Virus record (IMG/VR): IMGVR_UViG_3300031555_001519
Span: 73,478-137,477 of that record
Length of the DNA stretch: 64,000 nucleotides
Strand: one strand, 5' to 3'
Origin: a virus
Taxonomy: Duplodnaviria > Caudoviricetes
In this document: one piece after another, positions 1 to 64,000 of the stretch
Position numbering within the stretch: position 1 is the first letter of the stretch
How the letters are laid out: every line of letters begins with the position of its first letter
The notes under the pieces: model-generated
What the model saw: the letters and a program-made list of their open reading frames with translations, nothing else
Told to the model about the DNA's origin: nothing
Databases searched by the model: none
Program-made: the position numbers and the translations under genes

Positions 1-2279
1 ATCTTCAATTCTTCAACTATAGGTTTCATTTCGGAAATCTCAATCTCAGCATTATCTGCTTTATTTAAAGCTTCAACCGCATGAGCAGAAGTCTTAGAAG
101 TGCCATATTCTGTTGTGATTATAGGTTTAATTTCACTGTCTGTAGAAATATAGGTTATAGTATCAAAAGATTTAAGGCTATTAAGTGCTATCTGGTCTGC
201 AATGGGTAGGGCTTCAAATGTTGGTTTGCATGGATAACAAAATGTTGCCGAATCGCAAATAGCTTTTACTTCTTCGGCACTATATTTGTCTACTCTAAGT
301 CTTGGTCTAACTTCGGCATAACCAGTATGTCCATAATAAGAAACTACAGCATCTCCGCTAGTCGTTTCACTGGTTTGAGGTACTACAAGAAGGCTGTCAC
401 ACATCAAATACTTATAGGCATTAACCATTGTTTTACTCAATGCGTTAGAACCATTAGCAAAAGAGCCACTCACAATCCAAAATCCATCATCAGTGTTTTT
501 TGTGGGTACTGGGAATGAATTCTGATTAGCGACAGCCATATTTCTTTCAACTCCCCACACACCGTCTTTCTGCACAATCACATCCTTAAACTCACGTCTT
601 CCATACAACTCAATAGGCTGTGAAAGAGTAGTTACTGATTCGGTGTAGGGTTCGTAAGTAGCATCCTCAACATCAGCTTTGCGAATCATAGGATAATACG
701 TAAAGTTTGAATATGTCACCCCTGATAGTATCCTCAAGAACACAAATGATACTCCATTTTGTGCATTAAATGGTGCTTCTATGTTACCACCGCTTAGACT
801 GCACAAAGCACCATTACCATATCCTGCGTAAACATGCAAATCTTTAGTACCTGTTCCAGTAAGTATAAAACTCCCAATCGCACCCAATATATTGTCTGTG
901 TTTCCCCATTTACCTGTTGTCAAATAACAATCACCATTTGATGTAGCTGTTCCGTTTAAGGTTACACTTCCGTCACTGTTCATTGTGAAAGTTACACCGT
1001 TCACTGTTTTTGTAGTGGCAACGTTTTTCAACAAGTTCTTCCCATGTGTCCTAATCTCACTCACCACAGTTTTCTTGATTTCCTGCGGATATGATGGATT
1101 GGGAGATGCGATACCGCCAGTGTAGGGTTCGTAGGGCAATACGGTTGTGCCTGCGTTAATCATAAGTTTATCTAAAAACTCGTTTGCGATTGGCATTCTT
1201 ACGTAGTGTGCTCCACTAGGCACGGTAATTGTTCCGCTATTAGAAGAAAGAGAAGAAATAAAAGCCTTATTGGAATCATAAAATACACAAAAAGTACCAC
1301 TTGATACAGATTTTCCATTAAACGCAAGCTGTTCGATATTTGAAACGTCAATAAAGTCTGTTGTGAATTGGTCTGCATTTCCATAAGCATTACCCGTTGA
1401 AGTTCCCAATCCCGTCTCTAAACTGCAAGTATCTTTATTAAACAACTGATTTCCTGCTGTAGTAAACTGCTGACTTTCTCCACCTATTGATTCTATTCTA
1501 ATTAACCCATCTTTACTTCCTTCAAGAGTAGTCTCTGTTGTAGTAATAGAAATACCGCTACCAAGCATTAAATCTTTACAATTTTCTGCCATTTCATTTG
1601 CTCTGTCAGTAGCTTCTTCTGCATTTGCAATAGCAGTAGCAGTATCAAGTTGTCTTTTTGATTCTGCTGTTTGTCTTGTAGTTTCATTTGTTTTACGAGT
1701 GTTTTCATTAGCAACTCGAACATTCTCAGCAGAAGCCCTGTTAGATTCAGCTAATACACGAAATTCTTCTGCGACAACTCTACCTGCTTCAGCAGTAGTA
1801 ACACTTTCTTCAAGTTCATTTATTCTTTCAATTGCTTCGTCCGCAGCATTTACATCACTTTCTATCTTTAACAAAGCATCAGTCAAAGCACTAAACTCAT
1901 CAGATGCAATAATTTTATCATCAGGATAAACACTGCCAACAATGATTACGGTTAAAATCATGGTAGATATAGATCTTTGTGTAGATGAATCTAAAAACTG
2001 TATTTCTAATTTACCAGTTCCACTAGCATAAACCATACTTTCAGAAAAGGTAACTAATACCGTGCCATCCTCTTTGATAGTAGCAGTGTCATATATTGCT
2101 CTGTCATCTGGTGTATTCATTTTCACATTACATTGTAGAGTAGAAGAGTTTAATTTATAAAAAGCTCCATTATCAGTACATGTAATAATTAGATTACGAC
2201 TATCTTTATCATATTGTTTAACCGTGACTGTTTTATAATCATTTTGGCAAAAATCTAATGTAATCTTTTGTGTTTGCAT
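1..2279 (-). CDS. BppU-like baseplate upper protein / tail fibre (3' end outside window)
   Basis: Not in the ORF track because it has no stop in the window. ATG at 2279 after RBS AGGTG. Starts MQTQKITLDFCQNDYKTVTVKQYDKDSRNLIITC (BppU N-terminal type), then a coiled-coil stretch and two modules ending YEPYT. Frame stays open to base 1. Confidence 0.8.
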   Translation of the reverse strand, partial: MQTQKITLDFCQNDYKTVTVKQYDKDSRNLIITCTDNGAFYKLNSSTLQCNVKMNTPDDRAIYDTATIKEDGTVLVTFSESMVYASGTGKLEIQFLDSSTQRSISTMILTVIIVGSVYPDDKIIASDEFSALTDALLKIESDVNAADEAIERINELEESVTTAEAGRVVAEEFRVLAESNRASAENVRVANENTRKTNETTRQTAESKRQLDTATAIANAEEATDRANEMAENCKDLMLGSGISITTTETTLEGSKDGLIRIESIGGESQQFTTAGNQLFNKDTCSLETGLGTSTGNAYGNADQFTTDFIDVSNIEQLAFNGKSVSSGTFCVFYDSNKAFISSLSSNSGTITVPSGAHYVRMPIANEFLDKLMINAGTTVLPYEPYTGGIASPNPSYPQEIKKTVVSEIRTHGKNLLKNVATTKTVNGVTFTMNSDGSVTLNGTATSNGDCYLTTGKWGNTDNILGAIGSFILTGTGTKDLHVYAGYGNGALCSLSGGNIEAPFNAQNGVSFVFLRILSGVTYSNFTYYPMIRKADVEDATYEPYTESVTTLSQPIELYGRREFKDVIVQKDGVWGVERNMAVANQNSFPVPTKNTDDGFWIVSGSFANGSNALSKTMVNAYKYLMCDSLLVVPQTSETTSGDAVVSYYGHTGYAEVRPRLRVDKYSAEEVKAICDSATFCYPCKPTFEALPIADQIALNSLKSFDTITYISTDSEIKPIITTEYGTSKTSAHAVEALNKADNAEIEISEMKPIVEELK

Positions 2280-2313
2280 TCTTTTCACCTCATTTAAAAT
2301 AATTTAAAAGAGT

Positions 2314-2514
2314 CTACTCTTCAGTAGACTCTTGTAAACTTTGTAAATATTGTTCTTTTTCTCTAGTTGAAACATTGATGCTTAATTGATTAACTTCAGT
2401 GTAAATATCCTTAAGCATCATCTCTATAATAAAAGGTGGGAGATTACTCTCATTAATCGTTTTTATTAAAGATTGTCTTGTTTCATCAACAACCATTGTA
2501 ATTGGTTTTTCCAT
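2314..2514 (-). CDS. small hypothetical tail-region protein
   Basis: 66-aa ORF with AGGAG RBS, co-oriented in the tail operon. Confidence 0.75.
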   Translation of the reverse strand: MEKPITMVVDETRQSLIKTINESNLPPFIIEMMLKDIYTEVNQLSINVSTREKEQYLQSLQESTEE

Positions 2515-2535
2515 ATCCCTTTTCTCCTTTGTTTT

Positions 2536-2733
2536 TTATTCTGGTATTTTTGTATTTATAAAATTATATAATACATCAATCGCACTCAATGCTTCTGAAT
2601 CCAATACCACAATTTCAGAACGCTTATTCTGTGTAACAATATTGCCACCTTCATCAATAAGAGAATAAGTAAAAGCTATTTGTTGTCCATTAGCAGTTTG
2701 ATGTATTGTCATTGAAGTTATTTTTTTTACCAT
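2536..2733 (-). CDS. small hypothetical tail-region protein
   Basis: 65-aa ORF overlapping the stop of the upstream tail gene. Confidence 0.75.
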   Translation of the reverse strand: MVKKITSMTIHQTANGQQIAFTYSLIDEGGNIVTQNKRSEIVVLDSEALSAIDVLYNFINTKIPE

Positions 2734-5700
2734 TCTATTTCTCCTTCATCTTTTGGCTTTTCGCTTATATTAATTTGTTCCATACGAACAGCAGAGTAAT
2801 TTTTCTGTTTAGAACATATCATCCAATCAAATGATGCACCAGCTTCACCATGTACTGTAAAGCTATCATATTCTTTTGTAACATATACCTGAGCAGAAGA
2901 ACTTGTTATAAAGACTTGATATTCACTATTCATATCAATTGTTTCTGCAAATATAGGGTCAATAAAAATAGTAGTAGAACCTATTTCTGAAATAGTTCCA
3001 CTACCAATATCTGCAAAATATGGTTCTGGTGTTTCAAATGCATTCATTCCGACCTTTCCATAATGTTCTGTATCAACAACTCTATGTTTTGTACCAGAAC
3101 ATCCTATATCACCGAACACATATAAACCGGAACCACCACCAACATATACACCATTATCACCACTACCATATGTTCCAACATAAAAGCTTGCGAATTTAGA
3201 TATGTCTGTTTCTGTATTAGATGGCATCAAATTTATGTCAGTACAATGCATGGTGTTGAAAAACCTCGAAGCACCTCTGAAAAGATGTCTTTCAGTACAA
3301 CCATTCGGATTCACGCCAAAGTTCATATAATAATATATATCTGCTGTATCTTCTTCAGTTTTATGAACTTGACCAAGTCCAACACAATTACCATTTGTTA
3401 TCATAGCAATTCCAGCATTAAGATTATTGACTGTAGGATAAGTACCATCTCCACCTATTATACTCAAATGCCCAACTTCTAACCAACCATTCTCTGTTGT
3501 TTCAGGATTGGTCAGACCCCACGTAGAAAACCATAATCTTGCACTGCGAAGAGATGCAAGATAAGGATAACCATCATTTGCGATACCTTCACAAGAAATA
3601 GTACCATTAATAGTCGCTTCACCTTTCGAATCAACTTTAAATTTATCACTTATATTGATAGAACCACCAATAATCTTCTTACCAGTAATAGTAGTACCAG
3701 TAATATTCTCAGCAGCAACGCTTCCGGCAGTAATTTTTAAAGCATTAAGCTTTTCAACATTAAGTACACCATCAACATCAATCTTATTTGCAGAAATAGT
3801 AATAGTTTCAGCAGTCTGATTAATTTTAGATATTACTTCATCATTACCAACCTTTTTAGATACTTCTAAATTGATTGCTTGAGCAGAAAGTTGAATAGCA
3901 CTGTTCATCTGAGTGGTAGTGGAATAACTTTTCAGCTTTTCAGTAGTATCTGCTTTTGCATTTGACTCTGCTTGATTTGCTTTAGTTGTTGCATCATTAG
4001 CACTTGTTTTAAGCACATCATCTTTAGTGGTTTCTAACTCTTGTTTAGTACTATATGTCTTACTAACTGAAAGATTTATTTCATCTGCTTTAGCTGTAAT
4101 AGCACTATTCATTTGGGTAGTAGTAGAATAACTCTTAAGTTTTTCATCTGTATTAGCTTTTGCATTTGATTCAGCAGTGTCAACATAATTCTTATTAGCA
4201 TAATTGGCATCGTTTTCAAATGCAGATATCTTGGTAGGAGCATTTGTAATATCTTGCCATGTCATACTAACACCACTAAATACAAGATCTGAACCATCAT
4301 AAGTTATTTTCCCACCAGCAAACGAAAACGTACCATCATTTAAGTTGATATGTGTTCCAGAAGTGGGAGAGTAGTTCTCTGAATAGATCTCTCCTCCAAT
4401 TATTTGACCACCATGTATGTAGGGGGAATTTAAAAACTTTGCAGATAAACCATAACCGGTATCTTTTATGAGAACCCCATCAACATACTTATAATAGCTA
4501 TGTTTTCCTAATCCTAAAGTTACTGATTTCCAATTATCATCAGTAAATGCTAAAATGTTATGCGTAATTCTTAGTTGCTCAGAACTAAAATCATCTGCTA
4601 TATCATCGTAACTTCTAGACAAGATACCATTATTGTCAAATGTAATATCACCTCTAACATTGTTTTTTATATTAATAAGAGCTGAATTTAATCCATCTGA
4701 TTCAAAATTTTTCAATGTGTTTTGAGCAGAGCTTCCGTGAGAAGCTTGTTTGGACACATATTGATAAGTTGTAGCCATTGACTGAGCAGAATCTAAGATA
4801 CTCTTAAAATCAACAATTCCAGATGAAACCTTGGTCATATCTGAAAACTCAGTATTAATAGATGAAAGGCTTTTTCCATTAATTTCATAAGATATTAATC
4901 TTAATCTATAAATGCTATCATCAACCTTACATCTAATCCAGTTGCCCAAATAAAATTTATCCTTTATTGGGGCAAATTCTTCCATTGCCAGAAGATTGTA
5001 TAAATTAGATGATATACTATGCTGATGTTCGCCTGATTTAACTATTTCTTGTTTGGCAAGCTCTATAAACTCTAAAGCGTTTACAAAAATTTCTGCATTA
5101 TCTAATCCATCTGAAATGAAATTGTCGTTTTGATATGTATCTTCTCGACGATAAGAACAGAAGAGAGTGTATAATTCTTCACCTAAATACTTTTCAAAAT
5201 TTAGAACACTTTGAATCTCATTTCTTTGTTTAATCAGTTCTGTTTCTCTGTTTTCATATTCTTCAATAGTAATAGCACGAACATACATTTCATCTTGACA
5301 TGCTGTGAGTTTATAATAGTATGGAAGATAGAACTCGTTATAATATTTTGCATCTGTGCCAGATTGGTTTTCTTCAATAAGAATATTAAGAACACCTTGA
5401 ATTGCATCAGCAAAAGATTCTAGTCTATTATAACAATAATAAGTAAGAGCTTCTTTAAATGTATCTAAATTTGTAATAGATAAAACATCATATAAGCTCT
5501 CATCATCACTATCATTACTTGCAATATTCTTTTGAATTTTTTGTACAAGGTAATAATTGTAATCATCAGTAACTTTAATAGTAATTATATCTGAATATGC
5601 AATGTCTTCTTCATCAGAGTAATTTGTAACTTTGAATCTACCAGTCCAGGTACCGTAATTATATCCTTCTGCATCTTTTCCGACATATACAAAATTCCCG

Positions 5701-6917
5701 GTATCTACTTCAACTTTTACAAAACCGGTTTTAACAAATATACTGGCAAGATTCTTCAAAGCGCTATTAACAGTAGCAGTAGAAGTGTATGAGGTAACAG
5801 TGGTAAGACCAATGGGACTCATGTTTTCTTCTGTTAATTTAGCGGCCTCTGTACTTGCGGTCACTTCTGCAATTTCGATGGTAGGCATCATTTCAGAACG
5901 ATAATATATTTCGTTATCTATACAATCGTAGAGTTCTTCAGAAATAAATTGGTATTCTTCCGAATATAACTCTATTAATTCATCGTATGATTCAATTTTT
6001 TCAACAAGTTCTTTTGGCATTCCTAGCTTTTGCTCTTGTGAAAAATAATACCAATAAGCAGAACCATTAGGATTACAAGCTATAACAGCAGCCGTCATGT
6101 TATCGTCTCCAGCTACAAGTCTAAAACAGTTCTTAACACTATCTACATCTGTTTCAAAAGTAATTTCATCAGTAAGATTGTCTGTGCTAACAAGAATAGT
6201 AGTATCTTCTCCATAATATTTTAATTTTGTACTATTGCATTTAGGACATGTATCATTAAATTCCCCTCTATGTCCACAATCTACACATACTGTATAAAGG
6301 TCGTATACAGAGATGCTACGATCAATCGAATCAAACTGAAATAAACAATTAAATTGTTCGGCACAATCACCAACAAGAAAATCATAAATACTTGCATTAT
6401 CTATAGAAAAAGTTCTTTGTATATTTACTAAAGAAGCATCTACATGTTTTATATAATAATGAGGAACCTTTTCAAGAACTCTATGTAATAAAGAACCTTT
6501 TGGATTATCCGGATTATAAAATTTAGTAATAACATAATCTTCTCTTGCAATATCGCTTTCGGAGTTGATTTCTACATCTCTTAATAAAGTCTGTGATAAC
6601 TCTGCCTCACACAAAGATGTTCCGGTAACCTTTTTTATTAAATTGGACGACTCTGATATATTTACATAAATTTCAAAATATTCATCCAATTCTTTAATCC
6701 ATACTAATCTAAAATCAGTAATATCATTCCATAATCGTTCTTTTCTACCATCGGCTTCTTTATAAATAGTAAAAGATATTTCATTAGCAGAATTAAAATT
6801 TGCTTTATACACAAAATCTTCTATATTTATAATCTGTCCTTTATGAAAATGGCTCCTATCAGATAATACAACAGTAAAATCTTCTAAGGTACCGTTATTA
6901 AAATCAATATTTATCAT
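2727..6917 (-). CDS. tail spike / Tal-like minor tail protein with C-terminal chaperone-like domain
   Basis: 1396 aa directly after Dit. C-terminal GTKHRVVDTEHYG...FETPEPYFADIGSG resembles chaperone-type tail C-termini. Internal CxxC...CPKC Zn ribbon and a duplicated AESNAKAxTxEKLKSYSTTTQMNSAI segment. Confidence 0.75.
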   Translation of the reverse strand: MINIDFNNGTLEDFTVVLSDRSHFHKGQIINIEDFVYKANFNSANEISFTIYKEADGRKERLWNDITDFRLVWIKELDEYFEIYVNISESSNLIKKVTGTSLCEAELSQTLLRDVEINSESDIAREDYVITKFYNPDNPKGSLLHRVLEKVPHYYIKHVDASLVNIQRTFSIDNASIYDFLVGDCAEQFNCLFQFDSIDRSISVYDLYTVCVDCGHRGEFNDTCPKCNSTKLKYYGEDTTILVSTDNLTDEITFETDVDSVKNCFRLVAGDDNMTAAVIACNPNGSAYWYYFSQEQKLGMPKELVEKIESYDELIELYSEEYQFISEELYDCIDNEIYYRSEMMPTIEIAEVTASTEAAKLTEENMSPIGLTTVTSYTSTATVNSALKNLASIFVKTGFVKVEVDTGNFVYVGKDAEGYNYGTWTGRFKVTNYSDEEDIAYSDIITIKVTDDYNYYLVQKIQKNIASNDSDDESLYDVLSITNLDTFKEALTYYCYNRLESFADAIQGVLNILIEENQSGTDAKYYNEFYLPYYYKLTACQDEMYVRAITIEEYENRETELIKQRNEIQSVLNFEKYLGEELYTLFCSYRREDTYQNDNFISDGLDNAEIFVNALEFIELAKQEIVKSGEHQHSISSNLYNLLAMEEFAPIKDKFYLGNWIRCKVDDSIYRLRLISYEINGKSLSSINTEFSDMTKVSSGIVDFKSILDSAQSMATTYQYVSKQASHGSSAQNTLKNFESDGLNSALINIKNNVRGDITFDNNGILSRSYDDIADDFSSEQLRITHNILAFTDDNWKSVTLGLGKHSYYKYVDGVLIKDTGYGLSAKFLNSPYIHGGQIIGGEIYSENYSPTSGTHINLNDGTFSFAGGKITYDGSDLVFSGVSMTWQDITNAPTKISAFENDANYANKNYVDTAESNAKANTDEKLKSYSTTTQMNSAITAKADEINLSVSKTYSTKQELETTKDDVLKTSANDATTKANQAESNAKADTTEKLKSYSTTTQMNSAIQLSAQAINLEVSKKVGNDEVISKINQTAETITISANKIDVDGVLNVEKLNALKITAGSVAAENITGTTITGKKIIGGSINISDKFKVDSKGEATINGTISCEGIANDGYPYLASLRSARLWFSTWGLTNPETTENGWLEVGHLSIIGGDGTYPTVNNLNAGIAMITNGNCVGLGQVHKTEEDTADIYYYMNFGVNPNGCTERHLFRGASRFFNTMHCTDINLMPSNTETDISKFASFYVGTYGSGDNGVYVGGGSGLYVFGDIGCSGTKHRVVDTEHYGKVGMNAFETPEPYFADIGSGTISEIGSTTIFIDPIFAETIDMNSEYQVFITSSSAQVYVTKEYDSFTVHGEAGASFDWMICSKQKNYSAVRMEQINISEKPKDEGEIEW

Positions 6918-7729
6918 ACAATAACACCAGCCTTTCTAACGAAAGAGTATGTTATTGCAATTTCGCAAGGAAGAGATACTGTAAAAACATTTTCATTAGT
7001 GTTTTCATTTACAACAAATCTAGGATAGCTATAATTAAAATCATTACTTAATGTTGTTCTGTCTAAGCTGCTTCGAATAATTTTATTATAACAATCTAAG
7101 GTAATAACCTCTCCATTGGTACAATTCTTTATTGTGACTATATTGTTATCAATATTATTTGACATTGAAAAATCGCCACTACTTTTACATGTAATAACGA
7201 ATTTGGTTGGATATAAATAGCCATATTCATCAGAGTTATTAAAAAATGTAAAAGTATTGTTATTATCATCTATTTTAATATCAAGCTCTCTTTCATTTTC
7301 ATAACCGAAAGGAGAATTAGAAGTAAAGTTCAATGTAAAACCAATAACTTTACCTCCGATGTAAATAGCGGTTACATTAAAAGAGCCTTTAAAGTAAATT
7401 TCAGAATAAGAATTGTCGTCATAAATTGGACGAAATTTCTCATAGCTCTTTTTATTGAGCCAACGCATTATGTAGGAAATTTCATTATCATTATAAAAAT
7501 TCATGATACCATCACAAGGGTTTTTACAAATATCAAATGTAATAGTAATAGGTTCCGCATAATCAACCTTTACAATTCTATTAATATAAGTAGAAGAGTT
7601 CTTTAATGTTTCAAATGTTAAATTGCTACCAAGTGAAACACTGTCAGAGTCTGATGTGTTTAAATTAGTAATAATACATCCACAATCCGACAAACGCTTG
7701 CCGGCATATGAAAAATCAACCATATGCAT
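6914..7729 (-). CDS. distal tail protein (Dit)
   Basis: 271 aa between TMP and the large tail protein. DFSYAGKRLSD start and LNFTSNSPFGY motif are typical of siphophage Dit. Confidence 0.75.
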   Translation of the reverse strand: MHMVDFSYAGKRLSDCGCIITNLNTSDSDSVSLGSNLTFETLKNSSTYINRIVKVDYAEPITITFDICKNPCDGIMNFYNDNEISYIMRWLNKKSYEKFRPIYDDNSYSEIYFKGSFNVTAIYIGGKVIGFTLNFTSNSPFGYENERELDIKIDDNNNTFTFFNNSDEYGYLYPTKFVITCKSSGDFSMSNNIDNNIVTIKNCTNGEVITLDCYNKIIRSSLDRTTLSNDFNYSYPRFVVNENTNENVFTVSLPCEIAITYSFVRKAGVIV

Positions 7730-7747
7730 ATGAATTCTTCTCCTTTC

Positions 7748-8035
7748 TTAAGTATTCTTTCTTACCGTTTTGAGTAAGTTTTCCATTTCTTTTTTATATT
7801 TCTTTTTTTGTTCAACCATAACCTGAGTCGCTTGAAGATATTTTTCTCTGGCCTCGTTTAAAGAAGTAAGACATTTTAAATGTTCTTCATGATATATTTT
7901 TGCAGACTCGATTATTTGCTTATTATCATCCACTATTTTCTCCAGTTCTTTAATTCGTTCCGAGAGAGAGGAGTTTTCTTGCTGGAGATCGTGAATGATT
8001 TTTCTTTGGATTTCAATTTTTTTATCTTTATTCAT
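7748..8035 (-). CDS. hypothetical coiled-coil protein
   Basis: GGAGAG RBS before MNKDKK; heptad-rich sequence. Confidence 0.65.
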   Translation of the reverse strand: MNKDKKIEIQRKIIHDLQQENSSLSERIKELEKIVDDNKQIIESAKIYHEEHLKCLTSLNEAREKYLQATQVMVEQKKKYKKEMENLLKTVRKNT

Positions 8036-8088
8036 GTACATCTCTCCAATTAAATAGAGTTGCAGCTTTGACACTGCAACTCCATAAT

Positions 8089-11000
8089 TTAATATTTATT
8101 TCTTAATAAGCTATTTTTACCAATAGACTCATCAATAGTAACTGCCTGAATAAGTTTTCTGCATTGTGAATCTGATTTAATTGCTGTTTTAAGAGCATTT
8201 ACAAAACCAGGCACATCAGAAACATTATCCATATTAATGGTCATGCTGATATTGTTATTTACATTAGCATTTGCATTTGAAGATAAAGCAGGTGTATTAC
8301 TAATACCACTAAATAATTGTTCATTCAGTGGAATAGTAGTATTTCTTAATATATTAGCAGTATCTTCCGCATTAAGTACAGTTTCTCCACCTTGGAATGG
8401 ATAAAGCTGTGCTCCGGATGCAAGTAGAATCGAGCCATCTTTAGCAATCATGATTTCAGAGCCATTTTCACCAAAGATACCCAAACCACGTTTAGCATTC
8501 TTTGTACCAGAAGCATAATAATGTAGATAACTAGGTGTAGTAATCTGTCTAGTTAATTGAGCACCGTATCCCATTCTAACACTATTCGCAATATTACTAG
8601 CATCGGGGCTATTTTCTTTCCCCTTTAATGCTTTTTTGATTTCATCTTGGACACGTCTTTCAACTTCTGCATTAGCAGCATTTCTTGCTTGTGTTTCTGA
8701 TGTATAACCGCTACCAATAGTATCATTACCAATTTTAGCCTTATATCTCGTTACTGGCTTTTTAGGCTCAGGTTCAGGAGCTGGAGTTGGATCGGGTTGA
8801 GGTGTAGGTTGAGTATTATTAGATGGAACGTTGTTAGTAGTAGGTGCAGGAACAGTATTTGTAGGTTGGTTATTAACTACATTAGTTTGTTCTTTTGCAA
8901 TACTATTGGCATTGTTTGTTGCGGTTTTATTAATCGCAGCGATTACATTGGCCATTTCATCTTTAATACTCATCAATGTATTATTAACAGTGGTTGTACC
9001 ATTCACAATAGAATCTGATATATTGCCATTGTCAATATCAGTCAAAGTACTATTGAGTAATGTCATACCATCAGACATTGTGGTACTAACAATTTTTCCG
9101 TTCTCATCAATGTAAGCACCAATGCTCAATCCTACTTGGTTAATGTTATCGTTGATAACTCGTCCATTTTCATCCAGATGATAACCAAATTTAGAATCAA
9201 TATTACTGATACTATCGCTTATGATACGCCCATTATTGTCAACATAAGTTCCTATAAGTTGACCAGTTTCATCTACATGTAAACTAATAACACGACCATT
9301 CTCATCAATATAAGAACCTACAAGATTACCGTTCTCATCAATCTTTAAATTGGTTTGATTAGCTATATAACCAAGTTCTGCTGTAGCAGCATTGATATCT
9401 CCATCAACGGTTTGTAAAATACCATACAGAACATCACCATAAACACCGACAATATTCTTAACACCATTGAAACCTGAATCATTACGACTCCAAATTGCTT
9501 CCATCTTAGAAGATAATTCATAACCAAAAGCACTAGATGCTTCGTATATAGTATCACTGATAATTCCAGCATTGTTATTAGTAGCAACAACTGCTTCAGC
9601 AATTAATCCGTCTATATTATCAAGTCTAGTATTAATCCATTCTTCAGTCTGGTTATATAAATTATCAAGCATTAATTCTTGGTCACTTAACCACTTATCG
9701 TATTCAGTTTCCTGAAGGTCTTTTTCTGCCTCAGATAAACTTAACTGTAACTTCTGAATAGTGGACTTAGCTTCCTCAGAATTGTCTCCGGCATATGCTT
9801 GAAGTTGCTTTTGATAATTCTTAATAGTATCTGTCTTTTCTCTGATTGTGTTCTGATAATTATATAAATCCTTCTCGGCCTGCAATGCTTCTTTACGCTT
9901 ATCAATAAGTTCTTGTAAAGAATTAAGCATCTTATCATAACCATCAGAAATCAAATCTAAAATAGCTTCCTTCTCTGACATGGCGTTAGAAATAACGTCT
10001 TGCTGTAAATCAAGCAATTCATTACGTCTATCAATAAGTTCTGTATCATATGGATCTTTTGCCATTTCTTCCTCAATTTTAGAGATTTCTTTGGCATATG
10101 CTGCAGCTTGTTCCATATACACGTTATAATTAACTGCGTGTAAACCTTGTACAGCCAACCCATTGTTTGTGATTTTACCACCTTCAGTATATAAATCGTA
10201 ACCGTTGAGTATATCAATCAAAAATTCAGCTTCATCTGTAATGTCAGTAGTATATTCCTGAATACGATTAAAAGCATCCCAATTAAGTTGTTGTAATGTT
10301 TGATTGAACTCTATCAGTTGAGTGTTGGCATCTTGAATTGCTTTTTCTACATCGTTAATAGAACCAAGCATTTCGTACCAATCTTCAGAATACTTTTCGA
10401 TAGAACCATTCTTAGCGGCCTCATCAAAAGCAGACAGAAGAGAAGAGTATTCATTTTGTAACAGAGATATATTTTCTTGTTGCTTTTCTGACATAGCTCT
10501 ATAATACGCTTCACTTGCCATATATCCAGCAGCTTCAGACTGAGATACGAATCCTTCAAGCATAGATATGTTATGCGCAATAAGAGAAATCTGGCTATCA
10601 TATTGCCCTGAAATGTTATTGAATTTCGTCATTGCAAGTTCTGCCAAATTTGCACGTAAATCTTCAATGGCATCAGAACAATCAAGCGCTTTATTATACC
10701 ATTCTTCATATTCTTGAATTTGCTCTTTTAACTTCTCGTCAGTAATTTCACTTATGTTATAAGCACCACTACGAACAAGTTCCTTATAACCTTCTGCTAA
10801 AGGAATACTATTAGCCTTTGCCATATATGCATTATAAGCAGTCATTTGAGCAGAAATCTCTTTATTTACTTCGCCCATTTCCTGTGCAAGAGCATTATTA
10901 CGTGTAGACCAATTACGATAAGTAGCAGATACTACTTTACCAAGATTGGTAATGTTACGTTGGATGCGAGAGATGAGCGTTTCAATCCAGTCGAAAGTCT

Positions 11001-13089
11001 CTTTGGTGGATTTAGTTCCGGAGCCAGAACCGCCACCATTTTTACTTCCGTCAAAATCAAAACCAACTTCATATTTATACTGATTATTATAAATATCATC
11101 CAACTCTGCTTTGGCAGCTTCAATATCATCTTTAAGCTCTGTACCAATTCCACCATGTTTAGCAGATTCATATAATGTTTTTAAGTGCAATACAGTTTTT
11201 AAATATTGTCCTGTAACATTTAAAGCTTTACATTCTTTTTCTAATGCTTCTACGTCTTCTAAAGTATTTAATGGATTCTTATTAGAATGAATTTTTTCTA
11301 ACATATAACTTCTTAAATACTCTTTTGTAATTTCAGTAGCATAAGATAAATTTATAAATTCTTCGGCTTCTTCAATGGTTACATTTTCTAAATCAATACC
11401 AGCATCTACAAGTTCCTTTTGAATATCTCTCATTTCTTCAAGGACTTCTTTGGCATTTATAATGCCAAGATTCTCTAAAGAATTTCTGAGAACATCAAAG
11501 TTTTCATCTGTTAATTCAACAACATTAGAATTATTGATCATACTTGTTGCTAAATCATCAAATGCCTGTTGAGCTTGTTCTGCATTGGTTTCAGTATCAC
11601 TAAGAACCTTTACAAACTTTTCATAGTCCTCTGTAGGAACATTAATACTAAATTCTTCTTTTAATGAATCTAATTCTGCTTTAACTGAAGCAAATTCTTC
11701 GACATCAATAATTTCCCAGTCGTAACCATCTTCTTTGAAAAGAGTAGTGTAGATTCCAGAAAGAGAGTCTAATGCTGGCTTGAGTTTGTTATTGATGTTG
11801 TTTACGGTATCTGTGATGGATAACTTATTAAATTCTTCAATAGCATCGCTTGCATTATTTGCAGAATTCTTAACCTGGTTAAAGGCAAGAGCAATATCTG
11901 ATAAATTATCTGCACTATCTATAACACCAATTTCTATAAGCTTATTAATAAACTCATTATATTTTGGATTATTAAGCATATCAGCAGTAACTTTACCTTG
12001 ATAACCTAAGTCTTGCAATCCTTGTACAGTGCTATCAAATTCCCAATTATCAACTATACGATTAAACGCATTAGTTTTTGCATTGGAGCCTCCCATAGCA
12101 ATTGCCATCTTATCTTGAAAATCTGCAACATAATTAAGCCATTTATTTACAGCTTTATCGTCTTCAGTTGTAGGTTCTTCAATATAATGAATCCCATCCG
12201 CAACTTTCGCAAATTCTGAATTTTTCTTTTCAAGATAATCTTCTACATTTTCTATCTGCTTTTCAAAACTCTCTCTTTGATAATCAGTTGTAGCATTGTC
12301 TAATTTTATTCTTAGTTCTGCAAGCTCTTCAAATTTTCTTTTAATAAGTTCTGTTTCTGTTATATATTCTGTTTCAGCAGTGTCATTTTTTGTAAGCTTA
12401 CCAGTTAAAACTCTTTCATCTTTTTCCTCAACATCTTTATTCATGTTTTCAATAAAAGATGCGTTCTTTTCTTTGTTCTTCTGATATTCTTCAAGTTTTA
12501 ACAAATCAATTTTTCTCTGTAATTCGTTATTAGTTTTTACAAGATTGTCATATTCTTCTTTTTCTGAGAATGTTATTTTTGAACCCTTGGCTAAAAGTTC
12601 GTTCATTCTTTTTCTTGTTGTATCTAATTCACTATTTACAGATTTTAATTCAGAAGCAATGTTTGCGCATTCTGATTTAAGATTTTCTAATTCTTCACGA
12701 GACTCTTCTAAAGACTTCGTAAAAGTTTTAACTGCTATAACAGTAATTGCAATACCAGCAGCAATACCTAAAAATGCAGTAAGAGCAGCGGTAGAAAGAC
12801 CTAGAGATGCTGCAAGACCTTGGTATTTCAGTTTAAGAGCATCAACTATAGCCATATTAGATGTTTGAGCAACTGTTTGTTTCACAGTAGCATCCGTATT
12901 TGCTTTAGTAGCAAGAGCAGATTTAATAGTTTCTTCTGATAAACCAGCTTTAATTAATACAGCCTTTGTTTCGGTATCTGAAAGGGTTTTAGTAAGATTA
13001 ACAATTTCTTCTAAATTATTGTCAGATTCAGAAACTTTTGCTATAATGCTATTAAAACCATTGATATCTTCTTTCAAATTTTTAAATAT
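8089..13089 (-). CDS. tape measure protein, exon 3 (1666 aa)
   Basis: Coiled-coil TMP sequence with hydrophobic segment and YASGTK...GENGSE C-terminal motif. The first ~72 codons of track ORF 8089..13305 are antisense shadow of another gene. The exon begins ATA TTT AAA right after a terminal intron G at 13090. Confidence 0.85.
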   Translation of the reverse strand: MFKNLKEDINGFNSIIAKVSESDNNLEEIVNLTKTLSDTETKAVLIKAGLSEETIKSALATKANTDATVKQTVAQTSNMAIVDALKLKYQGLAASLGLSTAALTAFLGIAAGIAITVIAVKTFTKSLEESREELENLKSECANIASELKSVNSELDTTRKRMNELLAKGSKITFSEKEEYDNLVKTNNELQRKIDLLKLEEYQKNKEKNASFIENMNKDVEEKDERVLTGKLTKNDTAETEYITETELIKRKFEELAELRIKLDNATTDYQRESFEKQIENVEDYLEKKNSEFAKVADGIHYIEEPTTEDDKAVNKWLNYVADFQDKMAIAMGGSNAKTNAFNRIVDNWEFDSTVQGLQDLGYQGKVTADMLNNPKYNEFINKLIEIGVIDSADNLSDIALAFNQVKNSANNASDAIEEFNKLSITDTVNNINNKLKPALDSLSGIYTTLFKEDGYDWEIIDVEEFASVKAELDSLKEEFSINVPTEDYEKFVKVLSDTETNAEQAQQAFDDLATSMINNSNVVELTDENFDVLRNSLENLGIINAKEVLEEMRDIQKELVDAGIDLENVTIEEAEEFINLSYATEITKEYLRSYMLEKIHSNKNPLNTLEDVEALEKECKALNVTGQYLKTVLHLKTLYESAKHGGIGTELKDDIEAAKAELDDIYNNQYKYEVGFDFDGSKNGGGSGSGTKSTKETFDWIETLISRIQRNITNLGKVVSATYRNWSTRNNALAQEMGEVNKEISAQMTAYNAYMAKANSIPLAEGYKELVRSGAYNISEITDEKLKEQIQEYEEWYNKALDCSDAIEDLRANLAELAMTKFNNISGQYDSQISLIAHNISMLEGFVSQSEAAGYMASEAYYRAMSEKQQENISLLQNEYSSLLSAFDEAAKNGSIEKYSEDWYEMLGSINDVEKAIQDANTQLIEFNQTLQQLNWDAFNRIQEYTTDITDEAEFLIDILNGYDLYTEGGKITNNGLAVQGLHAVNYNVYMEQAAAYAKEISKIEEEMAKDPYDTELIDRRNELLDLQQDVISNAMSEKEAILDLISDGYDKMLNSLQELIDKRKEALQAEKDLYNYQNTIREKTDTIKNYQKQLQAYAGDNSEEAKSTIQKLQLSLSEAEKDLQETEYDKWLSDQELMLDNLYNQTEEWINTRLDNIDGLIAEAVVATNNNAGIISDTIYEASSAFGYELSSKMEAIWSRNDSGFNGVKNIVGVYGDVLYGILQTVDGDINAATAELGYIANQTNLKIDENGNLVGSYIDENGRVISLHVDETGQLIGTYVDNNGRIISDSISNIDSKFGYHLDENGRVINDNINQVGLSIGAYIDENGKIVSTTMSDGMTLLNSTLTDIDNGNISDSIVNGTTTVNNTLMSIKDEMANVIAAINKTATNNANSIAKEQTNVVNNQPTNTVPAPTTNNVPSNNTQPTPQPDPTPAPEPEPKKPVTRYKAKIGNDTIGSGYTSETQARNAANAEVERRVQDEIKKALKGKENSPDASNIANSVRMGYGAQLTRQITTPSYLHYYASGTKNAKRGLGIFGENGSEIMIAKDGSILLASGAQLYPFQGGETVLNAEDTANILRNTTIPLNEQLFSGISNTPALSSNANANVNNNISMTINMDNVSDVPGFVNALKTAIKSDSQCRKLIQAVTIDESIGKNSLLRNKY
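13019..13047 (+). promoter_or_regulatory. sigmaA-type promoter, antisense within TMP exon 3, driving the intron cargo genes
   Basis: TTGTCA (13019-13024), 17-bp spacer, extended TG-c-TATAAT (13042-13047). GGAGG RBS at 13109-13113 precedes ATG 13121. Confidence 0.75.
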
Positions 13090-13120
13090 CAAACTAGTTA
13101 TTATCTGTGGAGGATAATTT

Positions 13121-13459
13121 ATGAAAGCAATAATCAATAAGTGCCCTAAATGTAATGGAACAGAATATACTGGCAATACGTGGGTTATGTGGAATGCTAC
13201 ATTTGGAATGTGTGCAAAATGTAGTAAATGTGCTATAGTTTTACAATCATCACCAGAATATGAACAATATCTAGCTAAAGAAGTAGAAAAAGAACGAGAA
13301 GCCAAACGGCCACCAACAGTAACCTGTCCATATTGCCAATCAACCGATACTAATAAAATTTCAGGAACCTCTAGATTTGTGTCTACTGGTGTATTCGGTT
13401 TGGCTAGTAAAAAGATTGGTAAACAATGGCACTGTAATAAATGTAAATCCGATTTCTAA
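13121..13459 (+). CDS. double Zn-ribbon protein (intron cargo)
   Basis: 112 aa with CPKC...CAKC and CPYC...HCNKC; GGAGG RBS and promoter upstream. Confidence 0.85.
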   Translation: MKAIINKCPKCNGTEYTGNTWVMWNATFGMCAKCSKCAIVLQSSPEYEQYLAKEVEKEREAKRPPTVTCPYCQSTDTNKISGTSRFVSTGVFGLASKKIGKQWHCNKCKSDF

Positions 13460-13471
13460 GGAGACTCGTTC

Positions 13472-13657
13472 ATGATTGATACATCATTATCTAATTTCTT
13501 AAACAATACTGAAGCTATTATATCTAATTCAATTACAAATGACGAACCAGTTACTATCAAATCAAAATATTGTAGCTTGGTTTTAATCACAGAAGATGAA
13601 TATAAACGATTAGTCTTGAATGATAATATATTAAAATATAAAAGAGCAGGAGAATAG
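13472..13657 (+). CDS. Phd/YefM-family antitoxin-like protein (orphan, intron cargo)
   Basis: 61 aa; SLSNFLNN...DEPVTIKSK...VLITEDEY matches the Phd/YefM pattern. AAGGAG RBS. No toxin gene follows. Confidence 0.7.
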   Translation: MIDTSLSNFLNNTEAIISNSITNDEPVTIKSKYCSLVLITEDEYKRLVLNDNILKYKRAGE

Positions 13658-13672
13658 TTCTCTTGCTTTTTT
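13640..13672 (+). terminator. intrinsic terminator of the cargo operon
   Basis: AGCAGGAGAA-tag-TTCTCTTGCT hairpin followed by a T run. Confidence 0.7.
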
Positions 13673-14263
13673 AGTGAATAAATTTTTCATTTTATTTTCT
13701 ATCTTCCACATGCATGAAAGAGTACGATAGAAGCACCCTATAATTGTCCGTCATGCCGGTTATCTTTTGTTAGGTTGTTGTAGGTACAATTATTAACTCC
13801 CTATAACTTTTATCTTAATGTATATTATTTTCTGTTGTAACGTGTCATCTATATCCTTACTTACTGACACTGTAAGCCCTAACAGAATAGAAGAGTGTGG
13901 ACATAAACACTCTGTCATAGACATTTTCACACCGCTATTCTCAGTGTCGTTCCGAGCGCATATTATCAGAGCATCGTTTCATATAACTCTGACCAGGAGT
14001 TGTCGCTACAGTGAGGGCTTTTCTCAATGAGAACTATCCCTGCGAACCATGAGAGTCTATACATTTTTACGAACCTATTAAGTCGCCATAATAGGAGAGT
14101 AGTATAAGTTTTACCCATTTCCTCGCATATTGTCCCTTCGTTTAACTTATTGTATTTCAATAAGTGTAATATAAAAAACTTATGTATCCATAAGAGGCTA
14201 TATTACCGATGGCATATTTTAATTATATTTTTACATAAAAATAAGGCTCGACTTTTTGAGCCT

Positions 14264-14881
14264 ACCATCGCCTTTAAACGCTTTAATAACTGCGAATATT
14301 CCACCGCCACCAACTAATACGGTGTTTAATACTCCAAATTTATCCACAGCTTCTAAAATAGCTTTTGCTAAATCTAAGAAAAATGTTATTACTTCTCGAT
14401 TATGTTCATTAATCCATAATGAGTCCCAAGCATTTTTGAGCTGCGCAAGATGAGCTTCAATAGATTCTAGATATGCTTCATTTTCTCGCATTGCAGAACC
14501 ATCAGAATCTAAAGCGTAAGAATATGCTTTTTCAAGGACATCGGGAGACTGTAATACTGATGCTAAAATGTTACTACGATTTTTACCTGCCATCATTTCA
14601 AGTAATGCGTTTTGTCTGTTTTCACCAGTTACTAGGTCTTCCTGCGCAATCTTATCCCATACTTTAGCAATGTCAAGTAATACCTCATAAGTACTACGAT
14701 AATTGCCATTCATATCTAACAAAGATACACCAAAATTACCTTGAGTTTTAGTTAAATCCTTTATCTGTTGATCAAGTTTAGAAGTAGTAGTAACAACAAA
14801 ATCATCTACGTCTTCTCCAAGTGCAGCGAGTTCCTCTCTAGCAGCTTCCGTACCTGTTAATCTTAAAGCAATTGTTCTTAA
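14264..14881 (-). CDS. tape measure protein, exon 2 (206 aa)
   Basis: LRTIALRLTGT...YRSTYEVLLDIAKVW...LLEMMAGKNRSN continues the TP901-type TMP core from exon 1 (...VQDPDKVGAG). No RBS or ATG of its own. Confidence 0.88.
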
Positions 14882-16217
14882 CAATCTGTTACTTTCATCT
14901 ATATTTATAGACTACTGACTATGTGTATACATAGCGGTTAGTCATTTCTGGCTAACTCTCACATTTTATTATTAGATTATTGTGTGAGTTCGGACTGGAT
15001 CTTCACCCTCTCTAAGTAGAGTAGGGGAGTAACGGAACTCTATATGTTACCATATAAAGTATTACAGTCTCTACGGATTCTTTATAAATATTTGTTTATT
15101 ATAATAGACCAAATGGTTAGGCATTAGTCGTATTATGAAAAAAAGGATATATTATATTTGATTTTAGAGATAATGTATCATTTTGTAATGCATAGTTAAA
15201 TGAATGATAATTATCTAAAACTCCATTATTATCAATATATTTTAAAATTAATTTTCTGCATAATTCAATATTATTATATATGTCACTTTCCCATAAATAT
15301 AATATCTCAATATTATTATTGTTTTTTATGTAAGTGTGTTTTGTTTTGTCTTTTGAAATTCTATTTTGTTGTATTTTATTTAAATTGTCTAATTGATATT
15401 TTGTAGGATTACTATGCCAAAAATCACCCATTACTTCAATTATTAAATTATTTTCATACAGATAGTTATCAACAGCATAATATGTAAACACCTCTTCGTT
15501 TCTATAAGATATCTTCATTTCATCCAATAGTTCATTTGTAAGAATTTGAGGTTTTGTGTTTAATATTTTTTGATTGTCTTTTAAAATATTAACTGCTCTT
15601 AATCTAGATTTTTCTTTCCATTCTGGTGTTTTGTAAAGAACATTATAAAACCAATCTTTCATACATTTTTCCCCACAAAAATGATTTTCATATCGCTCAT
15701 AACGAGACGGTTTTATTTTTATTACTCTATTACAATTAGTACAATTACATTTTATCCTAACGGTTTGTGGATTATTATCACCAACTCTTGTTGTTTGCCA
15801 TTTATTTTGACATTCCGTTGAACAAAATCTCTGTTTAGATTTCTTACTAACATGAAAAATATTATCGCATATTTCACATTTTCTATCTTCAAATAATTGT
15901 TTATGTTGGTACTCTTTTTGGCATTGATTAGAACAAAAATGATGTTTTGCTCTTTCATATTGTGTCTTAGTTTGATACACTTCTTTATTACAATTTTCGC
16001 AATTAAAAGTATATCCAGTCTTTTGTCCTTTTGCTGGCATTCTTTCTCCTTTCTATATTTTTATGCATAAAAAATACACGTCCTTCCTAACTGACGTGTA
16101 TAAACAAATATTTATAAAGTCTTTCCACGGTCTTAACCATCTCTGGCTTTTAACCGTTATAGTTACTTTTTAGTATATAAAATACCCACATATTACTATG
16201 TGTTCGGGCATAAGTTT
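14882..16217 (-). ncRNA. group I intron 1 of the TMP gene (1336 nt) with homing endonuclease in the P6 extension
   Basis: P1 CGGGU/GCCCG with U.G at the splice site. P (AACGGUU), Q (GACCGUGGAAAG), R (CGUAGAGACUG) and S (GAAGAUCCAGUCC) elements; P3 AGUAAC/GUUACU; P7 GACUG/CAGUC; terminal G at 14882. A perfect 19-bp inverted repeat (15080-15098 / 16101-16119) brackets the ORF. Confidence 0.92.
15117..16040 (-). CDS. intron-encoded homing endonuclease (Cys-rich Zn repeats plus Vsr-like/EDxHD nuclease domain)
   Basis: Three CxxC...FCxxxC repeats, then VDNY...IIEVMGDFWHSNP...D...LYLWESDI. AAGGAG RBS. Confidence 0.85.
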   Translation of the reverse strand: MPAKGQKTGYTFNCENCNKEVYQTKTQYERAKHHFCSNQCQKEYQHKQLFEDRKCEICDNIFHVSKKSKQRFCSTECQNKWQTTRVGDNNPQTVRIKCNCTNCNRVIKIKPSRYERYENHFCGEKCMKDWFYNVLYKTPEWKEKSRLRAVNILKDNQKILNTKPQILTNELLDEMKISYRNEEVFTYYAVDNYLYENNLIIEVMGDFWHSNPTKYQLDNLNKIQQNRISKDKTKHTYIKNNNNIEILYLWESDIYNNIELCRKLILKYIDNNGVLDNYHSFNYALQNDTLSLKSNIIYPFFHNTTNA

Positions 16218-19200
16218 ACCCGCTCCCACTTTATCAGGGTCTTGAACTACCGTATTAGCTGCAGTAGTAAGAGCAGCGGCTTCAAAGAAATCGTTTTGAG
16301 CAGTTTTTAAAGCACTAGCAGAATTTTGAAGTGCGGTTGCTAAACCATCGGTTGATATTGCAAAATTATTACCCAGATTATTTACAACATCAATGATTTC
16401 ATCCTTTCCAAGTTCTCTATAAGCTTGACTCATAGAAACTAATGATTCAGTTGCTTCATCAATGCTTCCAAACTCAGATACGTTAAACAGAATATTAGCA
16501 TCTTGAGCTGACTGTTTTGCTTCTTCAAGGCTTTCACCAAGTCTCATAAAATCAGCAGTACTTGACTGAATTTGTTTAGCAGTAGTACCAATCGAATCTG
16601 CTAATCCAAAACTTTCTTTCTGAAATTCTTTTAAAACAGAAATACTTTCTTCACTTACCTTATTCATTTCAGTAAGAGCAGTATCATATTCTTTAATTGT
16701 TTCGAAACCTTGTCTAATAATCTGAAGTGCGTCATAAATACTTACATATGTAGCAAAATAAGCAGCAACATCTTTAAACTTCTTCTTAATTTTGTCGCCC
16801 ATAGAAGCGCCGGTTTTACCAGTTTTTTCAATTTGTGCTTCAAGTCTTGCAAATTCTGCTTTTAATTCATTAAACTGTATTTTATTAATGACTTCTGTAC
16901 TGTTCCTAAATTGTTCGATTTTATCATTTAAAACTATTAATTCTTGTCTTAATTCTTTAGGAGCTGCGGTATTAAGGTTTATTTTCTTTGATACCTTTTT
17001 ACTTAAATCATCAAGCTCTTTAGAAGCAGATTTAAATTCATCTCCCTTTAAAGAACGAATCATATTAGTGATTGTGTCTTCAGCTTCTTTTAACTCATTA
17101 ATTTCGGCTTGATTGGTAAAATCAATAGGAAGCTTTGACTCCAAATTAGAAATTGCCTGACGAATTTCTGTAATCTTCAATTCATAAGCTGGCACTTTAT
17201 TTTCCGCACCGGATAGATTATTAACTTGAAGAGTAGCATTATTTATAAAGTTTTTACTTGATAATTCAGAATATTCTTTAAGTTTTTTGTTGAATTTTTC
17301 TTGGGCTATTGCAGCCTCGTTAGTTGCATTAGCATATTTGTCTTGTTCTGAGATAGCCTTTTTTATTTCTGATTCGAGTTCAGCTAATTCGCCTTTTTCG
17401 TTTAAAGTTCTGGGCGTTGATGCCAAGGTACCTTTAATTTCTTTGTTTTTAAGTTCGTAATATCTTTTTAGTTTTCCGGTTAACTCGTCATAAGCATCAG
17501 CAGTTTCTTTAACCTGATTTTTAAGATATTGCTCAATACTAATTTGACCTTCAATAGCATCATTAGTTTTTTCAATAGTAGCTTCAGTTTCTTTTTGAGA
17601 CTCTTCCAAGCCTTCAAACATCGCTATTTGACCAGAAGGTTCCTGAATTAGTTCAAATTGCTTATTTTCAGAAGCTTGCTCATTCAAGTAATCAATTAAA
17701 TTAATCTGGCCTTCGATAGAATCATTAGTCTGCTCAACAGACTGCTTAATTTCTTTCTGCTGTTCTTCGACACCTTCGAACATTGAAAGTTGTCCGGAAG
17801 GTTCCTCTATAAAAGACAAAGCGGCATCAGTTTCTTTTGCTTGTTGCTGAGTTTTTTCAAGTTCGGTTTGCAGTTTTTGTTGAATTTCTATTTTTGAATT
17901 CGACTCAGATCCTGAACTTAGAATCTTTGTCATTTCTCCAGTTCCGGCTTTAACGGCAGCAACTACTTGTTCATTCTTTATTTGAGCTTCATTAAGTGTA
18001 ACCATTACATTAGAAAGTTCACCATTTGCTTCGCCAAAACCATCCCTAATATTTCTAAAGATAACTCCATCATGACCTAATTGCTTTGCTAGTTCTACAA
18101 TTTCATCAGTAGTTCTCTTTATACCATCAAATTCAATTTCGTTCCAAACAGCACCATTACCATCAATTTCTAATGGATTTTTATAAGATAAATTTGCAGA
18201 ATATATTTTTCCACTATTAGCTAAAGAATCAGCATAATCAGCAGCTAACTCTAATTGATCGGTAAAAAAGGCTATACCTTTATCATTAACTAATCCAGAC
18301 CATGCGTTTTTCACACCTCTAAATGCTGTTATAGTTTTTCCTTCTTCGTCAGATAAAAGAGATGTGTTTGAATAATCGGTATCATGCACACGGATTTTTA
18401 TATCCTTTACTTCTGGAAGTTTATCAATTTTCTCCTGTATTGTTTCTGTATTAACTAAAGCTTCTTTAATATCAACATCAACTTTTAATTGTGATTTAGC
18501 ATTAAAATCTTCAACTAAAGTTGTTAGTTTTTTTATATCTTCTTCATTAACAAATACATTTGAAAAATCTTTTTCTAATTTATTAGCTTGTTCTCCAGCT
18601 TCCTTCTCGGCTTGTACGAGTTTTTCTACTGCCTCAGTTGTTTCTTCAACTTGCTTTTCCATAGTAGAAGTGGCAACAGGTTGTTCTGAAACTTCTTTTT
18701 GAGCAACTTTAAGTTTTTCAATCTCTGCAAGTTGCTTTTCAGTCATGTTTGTGATTTCTGTAATCATCTTTTTATAATCATCTGCATAATCATAAAAAGT
18801 ATCTTCTTGATCTTCAGATAAATCTTTCCCTAATGATAAATATCTTTGAGAAAAACCTACTAAATCTTTTTCTTCATCCTCTGATAAAGTTCTTTTATCT
18901 AATGCTTTATTTAAAGAAATAACATTTTTCAAAGCAGTTTCCGCATCAACAGCATATTTAATAACATCGGCAAATTCTTCTTTCAAATTTTCGGCAGATT
19001 GTTCCCATAAATCTAATTCTTTACCGTCAGAACCATTGCCAACGTTATTTAATGTAGTGTCTAACTGTTCAACACTCTCAATTGTTTCCTTTACTGATGC
19101 TTCTATGTTTTCAACAATTAAGCTTTCATCTTGAGCATCCACTTTTGCAGATGAAGCAGAAGGCGTTCTTTTTTCTATTCTTGCTTTTACCTTTTCAGAA

Positions 19201-20189
19201 GCCCTTTCTTGAGCTGAAACCATCTTTTCAACATTCTTTTGCGAGTAGTCTAAAATAGTTTGATCCAATTCATTTTGTAATTGTGTTATTGCGTTTTTAA
19301 CAACTTTAGAGGCTCGTGTTGAATATTCATCTATAGATCTCAAAATAGAGTATTCTATTTGTCCGGTATCAAAATTCTCAAGAGAAGAAGATAATAAATC
19401 TTTTGCGCCAAAAGCGGAAGAAAGTCTTTTTTCTTTTGTGGTTATTTGATTTACAATTTGCAATAAAGTTTTATTGATTTCTACTTCTTCTAAGGCACCT
19501 TCAGCGGTATTAATATTCGCTAATTCTTTTTTCTTATCTTGCAACAAATTAAAAATGGTTAATAATTGGGAATATTCTTTAATATCTTTTTTAGCAGAAG
19601 TATTATTTTCTAAACCAATCTGTTTAGATAATAATTCAATTGCACCATCTGTACTTGAATTATTATAAGAAACATTATCATTATATTGTCTTTTTAAAGA
19701 AATTAATGAACGAGCTTCAACATTCTGAGCTTTTTTTCTATATTCTTCTTGTTTTTTATGATATTGCTCTTGTTTATTTAGTAATTTATCATATACTTTT
19801 AAAACTTGTTCTACTTGTTTTGGCGAAAAATTCCCCATTAAATCCAAGCTGTTTTTAGGTAATTTTGAGATAGAAGATAATTCATTATGTACTTTATCGA
19901 GTATACCTAAATAGTCTTCGGCACTACTTTCTGCATCCGAAAACACTTTTAAAATAGAACTAAACTGCTTTGTTAAATCTATTCCTTTTAATTTGCCATC
20001 TATTAATTTATTTATCTTCTCAATAGCGTCTTGAATTTCTTTTGTGTCTGCACCAAATTCAATAGTTCCAGCATTTTTTTCGATTTTTCCAATCATCTTT
20101 TTTGCTTGAGAAGAAATTTCTTTGGAATTGTCTTCCAGTTTAGCCATTAAAGATAATATGGCCACATTTTTATTTACATCATCTGCCAT
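16218..20189 (-). CDS. tape measure protein, exon 1 (1324 aa)
   Basis: Long coiled coil, then TP901-family core (EYDTALTEMNKV...LGNNFAISTDGLATAL...AANTVVQDPDKVGAG). The ORF track runs 15 codons on into the intron. Confidence 0.9.
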
Positions 20190-20200
20190 TTAATTTCACC

Positions 20201-20677
20201 TCACTTGAATGTTAAAATAGAGTATTGTTGTTTCTCGGCAACATTCTCTGCATTTGTTTGTAATCTATCTAAAAATTTTTGGTTTCCCATTCCAATTTGA
20301 ATCATGGTAATAGGAGGGAAACTATGTATTCTATTATTCTTGTCTCTATTTTCAAAACCATGAAGTCCTTTTCTCCATGCAGATGAAGCAATTTCATATT
20401 CGCTAATACCAGCTCCTTTATATGGTTGCATATTATGAGAGCTAATCCTTACTCCACCATATATTGCTTTCCCATTGTTATGATAATAAGGAGAATACGA
20501 GTTGTTTAATAAATCATCTGTTCTGTTATAATATCTAGGAGTGTAATTATCATAAAAGCTTTGAATTGCATCTTTTGCCATTTCCGTTATTTCTTTTTCA
20601 GCCTGTTTACAATACGTTTCTGCAAAAGTTTTTAAATACAATTTAATATCTTTTTGTAACTGCCTTTCGTCAATCAT
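20201..20677 (-). CDS. putative neck/tail-completion protein
   Basis: FYDNYTPRYYNRT motif and position upstream of TMP. Start placed at MIDERQ after AAGGAG. Confidence 0.55.
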   Translation of the reverse strand: MIDERQLQKDIKLYLKTFAETYCKQAEKEITEMAKDAIQSFYDNYTPRYYNRTDDLLNNSYSPYYHNNGKAIYGGVRISSHNMQPYKGAGISEYEIASSAWRKGLHGFENRDKNNRIHSFPPITMIQIGMGNQKFLDRLQTNAENVAEKQQYSILTFK

Positions 20678-20755
20678 ATTTAATATGTTCTCCTTTCTTA
20701 TCTTATTTAAAATCAATCCCCAAGCTTTGACACCTGGGGATCGCAATAATACTAT

Positions 20756-21337
20756 CTATTTAATTTTCTTAATCAACTTATCCAAAGCAGTTACGATCTT
20801 ATTAACCTTTTTCTCATCACTAAGCACGTCTGCTATTTTATCCATTCCAGCACCGGCATAAACTCCTAATTTATGAGAAGCTGCTTCTACAAGGTTAGCA
20901 ACATAAGCTTCGGTGGAAGTGTGTTGTGCATACCATGTGTCCATAACTTGAGACTGTATATTCATTAATTCATCAACATCGGAACCGATGGTATTAAGAA
21001 TCTTTCCAATAAGTCCAGTTGATTGTAGACTATCATAAGACTCACAAACCAAAGGTTGTCCATCTTCATTTTTATCTGGCTCAATATCTGTATATAATAT
21101 CAAAACAGCCATTGTAAGATTCAGCTTAGATGTAATCAAGTCAATGTATTTACCGGTAGAACCTTCTACAACTGATTTATCATTCATTGCTTCTAAAATT
21201 GCCTTCTTTTTTAAAATAGGAGCATATGTAGTTTTTACATGTTCCTTTACATACTTGTCCTTTAATTGATCATTATTTAATTTACTATATCTTTCTACAA
21301 ATGTAGATACTGTGATTCTTTCTCTTACTTCACTCAT
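20756..21337 (-). CDS. hypothetical protein, possible tail assembly chaperone
   Basis: AAGGAG RBS before MSEVRE; lies between major tail protein and TMP. Confidence 0.55.
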   Translation of the reverse strand: MSEVRERITVSTFVERYSKLNNDQLKDKYVKEHVKTTYAPILKKKAILEAMNDKSVVEGSTGKYIDLITSKLNLTMAVLILYTDIEPDKNEDGQPLVCESYDSLQSTGLIGKILNTIGSDVDELMNIQSQVMDTWYAQHTSTEAYVANLVEAASHKLGVYAGAGMDKIADVLSDEKKVNKIVTALDKLIKKIK

Positions 21338-21535
21338 TTTTATTCTCCTTATTTTCCAATTCAATATAAAAATCTCTTGCTTCTTGTTCGGTAACTTCTT
21401 GTAAATTACCTCGGTTATATCTATCCATTAATGATAAGAGTAGATACCCATATTTATTATCTCTTTTACTAATTAAACTAATATAATCCCACTTATTCAT
21501 TATTTGCTCCCTAATATCAGTGTTTAATTTGTTTA

Positions 21536-21733
21536 CTAGTATGCTTTTTTTAAGTTGTCATGAATGCAATCTAAACACAATTCATCACCGGTGCATTCGT
21601 CAATATACAAGTCCTCTGCCTGAACCTCGTAACCACATTTATCACAATAGTAGGCATATGAATCATCTCTAAGAGGGCAAAACATCATGCATGGCAACCC
21701 ACAATTTATACAATTATTTACTTTCTTCCTCAT
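21536..21733 (-). CDS. small Cys-rich Zn-binding protein
   Basis: CINC, CDKC and CLDC motifs; AGGAG RBS. Confidence 0.7.
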   Translation of the reverse strand: MRKKVNNCINCGLPCMMFCPLRDDSYAYYCDKCGYEVQAEDLYIDECTGDELCLDCIHDNLKKAY

Positions 21734-21759
21734 ATTTTTCTCCTTGTAATCCTTGTGTC

Positions 21760-21960
21760 TTAATCCTTATAAACTTGAAAATTCCAATTCCACCCATCTT
21801 TTGTCCAAATGGAATAATAATTAGAATAGGCATTATATTTGATGCGATCTATTTGTGGACTTTTATTTATATCCGATATTTCCAAATAAACAGAAGAGGA
21901 GAGCTGTCCATTATTCAACTTGATTATTTTATCTATTTCCCAGGAATACACATGTATCAC
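21760..21960 (-). CDS. hypothetical protein
   Basis: 66-aa ORF overlapping the stop of the RusA-like gene. Confidence 0.6.
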   Translation of the reverse strand: MIHVYSWEIDKIIKLNNGQLSSSVYLEISDINKSPQIDRIKYNAYSNYYSIWTKDGWNWNFQVYKD

Positions 21961-22523
21961 TCCTTATATTTATTGCAAACCATATTTTGTATTTCTTTTT
22001 GTATACGTCCTTCTTTTGCTTTATTTAAAATAGAACAGTTGCGAGAGTAACGTTTACAATTTTTACACTTATCTTCAAACTGATTTAATTGTTCTTGATT
22101 ATCAAAAATCCCAATATAGTCCACAGGATAAATAGTTAATTCTATATGAGGATTCGCAGAATCGTAATAGATACGATTTATTCTTTCACATACTACATTG
22201 TCATCCACCCAAATTAATTGAGTATCAGTAATGGTATCTAGACTTACCTTAAAATAGTTATTTGCATCCATATCAATTCTTGGAAAATAAAAAACAGCAT
22301 CAACATAAAAATGTTGTGCTGGATTTAATGGCATATTCCAATTTTGAATTTTTACTTGTTCTCGTATGTATTCTTCAAACTTTTTCTGAAAATCTTTTGC
22401 TTCTTTTGTTTTATAGCTCATTGCCATAGGTTTACCATTTTTCATAATAGTTCTATAAGCCAGATAATGATTAACAGAAATAAAGTCCTCAATAAATAGT
22501 TTTAATTCTTGTCTACAACTCAT
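21957..22523 (-). CDS. rusA: RusA-family Holliday junction resolvase
   Basis: SVNHY, DMDANNYFKVSLD, WVDDNVV and PHIELTI motifs. Confidence 0.8.
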   Translation of the reverse strand: MSCRQELKLFIEDFISVNHYLAYRTIMKNGKPMAMSYKTKEAKDFQKKFEEYIREQVKIQNWNMPLNPAQHFYVDAVFYFPRIDMDANNYFKVSLDTITDTQLIWVDDNVVCERINRIYYDSANPHIELTIYPVDYIGIFDNQEQLNQFEDKCKNCKRYSRNCSILNKAKEGRIQKEIQNMVCNKYKE

Positions 22524-22569
22524 TTATCATTTTCCTTTTATTCGTTAAAATAGAGTAAGAGATTATTCT

Positions 22570-22824
22570 CTACTCAGTGTCATCTATAATTTCGTATGTA
22601 ATATCTACAGGAACAACAACCATTTCTATATCTAATCCGGTATCCATATAATAATACTGAAGAATTGATTCGGCCAATTTTTTACTCATTGCTTTTGTGG
22701 CAACTTCAATATCTTCTACAAAATAATATTCTTTCTTTGCAGGTATTTTCTTTAAATATAGTGTAGGATTATCTAATGTAGCAATTACATATTTTCTTAT
22801 TTTCTTTTCTAAATAACTTTTCAT
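22570..22824 (-). CDS. hypothetical protein
   Basis: 84-aa co-oriented ORF. Confidence 0.7.
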   Translation of the reverse strand: MKSYLEKKIRKYVIATLDNPTLYLKKIPAKKEYYFVEDIEVATKAMSKKLAESILQYYYMDTGLDIEMVVVPVDITYEIIDDTE

Positions 22825-22826
22825 AT

Positions 22827-23048
22827 TTACTCCAATTCATGTGCCAACCAAGCTTGATATAAGTCTTTTGTTTCTTCTCTTAAAAAGATATAAACAATAA
22901 TATCTTTTCCATCCTCACTAATACCTGGATACATATCAATTGGAAATACTCTATGCTTTACATACCTTTTATATTGTACCTCATTTACAATTCTACACAC
23001 TTCTTTTTCAGTGTATGGACGAGGTTTCAAATTTGATTCAATTTTCAT
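22827..23048 (-). CDS. hypothetical protein
   Basis: 73-aa ORF with AGGAG/AAGGA RBS. Confidence 0.7.
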   Translation of the reverse strand: MKIESNLKPRPYTEKEVCRIVNEVQYKRYVKHRVFPIDMYPGISEDGKDIIVYIFLREETKDLYQAWLAHELE

Positions 23049-23070
23049 ATCCTTTTTCTCCTTTTAAAGT

Positions 23071-23113
23071 AAAAAAAGGGGATACAACTCGAATAGTGAG
23101 CTGTATCCCCTTT
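23071..23113 (-). terminator. intrinsic terminator
   Basis: GGGGATACAGCTC...GAGTTGTATCCCC hairpin followed by a T run on the minus strand. Confidence 0.7.
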
Positions 23114-23136
23114 ATAATCAAATCACTATTCAAATA

Positions 23137-23544
23137 CTAATTCTTTTTGGCATACTTACCATATTTCTTTTTAATGTGTACTTTTTTGTCCTCTACCTTT
23201 TTAGGTTGTTCCATTACTACAGATTCAATTGAATTATCTTCTGTACCAGACTCTATTGGTTCTACTTCGTTAGCCTCAACATCGTACGCTTCGTTTATTA
23301 TTTTAATAATGTTTGGTCTTAAATTATCTTTGTAAGATAAGTCGCAGGCATCATATTTATCTTTTGCTGTTTCTTTTGTAATATATTTTCCTGCGTAATC
23401 TGTAGATATTTCAAAGATATTCATGCAATTCTCATTATGATACAAATTCATCCAGCGAGGAAGATGATCAAATTGAGAACAACCATTGCAAAATGTATAA
23501 ATTTTTCCGCAAGTAATACATTCCTTGTTATTTTTCTTCATCAT
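23137..23544 (-). CDS. hypothetical Zn-binding protein
   Basis: CITC...CNGC...HNENC; AAGGAG RBS. Confidence 0.7.
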   Translation of the reverse strand: MMKKNNKECITCGKIYTFCNGCSQFDHLPRWMNLYHNENCMNIFEISTDYAGKYITKETAKDKYDACDLSYKDNLRPNIIKIINEAYDVEANEVEPIESGTEDNSIESVVMEQPKKVEDKKVHIKKKYGKYAKKN

Positions 23545-23654
23545 ATTATGTAGCTCCTTAATCAATTACTTATAAGAGCCATATAAATATGACTCTAAAA
23601 CAGCAAGCAGACTATGACATCTGCTTGCCGTAATAATAACTATTTATTTTCAGA

Positions 23655-24437
23655 TTATTCTTCTTCATCGTCAGAAGCGATGTAGATTTCATAAAGAGTC
23701 TTATCAGCAGAACAATAGTCTACCTGCAATGTTCCTTTATATTCCATCTGAGCATCAGTTGTAAGGTTAATAGAAACCTCAGGAGATACCTGGAAAGAAG
23801 GCAGAACAATGTAGCAAGCACGCAGAGTATCTGCAGAACAAGGATCTACACAAAGTGCCTTAAGAGTTAATCTAACAGTTCCAGGGAACTTATCAGCACT
23901 ATTCTTAATAGCAACACCTTCAGCTACGGTTCTGTTGTATTTAACAACATACTGGGTTTCAGCAGCATCGGTAGGAGGTGTAAGAACACCTTCAGTGGAA
24001 ATAGCATATTCTGTATCACTAGCTGCAGTGCCGGACTTATAAGCCTTACCCATGGTTCCGTTTGTAGAAAGAGCGTTAACGGTTACAGTACCCTTAACAT
24101 AATCTGCCAAAGTAATTGTTTTTCCGGATTTTACGGTTACAATCTTAGGCATAGTAATAGTAGCACCAGTAGAAGCCTCTACCTTACCACTACCAGAAGC
24201 AGCACCAAGAATGTTAAGATTTAACATTGCGTTATTTGCTGTAAATTCACCAGATTTACCCTGATAGAATCTCTTAATCAGAGTACCGGTAGCATCAACT
24301 GCGTCCTTAGACTCAGCGGTAATATCAATTGTAGCATCAGCAAGCTGAGTTAAAGTATAAAGCATATTGCCATCAAAATCTTCTGCTACACCCATCTGGA
24401 TTCTGTCGATAATAATATCATCCAATCTAAATGCCAT
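23655..24437 (-). CDS. major tail protein
   Basis: 260 aa, Ala/Thr-rich, strong AAGGAG RBS; lies after the neck genes. Confidence 0.7.
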   Translation of the reverse strand: MAFRLDDIIIDRIQMGVAEDFDGNMLYTLTQLADATIDITAESKDAVDATGTLIKRFYQGKSGEFTANNAMLNLNILGAASGSGKVEASTGATITMPKIVTVKSGKTITLADYVKGTVTVNALSTNGTMGKAYKSGTAASDTEYAISTEGVLTPPTDAAETQYVVKYNRTVAEGVAIKNSADKFPGTVRLTLKALCVDPCSADTLRACYIVLPSFQVSPEVSINLTTDAQMEYKGTLQVDYCSADKTLYEIYIASDDEEE

Positions 24438-24515
24438 ATTTTTTTCTCCTTTCAAATTTTGCATAAAAATAGAAGAGTGGCTTCACTCTTCTTGGTTGGC
24501 GTTTCTATTTAATTT

Positions 24516-25292
24516 TTAATTGTCATCAATATCTCTCATAAAGTTAAACAATTTCTTATCCACCTTAGAAAGATCGCACATACCTGAATACATTCCGGAA
24601 TTCAAAGCAACAGTGCTTTCATAAATCTGTAATCTTTGAACACTATCCATGAATTGAACTATTCCAATTTCTCGAAGTTCGTTCAATTTATATTTAAACC
24701 CAGGATGATTGATACATGATGACACTAAGGGTAACAATATTGATTTAGATTTGTTTTTATTCTTTTTCTTCTCAAATTCTAAATTCATTCGATCTTCTCC
24801 AATAATTGCTTCCTTAGTAGCTTTTCCCTTAGCTTTTTCAACTTTAGGATATATATTAAACATCAGACGTAAATACTCGGAAATACATCTGTATGTTTCT
24901 TCATTTATTTCGATGTTTTCATCTCGACTATATAAAGTCAAAACTTCTGTGTCATCTATCTTTTTAATGAATAAATCAAAAGACTGAAAATCTAAATCAC
25001 CAAATAACAAATAGGTTGCGTTTTTATCTAACCCTTTAATAAGCATACAGAATAATTCATAATCAGATATTTTATTCCAGTCAACACCCATATCCCATAA
25101 TTGCAATCTATATGAAGTAGTATTAGCTACAAAAGTATTTAACATAGAATAAAATCCTGTTTCTCCAAACTCTAAAATGTCACCAATGGTTGGTTGATTA
25201 ATTTTAAGTTCGCATGTTTCTGTTTCAATAGTATATGGTTCTCCAAAATACATTTTTAATCTATCAAATTCAAATTCTGATGAAGTTGTCAT
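24516..25292 (-). CDS. virion morphogenesis protein (SPbeta-like neck/tail module)
   Basis: 258-aa ORF in the structural operon. Confidence 0.6.
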   Translation of the reverse strand: MTTSSEFEFDRLKMYFGEPYTIETETCELKINQPTIGDILEFGETGFYSMLNTFVANTTSYRLQLWDMGVDWNKISDYELFCMLIKGLDKNATYLLFGDLDFQSFDLFIKKIDDTEVLTLYSRDENIEINEETYRCISEYLRLMFNIYPKVEKAKGKATKEAIIGEDRMNLEFEKKKNKNKSKSILLPLVSSCINHPGFKYKLNELREIGIVQFMDSVQRLQIYESTVALNSGMYSGMCDLSKVDKKLFNFMRDIDDN

Positions 25293-25881
25293 AAGATTTT
25301 CTCACCCCGCTTCCTAAATTGTTAGGAGCTTCTATTTTAAATTTAATAGTTCTTGCATAATATTTTGTATCAATAATATCATTGAAATCATTAACACATT
25401 TAAGTTGCATGCCCAAAACATTAGTCCAACATAATAAATCCTTTACTATATAGTCCAATAAATCGGTTCTTACAATTCCATATTCGGTATCCATATCATC
25501 TTCATGTACTAAACACATAACGATAAGATATTGATTTTTAATCACATTATTTGTATAAGATACGTCACTATCATCAATATCAAACATAACAAAATTCAAC
25601 ACTTCCTTCTGAATGCCATTAAGTTTAAGGAATGGTACAATCTGTTGGTGCTGAATTTTTTCATTATATTCTTCAATTTCTTGACGAAGCTTAAGTTCTT
25701 CTTCGGTTGGATTGGCAGGGTCAACGTATTTATTCAATGGTCGTTTTGGCTTTTGACCAAGAATTTCGATTAAGTCTTCATCACTTTCAAACATCTTCTT
25801 GATTTTATCCTTTTTCCAGATAATGTCAGAAGTTTCGTTTTTCTTTTCAAAATCCCTAATCTCATCTAAGTTTCGTTTCAT
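25270..25881 (-). CDS. putative tail terminator/neck protein
   Basis: 203 aa, synteny, RTDLL motif. Confidence 0.5.
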   Translation of the reverse strand: MKRNLDEIRDFEKKNETSDIIWKKDKIKKMFESDEDLIEILGQKPKRPLNKYVDPANPTEEELKLRQEIEEYNEKIQHQQIVPFLKLNGIQKEVLNFVMFDIDDSDVSYTNNVIKNQYLIVMCLVHEDDMDTEYGIVRTDLLDYIVKDLLCWTNVLGMQLKCVNDFNDIIDTKYYARTIKFKIEAPNNLGSGVRKSYDNFIRI

Positions 25882-27065
25882 TAGTCAGCCACCTCCAATT
25901 CAATAGAAGAGTAGTATTCTCCAATAGAATTACTAACTGATAAAATAAATTTCTTGCCTTTAAGACTAGAAGCTTTAGCAGGCTTAACAGCGAGAGTGGA
26001 AGCATCAAATTTGGTTAATTTCATTAAGCCAATATAGTATTCTTTTTCTTCATCTGTTAATGTTGTGTCCATTGGTATAATCCTCCATTGAGGGTCTATA
26101 CCAGTATCAGAAAATTCAACTTCATAGTAATAAGTTTTCCCTATCTCTAATTCAGTTTCTGCCCCTTGCTCAAGCTCTCCGTTAACATTAACTGTCATCC
26201 ATTTAATTTCAGAAGTCTTTGTTGTATCCGGCATTTCATTTACTGGTTCATCTATAACAATATCCCCTTCATCGGTATAATAATCACATATATGAAGTTC
26301 AATATTATCTCGTTTTGTATTGAGTTCATCTTGTTTGATAGATAATTTTATAATACCTTGTGGATTTATATCTGTAATTTTTGTTACTTGATAAATCTTT
26401 GGTTCCAAGTCATTATTTGACATAAAGAACCTTTGCATATACATAATTGTTCTTGTATCACATAATCCAAGTTCTTCTAATTTATCTCCGTATACATGGT
26501 ACGTGTCAGGTATGAATGCTGATGTGAGATTGTCAAGACTTAATGTATACTCATCTCGCCAAACACCACTTGTATAAGAGTTGGCATTCTTACTACATGC
26601 CCAACAAGTCATTATTTTACCCTTGTATATCCATCGGAAATCCCAATCACATTTCAAAATCATATATCTAACATAAGCATTTGCTTCATCTCGACCTACA
26701 ATAATCCACCATTGAGTACGATTATTTATAGGTTGCGTAAAAGGATCATCAATTTCAGACTCTTTCAAATTAATATCTGGAGAGGTATCATCCGGTACAA
26801 TAACATAGCTACCTACTGGATAATGAACTTTAGGTCTAAACTGTAAATAATAATCTACAGCATCTTTTGAGATAGAAGGAGCAGAATGAAACTGATACTT
26901 TGCATCTTCCCATTTCCAACCTTCTTTTGTTAGAATATAGACTTTTTTATATGTAGGGTCTAATGTAAATGTATTATTCATAATTACATCAGATTGTGTT
27001 CTTTTAACTTGACCAAGAGTGTTTCCACGAGTTGATAAATAATTCTTATAAGAATTAATATTCAT
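25881..27065 (-). CDS. putative head-closure/neck protein with C-terminal beta-rich domain
   Basis: GGAGG RBS before MNINSY; synteny after the adaptor genes. Confidence 0.55.
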   Translation of the reverse strand: MNINSYKNYLSTRGNTLGQVKRTQSDVIMNNTFTLDPTYKKVYILTKEGWKWEDAKYQFHSAPSISKDAVDYYLQFRPKVHYPVGSYVIVPDDTSPDINLKESEIDDPFTQPINNRTQWWIIVGRDEANAYVRYMILKCDWDFRWIYKGKIMTCWACSKNANSYTSGVWRDEYTLSLDNLTSAFIPDTYHVYGDKLEELGLCDTRTIMYMQRFFMSNNDLEPKIYQVTKITDINPQGIIKLSIKQDELNTKRDNIELHICDYYTDEGDIVIDEPVNEMPDTTKTSEIKWMTVNVNGELEQGAETELEIGKTYYYEVEFSDTGIDPQWRIIPMDTTLTDEEKEYYIGLMKLTKFDASTLAVKPAKASSLKGKKFILSVSNSIGEYYSSIELEVAD

Positions 27066-27069
27066 AATA

Positions 27070-27396
27070 TCAACCTCCAATCTTATCAATCAAAGAATGT
27101 GCATCTAAAATAAGTTTCCTATAAGACTTATAATCAAAATCTACTTTTTTCGATTCAATCAGTGCAGCCTCCAACAAACTCATAATCGCAACAATCTCAG
27201 TTGGATAGGAGAGTAATTCATTCAACCCATCCATTCGCCTCATTAGTCCGTCAAAATATTTATTAAAATCTACATTAAGATATTTGTTTTTTGTTTTTGG
27301 GTCTTTGTATATTAAGAGCCAAAATAATTCTTTGTGTAACTTAACTTTATAATTCTCCATTTGTTCGTCATCAAAATATCCATAAATATGTTGCAT
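27070..27396 (-). CDS. hypothetical structural-region protein
   Basis: 108-aa ORF in the operon. Confidence 0.65.
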   Translation of the reverse strand: MQHIYGYFDDEQMENYKVKLHKELFWLLIYKDPKTKNKYLNVDFNKYFDGLMRRMDGLNELLSYPTEIVAIMSLLEAALIESKKVDFDYKSYRKLILDAHSLIDKIGG

Positions 27397-27398
27397 GG

Positions 27399-27860
27399 TT
27401 ATTCACCATCCAGATAAGAGTTCCATGCATAACCCCTGTCGGCTATCATGCGTCTCTGTTGTTTTTTACAACTATTTATTAAGTTTTGAAGTTCAGATAA
27501 ATGTGCTGATTGTGAATAGAATTTCTCTTCTTTAGAACCAAACATCTGAGCAATATTATTAATGCTATTTTTTTTTGGTTCTAACCAAGCAACTACAACA
27601 CCAAGAGCCAAGACTTCAACAACAAATTCCTCGTCAGAAAAATTATCTACGGAATACTTAATTTCGTATTCAATTTGTTGTATCTCGTCATCCAAACTAA
27701 AAGTGCTAAATAATCTACGAACATATGGATTAGCAGAAGCAGAATGAATCCAGTCACACAACAATTCATTCAAATCATCTTCTGGTAACTCTATAAAGTC
27801 ATATGCCTCAATTTTACTAAAGAGGCGAGAATAAATTTTGTTATAATCTAAAGAGGTCAT
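27399..27860 (-). CDS. putative head-tail adaptor
   Basis: 153 aa; EVLALGVVVAWLEP...FYSQSAHL; synteny. Confidence 0.6.
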   Translation of the reverse strand: MTSLDYNKIYSRLFSKIEAYDFIELPEDDLNELLCDWIHSASANPYVRRLFSTFSLDDEIQQIEYEIKYSVDNFSDEEFVVEVLALGVVVAWLEPKKNSINNIAQMFGSKEEKFYSQSAHLSELQNLINSCKKQQRRMIADRGYAWNSYLDGE

Positions 27861-27877
27861 ATTCTACCTCCTGTCTT

Positions 27878-28468
27878 TTACAACAATTCAGTCATTAACA
27901 TGAGCTGCGTATTAAAAATCTCATCAAGAATCTTTATTTTTGTAACACTGTCTAAAGTGCCATTAGCAATCATTGTTGCAGCTATACTCTTAATGGAGTC
28001 TTTAGCTCCATCTGGCAAACTTAAAATAGTCTGCTTCATACTCTTAGGATCGAGTGAAAGAACATCTTTAATATCGTTTAATGTATACATTGTTTCGTAT
28101 TTCTCTTTTACGGAAGGATTCTGACACAAGAACTCTTCATCATCAATTATAAAACGAGGCTTAAATACAAAACCACTGTTTGCACGAGTAGCATAAATTA
28201 AATCCTGATATTCAATATCCTGTTCGTCTCCTCTATCAGCCCATCTATATAAAGACTTTGTTTTTTCGCCAATCATTAATAATTCACCAGATGTAATAGA
28301 AACACATCTAATTAATTCATCTGCGGCGAATTTACGTGGTACAACAACCTTCTCTGCAACCGGAGCTTCAGCTTCAACAACCTTTGTTTCTACGGTTGAA
28401 GTTGAATCAACAGTTGTGGCGGTAGTTGCCTTTTTTGCAGTTGTATTTTTAGACATAGTTTTTGCCAT
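27878..28468 (-). CDS. hypothetical head-associated protein
   Basis: 196 aa immediately after the capsid gene. Confidence 0.7.
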   Translation of the reverse strand: MAKTMSKNTTAKKATTATTVDSTSTVETKVVEAEAPVAEKVVVPRKFAADELIRCVSITSGELLMIGEKTKSLYRWADRGDEQDIEYQDLIYATRANSGFVFKPRFIIDDEEFLCQNPSVKEKYETMYTLNDIKDVLSLDPKSMKQTILSLPDGAKDSIKSIAATMIANGTLDSVTKIKILDEIFNTQLMLMTELL

Positions 28469-28493
28469 TATATTTACTCCTTTTAATCAAATA

Positions 28494-28517
28494 TTGGGGT
28501 AGAAAAATCTACCCCAA
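28494..28517 (-). terminator. hairpin downstream of the capsid gene
   Basis: Perfect inverted repeat TTGGGGTAGA-AAAA-TCTACCCCAA. Confidence 0.55.
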
Positions 28518-28538
28518 TTACTTTTAATATTTTTTAAA

Positions 28539-29660
28539 TTAAGCTTCAATACTCCATGCACCAAAGAACTGACCGATCTGAGTAGCAATACCCATTTCTC
28601 TATGTACTTCATAGCTCTGGAAGTCGTCTGCGTAAGCACCCTTTTCATTAACTTCACGAATTTCGGTTTCACCTACATCTACGAACTTAACAAACTTTTC
28701 AGCGGTTCTAGGCATAATAAGTAACTTATCAGAAGCAACAAGCTTAACACCAGTATTACCTACAGCGAATCTCTGTGGAATCTCAATCAGAGTTGTACCT
28801 TCATAGCTACCTAATCTACCAAGAGTATTAATCTGTTTCTTCTGCTCATCAGAAGCCCATTCAACATCAGCAAAAGCGGTTAACTTCTTAAGAGCTGTCT
28901 TAGTACCCATAATTATAACTTCAGCAGCATTAGCAGATGCAACATCTTCAAGCAATGTATCAAAAGTTTCCTTTGTAGCAGAACCGATAGCACCGGTCTT
29001 ATTAAACTGGCTATTTGCAGGTAACTGATCAGCAGCATGAATAACCTCGTCATACATCATAGCCTGAACCTTCATAATGAAAGCTTCTGCAATCTTATCT
29101 GTTAACTTGGTAAAATCAAGTCTGCCAGTTGTTACCATATCAATATCAGCTCCAACCTTAACAGCAAACTTAGAAGTTGTTACTCTATGAGCCTCGCCTT
29201 CACCAAGTGTCTGCATTGTTAAGTCATGGTGATCGCCAGCAACCTTAGCAACTTCAAGGTATACTTTTGCATCTGTCCAGAATTCATTTTCATCACCAAG
29301 TGCAAGATTCTTCATTTCAACGAACTCGTTGAACCATTCAGACTCCTTAAAGCCCTCCTGAATCTTAAATTCGATTTCTTCCTCAAGAACTTCGAAAAGC
29401 TCGGTGTGATGCTTCTCATATGCTCTACGTCTAGCCTTCTTAGACTTAACGGTTTCTTCATTTAATTCAAGGATTTCGAAAATTACCTTCTGAACAGCCT
29501 TGTTAGCTTCAGCCTTAGAAATTTTCTTCTTATTACCATCCTCATCATATTCATAAATTTCATTACCACGATTTAAATCGTATGTTAACTGCTTAAATGC
29601 TTCATACTTGCCTTCTTCAGCAAATACTGTATTTAAATGATTTGTAGAAAATGTCATCAT
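28539..29660 (-). CDS. major capsid protein
   Basis: 373 aa, AGGAGG RBS, order portal-protease-decoration-capsid as in SPbeta yonE-yonD-yonC-yonB. Confidence 0.8.
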   Translation of the reverse strand: MMTFSTNHLNTVFAEEGKYEAFKQLTYDLNRGNEIYEYDEDGNKKKISKAEANKAVQKVIFEILELNEETVKSKKARRRAYEKHHTELFEVLEEEIEFKIQEGFKESEWFNEFVEMKNLALGDENEFWTDAKVYLEVAKVAGDHHDLTMQTLGEGEAHRVTTSKFAVKVGADIDMVTTGRLDFTKLTDKIAEAFIMKVQAMMYDEVIHAADQLPANSQFNKTGAIGSATKETFDTLLEDVASANAAEVIIMGTKTALKKLTAFADVEWASDEQKKQINTLGRLGSYEGTTLIEIPQRFAVGNTGVKLVASDKLLIMPRTAEKFVKFVDVGETEIREVNEKGAYADDFQSYEVHREMGIATQIGQFFGAWSIEA

Positions 29661-29684
29661 AATTCTTTATTCCTCCTTTCTTAA

Positions 29685-30152
29685 TTACTCTGCTACTACC
29701 ATCTTCTTGCTAGCAACAGAAGAGATAGTCTTGCCTACTGCTGGTGTGCCACTGAATGCTTCAGCGGATACTTCAAAACGGTCATACTTATGTAAGCCAT
29801 AGCAACGTACATTTTCGCCAGCCTTGTTATAGAAGTTACTAATCTTCTTGAAGGTGTTGCTATATTCCTCAGCAATAAGAGGCTTCTCGTAAACGAGAAC
29901 TGCATCGCCAGGATCTGTTACCATTACTAAGTAGTTACCATTTGTCATCTGCTGAACAATCTTTCCACCAAAAGTTGTTACTGCAGCCTCTCCAAAGAGG
30001 TCTAAAGACAAATAATCGCCAACAGCAACTAAATTGCCGTTGTCTGTGTCGCTGTCAAGCTGAATAGAAAACATGTGTTCTCCGTAATTCTGTGCAAGCA
30101 CATTTGCTGGATTGCAAACTGCATGCTTTGCAATTTCATAATGAATAGCCAT
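29685..30152 (-). CDS. putative capsid decoration protein
   Basis: 155 aa between protease and capsid genes; DTDNGNLVAVG motif. Confidence 0.65.
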   Translation of the reverse strand: MAIHYEIAKHAVCNPANVLAQNYGEHMFSIQLDSDTDNGNLVAVGDYLSLDLFGEAAVTTFGGKIVQQMTNGNYLVMVTDPGDAVLVYEKPLIAEEYSNTFKKISNFYNKAGENVRCYGLHKYDRFEVSAEAFSGTPAVGKTISSVASKKMVVAE

Positions 30153-30246
30153 AATTACATTTCTCCTTTCAAATTTTGAGCATAAAAATAACACCTTTAT
30201 AGGTGTTTGGTTAATTTTGTTATTTAATTAAAATCATTCGATTTAA

Positions 30247-31896
30247 TTACTTAGAAAATAATGAACCATAACGATTCTGCTTCTTTGTCTTGATAGGTAA
30301 TTTAGTCATACCTACAGACTTCTTCTCTGAATTCGCAGAGAAATTTAGACCGCCTTTCTTAGCATAATCTAAAATAATAGCGTCTAATTTGTTCTTTAAT
30401 TCATCCACAGAAAATTCTGCATGATTTTCTTTAAGTGTCTTGAATTCTTCCTTATCAGCGATAGAAGAGTAGTCTTCAGATACAAATAAAGCATCCTTCT
30501 GAGCAGTTTCTTCTTTTGCCTGATATTCTTTTAATTGAGATTCAATAGCTGAATAATTCGCTCTCATGGAACACAATTCGGCATATTCAGAATCGGTTAA
30601 AAGCTCTCTGTGTAGATTATATCTGTCGCCATCAAAATTTACATTATCGCCATCTTTTGTATACGCCTGACCATAGATTTTATCTCCACTCCAGTTTTCA
30701 TATACAAAGTATGTGTCATATACCGCACAGATATAATACCATTCATTATCTGCATCTTCGTAAACAGACAGAAGATTATAAAGCCCCCAACGAATATCAT
30801 CATGAGAAATCTCATAAGTTCTTACAAGATTTTCTTTCTGTTCAAACTGTTCAGTACCAGTTCCATCTTCTGGTTCAGGGTTACCCTCACCACCTTCCGG
30901 TTCAGAAGATTCTCCTTCGTCACCAGAATCATCATTTCCTTCATCACCTTCAGAAGCAGGTTCTGGGTCAGTACCTTCTCCATCGGCATCATCTTCTCCA
31001 AAAACTTCAGCAAATTTTGCTTCAAGTTCTTCATCAGAAAGATTCTCGTAATCAAACGTAATATCTTCTACAGTTTTACCGTATTGATTTAAAAGTTCTT
31101 CAAATTTTGTCACCGCATTTCCTCCTTCCTCTAGTTTTAAATTTATTTTTGAAAAGCCGGAGAGAGTAGTATTTAACTTCTCTAGCACTTCAATCAATTT
31201 ATTATCTTGTGAAAACATACTATTATTTTTCTCACTAAAATCTGCAAGTTTTATATTTGAACCAGTCATACCTGGTTTTACTGTTTCGCCTTCTGAGTTC
31301 TTTCCCAAGATTGTAACTCCTGAGAAGAAGAAGTCCTCAATATCAAGATATTTATTTTTAGCGTCATAGGACAATTCTCTGATTGATAATTCAACACTTA
31401 CAAAACATTCTCCTTCACGTTCTAAGATTTCTTTCGCTTTGGAATACTCTTCAAAAATAAACCCCTTAACTTCAACATAAGTTTTTTCTTTTTCTTCGTC
31501 ATATACAAGCTTTGCTTCACAGCTCTCAGGGATAATACCAATTGGGATTTCGTCATATACAAGCGTATCATCTTCCATATGCATGTTATGCCCATAAAAC
31601 TCATACTGACCGTTGACCTCATGGATGTAACCCAAAATAGGGCGATTAGAGAAAGAAGGTAGAGCAGCGGTCATTACATCTTCTTTTATGTTGCTCCCAT
31701 TAATATTTTCATCAATATGACAAGCTTGCAAATAAACCGGACATAAGCCTTCGGTGTCTTTGTCAGATTTTGCAAACTTAATTTTACCTTCCACTTGCAC
31801 TACTAAATTATCATTATTATTAGCAGAACTAAAATGACACGATTTCTTAGTAGAGGAGTAATAATTATATAAATCTGTTAATGTTAGTAACTTCAT
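30247..31896 (-). CDS. prohead protease/scaffold
   Basis: N-terminal protease-like domain (NRPILGYI, SVELSI, FSGVTILG), acidic linker, C-terminal coiled coil. Confidence 0.75.
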   Translation of the reverse strand: MKLLTLTDLYNYYSSTKKSCHFSSANNNDNLVVQVEGKIKFAKSDKDTEGLCPVYLQACHIDENINGSNIKEDVMTAALPSFSNRPILGYIHEVNGQYEFYGHNMHMEDDTLVYDEIPIGIIPESCEAKLVYDEEKEKTYVEVKGFIFEEYSKAKEILEREGECFVSVELSIRELSYDAKNKYLDIEDFFFSGVTILGKNSEGETVKPGMTGSNIKLADFSEKNNSMFSQDNKLIEVLEKLNTTLSGFSKINLKLEEGGNAVTKFEELLNQYGKTVEDITFDYENLSDEELEAKFAEVFGEDDADGEGTDPEPASEGDEGNDDSGDEGESSEPEGGEGNPEPEDGTGTEQFEQKENLVRTYEISHDDIRWGLYNLLSVYEDADNEWYYICAVYDTYFVYENWSGDKIYGQAYTKDGDNVNFDGDRYNLHRELLTDSEYAELCSMRANYSAIESQLKEYQAKEETAQKDALFVSEDYSSIADKEEFKTLKENHAEFSVDELKNKLDAIILDYAKKGGLNFSANSEKKSVGMTKLPIKTKKQNRYGSLFSK

Positions 31897-31961
31897 CTGT
31901 TCCTCCTTTCTTTATATTTTGTATAATAAGAAAATGAACTACTAAATAATCGACTCTAATC

Positions 31962-32156
31962 TTATAAGCAGAGTAGATTAGTATAAACAGCATCATATTT
32001 CTCTACATCAAATGTTAATTTTTTACCATCGTTGATAAAGCAAAATTTACCATTATCTTGCTGTGTAAGTTCAGTAAAACCAGCGTAACGGAGTTTGTCT
32101 GCCGTTTCACTATCTGTTGTGATGATAAAATTCATATTTGGTTTTCTATAATCCAT
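31962..32156 (-). CDS. hypothetical protein
   Basis: 64-aa ORF with RBS between portal and protease. Confidence 0.65.
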   Translation of the reverse strand: MDYRKPNMNFIITTDSETADKLRYAGFTELTQQDNGKFCFINDGKKLTFDVEKYDAVYTNLLCL

Positions 32157-32170
32157 ATCCTCGTTTCTCC

Positions 32171-33727
32171 TTATCCATTAGTCTGGTCTTTCTTGTCACG
32201 ACTTGCTTCTCCATCATCTGTTAATTCGTCTGAATCTTTTGTGGGAGCACCGTTAGTATCAGATTCCCCATTTTGTGTATGAGAACTTTTCAGAGGAATT
32301 AAAGTTTGATCCAAGCCAAGACAGTTAATTTCTAAGAAATTTAAAGCTAATGTATCCATTTCAGAAAATTGATTTAAAGTATTATATGCTAAACGTGTAG
32401 GTAAGCCGTACTGACCAGCCTCAAGCATAGCTTTTTTAAAAGCGTCCTTTGTATATGCACTTATTTCAAAGAATTTTACTTTAGCTGGATTGCTTACATA
32501 ATAGGTTAGAAATCTATTAACCCATCCTTTAACCTGTGGCAAAATCATAGAAATAGCTAATTCTGTATCAGCCTGAATTGCAGCGGTAAAGGCTGTGGTT
32601 CCTGAAATAGTAGAAGAATTTAAAATTTGTGCTCCACCAGAGCTATTAAATAAAGTTTCTGTAGCATTAGAAATCTTGTTTGTGTCATTCGCAGCATTTG
32701 TGTCAAATGATATTTGATTCAATTTGCCAGGAACAATTGCAGCAGATATATAAGATGGAAGAGCCTCATTAATCATTCTATTAAAATATTCAATCATAAT
32801 AGAAGGGTCAACTTTCCACTCATCTGGTGTTTCTGCATTTGTCATGGTTTCCATTTCTAACCAAATCATTTTATAAATTTCCTGTTCGTCAGCAATAGCT
32901 TGAATATCTTCTAAATCAATTAAATTTATTATACTATTTAAAAGACCTGAAAAAATGGGCAATACAGTTTCCCAATCTTCTGGTCTTGATTTTAAACAAA
33001 CACAATATTCATCTGGAATAGGTTGATATTTAATATTACTAGATTCATAAGCTCTATACATACTTTGGAATGGTTCGCCATACGCTTCTAACTCAAATTG
33101 TCTTGAACGGAAATAAGTCATATCCATACTTGCTGAAAAATCCCCAGTAGCATAAACGCCTGAAATCTTACAATAATCTGGGTCTAAAGGCAAAATAAAC
33201 ATGCCTTCTCCTTCTGTATAATAAGCACATCCATAGAAAACATCTTCTCTAAATGCAATAGCAAAAGCTTTTAAAAATTCATATTGTAAATTTAATTCAT
33301 CTAAAATGGTCAAAGTATCCTGATATGATTTTAATGTTTTTTTAACATCTGGTACTTTTACCAAATCATATTGAGGTATTACAGACCTTGCATTTAAATC
33401 AAACATTGTAGCATTATACATAATGAGTCTGTAATAAGCATGACATCTATAAAACAAATATCTGCTTAGATTTCTTAAATTTCGCTCATTTGCACCAATA
33501 TTCTGCAAATAAGAACGTAATGAATCCTTATTAAAAGCAGTGACAGTTTTTGTAGCAGTTCTAGTAACATCTCTTAAACTTTTTGCAGCCTGTTCGGCCA
33601 CGGCAAAATTCTCAATATGTTTTTTGTTTTTTTCATACCATTCACGCATCTCATTAGCAGTAGGCTGTTTCTTTTCAATAGAAGGTGCAGTAGTGGACAC
33701 CTCAGTTTTTTTCATTCTTTGTGCCAT
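32171..33727 (-). CDS. portal protein
   Basis: 518 aa directly after TerL; LRNLSRYLF, LPLDPDYCKI. Confidence 0.8.
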   Translation of the reverse strand: MAQRMKKTEVSTTAPSIEKKQPTANEMREWYEKNKKHIENFAVAEQAAKSLRDVTRTATKTVTAFNKDSLRSYLQNIGANERNLRNLSRYLFYRCHAYYRLIMYNATMFDLNARSVIPQYDLVKVPDVKKTLKSYQDTLTILDELNLQYEFLKAFAIAFREDVFYGCAYYTEGEGMFILPLDPDYCKISGVYATGDFSASMDMTYFRSRQFELEAYGEPFQSMYRAYESSNIKYQPIPDEYCVCLKSRPEDWETVLPIFSGLLNSIINLIDLEDIQAIADEQEIYKMIWLEMETMTNAETPDEWKVDPSIMIEYFNRMINEALPSYISAAIVPGKLNQISFDTNAANDTNKISNATETLFNSSGGAQILNSSTISGTTAFTAAIQADTELAISMILPQVKGWVNRFLTYYVSNPAKVKFFEISAYTKDAFKKAMLEAGQYGLPTRLAYNTLNQFSEMDTLALNFLEINCLGLDQTLIPLKSSHTQNGESDTNGAPTKDSDELTDDGEASRDKKDQTNG

Positions 33728-33814
33728 TCGACACCTCCTTATTATTTTATATCAAATGACCCACCGTGGTACGCATTATTAAGAGGCGTGGTGGGTTCTG
33801 TTTAAATTATTATT

Positions 33815-35872
33815 TTATTCGCCAAAAGAAGAAGGTCTTTTAGCTCCTCGGATAGTAAGAGAGGAGACTAGTGATTTTGCATCTGCTTTGGGTCGTTTTT
33901 TCTGCGTAATATTTTTACGTCTTTCTTGTTGTAATGCGTAAGAGCACATACAGCAAGTATAAGCTCTATCATCATGAAGTTTATTAATCTTTTCAGGTGT
34001 TAATTCAAAAGAGTCTTTTCCGGAATCTCTTTTCTTTCTTACCATGTTTACCAGTTCTTCTTTAAGAGCATCAATATTAGATAAAGCAATCTCATCTTGC
34101 CAATCCAATTTAATAACCTTTGTATTTACAGATTGAACTTCATTAAGTTTTTCTTGCAATTTCTCCTCGAACTCTTTTTGATTTAACTTTTCTTTTTTGA
34201 GCTTTTCGGTAATCTCTTTTTTAGCTTTTTCAAGCTTTGATTCATCAACATCGAAAATAGTTAAGTATCCTTTATTATCATAAGGCGCAGTAAAACTAAT
34301 TTTATCCTGATTCATAAGTTCAATCATTGCTTCATACATTTCAGATTTATATTGGCTTGGAGACATAAGATGTACTTTGTCCACAGCATTAGGGAATTTC
34401 TTCACATATTCCTCTGAATAAACCTTATCAATAAGGCCTCTATGAACAATGCCGGTTTTATCAGTCCAATCAGGCATTAAATAATCGGCAATATTTACAC
34501 CGCCTCCACCAGAACCAGCGTCAATATAAATTCCAAGTATATTACCATATGCGTCCGCACCAGCATTATAATCAAGAATTACTTTTTTTAAGTATTCAAT
34601 CTGATCAGGTGTCTGCATAGGGGATTTTATCTTTTTTCCAACATCAATAAGATTAATACAATTAACTATTCTCATACGTTTATCAATAGTGCCATCAAGC
34701 AACTCAACGTCATATACTTCGCCAACCAAAATCACAGAGTTATCTCTTGAACGTGCAGGGTCATATGCAATAACAAATTTCTTATTACCGGTATCATTAT
34801 ATAAAAGAGGTTTTCTGACTTCCTCATTTCTGGTAATAACACCACGTTTGACAATTGCATTTGTACCGGCATCAGTAGTAAACTGACAATAATATTCTCG
34901 TCTAGCTTTTTCCGGATTTGTTCTCATGTCTGAGTCAATAACCGATTTTTCAAAAAGAGGAGCCATTTTTTCTCCATGTATAGTGGGATGTAACGGTACT
35001 TCACAGGTAATATGTGCGACAAAGTAATTTTTATCGCCTACAAGCATTCTCTTAGAAAAATCTCTATAAAGTTCATAAAATTTTGTGCTAGTATCACTAG
35101 CAGAACTTATATAAAATAATTGGTTAGGAATTTCTTTTGGGATGGTTCTTAATCTAATCTCATCAATTCTGTTACCATCCCTATCCTTACCAGACTTAAA
35201 GCTTTTATTGACAATAGCAAAAGCCGCATATACAGACATCATTTCGTCTGATAAGAAACCACATTCATCAAATATTACATTTCCACGCATACCTCTTTTT
35301 TTATCAACATTAGAGTTTAGCGTTTGTGTCATAGAACCATTGTAGCAACTGTATGTAAAACCGTTGCTGCCATGAGAAAAACCATCACCGGCTGCATTCT
35401 TTATTTCAACTTCTGCTTTAAAAATATATCCAGTAGAACCAAGCATTGTATCAATATTATCATTTGCAAGTCTTTCAAGCGTAGTAAATGTTTGTTCTGC
35501 CTGTGAACCTGAACCAGATGCTATATAAGTCCAATAGTTGTTAAACAACATATCTTTAGCCATAATAATTAAGTCGATTAATGTAGATTTACCAAATCCA
35601 CGGGAGCAAACCAATAATACATTAGGGCAAGTCCAAGATTGTTGCACAATCCAAGCCTGTGCATCCAGTAGTTCTATGCCGAAAAAATCATTAATAAATC
35701 TAACAGGGTTACATTGATAATATTTTTGCAAATTCGCTATTTTTATTAATCCTTCAATTTTCCGTTGTGATAGCGCAAATGTACCCGGTTTTACATATAT
35801 AATATTTTTTTGTACGCAACCTTCAAAATATTCTAATACATCTAAAGAATCATATTCATCCTTAAACCTCAT
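33815..35872 (-). CDS. terL: terminase large subunit
   Basis: Walker A SRGFGKST, Walker B VIFDE, nuclease AYDPA and HDDR. Start position uncertain. Confidence 0.9.
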   Translation of the reverse strand: MRFKDEYDSLDVLEYFEGCVQKNIIYVKPGTFALSQRKIEGLIKIANLQKYYQCNPVRFINDFFGIELLDAQAWIVQQSWTCPNVLLVCSRGFGKSTLIDLIIMAKDMLFNNYWTYIASGSGSQAEQTFTTLERLANDNIDTMLGSTGYIFKAEVEIKNAAGDGFSHGSNGFTYSCYNGSMTQTLNSNVDKKRGMRGNVIFDECGFLSDEMMSVYAAFAIVNKSFKSGKDRDGNRIDEIRLRTIPKEIPNQLFYISSASDTSTKFYELYRDFSKRMLVGDKNYFVAHITCEVPLHPTIHGEKMAPLFEKSVIDSDMRTNPEKARREYYCQFTTDAGTNAIVKRGVITRNEEVRKPLLYNDTGNKKFVIAYDPARSRDNSVILVGEVYDVELLDGTIDKRMRIVNCINLIDVGKKIKSPMQTPDQIEYLKKVILDYNAGADAYGNILGIYIDAGSGGGGVNIADYLMPDWTDKTGIVHRGLIDKVYSEEYVKKFPNAVDKVHLMSPSQYKSEMYEAMIELMNQDKISFTAPYDNKGYLTIFDVDESKLEKAKKEITEKLKKEKLNQKEFEEKLQEKLNEVQSVNTKVIKLDWQDEIALSNIDALKEELVNMVRKKRDSGKDSFELTPEKINKLHDDRAYTCCMCSYALQQERRKNITQKKRPKADAKSLVSSLTIRGAKRPSSFGE

Positions 35873-37142
35873 CTTCATCACCATCGCTTTCACTAGACGA
35901 TTCATCTGAGAAACAAGAATATAATTCATTTAAATTCACTAAGTTTAATCCCAAATCAATTTCTTTTTCTTTTAAAGTGTCTTTAATATCTAAATTTTCA
36001 CGCAGAAGAATTCTAGAAATTTCTATATATTTTTCTAACTGGTCTTGCAAATCAACAATCATTGTTCGCTGATCAGCAACAATATCAGACCATTCTGACT
36101 CATCTAAACGAAGCTGTTCCATAATAGATTTGTTACTTAAATCCATTACTTGTTTCATGGCTTTACATGTTGCCATGTCAAATCCATTTACTTCACCCTC
36201 ACGTAAATTTAATTCTTTTATTTTTTTTATTTTACCAGTCCAAGTGTTTTCACCCTTCTTGGCATTCTTATTATTCTTTAAAGATATACAACTTTCAGCA
36301 GCCAAATCTTTAATGACACTTGTTAATTGTTTTTTGCTATCTTGCAAAGATTTTATTGTTGCTGAATTTTGCTGTAATTGTTTTACATCAGACATTAAAT
36401 TAACAATAGTATCATCAATCTTAGAAGACTGTAAAAAACCTCTTACTATAGAAATAGCAGAAGCATTTCTCATCATATCTTCATTGCCTTCACCACCAGC
36501 ATCTAATAATCCTAATAATTGTCCATAAAGTAGTGGCTGGTCAGAAATAGCTTCTTGTTCAAATGGGTCATAACCCAGCAATCTTTTCACATCTTCTTTA
36601 TTTTTTATGTAACTATCATAATCAGATGCATCAAAAATTTGTTCTGCACCCATTGCTTGTTTTTCATCATCGTAAACAACTTTTTCTTTAAACATGTCAG
36701 AGTCTTGCCATGTTAATCCAATGTAATTAACCATAGCAACGTTCTTGATGTAAGCACTCCATACATTATATTTTACTTTTCCTGCCACAAGATTTTCGGA
36801 TTCTTGAATACTGGAATTCCATAAACTATTTAGAAAAGGTTTGTTTAAATATTTAAGTGCTAATTGCACACTTTCTTTGGTGGGTTCATGTTCCTCTCCA
36901 TTCTTATCAACACGAAGAGCTATTTTCTCCGCACAATCTTTACAAATGGGAGCTTTCCCAGATTTAATCATTGGATCTGTACTAACATGAAATTTATCTT
37001 TTTTCTTTGTTTTGTCACACATATAACAGTGACAACTTTCTTCTTTTAAAACCCTATTTTCTTCCTCAAGAGTTTCAATTCTTTTTCTCATCTGAGCAGG
37101 AGTCATCTTCACTGGCTCAGTGGTTTTCTTAGCTGTTGCCAT
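35862..37142 (-). CDS. Zn-finger protein upstream of TerL (possible small terminase)
   Basis: CYMC...CKDC; overlaps the terL start; AGGAGG RBS. Confidence 0.6.
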   Translation of the reverse strand: MATAKKTTEPVKMTPAQMRKRIETLEEENRVLKEESCHCYMCDKTKKKDKFHVSTDPMIKSGKAPICKDCAEKIALRVDKNGEEHEPTKESVQLALKYLNKPFLNSLWNSSIQESENLVAGKVKYNVWSAYIKNVAMVNYIGLTWQDSDMFKEKVVYDDEKQAMGAEQIFDASDYDSYIKNKEDVKRLLGYDPFEQEAISDQPLLYGQLLGLLDAGGEGNEDMMRNASAISIVRGFLQSSKIDDTIVNLMSDVKQLQQNSATIKSLQDSKKQLTSVIKDLAAESCISLKNNKNAKKGENTWTGKIKKIKELNLREGEVNGFDMATCKAMKQVMDLSNKSIMEQLRLDESEWSDIVADQRTMIVDLQDQLEKYIEISRILLRENLDIKDTLKEKEIDLGLNLVNLNELYSCFSDESSSESDGDEDEV

Positions 37143-37176
37143 TCGCAACTCCTCCTTTTTATCCATTTATTCATAA

Positions 37177-37249
37177 AGCCGATAGAGGGACTCGAACCCC
37201 CAACCTGCTGATTACAAATCAGCTGCTCTGCCAATTGAGCCATATCGGC
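37177..37249 (-). tRNA. tRNA-Thr(TGT)
   Basis: GCCGATA acceptor, GCTGA-TTTGTAA-TCAGC anticodon arm, GGTTCGAGTCC T loop. Confidence 0.93.
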
Positions 37250-37271
37250 ACAATAATAGGAGAGTAGTAAT

Positions 37272-37664
37272 CTACTCTCCCAATAAATATGAAACTTCAT
37301 ATATATTATTTTCATCACAACCAATTTCTTTTAACACAGTAGAATTACAATCGTCTGCAATAAATAAACGGTCTGTTTCAGTATATAAATAACGCTCATA
37401 TTCAAAATCATAAGCCTTGCAACACCAAATGTTTAAATCGTTATCTAAAGTAACATAATATTCTTCACCATAACCACCAATTTCCTCTGGCTCAATTACA
37501 ATATCATATGGAAGAACATCATCAAACATAAGAAGCTCTTTAATAACACAGATAACATCTTCATAATATCCAACAAAAGTCGCATCAGTAAGTTTATCTT
37601 CTACAACACTGCTATATATAAGACAAGCAATGTCGCCAAAACCATCAGTTATAATTCTTCTCAT
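37272..37664 (-). CDS. hypothetical acidic protein
   Basis: 130 aa, AAGGAG RBS. Confidence 0.75.
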   Translation of the reverse strand: MRRIITDGFGDIACLIYSSVVEDKLTDATFVGYYEDVICVIKELLMFDDVLPYDIVIEPEEIGGYGEEYYVTLDNDLNIWCCKAYDFEYERYLYTETDRLFIADDCNSTVLKEIGCDENNIYEVSYLLGE

Positions 37665-37745
37665 TAATTTCTCCTTTTAAATCCTTAAATAGCTTATATT
37701 AAAATAGGAGAGTAGCGATAGTCACTCTCTATATCATTTATAACT

Positions 37746-38144
37746 CTAAAAATTACAACCAATATAACTACTTACAATCGTAAGTGTTTCGGGACTGCTA
37801 CAAGATACTCTTAAAGCAAATCCCCATTGTTCGTTCTGATTCATATTTTCCCATGAACGAAAGACTTTTACTGTTGAACCTAACACCTCAGTAGGCATAC
37901 CACTACAACTTACAACAGAAGTTATTGGTTGAGTAAAAGTAACAGTCCATACAGAATCTGGTGCATGACCAACATCAATGCTATAATGATGTGCGTCAAA
38001 CTGAAACTCTCTAGAGTCATCACTATTAACTATATTGTTAGTTTCACCATTTTTATCAATAATCCAACAATCAGAGCCACTTGCAGCATATACGCCTTCT
38101 GCAAATTCTTCATTTATTATTACAATTGGTTTCTCATATTTCAT
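37746..38144 (-). CDS. hypothetical protein with RiPP-leader-like N-terminus
   Basis: MKYEKPIV...AEGVYAASG N-terminus. Confidence 0.7.
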   Translation of the reverse strand: MKYEKPIVIINEEFAEGVYAASGSDCWIIDKNGETNNIVNSDDSREFQFDAHHYSIDVGHAPDSVWTVTFTQPITSVVSCSGMPTEVLGSTVKVFRSWENMNQNEQWGFALRVSCSSPETLTIVSSYIGCNF

Positions 38145-38158
38145 TTCTTTTAATTCCT

Positions 38159-39379
38159 TTAATTAAGTTCTACTGTATAATAAGCATCCACACCTTTATC
38201 CGAACATACACACACCATCTGACTGGGCTTTCCACTTAATCTTTTTTCAATTGTATATGAATCTCCGGAACCTGCCAAAGACCCGCCACGAATCATCTTA
38301 ATTCCATTGCATTCATCAACAGCACAAGTATGCATATGACCAAAAGTAACTGCATATGGTACAAATCCAAGCATTAATACTAAATTAGCAACGCCATTTC
38401 TTGTAAAAGAATCATAGTCGCCGTGTACCGCAATATACGATTTTGAACGTATATTTAAATCTACAATGCCTGTATCTAAATTTCTGTGCAAAATAGTTAT
38501 ATTATCTATATGCTTTAAGGAATTTTCAACAATCCAAGAAATCAAATCATCAAGTCTTTCATCGTGTAAAGCATCTTCTTTTTTATCAAGTCTTGAATGA
38601 TTACCAGACACATTGGTTATTAAAACTTTATTGAAATACTTGCTTAATTCGTAGCAAAACGAAGCTATTAATTCAGAAGCAAGCTTTATTTGCTCAATTA
38701 CGTTTTCTCTATTTGTAATGGCTAAAGCCTTGTGAATAGATCCGCTTATCAAATCCCCTTGAATTGAAATCCATATTTTTTCAGAATTATGTCTACGACC
38801 AATCTTAATCACTTCTAATAAAAGCTGATTTAATCTGTCTCTAGCAATATCTGAGTTATATTCACCCCAAGTAGAAGAGAAGCATTGACCAATATGTAAA
38901 TCAGATAAAATAATAAGTAAATCTGTATCTCCGTTAACCTGAACGTTATCGTATTTAGAAAAGTCAACTTTTCCAAATTCAGAAAGTTTTTCTTCTAATA
39001 AATCTAATTTGGATTCTACTCTTGCATCAATATAATTCTGTTTCTGCCAAGCATTTCTTTCGTCACGGAATTGAATTTTTGCACGTTCTAATTCACGCTT
39101 CATCAGCATTAATTCATTTGAATAATTATCATCTTTTTTATGATTATTTTTTTCGTTTTTCCAGTGGCAATATTCTCTAACAAAAGCTCCACCCAATAAC
39201 GGTGGCTGCTGTGCTTTTCTTAAAGAATCTCCGTTCCATTCAATTCCATATTTAGAGGCAATCTCTGACCAATCTATATCTGATACTTTATGTACCTTGT
39301 CAGAGCAGTCCTTTAACAAATCTTCATACCTTTCCGGTGTAAGACCATACTCGGCAAGTGTATTTTCTATATCAAACAT
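38159..39379 (-). CDS. calcineurin-like metallophosphoesterase (YonJ-like)
   Basis: SDLHIG, GDLISG, GNH, HGD and GHMH motifs. Confidence 0.85.
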   Translation of the reverse strand: MFDIENTLAEYGLTPERYEDLLKDCSDKVHKVSDIDWSEIASKYGIEWNGDSLRKAQQPPLLGGAFVREYCHWKNEKNNHKKDDNYSNELMLMKRELERAKIQFRDERNAWQKQNYIDARVESKLDLLEEKLSEFGKVDFSKYDNVQVNGDTDLLIILSDLHIGQCFSSTWGEYNSDIARDRLNQLLLEVIKIGRRHNSEKIWISIQGDLISGSIHKALAITNRENVIEQIKLASELIASFCYELSKYFNKVLITNVSGNHSRLDKKEDALHDERLDDLISWIVENSLKHIDNITILHRNLDTGIVDLNIRSKSYIAVHGDYDSFTRNGVANLVLMLGFVPYAVTFGHMHTCAVDECNGIKMIRGGSLAGSGDSYTIEKRLSGKPSQMVCVCSDKGVDAYYTVELN

Positions 39380-39434
39380 TATCCTTTTATTCCTCCAATA
39401 AAATAGGAGAGTGTAGCACACTCTCCATAATCAT

Positions 39435-39668
39435 TTATTCATAAACTACATTACCGTTTTCATCAATGGTTGCTTCTTCATCGGGTTCTGCATCAATATC
39501 TTCTTCTGACTTAGAAGTAGTAGATAAGTCAAATGCCATATCTCCATACACATTTGCTAAAATTTCTACCAAATTAATTACTTCTCCTGATTCATCTACA
39601 AAGTTGCCATCAAAAATTTTAAGCTGCTTAAGCTTACCTGTATATGTTGTTTGCTTCTTAAAACTCAT
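39435..39668 (-). CDS. small acidic protein (YonK-like by synteny)
   Basis: 77 aa directly upstream of the phosphoesterase, as yonK-yonJ in SPbeta. Confidence 0.55.
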   Translation of the reverse strand: MSFKKQTTYTGKLKQLKIFDGNFVDESGEVINLVEILANVYGDMAFDLSTTSKSEEDIDAEPDEEATIDENGNVVYE

Positions 39669-39775
39669 TTTTTTCTCCTTATAATCCCTTAAAATTGTTT
39701 TGTTTTACGATTTTCTTGACATCAGCAAAATCGTATGTTAATATGATATGTGTGAAAATATATATAATTTTCGTT

Positions 39776-40387
39776 TTAAATAATTTCATCAATGCTACAA
39801 TCTACACCGATAATACAATCAACAATTCCATGTTCTTTTGCTTCTTTAGGAAGCATATACCATTCAACACGATATTTTGCATCATATAGGTCATTATCAA
39901 TAGTAGTACGAGACATAATATACTGCTTTGTCATTTGTTCAAGCTGGTTGGTTTCAAAATCCATTCTGTCCTTCATCTTAGCAGTTGAATCCCAACCGGC
40001 AGTAGATCCGTCATGCATGAGGAATTCACTTCTCAACATAGAAAATCTCTTGTGTCCAGCTAAGAAAATTAAAAATCCCATACTTGCACATAATGCCTGA
40101 TTAATTGTATACACAGGTGTAATGGAAGATTGAATAACATCAATTAATCCATACCCATCGCAAACAGATCCACCTGGCGAATTAATATATAATAATATGG
40201 GTTTTCTTTCTTCCGGTTTCAAACCTTTGTCGAGCCTATTATATCTTAGAATATGATAAACAATAGAATCAATAATAGTTTCATCAATTCCACAATTAAT
40301 AAATAAACGTCTTTCCTCTAAATCATTAACTTCAAATTTTTCTAAATAAGTGACACTACAAATATCTTTATATTCCCTTTTATCCAT
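39776..40387 (-). CDS. clpP: ClpP-family protease
   Basis: LYINSPGGSV, CASMG (catalytic Ser), FLMH. Confidence 0.9.
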   Translation of the reverse strand: MDKREYKDICSVTYLEKFEVNDLEERRLFINCGIDETIIDSIVYHILRYNRLDKGLKPEERKPILLYINSPGGSVCDGYGLIDVIQSSITPVYTINQALCASMGFLIFLAGHKRFSMLRSEFLMHDGSTAGWDSTAKMKDRMDFETNQLEQMTKQYIMSRTTIDNDLYDAKYRVEWYMLPKEAKEHGIVDCIIGVDCSIDEII

Positions 40388-40490
40388 TTTGTGTTACCTC
40401 ACTTTTTCTTAATATTTTTGTATAACAAAAGACACCCACACGAATTCTCGCATGGATGCCTTTCAACCGTAATCAATACGGCTATCTCCG

Positions 40491-41933
40491 TTATAAAATT
40501 ATTTTTGTTCCTCTATTAACCGCAATAACTCTTGTTGACTTTAAACAATCTGATATTGCTTTTCCCAAATCTTCCTTGAATTCCAATTTACTATTATTAT
40601 TAGAATGCACCAAATAAATCTTATCGCAATTAATAGACTTGTAATAATTAATTAATTCTTTTCGTTGCATATGACTTGAGAATGACAAAAGATCAATTAT
40701 CTGTGCTTTATTCTTATATGGTTTGCCATTAATATTAATTGTTTTCTGTTCTTTTTCATGTTTAATTTTCCATGCTAATGTATCTTCACCGGCATAACCA
40801 ATAAATAAAATAAGGTCATTCTCATTTGGTAAAATACTCTGAACCCATTTAACACTTCTTCCGGCGGTTAACATCCCAGAGGATGAGCAAATTACCTTTG
40901 CGCCCTTATCAGAAATAGCAGCTTTACTATCTTCAGGAGTGATTACTCTACGAATATTTTTCCACGCCATCATTTCGTCAAATTTGTCTTTTTCTTCTCC
41001 TTCTAAAATAGAAGAGTAGCAATCCAATAATCTATTGGCCAAAGGACTATCTACCAAAATCGGTATATTAAAACGCTCATCTTGTCCAAATAAAGAATAT
41101 AAAATCCATAATATATATGGCATTCTATCAAGAGAGAATGTAGGGATTAAAACCCTACGTCCATTATCAACACAATATTGTTCTACCGCAGATTTAATCT
41201 TTTCAATATCTTTCTCTAAAGTCTTTTTAGTAATTTCTTTACCCCTTGCACTGTAGGTACATTCTCCAATAACCACGTTAGCAGTGGTCGCTGGTTCAAA
41301 ATCTTCTACAAAAATACGACTTTCTTGAGTACTTAAATTTCCAAGGTCTGAAGTGAAGAGTATCTTTCTTGTATGCGAACCACCATTAATATAAACTTCA
41401 GCTTGCTTAGATAATAATATATGTCCTGCGTTTTTATATCTTATTGCTAGTTCGTCAGAAACATTAATTATTTTATCTGATGGAATCTCTTGCACATAAT
41501 TCAGCATATTGTTTACAACATCTTCAGTATAGAAAGGTTCAAAGTTTCGATCACCTTTCATATTAATAACTTCTACATCTCTTTGATTAATATATGCAGC
41601 ATCAAGCCACATTTCTTTTAAAATACAAGTAGATTTTTCTGGGACAATAATTTTAGCATTACATTTTCCTCTTGTGTATAAAGCTGGAATTAAACCAATG
41701 TGGTCTAAATGATTGTGTCCAATAATAATATAATCAATTTCTTGAGGCTTAATTTGTTGCAACAACTTACTGTTTAATTTGTAATTTTCAAGAGGTGTAT
41801 GGCCATCTTGTATCATTCCACATTCAAATAAATAAACGTGTTCGTCTGTTGTAATTTTAGAACATGATCCGGTTACTGATTCAGCGTTCCCACCTATGAT
41901 TTCTACAGTAACTTTATTTTTCTTTTTACTAAT
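40491..41933 (-). CDS. MBL-fold beta-CASP ribonuclease
   Basis: GSCS, HNHLDHIG, AGHILL, TSDLG, ECTY, SSSGML, FSSH, LVH motifs. Start uncertain (no ATG). Confidence 0.85.
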   Translation of the reverse strand: MSKKKNKVTVEIIGGNAESVTGSCSKITTDEHVYLFECGMIQDGHTPLENYKLNSKLLQQIKPQEIDYIIIGHNHLDHIGLIPALYTRGKCNAKIIVPEKSTCILKEMWLDAAYINQRDVEVINMKGDRNFEPFYTEDVVNNMLNYVQEIPSDKIINVSDELAIRYKNAGHILLSKQAEVYINGGSHTRKILFTSDLGNLSTQESRIFVEDFEPATTANVVIGECTYSARGKEITKKTLEKDIEKIKSAVEQYCVDNGRRVLIPTFSLDRMPYILWILYSLFGQDERFNIPILVDSPLANRLLDCYSSILEGEEKDKFDEMMAWKNIRRVITPEDSKAAISDKGAKVICSSSGMLTAGRSVKWVQSILPNENDLILFIGYAGEDTLAWKIKHEKEQKTININGKPYKNKAQIIDLLSFSSHMQRKELINYYKSINCDKIYLVHSNNNSKLEFKEDLGKAISDCLKSTRVIAVNRGTKIIL

Positions 41934-42003
41934 TGTTCTCACCACTTTCAATAGTATTTGTTTTCCTTTAAATCCAATATTTAGTTTTAGTCTCAATATT
42001 CAG

Positions 42004-42171
42004 TTATTTAGATTTAACTTCTTCCTCATACTGTTTAAGTAATGCTTTTACCTTCGGACTTTCAGTAGCATAATACGTTTTATGCTTGCCATATGTGTGA
42101 TGCAAATCATCTGGGAAGCGACATCCGTTTGCTTCTAAATAGTCACGTTGGATTTTAGTAATCTTAATCAT
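42004..42171 (-). CDS. small hypothetical protein (55 aa)
   Basis: MIKITKIQRDYLEANG... with AAGGA RBS; below the ORF-track size cutoff. Confidence 0.6.
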   Translation of the reverse strand: MIKITKIQRDYLEANGCRFPDDLHHTYGKHKTYYATESPKVKALLKQYEEEVKSK

Positions 42172-42215
42172 TTATTTCATCCTTTTTATTATATATTTCC
42201 CTAATGGGATAGTAG

Positions 42216-42298
42216 TTGGGGGAGTGGGAGTTGAACCCACCTAGCAATTGCAACGGTTTTACAGACCGCCGTAACTAACCGAGAGTTACCTTCCCCCA
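42216..42298 (-). tRNA. tRNA-Tyr(GTA), atypical D arm
   Basis: TGGGGGA/TCCCCCA acceptor, GCGGT-CTGTAAA-ACCGT, long variable loop, GTGGG-TTCAACT-CCCAC. Confidence 0.8.
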
Positions 42299-42307
42299 TT
42301 ATATAAA

Positions 42308-42380
42308 TGGCTCCTTCAGGTTTCGATCCTGACTCTACAGATTTTCAGTCTGCCGCTTTCACCAGATTAGCTTAAGAGCC
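42308..42380 (-). tRNA. tRNA-Phe(GAA)
   Basis: GCAGA-CTGAAAA-TCTGT anticodon arm; cloverleaf. Confidence 0.85.
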
Positions 42381-42397
42381 ATAAGATAGCTATAAAC

Positions 42398-42481
42398 TGC
42401 AGGTGGAGAGATTTGAACTCCCGAAGAGATAAACTCGCATGATTAAAAGTCATGTGCCATTAACCACTAGGCGACACCTGC
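42398..42481 (-). tRNA. tRNA-Lys(TTT) with long variable arm
   Basis: GCAGGTG/CACCTGC acceptor, CATGA-CTTTTAA-TCATG, 15-nt variable region. Confidence 0.85.
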
Positions 42482-42486
42482 ATAAA

Positions 42487-42558
42487 CGACTCTATTGGGG
42501 AACGATCCCAATTTTCTACCGTGACAGGGTAGCGTAATAACCTTTATACCATAGAGCC
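42487..42558 (-). tRNA. tRNA-Asp(GTC)
   Basis: CTACC-CTGTCAC-GGTAG anticodon arm; G discriminator. Confidence 0.85.
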
Positions 42559-42561
42559 AAA

Positions 42562-43324
42562 ATCAAGAGTGAACACTTAAGGCCGCTCTCTACAAAGCCG
42601 AAACTTTCAATTGTCAATAGCTCAAATCCGATTTAGTACACGTACCGCCTCGGTAAAAATCTCTAACGATTTTTGTTCTTTATTTTGTCAGCGTAAAGCA
42701 GTCAACTAGCTGAAACATCGGATTTCCGGATATCCAGTTTACGTTCTACCTCAATGGTTCTACGTTCTGCAAATGGTTTTGTCAACCAAATAGAAAAGTA
42801 GTATCTCTTCCAATTTTGAATCGTACACTAAGGCAGTACCTCTCCATTAAAATATACATCACTTATTCCATTCATGCGCATTCCCGGCATCTCGCCAGTA
42901 GGAGAGTGATGATAGGACTTACTTTGGTTTTCCAAATGCCAAGTTCCTTTGTTTTCAGCTAAAAGCCTATTCGGGAGAGCGAACCAACTCTCGGTTGGGA
43001 ACTCCAGTTACGAGCCGAATGACCATAACCTTCATCGTTCAATTGAAAAGTGTAAAGCACTAACTAACTCTTCTTCGGACTCCGGATGCCCAGTTGTTTA
43101 GAATAGAGAAATTGTTCCATTCATGCTTTCTCGTTAATGTCCTATAGACACTGTTTAATATAGCCAACATTCTGTAAGCTATTTCTTTGTTCAGGATTCT
43201 CACCCCGTTCAATTTGCAAGACTCAACCCTTGCTTGCAGAGTATCTCCCTGGAATTTCCCAGCTTCTCAGTACCGGGTGGTGGACGCACATGTACGCCAC
43301 TGAATATCTCGTTATTCAGAGATA
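42562..43324 (-). ncRNA. large structured RNA (ROOL/GOLLD-class candidate)
   Basis: ~760 nt with no ORF in the track, GC-richer than its surroundings, exactly filling the gap between tRNA-His and tRNA-Asp. 5' hairpin UAUCUC...GAGAUA followed by GUGGCG; many hairpins. Confidence 0.65.
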
Positions 43325-43325
43325 G

Positions 43326-43398
43326 GGTACCATGAAAGAATTGAACTTTCATTTACAGATTCACAATCTGTTGTCTTAACCATTAGACCAATGACACC
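43326..43398 (-). tRNA. tRNA-His(GTG)
   Basis: G-1:C73; ACAGA-TTGTGAA-TCTGT anticodon arm. Confidence 0.88.
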
Positions 43399-43403
43399 AT
43401 AAC

Positions 43404-43506
43404 TAGATAGCTATTTTGAGAACCGTCTCTTTTTTCGTCTGGAGTCGAACCAACGAAATGCAATATTTTGGAGCATCATATGTTTTAAAATTGCTGTAAC
43501 TATCTA
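43404..43506 (-). ncRNA. skipping-rope-like small RNA with T-loop hairpin
   Basis: Closing stem UAGAUAGUUA/UAGCUAUCUA, ACAGCAAU just inside the 5' strand, internal UUCGU-UGGUUCGACUCCA-G-ACGAA. Family name is from memory of the consensus. Confidence 0.5.
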
Positions 43507-43509
43507 TAG

Positions 43510-43582
43510 TCGCTACGCCTCGGAATTGAGCCGAGTTACCCTAGCTTATGAGGCTAGGTCAGATTCCTACCTGCCGCCAGCT
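43510..43582 (-). tRNA. tRNA-Met(CAT), degenerate acceptor stem
   Basis: CTAGC-CTCATAA-GCTAG; T arm CTCGG-CTCAATT-CCGAG; bulged acceptor stem and 1:72 mismatch. Confidence 0.65.
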
Positions 43583-43589
43583 ATAATAA

Positions 43590-43665
43590 TTGGGACGACA
43601 GGATTTGAACCTGCGAACCTCGTGATCCCAAATCACGCATTCTAACCAAACTGAACTACATCCCA
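43590..43665 (-). tRNA. tRNA-Pro(TGG)
   Basis: CGTGA-TTTGGGA-TCACG; GGTTCAAATCC T loop. Confidence 0.92.
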
Positions 43666-43714
43666 AGAATTGTGGAGCAGGACGCTCCACTTTTATATCA
43701 ATATTAAATTATTA

Positions 43715-43987
43715 TTAAGCATTAATAGCATCTTTGATTGCCTTGCCAAACTTACACTTAGGTGCATACTTTGCAGGAACATCAATTATTTCATTGGTCT
43801 TAGGATTTCTAGCAGTAGTAGCTTCTTTATAAACTGCAGTCAAAGTAACTCCGTCCATCAACTTAATTTCATCTTCCTTAACAGTGCTGAACACTACTTC
43901 CTGAAGTGTCTCCATAACAGTCTTTACATCCTTCTGTGTGTAACCTGCCTTTTCAGCGATTGCTTTAATTAATTCTGTCTTATTCAT
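43715..43987 (-). CDS. hup: HU-family DNA-binding protein
   Basis: MNKTELIKAIAEKAG...ARNPKTNE...PAKYAPKCKFGKAIKDAIN. Confidence 0.93.
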   Translation of the reverse strand: MNKTELIKAIAEKAGYTQKDVKTVMETLQEVVFSTVKEDEIKLMDGVTLTAVYKEATTARNPKTNEIIDVPAKYAPKCKFGKAIKDAINA

Positions 43988-44055
43988 TTTTTGTTCTCCT
44001 TTTATTCATATAAATTTTATTTTAGTCCCGTTACGGGAAATTAATTTCGTTTAGT

Positions 44056-44400
44056 CTATGAAAAGATAATATTTCCTATTTCTGCACCCTTGCTATCAAG
44101 AAGTTCATAAGATACTACATAAGAAACAATCTTATTTCCTTCTTTATCTTCACGTTCAATCTTAATACCTTTGCACTTGTCGTTAGTACAAGTCATCTGA
44201 TTTCCACCAATGTAACTCATTGGTTGGCCGCAAGCTTTGCATTTATGTTTCGCACAGAATTTCCACTGTTGTTCTAATAATTTCTTTTCATCATCAGTTC
44301 TCTTTTTAAGTGGTTTGCAACCCCATGCCTTAGCCGCCTCCTCGAAAGAAGAGTAGTGTTCAGTAGTATTGCGTCCCATTCTAAATTCTCTCATATCCAT
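44056..44400 (-). CDS. hypothetical Zn-ribbon protein
   Basis: CKAC...CTNDKC; AGGAG RBS. Confidence 0.75.
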   Translation of the reverse strand: MDMREFRMGRNTTEHYSSFEEAAKAWGCKPLKKRTDDEKKLLEQQWKFCAKHKCKACGQPMSYIGGNQMTCTNDKCKGIKIEREDKEGNKIVSYVVSYELLDSKGAEIGNIIFS

Positions 44401-44569
44401 GTTCTCCTATATATAGTTTTTTCTGATCAGACCCCATATAAAGCCTGGGGTCACAGGCATTATGCATTCGAATTCCATATTTATACCCGCATTGGCAATA
44501 GCGGTTGATTTACTAAGACAAATACGTCTTTTCTATCACAAGACAACTTAATGCGATGTTTAATTTTGC

Positions 44570-47215
44570 TTAGTTTTGTTGGCTTTTTTGAACCTCATAA
44601 TCATCTAACTCGCCACTTTTTGCTTTAAAACATTGTAAAAAAGCTTCTGAATTAACCATATATAACACCTTCAATAACAATGCTCTATTTGTCTCAATGC
44701 AATTATTTTTGACATTTCTTTTTACTCCAGAACCAATATTAAATGCTCGATTAATTAACCACGACATCATCCCAAGGTAATTCTTAGATAAATATACTTG
44801 TTGGATATCTTTAATCAGTTTATCAAAATCATATCTAAGTAGCAAATAATCTTCTTTATCTGTTCTGTCATTTTTGATATTATGATTATACAACTCAAAA
44901 GAATATTTCTGAATTAATTCCTCAACCTTTCTTGATTTTCTTCCGTGCTCCTTCATTTCGTGTTTAATAAAGAACTCTGACATCGGAAGGGTAGAAGAAG
45001 CAGAACGATATTTCTTAAAATTCAAATCGCAAACCCAATTCATAGGACATACCAAATCATTAGATATTCTTTCTCTTTTAACATCTTTGTGAGTTACTTC
45101 CCAAAACTTTGGTAATTTATTTTGTTTGATATCCATATCATCCTTGATACGTTTAATTTCAGCATTCAAATCAATATCAAATCTACGTTTCGCATTATCT
45201 ATAGCAATCTGTGCAAGAACTGATAAAATACATACATAATCTTGATATTTTTGGTCGTCAAAATTATATGTATATGTTAAACACACTTGTGCCAAATTAC
45301 TTGATTCTCCTATAGCACGTTGTGCTGCAGCAAGATTGTTATCAATAATTGCATAATTTTTTAATGTATTATTATAACTATTTTTTTCCTTTGGAATATT
45401 GTTAACAATAGTGGGATAGTTGTTGTAACAATATTTGGCATGAGCTACGATATCGGACTGATTTGTGACGTATAGACTATCAGAATCTTGATCTGAACCG
45501 TTGTTACGATCTTGAAAATCTGTTCCAATCATATTAATAGCAATTATTAATTTTCCAAAATTGAAATACTTTTCAAATCTCGGATGATACACATTATGTA
45601 GATAACCCAAATTATTTCTACTGTTGAATGGGCTTCGAAACTCTGCTAAATATTCACCATCTTCGAATCGTCCGGTATAGCATTGAATACACCCTTGCTC
45701 TTGAGAAAATGTATCATCATCTAACGCATTTAATCCAACTGCATGCATTAACATAGCATACGGAGAACCTACGATTACTAAGTTATCCGCATTTTGCAAT
45801 ACTCGTCCGCTTTTTAAATTAAGTACATAAGCATTGATAATTGCCTTTTTACGACTTCTAAAATACTCGCTGTTCACAAAATCAGGATTGTGCTCACATA
45901 AAGCTACCAATACTTCATAGTCATTAGAAAAATTATAATTTTTTCTTAGGTAATCTAAAAAGGCTGTATTATCATTTTTTAATAAATTAATATAATCTGT
46001 GCTATATTTGGTAACTTGTTCCATTGTATTGATGTCCAGAGCGTTTACCATCTGATAACTCATTCTTTGAACATCACCAAATTTACTTTCATGAGCTGTT
46101 TTAACAACACCAAAAAAACAATCGTTTTTCTTCACCCATTCTACCCAATAGTCAAAATCCACTCCAAATTTCAACCATTTTATAGCATTGTCTGTTGTTA
46201 TCAATCTAATATCCTTTACAAATACCTCTCTACCAAACATATCTGTAACTGTTGCTGTTTCATAATTTTCCTTGTAATATTCTTTCATATACAGCTGAAT
46301 ATTTGTATCAAATGCTGCAGCCTTAAACATTTGCTGTCTTAATAAAACATAACCTTCTGCCCACTCAGGAACAATAGAAGAATCAATTAATGACTGCCCA
46401 TCAAACAAAGTGTTTTTTAACTTGTAATCATCCACGTATTTAACTATACATTGTTTATTTTCATCTGTTTCTACACTTGCAACTTTTGTATTAAAAAAAG
46501 AATCAACATCTTTAAGTATTAATATTTGTGATGGTAATATCTGAATTTTTCCCACTATAGAAGAGGTAACAAGTGGAGCATAAGCACCCATTTCTACAAT
46601 TGGAGAATTTTCATCTGGTAATTTGATTCCCATATATAAATATTCTCTGGCAAGCTCATATAAGGTTTCATTGATAAACATACAAGTACCTTTCTTGGCT
46701 TTTCCAGTGGTTCGAAATAACATCTTATAATGAATAGTTTCTTCTTTTATTATTTTCCCAGATTTATTATAGGTTTTATAAGTAATATTTACTCCATCTT
46801 CATAAAAAATCTCTCTTAAATCGTTTCTGGTGATTTTTTTATACTTTTCTTTATTTTCCACAGCGTCAATGTATAATTCGGTAATTCTATTTTTCTTTCT
46901 TTCTGCTTCTGTAATTCTTTTGGAATTAGATTGAGAATGAGCTATTTTTCTTTCGATTCTTGCTTTTTTAGCTATTTTATGAATATGTTTTACCTCAGAT
47001 TCATAATCTCTGGAACCATATTTAAAATCAATACATATAATATCCCTGGTGCTTTCCCCCTTCCAAATGTTTAACCCATTGTCTTTTAAAAAGTCACTAA
47101 AAAGACTATTACTTAACATAGCATCAGTATAATCATATGTATCTCGTATACCGGTGTTACATTCGTAAATAGAACCGGCAATAAAGTTTTTTATTTTTAA
47201 TCCGTATTCTGACAT
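44570..47215 (-). CDS. YonO-like single-subunit (two-barrel) DNA-dependent RNA polymerase
   Basis: 881 aa; LFDGQ, LLRQ..FK, FRSP and metal-binding NGSDQDSD motifs. Lies upstream of HU and the late operon like SPbeta yonO-yonN. Confidence 0.85.
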   Translation of the reverse strand: MSEYGLKIKNFIAGSIYECNTGIRDTYDYTDAMLSNSLFSDFLKDNGLNIWKGESTRDIICIDFKYGSRDYESEVKHIHKIAKKARIERKIAHSQSNSKRITEAERKKNRITELYIDAVENKEKYKKITRNDLREIFYEDGVNITYKTYNKSGKIIKEETIHYKMLFRTTGKAKKGTCMFINETLYELAREYLYMGIKLPDENSPIVEMGAYAPLVTSSIVGKIQILPSQILILKDVDSFFNTKVASVETDENKQCIVKYVDDYKLKNTLFDGQSLIDSSIVPEWAEGYVLLRQQMFKAAAFDTNIQLYMKEYYKENYETATVTDMFGREVFVKDIRLITTDNAIKWLKFGVDFDYWVEWVKKNDCFFGVVKTAHESKFGDVQRMSYQMVNALDINTMEQVTKYSTDYINLLKNDNTAFLDYLRKNYNFSNDYEVLVALCEHNPDFVNSEYFRSRKKAIINAYVLNLKSGRVLQNADNLVIVGSPYAMLMHAVGLNALDDDTFSQEQGCIQCYTGRFEDGEYLAEFRSPFNSRNNLGYLHNVYHPRFEKYFNFGKLIIAINMIGTDFQDRNNGSDQDSDSLYVTNQSDIVAHAKYCYNNYPTIVNNIPKEKNSYNNTLKNYAIIDNNLAAAQRAIGESSNLAQVCLTYTYNFDDQKYQDYVCILSVLAQIAIDNAKRRFDIDLNAEIKRIKDDMDIKQNKLPKFWEVTHKDVKRERISNDLVCPMNWVCDLNFKKYRSASSTLPMSEFFIKHEMKEHGRKSRKVEELIQKYSFELYNHNIKNDRTDKEDYLLLRYDFDKLIKDIQQVYLSKNYLGMMSWLINRAFNIGSGVKRNVKNNCIETNRALLLKVLYMVNSEAFLQCFKAKSGELDDYEVQKSQQN

Positions 47216-47239
47216 TAATTTACCTTTCTGCAGTTAATC

Positions 47240-47815
47240 TCATTCCCAATCATCGTATCCATTTTGTTCGTGAATGTAGCACATAATTTGGGAATAAGTA
47301 CCTAATGCATAATATTCATCTTCTAAATCTTCTCTGGAGGTTGTTCTACAATGTTCTCCGTCCATTAATCGAGGCCTACACCCTTTTGCCTTAACTATAT
47401 AATAATCTTCTAAACAATCCTTAGCTGGTTTAAATAATCTAAGAGAGATTTCATTTCTTTGTGTAGATTTTTCTGAAATATTATATCCAGTGCCGCTTCT
47501 GTAAAACGGAAAAAATGTATTTAAGTATTCTTGTTCTTTTCCATATCTCGTATCTTCAGAACATTCTTCCAATATACGAAAAATAAAATTATTGCTCCCA
47601 AACTCGTTCCAGTCTGACTGAAAAAATATATTCTTATGAATATTATTTTCAAGCTCTCTTATATGGCTTCTCCATCTTTGTATAATGTGTTTAGAACTGC
47701 CAATATATATCTTATTATTTGCTTTATTGGTAATTATATAAACACCACATCTTTTTTTACTTCCTAAACATTTATGTTTTTTATCTAATATTTGAACTAC
47801 TGTATATTCTGACAT
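47240..47815 (-). CDS. GIY-YIG endonuclease (free-standing homing endonuclease-like)
   Basis: GVYIITNKANNKIYIGSS...RWRSH...EQEYL...GYN. Confidence 0.88.
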   Translation of the reverse strand: MSEYTVVQILDKKHKCLGSKKRCGVYIITNKANNKIYIGSSKHIIQRWRSHIRELENNIHKNIFFQSDWNEFGSNNFIFRILEECSEDTRYGKEQEYLNTFFPFYRSGTGYNISEKSTQRNEISLRLFKPAKDCLEDYYIVKAKGCRPRLMDGEHCRTTSREDLEDEYYALGTYSQIMCYIHEQNGYDDWE

Positions 47816-47832
47816 TCTTCACCGTCCTTGTT

Positions 47833-48978
47833 TTATTGTATCATCTTCAAACTTTTTAAACACTCTGCAAGAATCCTAACAAATTCATTATACTCATCAA
47901 TCGTAGTATCTTCTCCAATGCTAATCCTTATAGTGCTGAAAGCTTCTTCATCAGTTAACCCAATAGCTTTTAAAATTCTACTTGGGGTCTTTTCGCCGGT
48001 ACAACATGCACTTCCTGCCGAAACTTGCACACCCTTTATATCCAATAGGGTAATAAGAGCTTCTGCATTAATACCAGGAAAAGTGAGAGAGAGAGTATTG
48101 GGTAATCTTAATTTATTACTAGTGCTTCCATTTAATCGGACATTACAAATATCACCGCATTTATTGTAAATCGTATATAACAACCAAGGATCGAATTCAC
48201 CATCAGGCTGTTTCATTCTCTCAACCTGGTTTCCTAAAGCATATATCATAGGTACATTTTCTGTACCTGCTCTACGTCCATCAAATTGATGACCACCGTG
48301 GATGAGAGGGGAGAGTTTAATTCCGTCTCTAATATATAGGAACCCACAGTTCTTAAATCCACCGAATTTATGAAAACTTACGCTCATCATATCAATACCT
48401 ATTTCCTCTACATCAATAGGAACTTTCCCAAATGTTTGTACAGCATCCACATGTATGTACCCTTGAAAGCTATGTGTGATTCTTGCAATCTCTTTAATAT
48501 CATTCAAAGTGCCAATTTCATTATTACCCATCATGATTGATACAAGGCAGAAGTGTTTTTCACTAAGTAGAGATATTAATTTTCTAAATTTATCCACATC
48601 AACTTTACCGGTATTATCTATAGGGGTATATTCTATTCTGTACCATGATTTGTTCCCTAAATATTTACAAGTGTTATATACACTTGGATGTTCAATCTTA
48701 GTAGTAATAATACAATCAAACATATAGTTTGCATCTAAAAAACCTTTGATTGCCCAATTATTAGATTCACTACCGCCGGAAGTGAATACAATTTCACTAG
48801 GTTTCGCACCTATATAATTTGCTACTTGTTCCTGTGCATGAGTAATAATTCTTTTAGCTTCAATACCATCTTGACTAATATCAGAAGGATTCGCCCAATA
48901 CTTTTCTGCACAGTACATAAAATCCTGCAGTACCTCTTTTGAAGGTTTTGAGGTACTGGCTGCATTAAGATATATCAT
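47833..48978 (-). CDS. iscS: cysteine desulfurase (IscS/NifS)
   Basis: IYLNAAST, FTSGGSE, HVDAVQ, SFHKFGG (PLP Lys), SAGSAC (catalytic Cys). Confidence 0.93.
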   Translation of the reverse strand: MIYLNAASTSKPSKEVLQDFMYCAEKYWANPSDISQDGIEAKRIITHAQEQVANYIGAKPSEIVFTSGGSESNNWAIKGFLDANYMFDCIITTKIEHPSVYNTCKYLGNKSWYRIEYTPIDNTGKVDVDKFRKLISLLSEKHFCLVSIMMGNNEIGTLNDIKEIARITHSFQGYIHVDAVQTFGKVPIDVEEIGIDMMSVSFHKFGGFKNCGFLYIRDGIKLSPLIHGGHQFDGRRAGTENVPMIYALGNQVERMKQPDGEFDPWLLYTIYNKCGDICNVRLNGSTSNKLRLPNTLSLTFPGINAEALITLLDIKGVQVSAGSACCTGEKTPSRILKAIGLTDEEAFSTIRISIGEDTTIDEYNEFVRILAECLKSLKMIQ

Positions 48979-49113
48979 TTATTCTTCCTTTCTATTCTTA
49001 TATACAATAATAAATCGTCAGCTCAATTCCTTTTACCCTAGCAACTTATCACCAAAGCATGTTCTTTCTAGAATTTATTATTCTATTATATGATTTCCAG
49101 CAAATTCACCTAT

Positions 49114-49455
49114 CTAGGAGTTCTTACTTGCCCACATATCCTTAAACCTCTGACTAGCAGCTTCTTTAGCTTCCTCGGACATTTCTCTCTTTTTAGCTCT
49201 AAAGGATACCAATCCTTTATCTGCAACTCTATAGGTTTTACCACGCCCGGTGTCTGCAATGAGAGAGTACATATCCGGACTTGTTCTACATAGTTTATCC
49301 AGACGAGTCATCTGAGTAGTATCAGAAGTGTAGATAATAGCATGTTCCTCATCACGCATATAAGATACATTTGTTTCTTGCTCTGCAATAGATACAGAAT
49401 TACTTACAATTCTTTCTTCTACATCAATATTTGTTACATAGCCATTCTTAGCCAT
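49114..49455 (-). CDS. hypothetical protein
   Basis: 113 aa; GAGGTG RBS. Confidence 0.75.
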   Translation of the reverse strand: MAKNGYVTNIDVEERIVSNSVSIAEQETNVSYMRDEEHAIIYTSDTTQMTRLDKLCRTSPDMYSLIADTGRGKTYRVADKGLVSFRAKKREMSEEAKEAASQRFKDMWASKNS

Positions 49456-49466
49456 ATTTGCTCACC

Positions 49467-50042
49467 TCAATTCTTAATATAATCTGATTTAATAATTTCT
49501 TCCAAAGTTCTTGGAGTATAATCCATGTACGACATCATACAGCCGACATTATAGCAATTCATAGGAATATCTGTTTGCTTCTTAATATTAGTAACCACTT
49601 GTTGAAACAGATCTTCTTCGACAGTGCAATGAACGTGCCCATACAAATGAATACTATTGCGATGTTGACTCTGATAAAACATGATAGGATAGTGAGAGAG
49701 CACTACATTTCTATCTGCGTCCTGTATCATTTTATAATCATATATTCCCTGAAATAGTCTTTTACATGCCCCATCTTTAGCCCAACGATCATGATTTCCC
49801 TTTATTAAAAACTTGGCTCCATTTAATCTCTTAATGATTTCTTCAGTTTCTCTTGCATATAACCAACTAAAATCACCGAGTATATATACTTCATCTTGCT
49901 TTGTTACAACACGATTCCAATTTTCAATAATCAATTCATCATGTTCTTTAACAGAAGAGAAGCGCCTTGCACCGTTAGTTGCATCATATTTAATTATATT
50001 TTCATGACCAAAATGAGTATCTGAAATGTAAAACTTACGCAT
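49467..50042 (-). CDS. calcineurin-like phosphoesterase
   Basis: ISDTHFGH, ILGDFS, KGNHD, LSHYP and YGHVH motifs. Confidence 0.9.
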   Translation of the reverse strand: MRKFYISDTHFGHENIIKYDATNGARRFSSVKEHDELIIENWNRVVTKQDEVYILGDFSWLYARETEEIIKRLNGAKFLIKGNHDRWAKDGACKRLFQGIYDYKMIQDADRNVVLSHYPIMFYQSQHRNSIHLYGHVHCTVEEDLFQQVVTNIKKQTDIPMNCYNVGCMMSYMDYTPRTLEEIIKSDYIKN

Positions 50043-50055
50043 ATTTTCTCCCTTT

Positions 50056-50517
50056 CTACCTATACAATTGATATTTCTTACTAATCTGATGAGCAATTTC
50101 GTCCGGAAGAGGTTTAAACCAAATGCCTGTAAGGGTAGTACCGTTTTCTTCTTCTGGTTCCAGTTCTGTGAGACAATTGTCATATATCATACCAAAGTCT
50201 TCATCTTCAATTAATCCTAATTCTTCTGCAATCGTTTTAGCTTTAAGAAGATGATTTTTATTTCTGGCTTCACATATTGTTTTTACAAAAGAACCATTTA
50301 TGTATTGTTCGTATTCATCTTGGTCTATTAATATACGATTAGTTTCATAATCTGCTTTTCCAACAAGTGCTCTATATAATCCGTTTACTTGATGATCAAT
50401 ATTATCTCTAATCATTAATGTCCAATAAGCTTCTGCACAATGTCCAACCTGAGCAGCTAATTTTCCAGGACTTAAACATAAATCCTTTCGCATTATAAAT
50501 AATCTTCTATATCCCAT
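50056..50517 (-). CDS. Pth2-family peptidyl-tRNA hydrolase
   Basis: IMRKDL..SPGKLAAQVGH, IYDNCLTEL, C-terminal LY. Confidence 0.82.
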   Translation of the reverse strand: MGYRRLFIMRKDLCLSPGKLAAQVGHCAEAYWTLMIRDNIDHQVNGLYRALVGKADYETNRILIDQDEYEQYINGSFVKTICEARNKNHLLKAKTIAEELGLIEDEDFGMIYDNCLTELEPEEENGTTLTGIWFKPLPDEIAHQISKKYQLYR

Positions 50518-50783
50518 AAATCCTCCTTATTATATTGCCAAGGATATTTATACCACCTATTGGTTTCTTTTCCACAATATTTGCATCTACTTGTAACTAA
50601 CAAAGCTTCAGGGTATACATTTTCGTTTGGCTCGTGCCTATAATTATCAGATGCTCTAAAACTGTCACATGTTGCTATAATAATAGTCTTTTTACACTCT
50701 ATATCTCTAAATACATGAGGTGCAAAAACTCCATGCTTGAAAAATTCTATAAGTGCTTTAATATAACATTTAATAATTCTCAA
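50493..50783 (-). CDS. hypothetical protein
   Basis: 96 aa; CKYC motif; AGGAG RBS. Confidence 0.6.
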   Translation of the reverse strand: MRIIKCYIKALIEFFKHGVFAPHVFRDIECKKTIIIATCDSFRASDNYRHEPNENVYPEALLVTSRCKYCGKETNRWYKYPWQYNKEDLWDIEDYL

Positions 50784-50827
50784 TTCACTATGCTCCTTTG
50801 TTTAATATTATCTAGTACACAATATTT

Positions 50828-51427
50828 TTAAAAGACCTTCTTGCCAATCATAGTAGCAATAGTGTCTCTGATATCTTTTTCAGCCACAATTCTATCAGCT
50901 TCCAAAGATTCAATTACATCTGTATATGCCTGATTCTGTTTCTGTAAAGCATTAATAAGCTGCTTATACTCATTAATCTGTTCAGTATTCTCTTTAATAA
51001 TAGAAGAGTAGGTTTCTTTCTGTGTCTGGATACCGACGTTTACCGTATCATAAGCTTCTTTTGCAGTATTCAACTTCTGCATCAATAAGTTTATGTACTC
51101 CTGATTAAACTCGTTGCCAAGACCTAAATCAATAGAATATAATGTAATTACATTACATTTTGCAATATCTACAATAATAACCCATGTACCGTTCAAGAAA
51201 ATATCCACCGGCTGTTTATTATACTCATGTGGTGATTTACCGGAGAACAGAAGAGTACCATATTGAATCATCTTACATATATCCTCTTTAATTTTCTGCT
51301 CATGCTGTGCAATAAATACTGCAACGTCTGCTTTGGAATCTTTGTCCATAATACGCTCTGCGTATCTTTCACGACTGTGCTGCGATAGTTTTAAGTTACT
51401 TAAGTTATATTTCTGAGTAATGTCCAT
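50828..51427 (-). CDS. hypothetical protein (N-terminal HxRERY motif, C-terminal coiled coil)
   Basis: 199 aa with its own promoter and AAGGAG RBS. Confidence 0.75.
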   Translation of the reverse strand: MDITQKYNLSNLKLSQHSRERYAERIMDKDSKADVAVFIAQHEQKIKEDICKMIQYGTLLFSGKSPHEYNKQPVDIFLNGTWVIIVDIAKCNVITLYSIDLGLGNEFNQEYINLLMQKLNTAKEAYDTVNVGIQTQKETYSSIIKENTEQINEYKQLINALQKQNQAYTDVIESLEADRIVAEKDIRDTIATMIGKKVF

Positions 51428-51474
51428 AATGTCTCCTTTTCTAATGTTTAATTTTATTCAGTTCGTTCAATGAT

Positions 51475-51526
51475 ATAATACCCTATATTTTGGAAAAAGT
51501 CAATAGCTTTATTTAATTTTATTTAG
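51475..51526 (-). promoter_or_regulatory. sigmaA-type promoter preceded by the 15-bp motif
   Basis: CTAAATAAAATTAAA (51526-51512), TTGACT (51503-51498), 17 bp, TATTAT (51480-51475). Confidence 0.6.
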
Positions 51527-52512
51527 TTAAGTTTAATAAGTTTGTCTGATAACAGCTTCTGGTTGTGGGGATAGTCTTCAAAATAGAAGAATGGATTCTT
51601 TTCATGTAAATATCTATCTCCGGCATTATCAGCAGTGATTCCCTTCTTTTCATAATTACTATCTGCCTGTATGTCCAACGTTTCTGCAATAATGTTATTT
51701 AGTTGTATCATTTCTTCATATTCATTTATTTCTTCTGTAACTACCTCTCTATCAAATACAAGTCTGTAGCAGAAGAATACATTTTTCCAGCCCTTATTCT
51801 GTAAGAAGATATCATTAAGTTCATTATAATAACTATCTTTAGTTTTCTTAAAGAACAGTTCAAATTCATCCTTGCATCCATATTTCTTAAGTAAATCATG
51901 CTGAGTTCTTAAAATGTATCTCTTTTCTGCATCAGAAGCATCATGGTATTCAATAGTTTCAAAAGTCGAGGATACCTTATGACCTACGCCAATTCTAAAA
52001 GTCTCTTCACATAGAAACACTTTTCTACGTCTTAAGCTGGCCAGTGAACTTCTAATAATATCACGAAACTTTAAATTACTTCTCTGATAAAAATTATTTA
52101 TATTGAACATATCCATTTTCTCATCCAGAGATAATAATTCCTCTTTTTTCTCTCTCATAGGAAAGTAATGTTCATTAACCATACCTAATATAGTCCATAG
52201 GTTCTGTTGCGTTAGATAGGCCACTTCCTCTTTCTGTTTAGATAAGTAGGAGAGTAGTATATGCTGTACAAAATCAACATACTTTGAATTGGCTGCAATT
52301 CGACCATGTTCCGCCGTAGGCTCCTCTATTGATGACTCCTTTATCCCAATAACTACATATTGTCTGCCTTGCTTCTCCAGATCGTACCTATCTTGTATTC
52401 TTTTCATTTGCTGAATCTTTTGTTTTCCTGTACACGGTTCTAAATTTAATGCTTTACATAATTCTTGATAATTCTTAAAAACCTGACCAGTTTGTAACGC
52501 AATTTCGTTCAT
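51523..52512 (-). CDS. hypothetical protein, possible replication/DNA-binding protein
   Basis: 329 aa; FKNYQELCKAL N-terminus; adjacent to a palindrome cluster. Confidence 0.6.
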   Translation of the reverse strand: MNEIALQTGQVFKNYQELCKALNLEPCTGKQKIQQMKRIQDRYDLEKQGRQYVVIGIKESSIEEPTAEHGRIAANSKYVDFVQHILLSYLSKQKEEVAYLTQQNLWTILGMVNEHYFPMREKKEELLSLDEKMDMFNINNFYQRSNLKFRDIIRSSLASLRRRKVFLCEETFRIGVGHKVSSTFETIEYHDASDAEKRYILRTQHDLLKKYGCKDEFELFFKKTKDSYYNELNDIFLQNKGWKNVFFCYRLVFDREVVTEEINEYEEMIQLNNIIAETLDIQADSNYEKKGITADNAGDRYLHEKNPFFYFEDYPHNQKLLSDKLIKLN

Positions 52513-52554
52513 ATTTGTTTCACCTCTAATTTTCCCTTATTTTCTGGGATATTT

Positions 52555-52825
52555 TTTTGTCACCCTTGCTCCCAATATATAATAATATACATAGGAAGCA
52601 AAGGTGACAAATTTTTTTCCTTAGTTTGTAAGGGTTTTTTAAAGATAGTCTCCAAAAAACCAATTTGCTTCGCCGGTGTTTGCAATAAGCGTCAGCTTAT
52701 GCAAATACCCAGGCGACAAATAACTCGGAGTTCTCATTAGTACAAGTGTAGGTAGGGCTTTGCCCGTACCGGAACGCTGTGCTAAGAGAACGGAGAGCAT
52801 AATGGTGTGGCAGAGCCACCTATAA
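52555..52825. repeat. cluster of inverted repeats (origin-like)
   Basis: TTTGTCACCCTTGCTCCC...GGAAGCAAAGGTGACAAA around an AT-rich spacer, then three further hairpins. Confidence 0.6.
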
Positions 52826-52834
52826 TTAAATATA

Positions 52835-53134
52835 TTATGAATGCTTCCATAATTGTTTTAAATAATCTATTTCTAATGTTCTCTTAATATTTTGATATGC
52901 AGTTTCTACAGACATATCTACTTCATACAATTTTTTTATTTCTCTGAAATCAAAAGAAAAATGAAAATGTCTGTCTGTAATATGTAGATAATTATTATAA
53001 TCATACCATCTTTTAATCTCACTTCCGTATATATCAAAGAGAGAATAATAGTCAAGTACTTCAACAGACCATCTAAAATTAAGTTCTGCTTTGAATTTGT
53101 TTATTATGTATTCTAAATATTCTTTAAATGTCAT
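52835..53134 (-). CDS. hypothetical protein
   Basis: 99 aa; AGGAGG RBS. Confidence 0.7.
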   Translation of the reverse strand: MTFKEYLEYIINKFKAELNFRWSVEVLDYYSLFDIYGSEIKRWYDYNNYLHITDRHFHFSFDFREIKKLYEVDMSVETAYQNIKRTLEIDYLKQLWKHS

Positions 53135-53145
53135 AAGTCCTCCTT

Positions 53146-53316
53146 CTATTTACCGTCATCATAAGTTCTTGCTAATTCGGCAGATAGATCTTGAACAGTT
53201 TCTTCAAGCTGCTCTATGTATTCATATATTGTACTCCATGCTTCCATATATAAATCATAAGAATCAAAATTATCTAAATATTCCATTGCTTCTGTAATTT
53301 CATTCGGTCTGCTCAT
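53146..53316 (-). CDS. small hypothetical protein
   Basis: AGGTG RBS before MSRPNE. Confidence 0.65.
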   Translation of the reverse strand: MSRPNEITEAMEYLDNFDSYDLYMEAWSTIYEYIEQLEETVQDLSAELARTYDDGK

Positions 53317-53412
53317 TGTTCTCACCTTTTCCAAAATTTTTTAATCCACTTTCTAATCCTTCTCCTATAAAAATTCCTGCAATTGCAATTCCTAGTCCTA
53401 TCCAAAACATTT

Positions 53413-53625
53413 TTAATCTTTCCTTTCTTTATTATCATATATATTTAAAAAAGCTATTAATGCAGAGAGTAGAAAAAGTCCTAAAAAGAATAATCTCCAA
53501 TCTGTTACTAATCCGAAGGCAATTAATAATACGCTTCCTAGACCTGTTGCAATCATTAAGAATAAAGCTATTAATGTTAAAAATATTTTAAAAGTTTCTT
53601 GTAAATATTTTATAATTATGTTCAT
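53413..53625 (-). CDS. small membrane protein (2 TM)
   Basis: Two hydrophobic segments; AAGGA RBS. Confidence 0.65.
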   Translation of the reverse strand: MNIIIKYLQETFKIFLTLIALFLMIATGLGSVLLIAFGLVTDWRLFFLGLFLLSALIAFLNIYDNKERKD

Positions 53626-53626
53626 T

Positions 53627-53911
53627 TTATTTTCCTTTCTGTATTTGATTTAAGCAATCGTTAAATCCTTGTGTGTAGTTATAGTGAAGTATATTTTCAA
53701 AGTTCGCTGCTCCATTCACACACGAATTAAGATTTTTATGTTCTGGTAGTGGTGTGAGAGGACACCAAGTTGGTTTAGTATTTGCTTCACTATAATCATC
53801 TGTAATTTTACCTGTTAGGCAACAAATATCTGATAGACCATAAGAATCATAATTTAAATGACATGTCGTGCAGCTTGTTGGTGTGTCTATTACTATTACT
53901 GATTTGCTCAT
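53627..53911 (-). CDS. small Cys-rich phage protein
   Basis: MSKSVIVIDTPTSCTTC...PTWCPL...GFNDCL. Confidence 0.75.
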   Translation of the reverse strand: MSKSVIVIDTPTSCTTCHLNYDSYGLSDICCLTGKITDDYSEANTKPTWCPLTPLPEHKNLNSCVNGAANFENILHYNYTQGFNDCLNQIQKGK

Positions 53912-53954
53912 TGTTTCTCCTTTCTGTTTAATTATGTTTAGTTCGCTTGAGATG

Positions 53955-54005
53955 ATAATATAGCAAAATGTGTAAAATGTCAAGTGCTTATTTAATTTTA
54001 TTTAG
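53955..54005 (-). promoter_or_regulatory. leftward sigmaA-type promoter preceded by the 15-bp motif
   Basis: Motif 54005-53991, TTGACA 53983-53978, 17 bp, TATTAT. Confidence 0.65.
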
Positions 54006-54080
54006 TTAATGGTGAGACTAGGGTGAATAAAAGAGGATGTATGGTTTTATAGTGCCCCCGGTATATAGGATATGAAGGTA

Positions 54081-54215
54081 TGTGGATAAGTTTTTGAGGG
54101 AGTTGAAGAAATGGTAAGGATAATAAGGGGAATTGGAGATTGTGGAATATGTGGATAAGTATGTGGATTGTTTAATTTTGTTTAGTAATGGATTGGGAGA
54201 ATTGAGTGTGGATAG
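54081..54215. promoter_or_regulatory. DnaA-box cluster
   Basis: Perfect TGTGGATAA (= TTATCCACA) at 54081 and 54150; near matches at 54141, 54162 and 54207; all in one orientation. Confidence 0.6.
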
Positions 54216-54426
54216 GGGAATTTACGATTGGTGGTGCGATTGATAGAAGGAATGGTTTTGATCGTGGTTTTTTAGTCAGTGTAGAAGTGTACCACGTCTA
54301 TGGAATCCAGCAAAATCAAGGCTTTCCGTAGGTTTTAAGTACCCCCACTAAGTGCAAAAAAACTATAATTTTTTAGCACTTAGAAACCCTTATAAAATAG
54401 GGCTTTGCGGGCTTTTTATGCATGGT

Positions 54427-54454
54427 TTGACTTTCATTTCTATCGTGTTATAGT
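54427..54454 (+). promoter_or_regulatory. rightward early sigmaA-type promoter
   Basis: TTGACT, 16 bp, extended TG-t-TATAGT. Confidence 0.65.
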
Positions 54455-54460
54455 TCAATC

Positions 54461-54956
54461 ATCAGCAAGAGCTGATAACCACTAAACAGTCAAGGCTGTA
54501 AGGTGTGTATTGCAAGTATAGTCAAGGCTATACCCATAGGCAACACGTCAACTATGTCTACAGTTTAAGGAAGGAGTGTATTTTAGGGGATAACTGTACC
54601 CTCATGGACTAATACCTGTACCATGTAAAAAACGGTATAACCGGGAAAGAATGCCGTTCTGCTCGGGGTAGGGGAAACTTTACCCAAAGTATAATACGGT
54701 CGTCAGTGGTGTGCTAGGTATCCCGTAACTCCCTAGCGAATGGACAACGCAAGAAGTCTGCCCAAATGGGCTATATTGTGCGACGCATCTATCTTGATGA
54801 TGGGTGGTCTATACCTTGAGGAAACAAGTCCTAGCTGGTAACTAGGAAACTGTCTACACGCAGTCTGCAAGTCGGTAGTATCTCAAGTAAATACGGTGTT
54901 TAGCAGGCACTAGGAAGGTTTGATAGTAGGTTTAAAGTCCTATTAGTCGCAAAAAA
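54461..54956 (+). ncRNA. candidate ~500-nt structured early leader/ncRNA
   Basis: No ORF in the track, GC-richer, many hairpins (two AGTCAAGGCT hairpins, CCTAG-CTGGTAA-CTAGG, GGTAGGG-GAAA-CTTTACC). Bounded by a promoter and a twister ribozyme. Confidence 0.55.
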
Positions 54957-55036
54957 GTCTGTAATGCTACCACTAGGCATAACAAGGATAAGTCCTAGAT
55001 GGCTGTTACAAGTCAGCAAAAAAGCAGAGTACAGAC
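54957..55036 (+). ncRNA. twister ribozyme, type P1
   Basis: P1 GUCUG/CAGAC; U^AAUGC; P3 CUAGG/CCUAG; P4 GCUG-UUACAAGU-CAGC; 3' GCAGAGUA; pseudoknots UAC/GUA and AC/GU. Predicted cut 54962/54963. Confidence 0.85.
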
Positions 55037-55090
55037 TAAATAAAATTAAACATGGCACGAATAGCCCAAAAATCGAGAAAGAGGTTTATT

Positions 55091-55747
55091 ATGGCAAAGA
55101 CTACAAACAAAGTTGATTTATTCCAGGCAGACAAGGCAATGAGCGAAAGAGTAGCAGAATTCATGCGTACAAAAGTTTGGGGTATCACTTTGAAGGCACG
55201 TTGTAAGGCTGAGATTGCGAAAGCAGAAGCCAGCATTGAAGGACTCCGGAATTTAGATGGTTCTGTATTAGCAGACAAAGGCAAGGACTCTATCATCGCA
55301 CTGGAAGCTCACATTACCGAGCTTAACACCAAGTTGGCAGAACAGCTTAAGGAAGAGGCTACCTTTGACCTTACTGAGAATGATAAGACTTTCTATAAGG
55401 CTTACAAGGATGCAACCACAGAGTCTGAGGTAGTAGAGGCTATCATTGCATGGTTTGCAGCTTATCATCTTGAAGTAACCAAGGACAGTGACATTATTGC
55501 ATTGATTGCAGGAGCTATCAGTGGTGCAAAGCGTGCATCAGCTAAGACCATCGTCAACAGTGGAGCTACTCAGTTTGTAGAGAGTAAGCGTACTAAGACC
55601 GACATCATTGGATTGTTCTACGGTGTACTTGCAGAGCGTATGCTGGAAGTTGGTACCTTAAAAGCTACTGAGATTCAGGAAGACGTGCGTGAGTTCTATG
55701 CACCTAAGAAGAAGGTTAAGAAAGAGTCTAAGAAAGAGTCTAAGTAA
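55091..55747 (+). CDS. first early protein, hypothetical (218 aa, basic C-terminal tail)
   Basis: GAGG RBS before MAKTTNK; ends KKKVKKESKKESK. Confidence 0.85.
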   Translation: MAKTTNKVDLFQADKAMSERVAEFMRTKVWGITLKARCKAEIAKAEASIEGLRNLDGSVLADKGKDSIIALEAHITELNTKLAEQLKEEATFDLTENDKTFYKAYKDATTESEVVEAIIAWFAAYHLEVTKDSDIIALIAGAISGAKRASAKTIVNSGATQFVESKRTKTDIIGLFYGVLAERMLEVGTLKATEIQEDVREFYAPKKKVKKESKKESK

Positions 55748-55751
55748 TCTA

Positions 55752-55835
55752 CATAATTGCAGAGTGTGAGGACAGGCCACCAGTCTGTCCTTTAATGCAC
55801 TACCCATAGGGTAACGGTCACAAGTCCGTGCATTA
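55752..55835 (+). ncRNA. twister ribozyme, circularly permuted type P5
   Basis: GCAGAGUG; P1 AGGACAG/CUGUCCU; U^AAUGC-AC; P3 UACCC/GGGUA; P4 CGG-UCACAAGU-CCG; pseudoknot CAC/GUG covaries with the first copy's UAC/GUA. Predicted cut 55793/55794. Confidence 0.8.
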
Positions 55836-55850
55836 GAGAGAGGTACAATT

Positions 55851-56033
55851 ATGCAATCAATAGCGACAGTAAAAAGAGATAAAGTATACCAAGTATTAGG
55901 ATATAGCAGTGGTAGAATTTTAGTGTTATATGAATCAAAATCTGAAGATGAGTGTGACGATTTCGCAGATGATTATGCTATTGCTAACAATATGTATTAT
56001 TTACGTATTGAAAGTGCGTACTATAAAAAATAG
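55851..56033 (+). CDS. small early hypothetical protein
   Basis: 60 aa; GAGGT RBS. Confidence 0.7.
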   Translation: MQSIATVKRDKVYQVLGYSSGRILVLYESKSEDECDDFADDYAIANNMYYLRIESAYYKK

Positions 56034-56222
56034 GAGGATAATTTATGAACCGTTCAATGGAAGCAAAACATTCAAAAGCCAAGAAAGAGGCAATTAAACA
56101 GATGACAGAAGATGCGAACCTTGCCAGTTGTGCGACCGGAGTAATAAAACAATGCAATTCTGTAATCTGGAATCTGCATTATAGGCCATATAGTACTAAG
56201 CGTAAATAATTAGGTATAGAAC

Positions 56223-56255
56223 AGGACTATAGAAAGGGAAATCTATAGTCTTTTT
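56223..56255 (+). terminator. intrinsic terminator
   Basis: GACTATAGA...TCTATAGTC plus T run. Confidence 0.65.
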
Positions 56256-56276
56256 GTGTATCTAAAAATACACACC

Positions 56277-56305
56277 TTGCATTTTTTACATGCAAAGGAT
56301 ATAAT
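56277..56305 (+). promoter_or_regulatory. sigmaA-type promoter
   Basis: TTGCAT, 17 bp, TATAAT. Confidence 0.65.
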
Positions 56306-56324
56306 TACAGAGAGGTGGTGCAAA

Positions 56325-56468
56325 ATGATGCCAAACGCAGCAGAAACTATTGAGAAGTTGGCAAGAGAGTTAGAACGCCAGAAGCTTCTTTCTGAACTTC
56401 AGGAGTGCAATACGCTTGAAGATTATCAGGCCTATGTTGAAAAACTCAAAGCCAAATGCGAAAAGTAG
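56325..56468 (+). CDS. small hypothetical protein (47 aa)
   Basis: GAGGTGG RBS before MMPNAAE. Confidence 0.7.
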   Translation: MMPNAAETIEKLARELERQKLLSELQECNTLEDYQAYVEKLKAKCEK

Positions 56469-56529
56469 CTAACTCTCTAAGTCCTGGGTATGACTAAAAC
56501 TGCCCAATTTTAACAAACGGAGGTATATT

Positions 56530-56817
56530 ATGATTATTCAAGGCAAAATTAAAAAAAACAAAGAAATACAAGGCCACGCATATACAATAGTGGAGTTTTC
56601 TGTTGATGAGCTTATGAAACGTAATACACCTAAGGTAAATTTTTGGGCATTTTGTTTATATAATAATCTTCTAAAACAATGGAAAATAGAAAATGAAGGA
56701 GACGGAAACTATTATCCTACCATTGATTTAGTGGATTTAACATTAAGCGAAAATGAAGATAATAATAAATATATAATAGATATGCTGAAAAAATTTGATA
56801 TAAATGTTATTTATTAG
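56530..56817 (+). CDS. hypothetical protein
   Basis: 95 aa; GGAGGT RBS; hairpin plus T run after the stop. Confidence 0.75.
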   Translation: MIIQGKIKKNKEIQGHAYTIVEFSVDELMKRNTPKVNFWAFCLYNNLLKQWKIENEGDGNYYPTIDLVDLTLSENEDNNKYIIDMLKKFDINVIY

Positions 56818-57339
56818 ACTTACAATATGTAAGTCTTTTTTTCTGCACTTTAAGGCTCATAACCCTAGTGTGGATTTGTCCATGCATTATATGGACACAC
56901 GCTCAAAGGTAACATTCCTAATCCGAGCAAGTTAGGAGGTGAAAAAATGTTACGCATTGAGCAAATGGAAAATGGTCTATACCTGCTTACATATGAGAAA
57001 GACGGAGCTACTCTGAAAAGAGTGTTCGCAGACCCAAGTGAAAAGGTAGATATATCCCAACTTAAACCGGCAGAGAATCCGGTCTTTGAGCTTGTGATAA
57101 ATGACTAATTCCAGCCCAAGGGACACAATGATAACATTAGAAACTTTGTGCCCCATTTTGCTCATTAAAGAGAAACTAAGGCTTCCCCAAAGGAAGTCTT
57201 TTTTAATGCAAAAATTAAGAAAGGAGGCATAGTATGAAAGGCTATCCAACGCAAATAGGCTACATGGGATATATCCCAAACGAAGGATATGTCCTTTTTG
57301 CAACTGAAGACGAGTACAAAGAATATTGGGAGGTGCAGT

Positions 57340-57576
57340 GTGGAGATTAGAGTAACAGAAAACGTCATTCCTTTTCACAGACCTAAGGAAAAGGAGCTAG
57401 AGATAGTAAAATGGGTAAATCAACCCAACATCTTAGCACGGAATGCAAAGGCAAAAGCGTACAGCGAATCATGCAAGGAAAAGAAAAATAGATTTGAAAC
57501 ATTCTGGTTGTTTGTTTCAGGTGTATGTGCCTTCGCACCGATTTTGGCATTATATTTCATAGGACTTATGTTCTAA
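57340..57576 (+). CDS. small protein with C-terminal TM helix
   Basis: GGAGGT RBS before GTG; hydrophobic C-terminus. Confidence 0.6.
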   Translation: MEIRVTENVIPFHRPKEKELEIVKWVNQPNILARNAKAKAYSESCKEKKNRFETFWLFVSGVCAFAPILALYFIGLMF

Positions 57577-57596
57577 GAATTAGAAATTTGTCGGAA

Positions 57597-57644
57597 CTAA
57601 ATAAAATTAAACGCTTGACAAAGTAAAGCATTTGTGCTTATTAT
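57597..57644 (+). promoter_or_regulatory. sigmaA-type promoter preceded by the 15-bp motif
   Basis: CTAAATAAAATTAAA (57597-57611), TTGACA (57615-57620), TATTAT (57639-57644). Confidence 0.65.
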
Positions 57645-57686
57645 ATTGTCAAGACCAACAAAACAAAATTAAACGGAGGTTGTAAT

Positions 57687-58523
57687 ATGTTAACAAGAGA
57701 AATGATTATCAAAGCCCTTACAGAAAAAGGCATGGAAGCACAGGTAGCAGATGTCACTAAGAACGGAGTGACTTTACAAGGGATTGCTCTTGGAACCGGA
57801 ACTGTTAGACCCACAATTTACATAGAACAGTTTGTTGACTATGCAGATGATGAAGTGGAAGATGTTGTTGATGCAATTATGTATCAGTACAACAAGGCAA
57901 TAGAAGATGTTCCGGTAATAGATGTATATAATTTGTTAAATTGGGACTATGCAAAGACCAGACTTCAGCTTTGTATTCAGCAGAAAGGAAACGAAGATAT
58001 TGTGAAGCGTGATTTCCTTGACCTTGAGGAGTATGTTCGTGTTATCGCTAGTAAAGATGAGAATGGAATGGGTTCTTTCAAGGTAAGACCTGAACATCTG
58101 GAACGCTTTGGAATTACAGAAGAAACCTTATTCCATGCAGCTTGGGATTGTACTGTGCCAACTTTTAAATTTGAGGACATGTCTCAGATTGCTCCTATGC
58201 CCAAAGGCATGATGATAGTTGCAACAAACGAAACCAAGCTTAATGGAGCTGTTGTAATGAAAGCAATGGAAAAGCTTTTAGAAATAGCAGATGAATATGA
58301 TAAAGACTTGGCGATTTTACCGAGTTCTATTCATGAAATTCTGTTAGTTCCCATTGATGAGGAGACGGATTTTTCACACTTAAATGCCATGGTTCAGGAA
58401 GTAAATGCAACACAGCTTCAACCGGAGGAAGTGTTAAGCAATCATGCGTATAGGTTTAATCGTGAAGAAAGAAGTATTACATATTATCATGATACCAAGA
58501 GTGGGAAATACATTCTTAACTAA
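57687..58523 (+). CDS. DUF5688-like protein
   Basis: VTKNGVTLQGI, PTIY, ILPSSIHE, MVQEVN...EEVLSNHAY motifs. Confidence 0.75.
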   Translation: MLTREMIIKALTEKGMEAQVADVTKNGVTLQGIALGTGTVRPTIYIEQFVDYADDEVEDVVDAIMYQYNKAIEDVPVIDVYNLLNWDYAKTRLQLCIQQKGNEDIVKRDFLDLEEYVRVIASKDENGMGSFKVRPEHLERFGITEETLFHAAWDCTVPTFKFEDMSQIAPMPKGMMIVATNETKLNGAVVMKAMEKLLEIADEYDKDLAILPSSIHEILLVPIDEETDFSHLNAMVQEVNATQLQPEEVLSNHAYRFNREERSITYYHDTKSGKYILN

Positions 58524-58630
58524 GTAAAATTAAATAGAGAAATCTATTTATATAGCCACACGACCAACGAAAATCGGCGTAAAACAAGAGTCGTGCAAAA
58601 ATAATAATTTTTTTCAGGAGGAAAAGGAAA

Positions 58631-59275
58631 ATGACAAAGGCAAATTTGAAGGTAGGAATGATGGTAGTAACTGAGAACGGAAAGGTAAGATTAGTATTGC
58701 CTACTAAGAATGATGGACTTGTTCTGGTATCAGCAGACAACAAGATACTCAAGGTAGATAAGATGAATGATGACCTTACTAGAAACCGCTACAAGGCAGG
58801 TAATGATGTTGTTAAGGTTTATGACATCATGGATGATGCAAACGGAGAGTTGTTCTCAAATACCGGAAGAGATTTACTGTTTGATAGAGCAGCCGGTGTA
58901 GATGTAGACGATAACGCAGATGACTTTGTAGATGAAGATTATGAGGACGATGAGGAGTATTATGATGAGTGCTGCGATTGTGAGGATTGCACTTGTGGTG
59001 AGTTCACCAAGGCAAACATCACACCTGGTATGCTTGCAGTAACTCGTGACGGTCAGAACAGACTTGCAATTCCTACATCAGACAAGGGATTAGTACTTGC
59101 AACTTCTGATAGCAAGTTCATCTGTGTAGATAAGTTAAACGATGATCTGACTATTGCTGGATACAGAAGTGATGGTAAGAACGTAGATAAGGTTTACGGA
59201 GTAGCTTCCGGTGTAACTACTGATTTCTACAGCACAGATAACAGAGAGTTGCTGTTTGATAGAGACGCAGAGTAA
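58631..59275 (+). CDS. hypothetical protein with two homologous domains
   Basis: TKANLKVGM...LLFDR and TKANITPGM...LLFDR joined by an acidic/Cys linker. Confidence 0.85.
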   Translation: MTKANLKVGMMVVTENGKVRLVLPTKNDGLVLVSADNKILKVDKMNDDLTRNRYKAGNDVVKVYDIMDDANGELFSNTGRDLLFDRAAGVDVDDNADDFVDEDYEDDEEYYDECCDCEDCTCGEFTKANITPGMLAVTRDGQNRLAIPTSDKGLVLATSDSKFICVDKLNDDLTIAGYRSDGKNVDKVYGVASGVTTDFYSTDNRELLFDRDAE

Positions 59276-59343
59276 TCTATCAAAGTAAAAAATAAATTTA
59301 ACTCGGCAAAATTAAATAAGGGTTGTTAATTCAACCCTTTTTC

Positions 59344-59416
59344 GGCTCAGTAGTCAAGAGGTTTAAGACGCTACATTCTCAGTGTAGAGACTCTGGTTCA
59401 AATCCAGGCTGAGTCA
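59344..59416 (+). tRNA. tRNA-Glu(CTC)
   Basis: GGCTCAG/CTGAGTC acceptor, CTACA-TTCTCAG-TGTAG, GGTTCAAATCC. Confidence 0.9.
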
Positions 59417-59592
59417 TTACCGGAAAGGTAAAGAAATGGAGGAATAAGGATGGCAAAGTATTACAAGATGGGGACTAAGAGACAGAAGTTACATAAGGCA
59501 ATCTATGACAGACTTATCAAGAAAGGAATTGATAGTGGTAAGGCATATAACATTGCTAGTAGAATTACACATTGGGCATAGGAGGAATCGAA

Positions 59593-59844
59593 ATGAAAGC
59601 ACATTGTTTTAAGTTTGAGGACAAAGAGATCTGTTTAACGGAAATGGAAATGCATCAAGTACATGAGCATTATGTGGTTCAACGAAATGCAGATTTCCTA
59701 AGAGAGAATTATCCACACCTTACAGAAGAGGAAGTAATGAAAATGGCTTGGGAGTGGATAGATTTGGAAATGAAAGATGGGTATTCAAACGAAGAAGCTC
59801 TTGCAGAAGTGTTGGAAGAGTACGGATTAACGGAAGAGGATTAA
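59593..59844 (+). CDS. hypothetical protein
   Basis: GGAGG RBS before MKAHCF. Confidence 0.75.
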   Translation: MKAHCFKFEDKEICLTEMEMHQVHEHYVVQRNADFLRENYPHLTEEEVMKMAWEWIDLEMKDGYSNEEALAEVLEEYGLTEED

Positions 59845-59882
59845 CCAAACGATTATTTTATTATATAGGAGGTAAGGGAAAT

Positions 59883-60125
59883 ATGTATTACAGTTACAAT
59901 GAGATTAGAAATGGAAGCAACGAACTTTGGATTCCTTATGATAAGAAAAAACCAAAGCACAAGGAAAGGATTTATGCACAGATACTTGATAGCTTTGGTC
60001 GTATTGTACTGGGAGAGATTACATATGACAGATATACATGGAAAAAAGATAGAACCTCAAAAATAATTGCTTGGTTCTCACTTCCTGCGCCATATGTAGA
60101 AGAACACAATAGAAACAATATTTGA
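59883..60125 (+). CDS. hypothetical protein
   Basis: AGGAGG RBS before MYYSYN; ends IIAWFSLPAPY. Confidence 0.7.
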   Translation: MYYSYNEIRNGSNELWIPYDKKKPKHKERIYAQILDSFGRIVLGEITYDRYTWKKDRTSKIIAWFSLPAPYVEEHNRNNI

Positions 60126-60266
60126 TAAGGAGATAAAGCAAATGAAAATGCCAAAGAAACCATGTATTAACTGTGTGTACTTTAAGACTTGTGGAAGTAC
60201 AACACGAACAGAGCCTTGTAACGGAAGGAAAACAAAAAGAGAAACAAAGATTGGAGGTAAACAGAA

Positions 60267-60632
60267 ATGAAAGGTTATACAAATTTTGCAATGGGATTTT
60301 TAGGAGCAGGTGCAGTAGCAACTAAGCCAATTGGAGCTATGAAGTACATGGATTGGAAGAAGGTTCAGCAGATTGTTGACGAAAATCCAGACGCAGTTAT
60401 TTATGCAGGACTTCAGGAAGATTGGGGCAACACAAGTGGATTGATTTTTGCAAAAGGAGAATATTACCGTGGTTATGTATTTGGATGTTCTTCTTGGGCT
60501 ACTCCAATTGTAGACGTAGACGGAAAAGAAATTGAGTGCTGGACTCATGAAGAAACAGAAGAGGGTTCTGATAGACCGACTTGGTGGGGAAACGGACAAG
60601 AACTTAAATCTGAGTGGGATTTTGAAGGTTAA
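60267..60632 (+). CDS. hypothetical protein
   Basis: 121 aa; GGAGGT RBS. Confidence 0.75.
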   Translation: MKGYTNFAMGFLGAGAVATKPIGAMKYMDWKKVQQIVDENPDAVIYAGLQEDWGNTSGLIFAKGEYYRGYVFGCSSWATPIVDVDGKEIECWTHEETEEGSDRPTWWGNGQELKSEWDFEG

Positions 60633-60695
60633 GTAATAATTTAGCATCAACTAAATAAAATTAAATAAAGCAAACGAAAAGGAGAGGGAAGAAAA

Positions 60696-62870
60696 ATGAT
60701 TGAAGTAGGACAACTAGTAACTGGAAGACCGGACGCAACAAGATATGGCGTTACAACGAATAAGGCATTATGCCTTGTTGAAAAAATAGATGCAGATTAC
60801 ATCTATGTTCTTGTAGTTGCTCATGCCGATGGACGTGTATGCCATGACTGGGTAAATGAGAAGTATTTTATCCCATGTACATATGCAGAGTTCATGGAGA
60901 AGTATCCTGATGCAAAATTAATGAGTACTTATTCAGCAGAAGAACTAAATAAAATTAAAAATGTGGAGGAAATGAAAATGGAATTAGCAATGAACAAAGA
61001 AAAAATCGGTAGTTATGAATTAAGTAAGGAAGAAAGAGAGTCCTTACGGAAAGAAATCAAGGATTTGTTAGAGGAATATGACTACAATCCTACAGACGCA
61101 GGTGTTAATAAAATCCTTGATGAATGGATTAAGAATAAGGGTTGGATGATTAACTTATTCAAGCAGCATCCGAACTACAACGGAAAGTTCCAGATCGCCT
61201 TTGATTCGGACTATAGTAGAGCGTGTGACAAGAATATCTTATCCAGTTTCCAGAGCTACTTTGTTCGTACTGCAAAAGGACTTCTTTTGAAAAATAAAAT
61301 CATTGGTGGTTTTTCATATGAAGAAACACGAAAAATATATGAAAAACTTAAGGGTCTTATAAATAGGCTTGATGATGTAACCTATTACACTGGCTATCGT
61401 GCTATTGATTATAATGAAAAATTAGCAGAATGCCTTCGTTGGGAAAAGAAATACAGAGAATACAGAAAAGGAATAGATAATGACACGTTAATAAAAGATG
61501 GATACAACATTTATAGCATGGAATCGTATAAAGAATACCGTAAGGTAAATGATTTCAGCGAAATCCTGTATTACATGCGTGAACACATTGCAGATGAAGA
61601 GTTTGCAAGAAAGGTTAATGAATATTTCCCAAAGGTAAAAGCAGTAGCCGGACAGAAAGTATCCCGCATTGTTGGCAAGATTGCAAAGCAGCTTGGTATT
61701 GATAAAGATCCGAATTGGAACAGAGAATATGCAAAATACTCTGATGCAATCAATCCTTTGGCAGTAAAGAGACATACAGTTTTATCTTGTCACCCTATTG
61801 ATTACTTTACAATGAGCTTCGGTAATTCTTGGGCTTCTTGTCACACGATTGATAAGACAAATAAAAGAGGTATGCCTAACGACTATGAAGGCTGCTATTC
61901 TTCCGGTACATTATCCTATATGTTAGACGGAAGTTCATTCGTTTACTACACAGTGGATAAAGACTACAACGGAAATAAGCTTGAGTTACAGGACAAGATT
62001 AACCGCAACATGTTCCACATGGGAGAAGATAAGCTTATCCAGGCTCGTGTATATCCACAGGCAACAGATGGAGAAACCGGTATCTACAAACAGATTCGTG
62101 AGATTGCTCAGAAGGTAATTGCAGATTGTCTTGGGGTTCCTAATATGTGGAAAAACGTAAAGGGAACAAACGAATGCTATGCCGTAACCGACAGTTATGG
62201 TACACATTACAGAGACTACACAAATTTCTCAGACTGTAATGTTTCTTACCTGAAGGACGAAACAGAAGCGATAAACAAAAATCGCATTGATATAGGTCAT
62301 AATCCTATCTGTCCTCATTGCGGAAAAGCTCATACTTATGAGAAAGCTATTGAGTGTCGTGATTGTTACTTAGAAGAAATGATTTGTGATAATTGTGGCT
62401 ATACTTACAGTAGACAAGCTATGCACGAGATTGACGGAGAATGGTACTGTGAAGATTGCTGTTTCTATTGCGAATATCATGAAAGATGGGAAGTAGGAGA
62501 TCCAAGTGACCAAATATATGTAGATGATTATGGACGTATTTGTGAAGACGCATTGGATAATTCGGATTTTTTCTATACTTGTAACAGATGTGGTCGTATT
62601 GATCTTGTAGATAGAGATGACCACATTGAAACAGAAGATGGTAGACATTATTGCAGATACGAATGTGCGGAAAGAGATGGATATAGAAGCACAAGCGATG
62701 GCGACTGGTATCCGGAAGGCGAAGTTTACTACTGTGAGCATTGTGAAAGAGATGTTCATTCAAGCGAATGGAACAGTGAATTAGATTGCTGCACAGATTG
62801 TGAAGAAGATGTGAAAGCAGAACGTGCAGAAGAAGCAGAAGAAGTAGAAGACATAGAGGAGGCAGTTTAA
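60696..62870 (+). CDS. large early protein with C-terminal multi-Zn-finger region
   Basis: 724 aa; MSFGNSWASCH core; many CxxC pairs at the C-terminus. Confidence 0.85.
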   Translation: MIEVGQLVTGRPDATRYGVTTNKALCLVEKIDADYIYVLVVAHADGRVCHDWVNEKYFIPCTYAEFMEKYPDAKLMSTYSAEELNKIKNVEEMKMELAMNKEKIGSYELSKEERESLRKEIKDLLEEYDYNPTDAGVNKILDEWIKNKGWMINLFKQHPNYNGKFQIAFDSDYSRACDKNILSSFQSYFVRTAKGLLLKNKIIGGFSYEETRKIYEKLKGLINRLDDVTYYTGYRAIDYNEKLAECLRWEKKYREYRKGIDNDTLIKDGYNIYSMESYKEYRKVNDFSEILYYMREHIADEEFARKVNEYFPKVKAVAGQKVSRIVGKIAKQLGIDKDPNWNREYAKYSDAINPLAVKRHTVLSCHPIDYFTMSFGNSWASCHTIDKTNKRGMPNDYEGCYSSGTLSYMLDGSSFVYYTVDKDYNGNKLELQDKINRNMFHMGEDKLIQARVYPQATDGETGIYKQIREIAQKVIADCLGVPNMWKNVKGTNECYAVTDSYGTHYRDYTNFSDCNVSYLKDETEAINKNRIDIGHNPICPHCGKAHTYEKAIECRDCYLEEMICDNCGYTYSRQAMHEIDGEWYCEDCCFYCEYHERWEVGDPSDQIYVDDYGRICEDALDNSDFFYTCNRCGRIDLVDRDDHIETEDGRHYCRYECAERDGYRSTSDGDWYPEGEVYYCEHCERDVHSSEWNSELDCCTDCEEDVKAERAEEAEEVEDIEEAV

Positions 62871-62871
62871 T

Positions 62872-64000
62872 ATGAGCAAAAAGAACAAGAATAAAAGTAA
62901 ATACACACCTGTTGTACAGAAGTCGATAACGAATTTTGGTTCCCTTTCATCGAAGACAGCAGCTACATATACATACAAAGGAAGAAAGAATCAAACAGAG
63001 TTTCCGGATTTCATTGATTTGTGTTTACCAACACAAGAAGAGCTAAAAGTAATACTTCCACAGAAGTTAGTTGATGCAGGTTATACAGATGTGGTTGTAG
63101 GTGATGGATTTATATATGCAAAGGGAACTGTACCGGTATTACTTACAGCTCATATGGATACAGTACATAAGCAACGAATCGTAGATTACTACGAATATGT
63201 AGATAAAAACGGAAGACATATCCTTAGTTCTCCCCAGGGAATTGGTGGAGATGACCGCTGTGGAATCTATATGATTCTTGAAATCATCAAAGAACATAAG
63301 TGTTCTGTACTTTTCTGTGAAGATGAAGAAACGGGTGGTCACGGTTCTGACAAGTTCTGTAAAACGGATTTCATTGCTGAGTTAGCTGAATTGAATTACC
63401 TCATTGAATTAGACAGAGCTAATGCAACGGATGCAGTATTTTATAGTTGTGATAATCCTGAGTTTACTAAGTTCATCGAAGATAATACAGGCTACAAAGA
63501 AGCATGGGGTACCTTCTCAGATATAAGCAATCTTGCACCGGATTGTGGAATTGCAGCTGTAAATTTGAGTTGTGGATATTATCATGCACACACTCTTATT
63601 GAAGAAGTTGTTGTAGAAGAAATGCTTAACACAATAGAAGTTGTAAAGGAATTACTTTCTGTAGAGAGTGAACAATTCATGTACATTCGAAAGAAGTATG
63701 CATCATATGGTGGATATGGGTATGGATACGGATATGGATATGGTGGTAATTACGGTGGATATTATGGCAATTATTATGATGATGATGACGATGATTGGTA
63801 TGATAATTACTGCGCTAGAAAGCACAACAATAACAAAACTACAAAAGATCCAGGCTATGAAAAAGATGAAGTAACCATCCTTTATGTTACATATGTAGAT
63901 AAAAATACAGGAGAGGAAATGACGGATAGCCATTGTGCAACTTCAGAAAGTGTGGCTTGGGTTAACTTCTTCCAGAGCAATCCTGATGTTTGCTGGAACG
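62872..64000 (+). CDS. M20/M28-family metallopeptidase (3' end outside window)
   Basis: Not in the track (no stop). LLTAHMDTVH, GIGGDDRCG, EDEETGG, ELDR, FSDIS, GYYHAHT, then a Gly/Tyr-rich tract. Confidence 0.88.
   Translation, partial: MSKKNKNKSKYTPVVQKSITNFGSLSSKTAATYTYKGRKNQTEFPDFIDLCLPTQEELKVILPQKLVDAGYTDVVVGDGFIYAKGTVPVLLTAHMDTVHKQRIVDYYEYVDKNGRHILSSPQGIGGDDRCGIYMILEIIKEHKCSVLFCEDEETGGHGSDKFCKTDFIAELAELNYLIELDRANATDAVFYSCDNPEFTKFIEDNTGYKEAWGTFSDISNLAPDCGIAAVNLSCGYYHAHTLIEEVVVEEMLNTIEVVKELLSVESEQFMYIRKKYASYGGYGYGYGYGYGGNYGGYYGNYYDDDDDDWYDNYCARKHNNNKTTKDPGYEKDEVTILYVTYVDKNTGEEMTDSHCATSESVAWVNFFQSNPDVCWN

What the first reader, a model, noticed from the sequence alone, without database searches (positions are those of the whole stretch)
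54461..54962. ~500-nt structured RNA made first from the early promoter and released by twister cleavage
Seen: starts with a hairpin just after the promoter, has no ORF in the track, and contains two AGUCAAGGCU hairpins and many stems. The pentamer AAGUC recurs about seven times between 54750 and 55020. Its 3' end would be set by ribozyme cleavage. Inference: a discrete early ncRNA such as a protein sponge, anti-defence RNA or antitermination element. I do not recognise the family.
Basis: partly seen in the sequence, partly recalled or inferred. Interest (0 to 1): 0.7.

Follow-up and report, generated by a model that had tools for sequence, protein, structure and literature searches.

The report
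New phage RNA freed by ribozyme
The roughly 500-base gene-free stretch at the start of this gut phage's rightward genes is a conserved, intricately folded RNA of a family absent from the RNA catalogue. A self-cutting twister ribozyme directly after it should release it from the first mRNA. What the RNA does is still unknown.

Summary
Window 54461-54962 lies between a host-type promoter (54427-54454) and a twister-P1-like ribozyme (54958-55035). It has no conserved ORF, carries the two stated hairpins, and is enriched about tenfold in AAGUC. Rfam has no family for it.

Seven related uncultured-phage contigs carry the same RNA upstream of the same 218-aa orphan gene. Base-pair covariation is strong:
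- 5' tandem hairpins: 8 of 12 pairs compensatory.
- 3' domain: 19 of 39 pairs compensatory, 96% of cells paired, 0 of 500 shuffles as good.
- A pseudoknot with compensatory changes in the relatives.
- G-U outnumbers A-C 39 to 3, so the fold belongs to the plus-strand RNA.

The twister scores below Rfam's threshold but is conserved in all eight loci, and its pseudoknot covaries. In more distant loci, a twister, a hammerhead or a tRNA-like minihelix sits at the same spot. This suggests that cutting the leader from the mRNA is what is selected.

I read it as a new large structured phage ncRNA released by a cis ribozyme and probably acting in trans. Function, timing and actual cleavage are untested. 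The scan has noted ribozyme-released phage leaders before, on unrelated DNA.

The parts
54427..54454 (+). Sigma-70-like promoter with extended -10. The start site is inferred about 7 nt downstream, near 54461.
   Evidence: 10/12 match, TG present. The -10 block is conserved in relatives. Promoter activity was not tested.
54461..54962 (+). The leader ncRNA, about 502 nt, running from the inferred start site to the twister cleavage site (between U54962 and A54963).
   Evidence: No conserved ORF. No Rfam match at E up to 10. Conserved in 7 other loci. Single copy in the phage record.
54461..54476 (+). 5'-terminal 6-bp hairpin (H0). Present in the window, L004 and L002; replaced or expanded in other relatives.
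54478..54508 (+). P1, a two-tier hairpin. Outer stem: 54478-54483 with 54502-54508. Inner stem: 54486-54490 with 54495-54499. The cap is a YNMG-type tetraloop closed by U-G. This is the first AGUCAAGGCU hairpin.
   Evidence: The inner stem covaries. The outer stem forms with a different sequence in each of 7 relatives (read).
54510..54516 (+). Invariant linker. Its first four bases (54510-54513) are predicted to pair with 54949-54952 and so close the whole RNA.
   Evidence: RNAalifold. The pairs are invariant except for one U-A to U-G change, so the helix is unproven.
54516..54533 (+). P2, a 7-bp hairpin with a YNMG-type loop. This is the second AGUCAAGGCU hairpin.
   Evidence: 5 of 7 pairs show compensatory changes and 100% of cells are paired.
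54534..54552 (+). Nearly invariant stretch after P2, apparently single-stranded. No partner was found.
54567..54578 (+). Purine-rich, Shine-Dalgarno-like motif with no start codon at the right distance. In the A2-type relatives the same position holds a 9-mer identical to the downstream gene's ribosome-binding site.
   Evidence: Position is conserved in all 8 loci. Predicted anti-SD affinity is not above shuffles.
54579..54778 (+). Central domain, expanded in the window, L004 and L002 relative to the other relatives. Supported hairpins: 54603-54607 with 54621-54625; 54653-54657 with 54696-54700; and, inside the latter, 54666-54673 with 54678-54685 capped by a GAAA loop.
   Evidence: Compensatory changes between window, L004 and L002 (11 compensatory, 8 one-sided, 3 broken among 143 predicted pairs).
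54779..54955 (+). Conserved 3' domain. Helices: Ha (54782-54793 with 54799-54809), Hb (54815-54820 with 54882-54887), Hd (54830-54834 with 54842-54846), He (54895-54899 with 54907-54911) and the 3' hairpin (54922-54930 with 54939-54948).
   Evidence: Model R1, built only from 5 other loci, finds this stretch at 76.2 bits, E about 1e-19. Pair counts: 96.4% paired, 19 of 39 pairs compensatory, 0/500 shuffles. G-U 39 against A-C 3.
54958..55035 (+). Twister ribozyme, type-P1-like variant. The predicted cut between 54962 and 54963 would leave a 2',3'-cyclic phosphate on the leader.
   Evidence: 42.5 bits, below the gathering score. Same element at the same place in 9 related loci. P4 and the pseudoknot covary.
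55091..55747 (+). Context: the first rightward gene, a 218-aa all-helical orphan protein with its ribosome-binding site at 55077-55085.
55758..55829 (+). Context: a second twister (type P5) directly after the gene.
   Evidence: 40.6 bits, above the gathering score of 37.6. Conserved in relatives.

Best explanation
Window 54461-54962 encodes a previously uncatalogued, large (400-540 nt in the family), multi-domain structured non-coding RNA of a clade of uncultured gut phages.

Proposed mechanism:
- Host RNA polymerase starts at the promoter at 54427-54454 and first transcribes this RNA as the 5' part of the rightward transcript.
- The twister ribozyme that follows (54958-55035) folds and cuts between U54962 and A54963.
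- The folded RNA is thereby set free with a cyclic-phosphate 3' end, and the mRNA of the 218-aa gene starts with a 5'-hydroxyl.
- The freed RNA then acts on its own, in trans, most likely by binding a protein or the small ribosomal subunit rather than by regulating the gene behind it.

Shown here: conservation, the fold (covariation), strand specificity, absence of coding, and the conserved adjacent ribozyme.

Inferred: the start site, early timing, actual cleavage, and the trans-acting role.

My odds: structured functional RNA about 0.9; released by the ribozyme about 0.75; trans-acting RNP or decoy function about 0.4.
For: Conservation:
- The leader is 95% identical in L004, although the protein behind it is only 73% identical. 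It is 77% identical in L002.
- Eight loci align over their whole length.

Covariation:
- RNAalifold predicts 48 pairs, 22 of them with compensatory changes.
- 5' hairpins: 8 of 12 pairs compensatory, 0/500 shuffles reach the covariation score.
- 3' domain, 5 sequences: 97.7% paired, 16 of 44 pairs compensatory. This includes a pseudoknot with two compensatory pairs.
- 3' domain, 8 sequences: 96.4% paired, 19 of 39 pairs compensatory. Slid controls give 27-46% paired.
- A covariance model trained without the window finds 54779-54955 at E about 1e-19.
- Within the three closest sequences: 11 compensatory changes, 8 one-sided, 3 broken.

Other evidence:
- Strand: G-U outnumbers A-C 39 to 3 and 18 to 2.
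- No conserved ORF. G+C is raised.
- Ribozyme: twister-P1 matches at the same place in 9 relatives, and its P4 and pseudoknot covary.
- In distant loci of the same gene, a Hammerhead_3 (L013, 48.7 bits against a gathering score of 48.5) or a tRNA-like acceptor/T-arm minihelix (L005, L015, L016, L020) sits there instead.
- In L010 and L024, a 41-aa gene is inserted between the RNA's last hairpin and the twister. This shows the RNA module is a self-contained unit.
Against: - No transcript data: no RNA run was available.
- The twister is below Rfam's gathering score, and its self-cleavage is untested.
- Only 7 distinct sequences carry the RNA, so covariation statistics are limited and relatedness inflates shuffle tests.
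- Pseudoknots are supported in the relatives but not established for the window's own variant.
- In L010 and L024 the 5' cleavage fragment would also carry a small gene, so in those phages the RNA doubles as a 5' UTR.
- No binding partner, target or phenotype is known.
- The neighbouring protein and the RNA do not co-vary in divergence (L005 protein 69% identical but leader not alignable; L012 protein 52% identical but leader homologous). This argues against a dedicated RNA-protein pair.
Confidence: 0.6

Rival explanations
1. It is a cis-acting 5' leader that works before it is cut off or without being cut. Examples would be a processive antiterminator of the HK022 put kind (two hairpins just after an early promoter that modify RNA polymerase), or a sensor that controls transcription or ribozyme cleavage.
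For: - Two conserved, covarying hairpins lie directly after the promoter. Similar tandem hairpins follow the promoter in most distant loci.
- A terminator-like site lies downstream at 56223-56252.
- In L010 and L024 a terminator-like hairpin sits between the RNA and the twister.
Against: - A self-cleaving ribozyme, or another processing element, always separates the RNA from the genes behind it. From my knowledge of put RNA, it acts only while tethered to the polymerase.
- The conserved part is 400-540 nt with several domains, far more than a put-like element needs.
- No terminator lies between the RNA and the gene in the window.
Confidence: 0.15
2. The ribozyme is what matters. It gives the first mRNA a defined 5'-hydroxyl end. 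The long leader is a structured spacer or nuclease buffer without a specific function of its own.
For: - The gene is bracketed by two ribozymes in most loci.
- Phage genes flanked by ribozymes are documented and were read as processing of transcripts to gene length (Perreault et al. 2011, PMC3088659).
- Distant loci have non-alignable leaders.
Against: - The leader is better conserved than the protein in L004.
- It holds nearly invariant unpaired stretches, covarying helices and a pseudoknot.
- A spacer would not keep these features.
Confidence: 0.17
3. The conserved hairpins act at the DNA level, as part of the replication origin, the packaging site or operators next to the DnaA boxes, and not as RNA.
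For: - DnaA-box-like repeats and a strong G skew lie immediately upstream at about 54070-54220.
- A near copy of the hairpin-loop motif occurs in the DNA upstream of the promoter at 54314-54323, and relatives keep it.
Against: - G-U pairs outnumber A-C 39 to 3 and 18 to 2, so the fold exists on the plus strand only.
- The element sits between a promoter and a ribozyme on the same strand.
- Pseudoknots and long-range helices are not expected of duplex DNA sites.
Confidence: 0.04
4. The stretch encodes one or more small proteins that escaped ORF calling.
For: - ORFs of 21-35 aa exist in the window, and ORFs of 20-44 aa in relatives.
- A Shine-Dalgarno-like motif is conserved.
Against: - No ORF is kept in position or frame between the window and L002.
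- Where an ORF overlaps a helix, substitutions are compensatory for pairing and non-synonymous for the peptide (read).
- No start codon lies at the right distance from the SD-like motif.
Confidence: 0.03

Closest known systems
Ribozyme-flanked genes and ribozyme-bearing early leaders of phages and prophages (hammerheads; Perreault et al. 2011, PMC3088659)
   Same: Self-cleaving ribozymes sit in phage transcripts and flank single genes. In haloviruses HF1 and HF2, a hammerhead lies 13 nt before the first early ORF. The authors inferred processing of long phage transcripts into gene-length pieces.
   Different: Here the piece in front of the ribozyme is itself a conserved, covarying, about 500-nt RNA. 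The ribozyme is a twister. The paper describes no such upstream RNA.
GOLLD and ROOL, large ornate RNAs of phages and prophages (Rfam; Kretsch et al. 2025, PMC12286853)
   Same: Large, multi-domain, pseudoknotted and phage-encoded. No ORF and no known function or protein partner.
   Different: - No covariance-model match.
- Not in a tRNA island.
- Smaller than GOLLD.
- Sits at the head of an mRNA and is bounded by a ribozyme.
- Oligomer formation is unknown.
HK022 put antiterminator RNAs (own knowledge)
   Same: Two stem-loops encoded directly downstream of early promoters.
   Different: Put RNA is about 70 nt and works only while tethered to the transcribing polymerase. Here a much larger RNA is followed by a self-cleaving element.
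5' stabiliser elements of Bacillus mRNAs and of the phage SP82 early leader: Shine-Dalgarno-like polypurine sequences that bind the 30S subunit without translation (own knowledge; Hue et al. 1995, Agaisse and Lereclus 1996)
   Same: A conserved SD-like purine motif without a start codon lies in a processed early phage leader.
   Different: The motif here lies about 106 nt inside a structured RNA. Its predicted anti-SD affinity is not above shuffles. Any role is untested.
MALAT1-mascRNA type 3'-end formation, in which a tRNA-like structure is cut by RNase P (own knowledge)
   Same: In L005, L015, L016 and L020, an acceptor/T-arm minihelix sits where the window has its twister. RNase P could therefore make the leader's 3' end.
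   Different: This is seen only in distant loci whose leaders are not alignable with the window's RNA. Neither ARAGORN nor Rfam calls the element.

Membership tests
Twister ribozyme, type P1 (Rfam RF03160), for the element that sets the 3' end | Score at or above Rfam's gathering threshold (67.2 bits) | tested here: not met
   42.5 bits in the window; 44-57 bits in 9 relatives.
Twister ribozyme, type P1 (Rfam RF03160), for the element that sets the 3' end | Stems P2 and P4 and the loop pseudoknot are kept, with compensatory changes | tested here: met
   97.3% of cells paired. The pseudoknot has three covarying forms, and P4 has 3 of 4 pairs compensatory.
Twister ribozyme, type P1 (Rfam RF03160), for the element that sets the 3' end | Self-cleavage at the conserved U-A step, leaving a 2',3'-cyclic phosphate and a 5'-OH | not testable with these tools
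   Needs in vitro transcription or end-specific RNA-seq.
GOLLD / ROOL / OLE / HEARO / raiA large RNAs (Rfam) | Match to the family covariance model | tested here: not met
   no match at E up to 10 in 53900-56100 apart from the twisters and noise; none at gathering score.
GOLLD / ROOL / OLE / HEARO / raiA large RNAs (Rfam) | For GOLLD and ROOL: location in or beside a phage tRNA island | tested here: not met
   The nearest tRNA is at 59344-59416, 4.4 kb away. The tRNA cluster is at 42308-43665.
HK022 put antiterminator RNA | Two adjacent stem-loops directly downstream of an early promoter | tested here: met
   P1 and P2 at 54478-54533, with covariation.
HK022 put antiterminator RNA | RNA stays covalently linked to the elongating polymerase | tested here: inconclusive
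   A conserved self-cleaving element follows in every locus. Cleavage kinetics relative to transcription are unknown.
phi29 pRNA, 6S RNA, tmRNA, RNase P RNA, riboswitch classes (Rfam) | Match to the family covariance model | tested here: not met
New family proposed here (A-type leader RNA) | Match to both models built here: R2 (5' module) and R1 (3' domain) | tested here: met
   Window: R2 98.2 bits (in the training set) and R1 76.2 bits (not in the training set). Eight loci match both. L005, L007, L011, L013, L014, L016 and L020 match neither; L015's only match (R2, 14.4 bits, E 0.49) is not significant.

The most novel reading that the evidence does not exclude
This would be a new class of large, pseudoknotted phage RNA. 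Its release from the first early transcript would be the biological job of the adjacent self-cleaving ribozyme, with a hammerhead or an RNase P substrate doing that job in relatives. Once free, the RNA would act in trans as a host-takeover particle, for example by capturing 30S subunits through its ribosome-binding-site mimic, or by sequestering a host defence or RNA-decay protein.
Probability: 0.35. Interest if true: 0.8.

Novelty: new variant of a known kind. Interest (0 to 1): 0.6.

Why it matters
Most natural twister and hammerhead ribozymes have no known biological purpose. Here a conserved, well-folded RNA sits directly in front of one. The cutting element is exchangeable while the architecture is kept. 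This gives a concrete, testable role: freeing a non-coding RNA from an mRNA.

It also adds a candidate to the short list of large structured phage RNAs (GOLLD, ROOL) whose functions are still open. It comes with a defined promoter, defined ends and a small set of natural variants for structure work.

The scan has met ribozyme-released leaders in unrelated phages before, so this may be a general phage strategy.

Tried and rejected
- **RNA evidence:** The look-up of sequencing runs listed no RNA holder, so expression could not be examined.
- **Wider search for the RNA:**
  - Two conserved motifs scanned in viral contigs gave 0 matches.
  - One motif scanned in genome contigs gave 0 matches.
  - blastn and tblastn against GenBank phages gave no match.
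  - The protein-alignment scans of viral contigs and metagenome contigs gave only 7 distant loci.
- **Homology of the distant leaders** (L005, L007, L011, L013-L016) to the window's RNA. Models R1 and R2, nhmmer and blastn gave nothing significant. By eye they share tandem hairpins and the purine motif only, so I do not count them as members.
- **Partner protein idea:**
  - The 218-aa protein folds confidently (pLDDT 85.5) but matches nothing in PDB or BFVD.
  - It has no Pfam or PHROG family.
  - I did not run complex prediction, because it cannot take RNA.
- **Loop-loop or loop-strand pairings considered and dropped for lack of covariation:**
  - the hairpin loops with the complementary hexamer near 54815;
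  - the conserved strand after P2 with the twister loop;
  - the conserved strand after P2 with the purine motif (broken in L012).
- **Anti-SD affinity of the purine motif:** not above shuffles.
- **tRNA-like elements:** ARAGORN and Rfam call none. They rest on reading and folding only.
- **Structure-aware MAFFT (Q-INS-i):** not installed.
- **My first constrained fold** used wrong coordinates and was discarded.

Full report
**Setting.** The window is the last 64 kb of a 137,477-base IMG/VR virus record. Leftward genes end at 53983, and the first rightward gene starts at 55091 (an alternative start is at 55052). This leaves about 1.1 kb without genes.

From left to right the gap holds:
- G-rich DnaA-box-like repeats (about 54070-54220; G skew 0.83);
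- a palindrome;
- a sigma-70-like promoter with extended -10 at 54427-54454;
- the stretch in question, 54461-54962;
- a twister-P1-like match at 54958-55035.

The gene that follows encodes a 218-aa orphan protein. Directly after it comes a second twister (type P5, 55758-55829), which scores above Rfam's gathering threshold. No cultured phage is close.

**Checking the observation.** Every item is there.
- The RNA would begin with a 6-bp hairpin (54461-54476).
- The two exact AGUCAAGGCU copies are at 54488 and 54520.
- AAGUC occurs seven times on the plus strand between 54754 and 55014, against about 0.27 expected from the window rate. Two of these lie in the twister.
- The relatives' leaders are likewise enriched, with 2-5 copies against about 0.5 expected.
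- Plus-strand ORFs are at most 35 aa and are not kept in L002.
- The stretch folds better than shuffles (z = -3.2) and is richer in G+C than its flanks.
- Rfam holds nothing for it. A permissive scan of 53900-56100 returns only the two twisters and noise.

**Relatives.** The 218-aa protein has 83 homologues in metagenome assemblies. I fetched loci for twelve of them and seven more distant loci. All of the loci that reach far enough upstream have 1.1-1.9 kb without genes upstream.

Seven contigs carry a leader alignable with the window's from promoter to twister: L002 (and its twin L003), L004, L009, L010, L012, L022 and L024.
- L004's leader is 95% identical, although its protein is only 73% identical.
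- The reverse also occurs: L005's protein is 69% identical, but its leader is not alignable.

So the RNA and the gene are shuffled as separate modules.

**Is it a folded RNA?** Yes, by covariation.
- RNAalifold on the eight sequences predicts 48 pairs, 22 of them with compensatory changes.
- The first hairpin sits on a second, outer stem that has a different sequence in every relative.
- For the 3' domain I wrote a structure from five relatives. It is 97.7% paired, with 16 of 44 pairs compensatory. This includes a five-pair pseudoknot between a hairpin loop and an internal loop, with two compensatory pairs.
- A covariance model built from those five sequences (R1) then found the window, L004 and L002, which it had never seen, at 76-84 bits and E about 1e-20.
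- On the resulting eight-sequence alignment, 96.4% of cells pair and 19 of 39 pairs are compensatory. That alignment is fitted to the model, so it leans towards the structure. The slid controls (27-46% paired) and the independent detection answer that concern in part.
- Within the three closest sequences alone, 11 predicted pairs show double changes, 8 show one-sided changes and 3 are broken. This supports several hairpins of the window's expanded central domain.
- A second pseudoknot in the central domain of the relatives has two compensatory pairs in L010 (read).

For the window's own variant the pseudoknots are not established.

**RNA, not DNA, and not coding.**
- G-U pairs outnumber A-C 39 to 3 in the 3' domain and 18 to 2 in the 5' hairpins. 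The fold would therefore be 12-17 points worse on the other strand.
- No ORF is conserved.
- Where an ORF of the relatives overlaps a helix, the substitutions keep pairing and change the peptide.

**The 3' end.**
- The twister match is below Rfam's threshold in every locus (42-57 bits against 67.2). It nevertheless lies at the same place in nine relatives.
- Its P4 stem and its loop pseudoknot occur in three covarying forms.
- The last seven bases of the leader form the 5' strand of the ribozyme's P1 stem.
- In L010 and L024, a 41-aa gene with a terminator-like hairpin is inserted between the leader's last hairpin and the twister. This marks the end of the RNA module proper at about 54955.
- In more distant loci, whose leaders share only tandem hairpins of the same loop type and a purine motif, the element before the gene varies:
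  - a twister in L007 and L011;
  - a type III hammerhead in L013, at 48.7 bits, just above its threshold;
  - an acceptor/T-arm minihelix with a canonical T-loop in L005, L015, L016 and L020. This would be a substrate for RNase P, though neither ARAGORN nor Rfam calls it.
  - Nothing was found in L014.

The recurrent feature is thus a cut between a long leader and the first mRNA.

**What it may do.**
- A put-like antiterminator must stay attached to the polymerase (own knowledge), which the ribozyme contradicts.
- A plain spacer would not keep invariant unpaired blocks, pseudoknots, and 95% identity beside a 73%-identical protein.
- I therefore favour a free, trans-acting RNA.
- One lead is a conserved purine block (54567-54578). 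In the relatives it is the same 9-mer as the gene's own ribosome-binding site, preceded by a small hairpin as at the real start, but no start codon follows it. It could bind 30S subunits, as the 5' stabilisers of Bacillus mRNAs and the SP82 early leader do (own knowledge). Its predicted affinity is not above chance.
- The AAGUC repeats remain unexplained.
- The neighbouring protein gave no clue.

**Comparison with what is known.**
- Ribozymes that flank phage genes, and a hammerhead just before the first early ORF of haloviruses, are in print (PMC3088659).
- Large ornate phage RNAs of unknown function are known as GOLLD and ROOL (PMC12286853).
- This RNA matches neither of those families nor any other Rfam model. 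It is not in a tRNA island, and it is defined by its place at the head of a transcript and by the ribozyme behind it.
- Earlier notes of this scan describe ribozyme-released leaders in unrelated phages. I did not test those.

**Verdict.** It is a new RNA family within a known theme. Interest 0.6.

Noticed in passing
L013:2366-2420; L005:2340-2405; L015:2373-2430; L016:2142-2216; L020:2142-2216: At the place where the window has its twister, one relative has a type III hammerhead. Four others have a tRNA-like acceptor/T-arm minihelix with a canonical T-loop that no tRNA finder calls.
   Followed up: partly
L010 about 2215-2390; L024:2233-2358: A 41-aa gene plus a terminator-like hairpin is inserted between the leader RNA and the twister. 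A similar small gene follows the tRNA-like element in L016 and L020.
   Followed up: no
window 54314-54323 and the same place in L002, L009, L010, L022: A near copy of the hairpin-loop motif, within a conserved block of about 15 nt, lies in the DNA upstream of the promoter (twice in L022). Its role is unexplained. It could be an operator or part of a longer transcript.
   Followed up: no
window 54070-54400: DnaA-box-like repeats with a very strong G skew (0.83). Next to them lie a C-run motif and a palindrome around an A/T block. These features are kept in nearly all relatives, including distant ones. Likely an origin or a genome end.
   Followed up: partly
L004 versus window 53989-55085: The intergenic region is 95% identical while the gene behind it is 73% identical at the protein level. 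The break lies just after the twister, which suggests modular recombination at the ribozyme.
   Followed up: partly
L007:4067-4231: A near-threshold match to the molybdenum-cofactor riboswitch (35.7 bits against a gathering score of 36, E 7.5e-5) among small early genes of a related phage.
   Followed up: no
window 33759-33795 (-): An abiF RNA match above the gathering score (46.8 against 37).
   Followed up: no
window 48898-48971 (-): A weak third twister-like match (22 bits, E 0.002) at the start of the aminotransferase-like gene.
   Followed up: no
L007:2495-2564: The gene call for the homologue in L007 and L008 (259 aa) starts inside the twister. The true start is probably about 70 nt further on.
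   Followed up: no
window 55077-55085 and the leaders of L009, L012, L022, L024: The 9-mer that serves as the gene's ribosome-binding site recurs inside the leader RNA of the relatives, after a small hairpin but without a start codon. This looks like a ribosome-binding-site mimic.
   Followed up: partly

Follow-up and report, generated by a model that had tools for sequence, protein, structure and literature searches.

Why does a phage place a self-cleaving ribozyme on each side of the first gene of an operon? This question is raised by a 64-kb stretch of DNA, hereafter the window, at the end of an IMG/VR virus record that is 137,477 bp long and about 81% complete. The terminase, the tRNAs and the IMG/VR record itself place the window in a phage. 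A long minus-strand block, which carries the structural genes and the tRNAs, stops near 54 kb, and a block of small plus-strand genes runs from about 55 kb. Terminase similarity is confined to phages of Bacillus and Clostridioides, all of them distant matches, and the host of the phage therefore probably belongs to the Bacillota; no close relative was found among the GenBank phages by either blastn or tblastn. In an earlier, sequence-only reading of the window two twister ribozymes had been noticed around the first of the small genes (gene 1), and it had been proposed that they excise an 831-nt RNA that may be circularised or stabilised.

Identification of the two twister ribozymes

Using Rfam cmscan, two members of the twister family (clan CL00120) were located on the plus strand. 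The upstream element at positions 54958 to 55035 is a type-P1 twister (RF03160, 42.5 bits; E 2e-7 in a 2.5-kb search and 5e-6 over the whole window) with its predicted cut between U54962 and A54963. The downstream element at positions 55758 to 55829 is a circularly permuted type-P5 twister (RF02684, 40.6 bits; E 5e-5 over the whole window), predicted to be cut between U55793 and A55794. These are the types and the cut sites that the sequence-only reading had assigned, and the search that it suggested with the twister-P1 and twister-P5 models returned both elements, the P5 match over the gathering score of its family (37.6) and the P1 match under that of RF03160 (67.2, an unusually high cut-off). 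The P1-type twisters of the relatives described below, with 47.6–56.9 bits, likewise stay under this value, and the relatives' P5-type twisters reach 38–51 bits against RF02684. With our own covariance models the 5′ twister scores 106.9 bits (model R2) and the 3′ twister 93.1 bits (model R1). Covariance models were used because a hand-written twister descriptor gave about 58 hits in shuffled sequences and was too loose to serve as evidence. No further ribozymes were found with Rfam in the 64-kb window, nor any further twisters in the 137-kb record.

Both elements share with the family P1 to P4, the pseudoknots T1 and T2, the UAA cleavage triplet (T54962-A54963-A54964 in the 5′ twister, T55793-A55794-A55795 in the 3′ twister) and the conserved AAG in the P4 loop. 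The pseudoknots differ in sequence from the family consensus: T1, which is CCC/GGG in the consensus, reads UAC/GUA in the 5′ twister and CAC/GUG in the 3′ twister, and T2, GC/GC in the consensus, reads AC/GU in both. As the T1 and T2 pairs are intact despite these changes, each departure from the consensus is compensated. The linker of the 5′ twister is CAAAAA in the window, compared to UAAA in the consensus. A canonical P5 stem was considered for the 3′ twister; just weak AU-rich pairings can be drawn there, and we do not claim such a stem.

The pairs were compared across a set consisting of 11 related loci and some unrelated twister loci. For the P5-type ribozymes (n = 8 sequences), 95.3% of the cells pair, compared to 33–40% when the partners are slid, 9 pairs changed on both sides, and T1 and T2 are 93.8–100% paired. 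For the P1-type ribozymes (n = 15 sequences) the corresponding values are 96.1% and 20–40%; here 13 of 19 pairs changed on both sides, with covariation in P1, P2, P3, P4, T1 and T2. The counts for the P1-type pseudoknots are CG:10/UA:4 and AU:14/CG:1 in T1 and AU:14/GC:1 in T2, and both pseudoknots had been left out of the search model that collected the 15 sequences. The covariation that had been noticed between the two pseudoknots of the window (UAC/GUA versus CAC/GUG) is thus confirmed on the aligned relatives. Judged by these sequence patterns, both elements are genuine twisters.

Gene 1 and the transcript that carries it

The early rightward transcript likely starts at a promoter-like site at 54427 to 54454 on the plus strand. 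The predicted site consists of TTGACT, 16 nt and TATAGT with a TG just upstream (10/12 in a consensus scan, plus the extended −10), and it is also kept in the related loci L003 and L004. The consensus scan revealed no promoter-like site between the 5′ twister and gene 1, which argues that gene 1 is read through the leader RNA described below and through the 5′ ribozyme.

Gene 1 occupies positions 55091 to 55747 of the plus strand, encodes 218 aa and has 41 homologues with 42–100% identity. The start at 55091 is backed by these homologues and by the RBS GAGAAAGAGG (plus strand, 55075 to 55084), which was read from the sequence and is kept upstream of all homologues. The product is helical with a lysine-rich tail, and its AlphaFold model (pLDDT 84.6) comprises a long helical hairpin and a small helical domain. 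The protein has no sequence match in Pfam, PHROGs or the PDB, and the model has no fold match in the PDB or BFVD according to Foldseek.

The 3′ twister is tightly wedged between two genes. It starts 11 nt past the stop codon of gene 1 and ends 6 nt ahead of the next RBS, GAGAGAGG (plus strand, 55836 to 55843), which precedes gene 2 (60 aa; plus strand, 55851 to 56033), both read from the sequence and the list of open reading frames. Gene 2 is predicted to be the first gene on the product downstream of the 3′ cut. The same wedging of a twister, between two other small phage genes, is seen at the locus L021.

The 831-nt RNA of the sequence-only reading, with an RBS and the whole ORF between the predicted cuts, has coordinates that agree with the UAA triplets. 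Excision of this RNA is to be expected, as the two ribozymes are genuine and conserved and have the correct orientation within a single transcription unit.

Different devices around the same gene

We compared 12 loci, the window and 11 related ones, three loci coming from an alignment-based scan of viral contigs. Protein-pattern scans with the gene 1 protein in viral, metagenome and genome contigs yielded no further relatives, and a P5-motif scan of viral contigs yielded nothing. In the related loci gene 1 is always the first gene after a gene-free gap of 1.1–1.9 kb at the point of divergent transcription. Its flanks are occupied by a pair of twisters in about 4–5 of the 12 loci, by a pair of hammerheads in one, by a tRNA-like element and a twister in five, and by terminators in two.

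A P1-type twister upstream of gene 1 is combined with a P5-type twister downstream in the window and in L003, L004 and L009. L006 combines a 5′ P1 twister with tRNA-like elements after gene 2, and such elements follow gene 2 in L003 and L005 as well. In L005, L011, L012 and L013 a tRNA-like element stands on the 5′ side and a P5 twister on the 3′ side; L012 and L013 are near-identical and therefore count as one observation. Gene 1 is also present in L007 and L008, which have ordinary terminator hairpins and no ribozymes.

The candidate hammerheads of L010, at positions 2873–2925 and 3925–3981 of that locus, are of type III. Against RF00008, which has a gathering score of 48.5 bits, the 5′ copy scores 24.2 bits (E 0.002) and the 3′ copy 26.5 bits (E 0.006) in short searches, and the conserved core (CUGAnGA, GAAA and cleavage triplet) and the three stems are complete in both. 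An additional A follows A6 in the 5′ copy, a feature for which low activity has been reported (PMC3088659), and the 3′ copy comes after a second small gene.

The tRNA-like element on the 5′ side consists of an acceptor stem and a canonical T-arm, as indicated by motif statistics and folds. The T-arm motif has 7 hits versus 0.26 expected by chance, and ARAGORN at a 90% threshold calls two tRNA-like elements versus 0.1 expected; most of the elements are assigned from motif statistics and folding only. At default settings ARAGORN finds no tRNA near gene 1, and at an 80% threshold its output is noise (9.5 hits per shuffled set), so the 90% calls and the T-arm statistics were used.

As far as sequences can tell, the feature kept around gene 1 is insulation or cutting on both of its sides, and not the twister as such. 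That non-homologous devices replace each other suggests that selection acts on cutting or insulation.

RNA ends created by the predicted cuts

The type of twister is fixed by its position. Across the related loci, including the window, each of the five twisters that precede gene 1 is of the P1 type, and each of the eight that follow it is of the P5 type. A P1-type ribozyme is cut near its own 5′ end, so that the gene 1 mRNA keeps nearly all of that ribozyme at its 5′ end, and half of the P5-type twister stays at the 3′ side of the excised RNA. After the predicted cut the P1 hairpin of the 3′ twister (plus strand, 55768 to 55792; −16.1 kcal/mol, z −3.0) is the 3′-terminal hairpin of the mRNA, 1 nt from its 2′,3′-cyclic-phosphate end. 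An equivalent 3′-terminal hairpin, with −13 to −18 kcal/mol, is present in 8/8 of the P5-type loci.

The 5′ end of the downstream RNA (plus strand, 55794 to 55835) has an MFE fold of −13.3 kcal/mol. In this modelled structure AAUGCAC (55794 to 55800) can pair with GUGCAUU (55829 to 55835), which closes P3 and P4 while the next RBS stays free, and comparable pairing of the 5′ end is predicted in seven of the eight P5 loci.

No other combination of permutations would leave more folded RNA on the gene 1 mRNA than a P1-type twister upstream and a P5-type twister downstream. Since folded RNA is retained at both new ends, stabilisation of the 831-nt RNA is plausible, and this half of the proposal that the RNA is "circularised or stabilised" is tenable; the other half is unsupported, for the reasons given below. 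The uniform permutation types could, on the other hand, be caused by common descent instead of selection.

The structured leader RNA

Upstream of the 5′ twister the plus strand encodes a structured leader RNA of about 500 nt (54461 to 54962), recognised by its conservation and compensatory helices, with its 3′ end at the predicted 5′ twister cut. The leader is detectable in L003, L004, L009 and L007, several of its helices show compensatory changes, and it holds no long ORF. It matches no Rfam family, even in a 526-nt search, in which the best match was a retron msr with an E of 3.2 that we take as chance. A GGAAA..AGUCC motif had raised the suspicion of an RNase P-like RNA, for which no Rfam family match was obtained, and a scan of genome and viral contigs for leader motifs returned nothing. 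At the predicted position the cut by the 5′ twister would separate this conserved structured leader from the gene 1 mRNA. As a separate observation, the ribozyme locus is paired with an uncatalogued structured RNA of about 500 nt in a phage that carries RNA end-healing and sealing enzymes.

Could the leader be what the 5′ twister is for? The 5′ twister would then mainly mature the 3′ end of the leader, effects on the mRNA would be incidental, and the 3′ twister would be an independent intergenic processing site. The conservation of the leader fits this explanation: it is 98–100% identical to that of L004 and about 93% identical to that of L003, compared to just 76–77% for the adjacent CDS. Its closing helix, a long-range GCGAC/GUCGC pairing, ends 11 nt before the cut, and the missing match to a known family can also be counted in its favour. 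Leader and twister are, however, separable, as follows from three arrangements: in L009 the twister cut comes about 190 nt after the 3′ module of the leader, in L007 a twister is missing beside the leader, and in L006 a P1 twister is present with no detectable copy of the leader. Moreover, the P1 type keeps the ribozyme on the side of the mRNA and not on that of the leader. We therefore regard leader maturation as an unlikely main purpose of the 5′ twister.

Proposed punctuation of the early transcript

Considering the identity, conservation, covariation and positions of the ribozymes, their permutation types and the replacement of devices in the relatives, we favour the explanation that the twisters are host-independent punctuation, which divides the early transcript into separately stable RNAs. 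From the early rightward promoter one long RNA would be made, containing the leader, the P1-type twister, gene 1, the P5-type twister and genes 2 onward, and both twisters would cut themselves during or soon after transcription with no need for a host nuclease. The first product would be the leader RNA of about 500 nt, with a 2′,3′-cyclic-phosphate end 11 nt past its closing helix. The second would be an 831-nt monocistronic gene 1 mRNA, with its 5′-OH held inside the retained pseudoknotted body of the twister and the P1 hairpin as its 3′ end. The third would be the downstream polycistronic mRNA, the new 5′ end of which could fold into a short stem beside a free RBS. The selected function may be to give the leader, gene 1 and the later genes separate fates with regard to stability, amount and translation. 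Cleavage in vivo, a stabilising effect of the retained folds and a benefit to the phage are the parts of this model that we infer. For ribozymes flanking single prophage genes, a role in cutting long phage transcripts down to mRNAs of one gene each has been proposed, and cleavage by tandem hammerheads was observed in vitro and in vivo (PMC3088659). A difference in stability between cleavage products has also been suggested (PMC6765202).

By analogy, cleavage could destabilise an RNA rather than stabilise it, unless a fold shields the 5′-OH end. In Bacillota a 5′-OH end can attract RNase J1, as is the case with the glmS ribozyme. It is therefore conceivable, and in our view distinctly unlikely, that cleavage serves down-regulation or timing: the 5′-OH ends would be open to a host 5′-to-3′ exonuclease, limiting gene 1 or the downstream genes, possibly in a signal-dependent manner. 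Cleavage by the Bacillus glmS ribozyme, which marks the downstream RNA for RNase J1, provides a precedent, and the probable host in the Bacillota makes it a relevant one. For hammerheads of phages, too, it has been suggested that cleavage is regulated (PMC3088659). Both twisters are, however, compact and canonical, with no aptamer-like extra domain. A constitutive cut that purely lowers expression would also be ill-suited to a gene that has a strong RBS and is the first of its operon in all relatives, and the folds retained at each new end look protective.

Circularisation and loss of function as alternatives

Joining of the two ends of the 831-nt RNA by host RtcB, by a phage kinase-HD protein together with an Rnl5-type ligase, or by the reverse twister reaction would give a circular, exonuclease-resistant, translatable RNA. 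The end chemistry of twisters suits RtcB and is used in the Tornado system (Litke and Jaffrey 2019; PMC9013764), in which an RNA is likewise flanked by two twisters that leave a 5′-OH and a 2′,3′-cyclic phosphate. In the layout of Tornado a P3-type twister stands on the 5′ side and a P1-type twister on the 3′ side, both ribozymes are removed, and complementary ends form a stem for RtcB (PMC9013764). The locus described here is the mirror image: with a P1-type twister on the 5′ side and a P5-type twister on the 3′ side, the orientation is reversed and ribozyme structure remains on the product. In addition, the 5′-OH of the twister 3′ fragment is, according to a published report, buried and a poor substrate for ligation (PMC8782182).

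In the window alone the end-to-end pairing is about 2 sd better than in shuffles, but the duplex energy of the ends in L003, L004 and L009 is no better than that of shuffles, and the pairing is thus not conserved. A ligated junction would consist of GCAGAGUG, the P1 hairpin, a U joined to AAUGCUAC, P3 and P4. This is a complete twister, so that the junction should be cut again. The rtcB gene, which had been noted as missing from the window, is absent from the whole phage record (81% complete) and from three related records. Products of RNase P and RNase Z are not substrates of RtcB, and the ends that would result in the 5/12 loci that pair a twister with a tRNA-like element could not be joined by this enzyme.

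In the part of the record outside the window lie genes for a 305-aa protein that fuses a polynucleotide-kinase-like domain to an HD phosphohydrolase (record positions 15518 to 16435) and for a 400-aa Rnl5-type RNA ligase (record positions 22396 to 23598; E 2e-35 to the Naegleria gruberi RNA ligase of solved structure). It is plausible that the two are a heal-and-seal pair for ends of this kind; the ordinary reading of such enzymes is tRNA repair against anticodon nucleases. Rnl5-type ligases seal 3′-OH/5′-phosphate nicks in duplexes, and no duplex that could act as a splint is evident here. An Rnl5-type ligase is also encoded in the genome G002, which has a tRNA-like element in place of the 5′ twister, and this fits a general role, for example in tRNA repair. 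Neither PNK3P nor 2H/LigT family members were found in the phage record. The Rnl1 family has no match in the record, nor in any control genome, so this result is uninformative. Circular or spliced products of hammerhead-flanked phage genes have been sought, and none were found (Perreault et al. 2011, PMC3088659).

Taken together, the absence of RtcB from the four phage records searched, the reverse-of-Tornado layout, the unconserved end pairing, the cleavable junction and the tRNA-like ends in relatives make a circular gene 1 mRNA improbable. We give very little credence to the particular scenario in which the 831-nt product is end-joined in infected cells, be it by the phage enzymes, by RtcB or by twister reversal, and cycles between an open and a closed form; if true, it would represent a natural circular, translatable mRNA of a bacterial virus.

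The idea that either twister, or both together, persists as an inactive relic or a selfish passenger from which the phage gains nothing is hardly credible, because in spite of a P1-type match under the Rfam gathering score and two relatives without ribozymes, all pairs and both pseudoknots have been kept by compensatory changes while the proteins diverged to 45–80% identity, which argues for purifying selection on the twister fold.

Relation to known systems

The explanation that we favour, punctuation of the transcript, has counterparts in other systems. RNase III cuts the early mRNA of phage T7, and tRNAs punctuate mitochondrial transcripts. In these systems, as in the proposed model, a polycistronic RNA is cut at structured intergenic sites and hairpins protect the ends, and the tRNA-like elements, as putative cut sites between genes in several relatives, would be a further likeness to tRNA punctuation. 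In contrast, the processing predicted for the window would be autocatalytic, would involve no host enzyme and would leave 5′-OH and cyclic-phosphate ends.

The layout of a ribozyme-flanked phage gene has been known since 2011 (PMC3088659). The locus shares with the cases of Perreault et al. (PMC3088659; reviewed in PMC6765202) the ribozymes on both sides of one phage gene, on the coding strand of a co-directional operon, as well as a flanked gene of no assigned function; processing into single-gene mRNAs was proposed and the idea of a circular product was raised there, too. It differs in that the ribozymes are two twisters of different permutation, with the type fixed by position in the relatives, in that the 5′ twister would also part a large conserved leader RNA from the mRNA, and in that the places of the twisters are taken in relatives by hammerheads, tRNA-like elements or terminators. 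The locus adds the position-specific permutation rule, the exchange of devices around a single orthologous gene, and the association with an uncatalogued leader RNA.

A small phage ribozyme that defines the end of a neighbouring non-coding RNA is also found in the Theta (minimal HDV-like) ribozymes beside tRNAs of gut Caudoviricetes, the hosts of which have been postulated in Bacteroidota and Bacillota (PMC10879173). These belong to another ribozyme class, have tRNA 3′ trailers as substrates and do not bracket a protein gene.

The function of self-cleaving ribozymes in bacteria and phages has been called largely elusive (PMC6765202). The natural layout described here shows why Tornado-like circle-making is unlikely at this locus. 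It also offers a clean natural comparison: at a fixed place, one and the same gene has twisters, hammerheads, tRNA-like elements or terminators as its insulators. This opens a direct test of the hypothesis that punctuation of transcripts, with shielding of the resulting ends, is what ribozymes do in phages.

RNA ligase and candidate end-healing genes

Two genes for putative RNA-processing enzymes lie on the plus strand of the phage record (G000) outside the window. Domain and sequence matches identify the product of the first (G000:C1:22396-23598, equivalent to L043:862-2064) as a 400-aa RNA ligase of the Rnl5 type, which combines a PHA02142 OB-fold domain with an RNA_ligase domain and matches the Naegleria gruberi RNA ligase, itself of the Rnl5 type, with an E-value of 1.9e-35. 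A homologous ligase domain is also encoded in the related phage record G002 (excerpt L045). According to domain matches, the second gene (G000:C1:15518-16435, equivalent to L044:1486-2403) encodes a 305-aa protein in which a polynucleotide-kinase-like P-loop domain is fused to an HD phosphohydrolase domain. The best matches of the P-loop domain among solved proteins are the kinase domain of C. thermocellum Pnkp, followed by T4 Pnk, and the fusion is a candidate RNA end-healing enzyme.

The region upstream of gene 1

Conservation and helices delineate a non-coding leader RNA of about 500 nt (window 54461-54962, plus strand) upstream of gene 1, with copies in the related loci L003, L004, L009 and L007. 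Compared with L004, the leader is 98-100% identical and the adjoining CDS 76%, so that the leader is far better conserved. It is closed by a long-range helix, shows compensatory changes and matched no Rfam family. A small hairpin (window 55051-55084) lies just upstream of, or overlaps, the RBS of gene 1; its equivalent occurs in L003, L004, L007, L008 and L009, and it is retained in most relatives despite differing sequence (e.g. CCUAU...AUAGG in L003, L004 and L009).

Three DnaA boxes in the same orientation are found within 135 nt on the minus strand (window 54081-54215), with perfect copies of TTATCCACA at 54081 and 54150 and a copy with one mismatch at 54207. The cluster, a possible origin of replication, lies where transcription diverges, within a stretch rich in G and poor in C.

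tRNA-like elements and other structured RNAs

In related phages, tRNA-like elements composed of an acceptor stem and a canonical T-arm are found between small early genes, at positions that hold ribozymes in other relatives. They occur in L003 (~3917-3975), L005 (~2843-2900 and ~3960-4020), L006 (~3991-4048 and 4295-4362), L011 (2337-2417) and L012 (~2150-2210), and tRNA calling misses the majority. Bordering the tRNA cluster on the minus strand (window 42218-42297) is a tRNA-Sec-like match that stays below the threshold (38.2 bits vs. 47). On the same strand, an abiF RNA motif (RF03085; window 33759-33795) adjoins the terminase gene and scores 46.8 bits, above the gathering score of 37. In an early-gene block of L006, the Moco/tungsten riboswitch aptamer has a match that falls just short of the threshold (4567-4731, plus strand; 35.7 bits vs. 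36, E-value 7e-5).

Relatives and possible origin of the twisters

A close relative of the 3' twister, likewise of the P5 type, is present in L021 between two other small phage genes (10710-10782, plus strand; 71 bits with our own covariance model). The stop codon of the ORF before it lies within the 5' strand of this twister, which is followed immediately by an RBS. In L006, the sequence AAGUCUGUCAAUGCACUAGG (2905-2950), which precedes the real P1 twister by about 90 nt, resembles the start of a decayed twister, reading CAA where the twister has UAA. In L009, the P1-type twister is adjoined on its upstream side by the hairpin GAGGGCAA...UUGCCCUUUUUG (2855-2893). This hairpin resembles P1 as found in P5-type twisters and, through its U-run, contributes the 5' strand of P1 to the P1-type twister, a hint that the P1-type copy descends from a P5-type twister duplicated in tandem.
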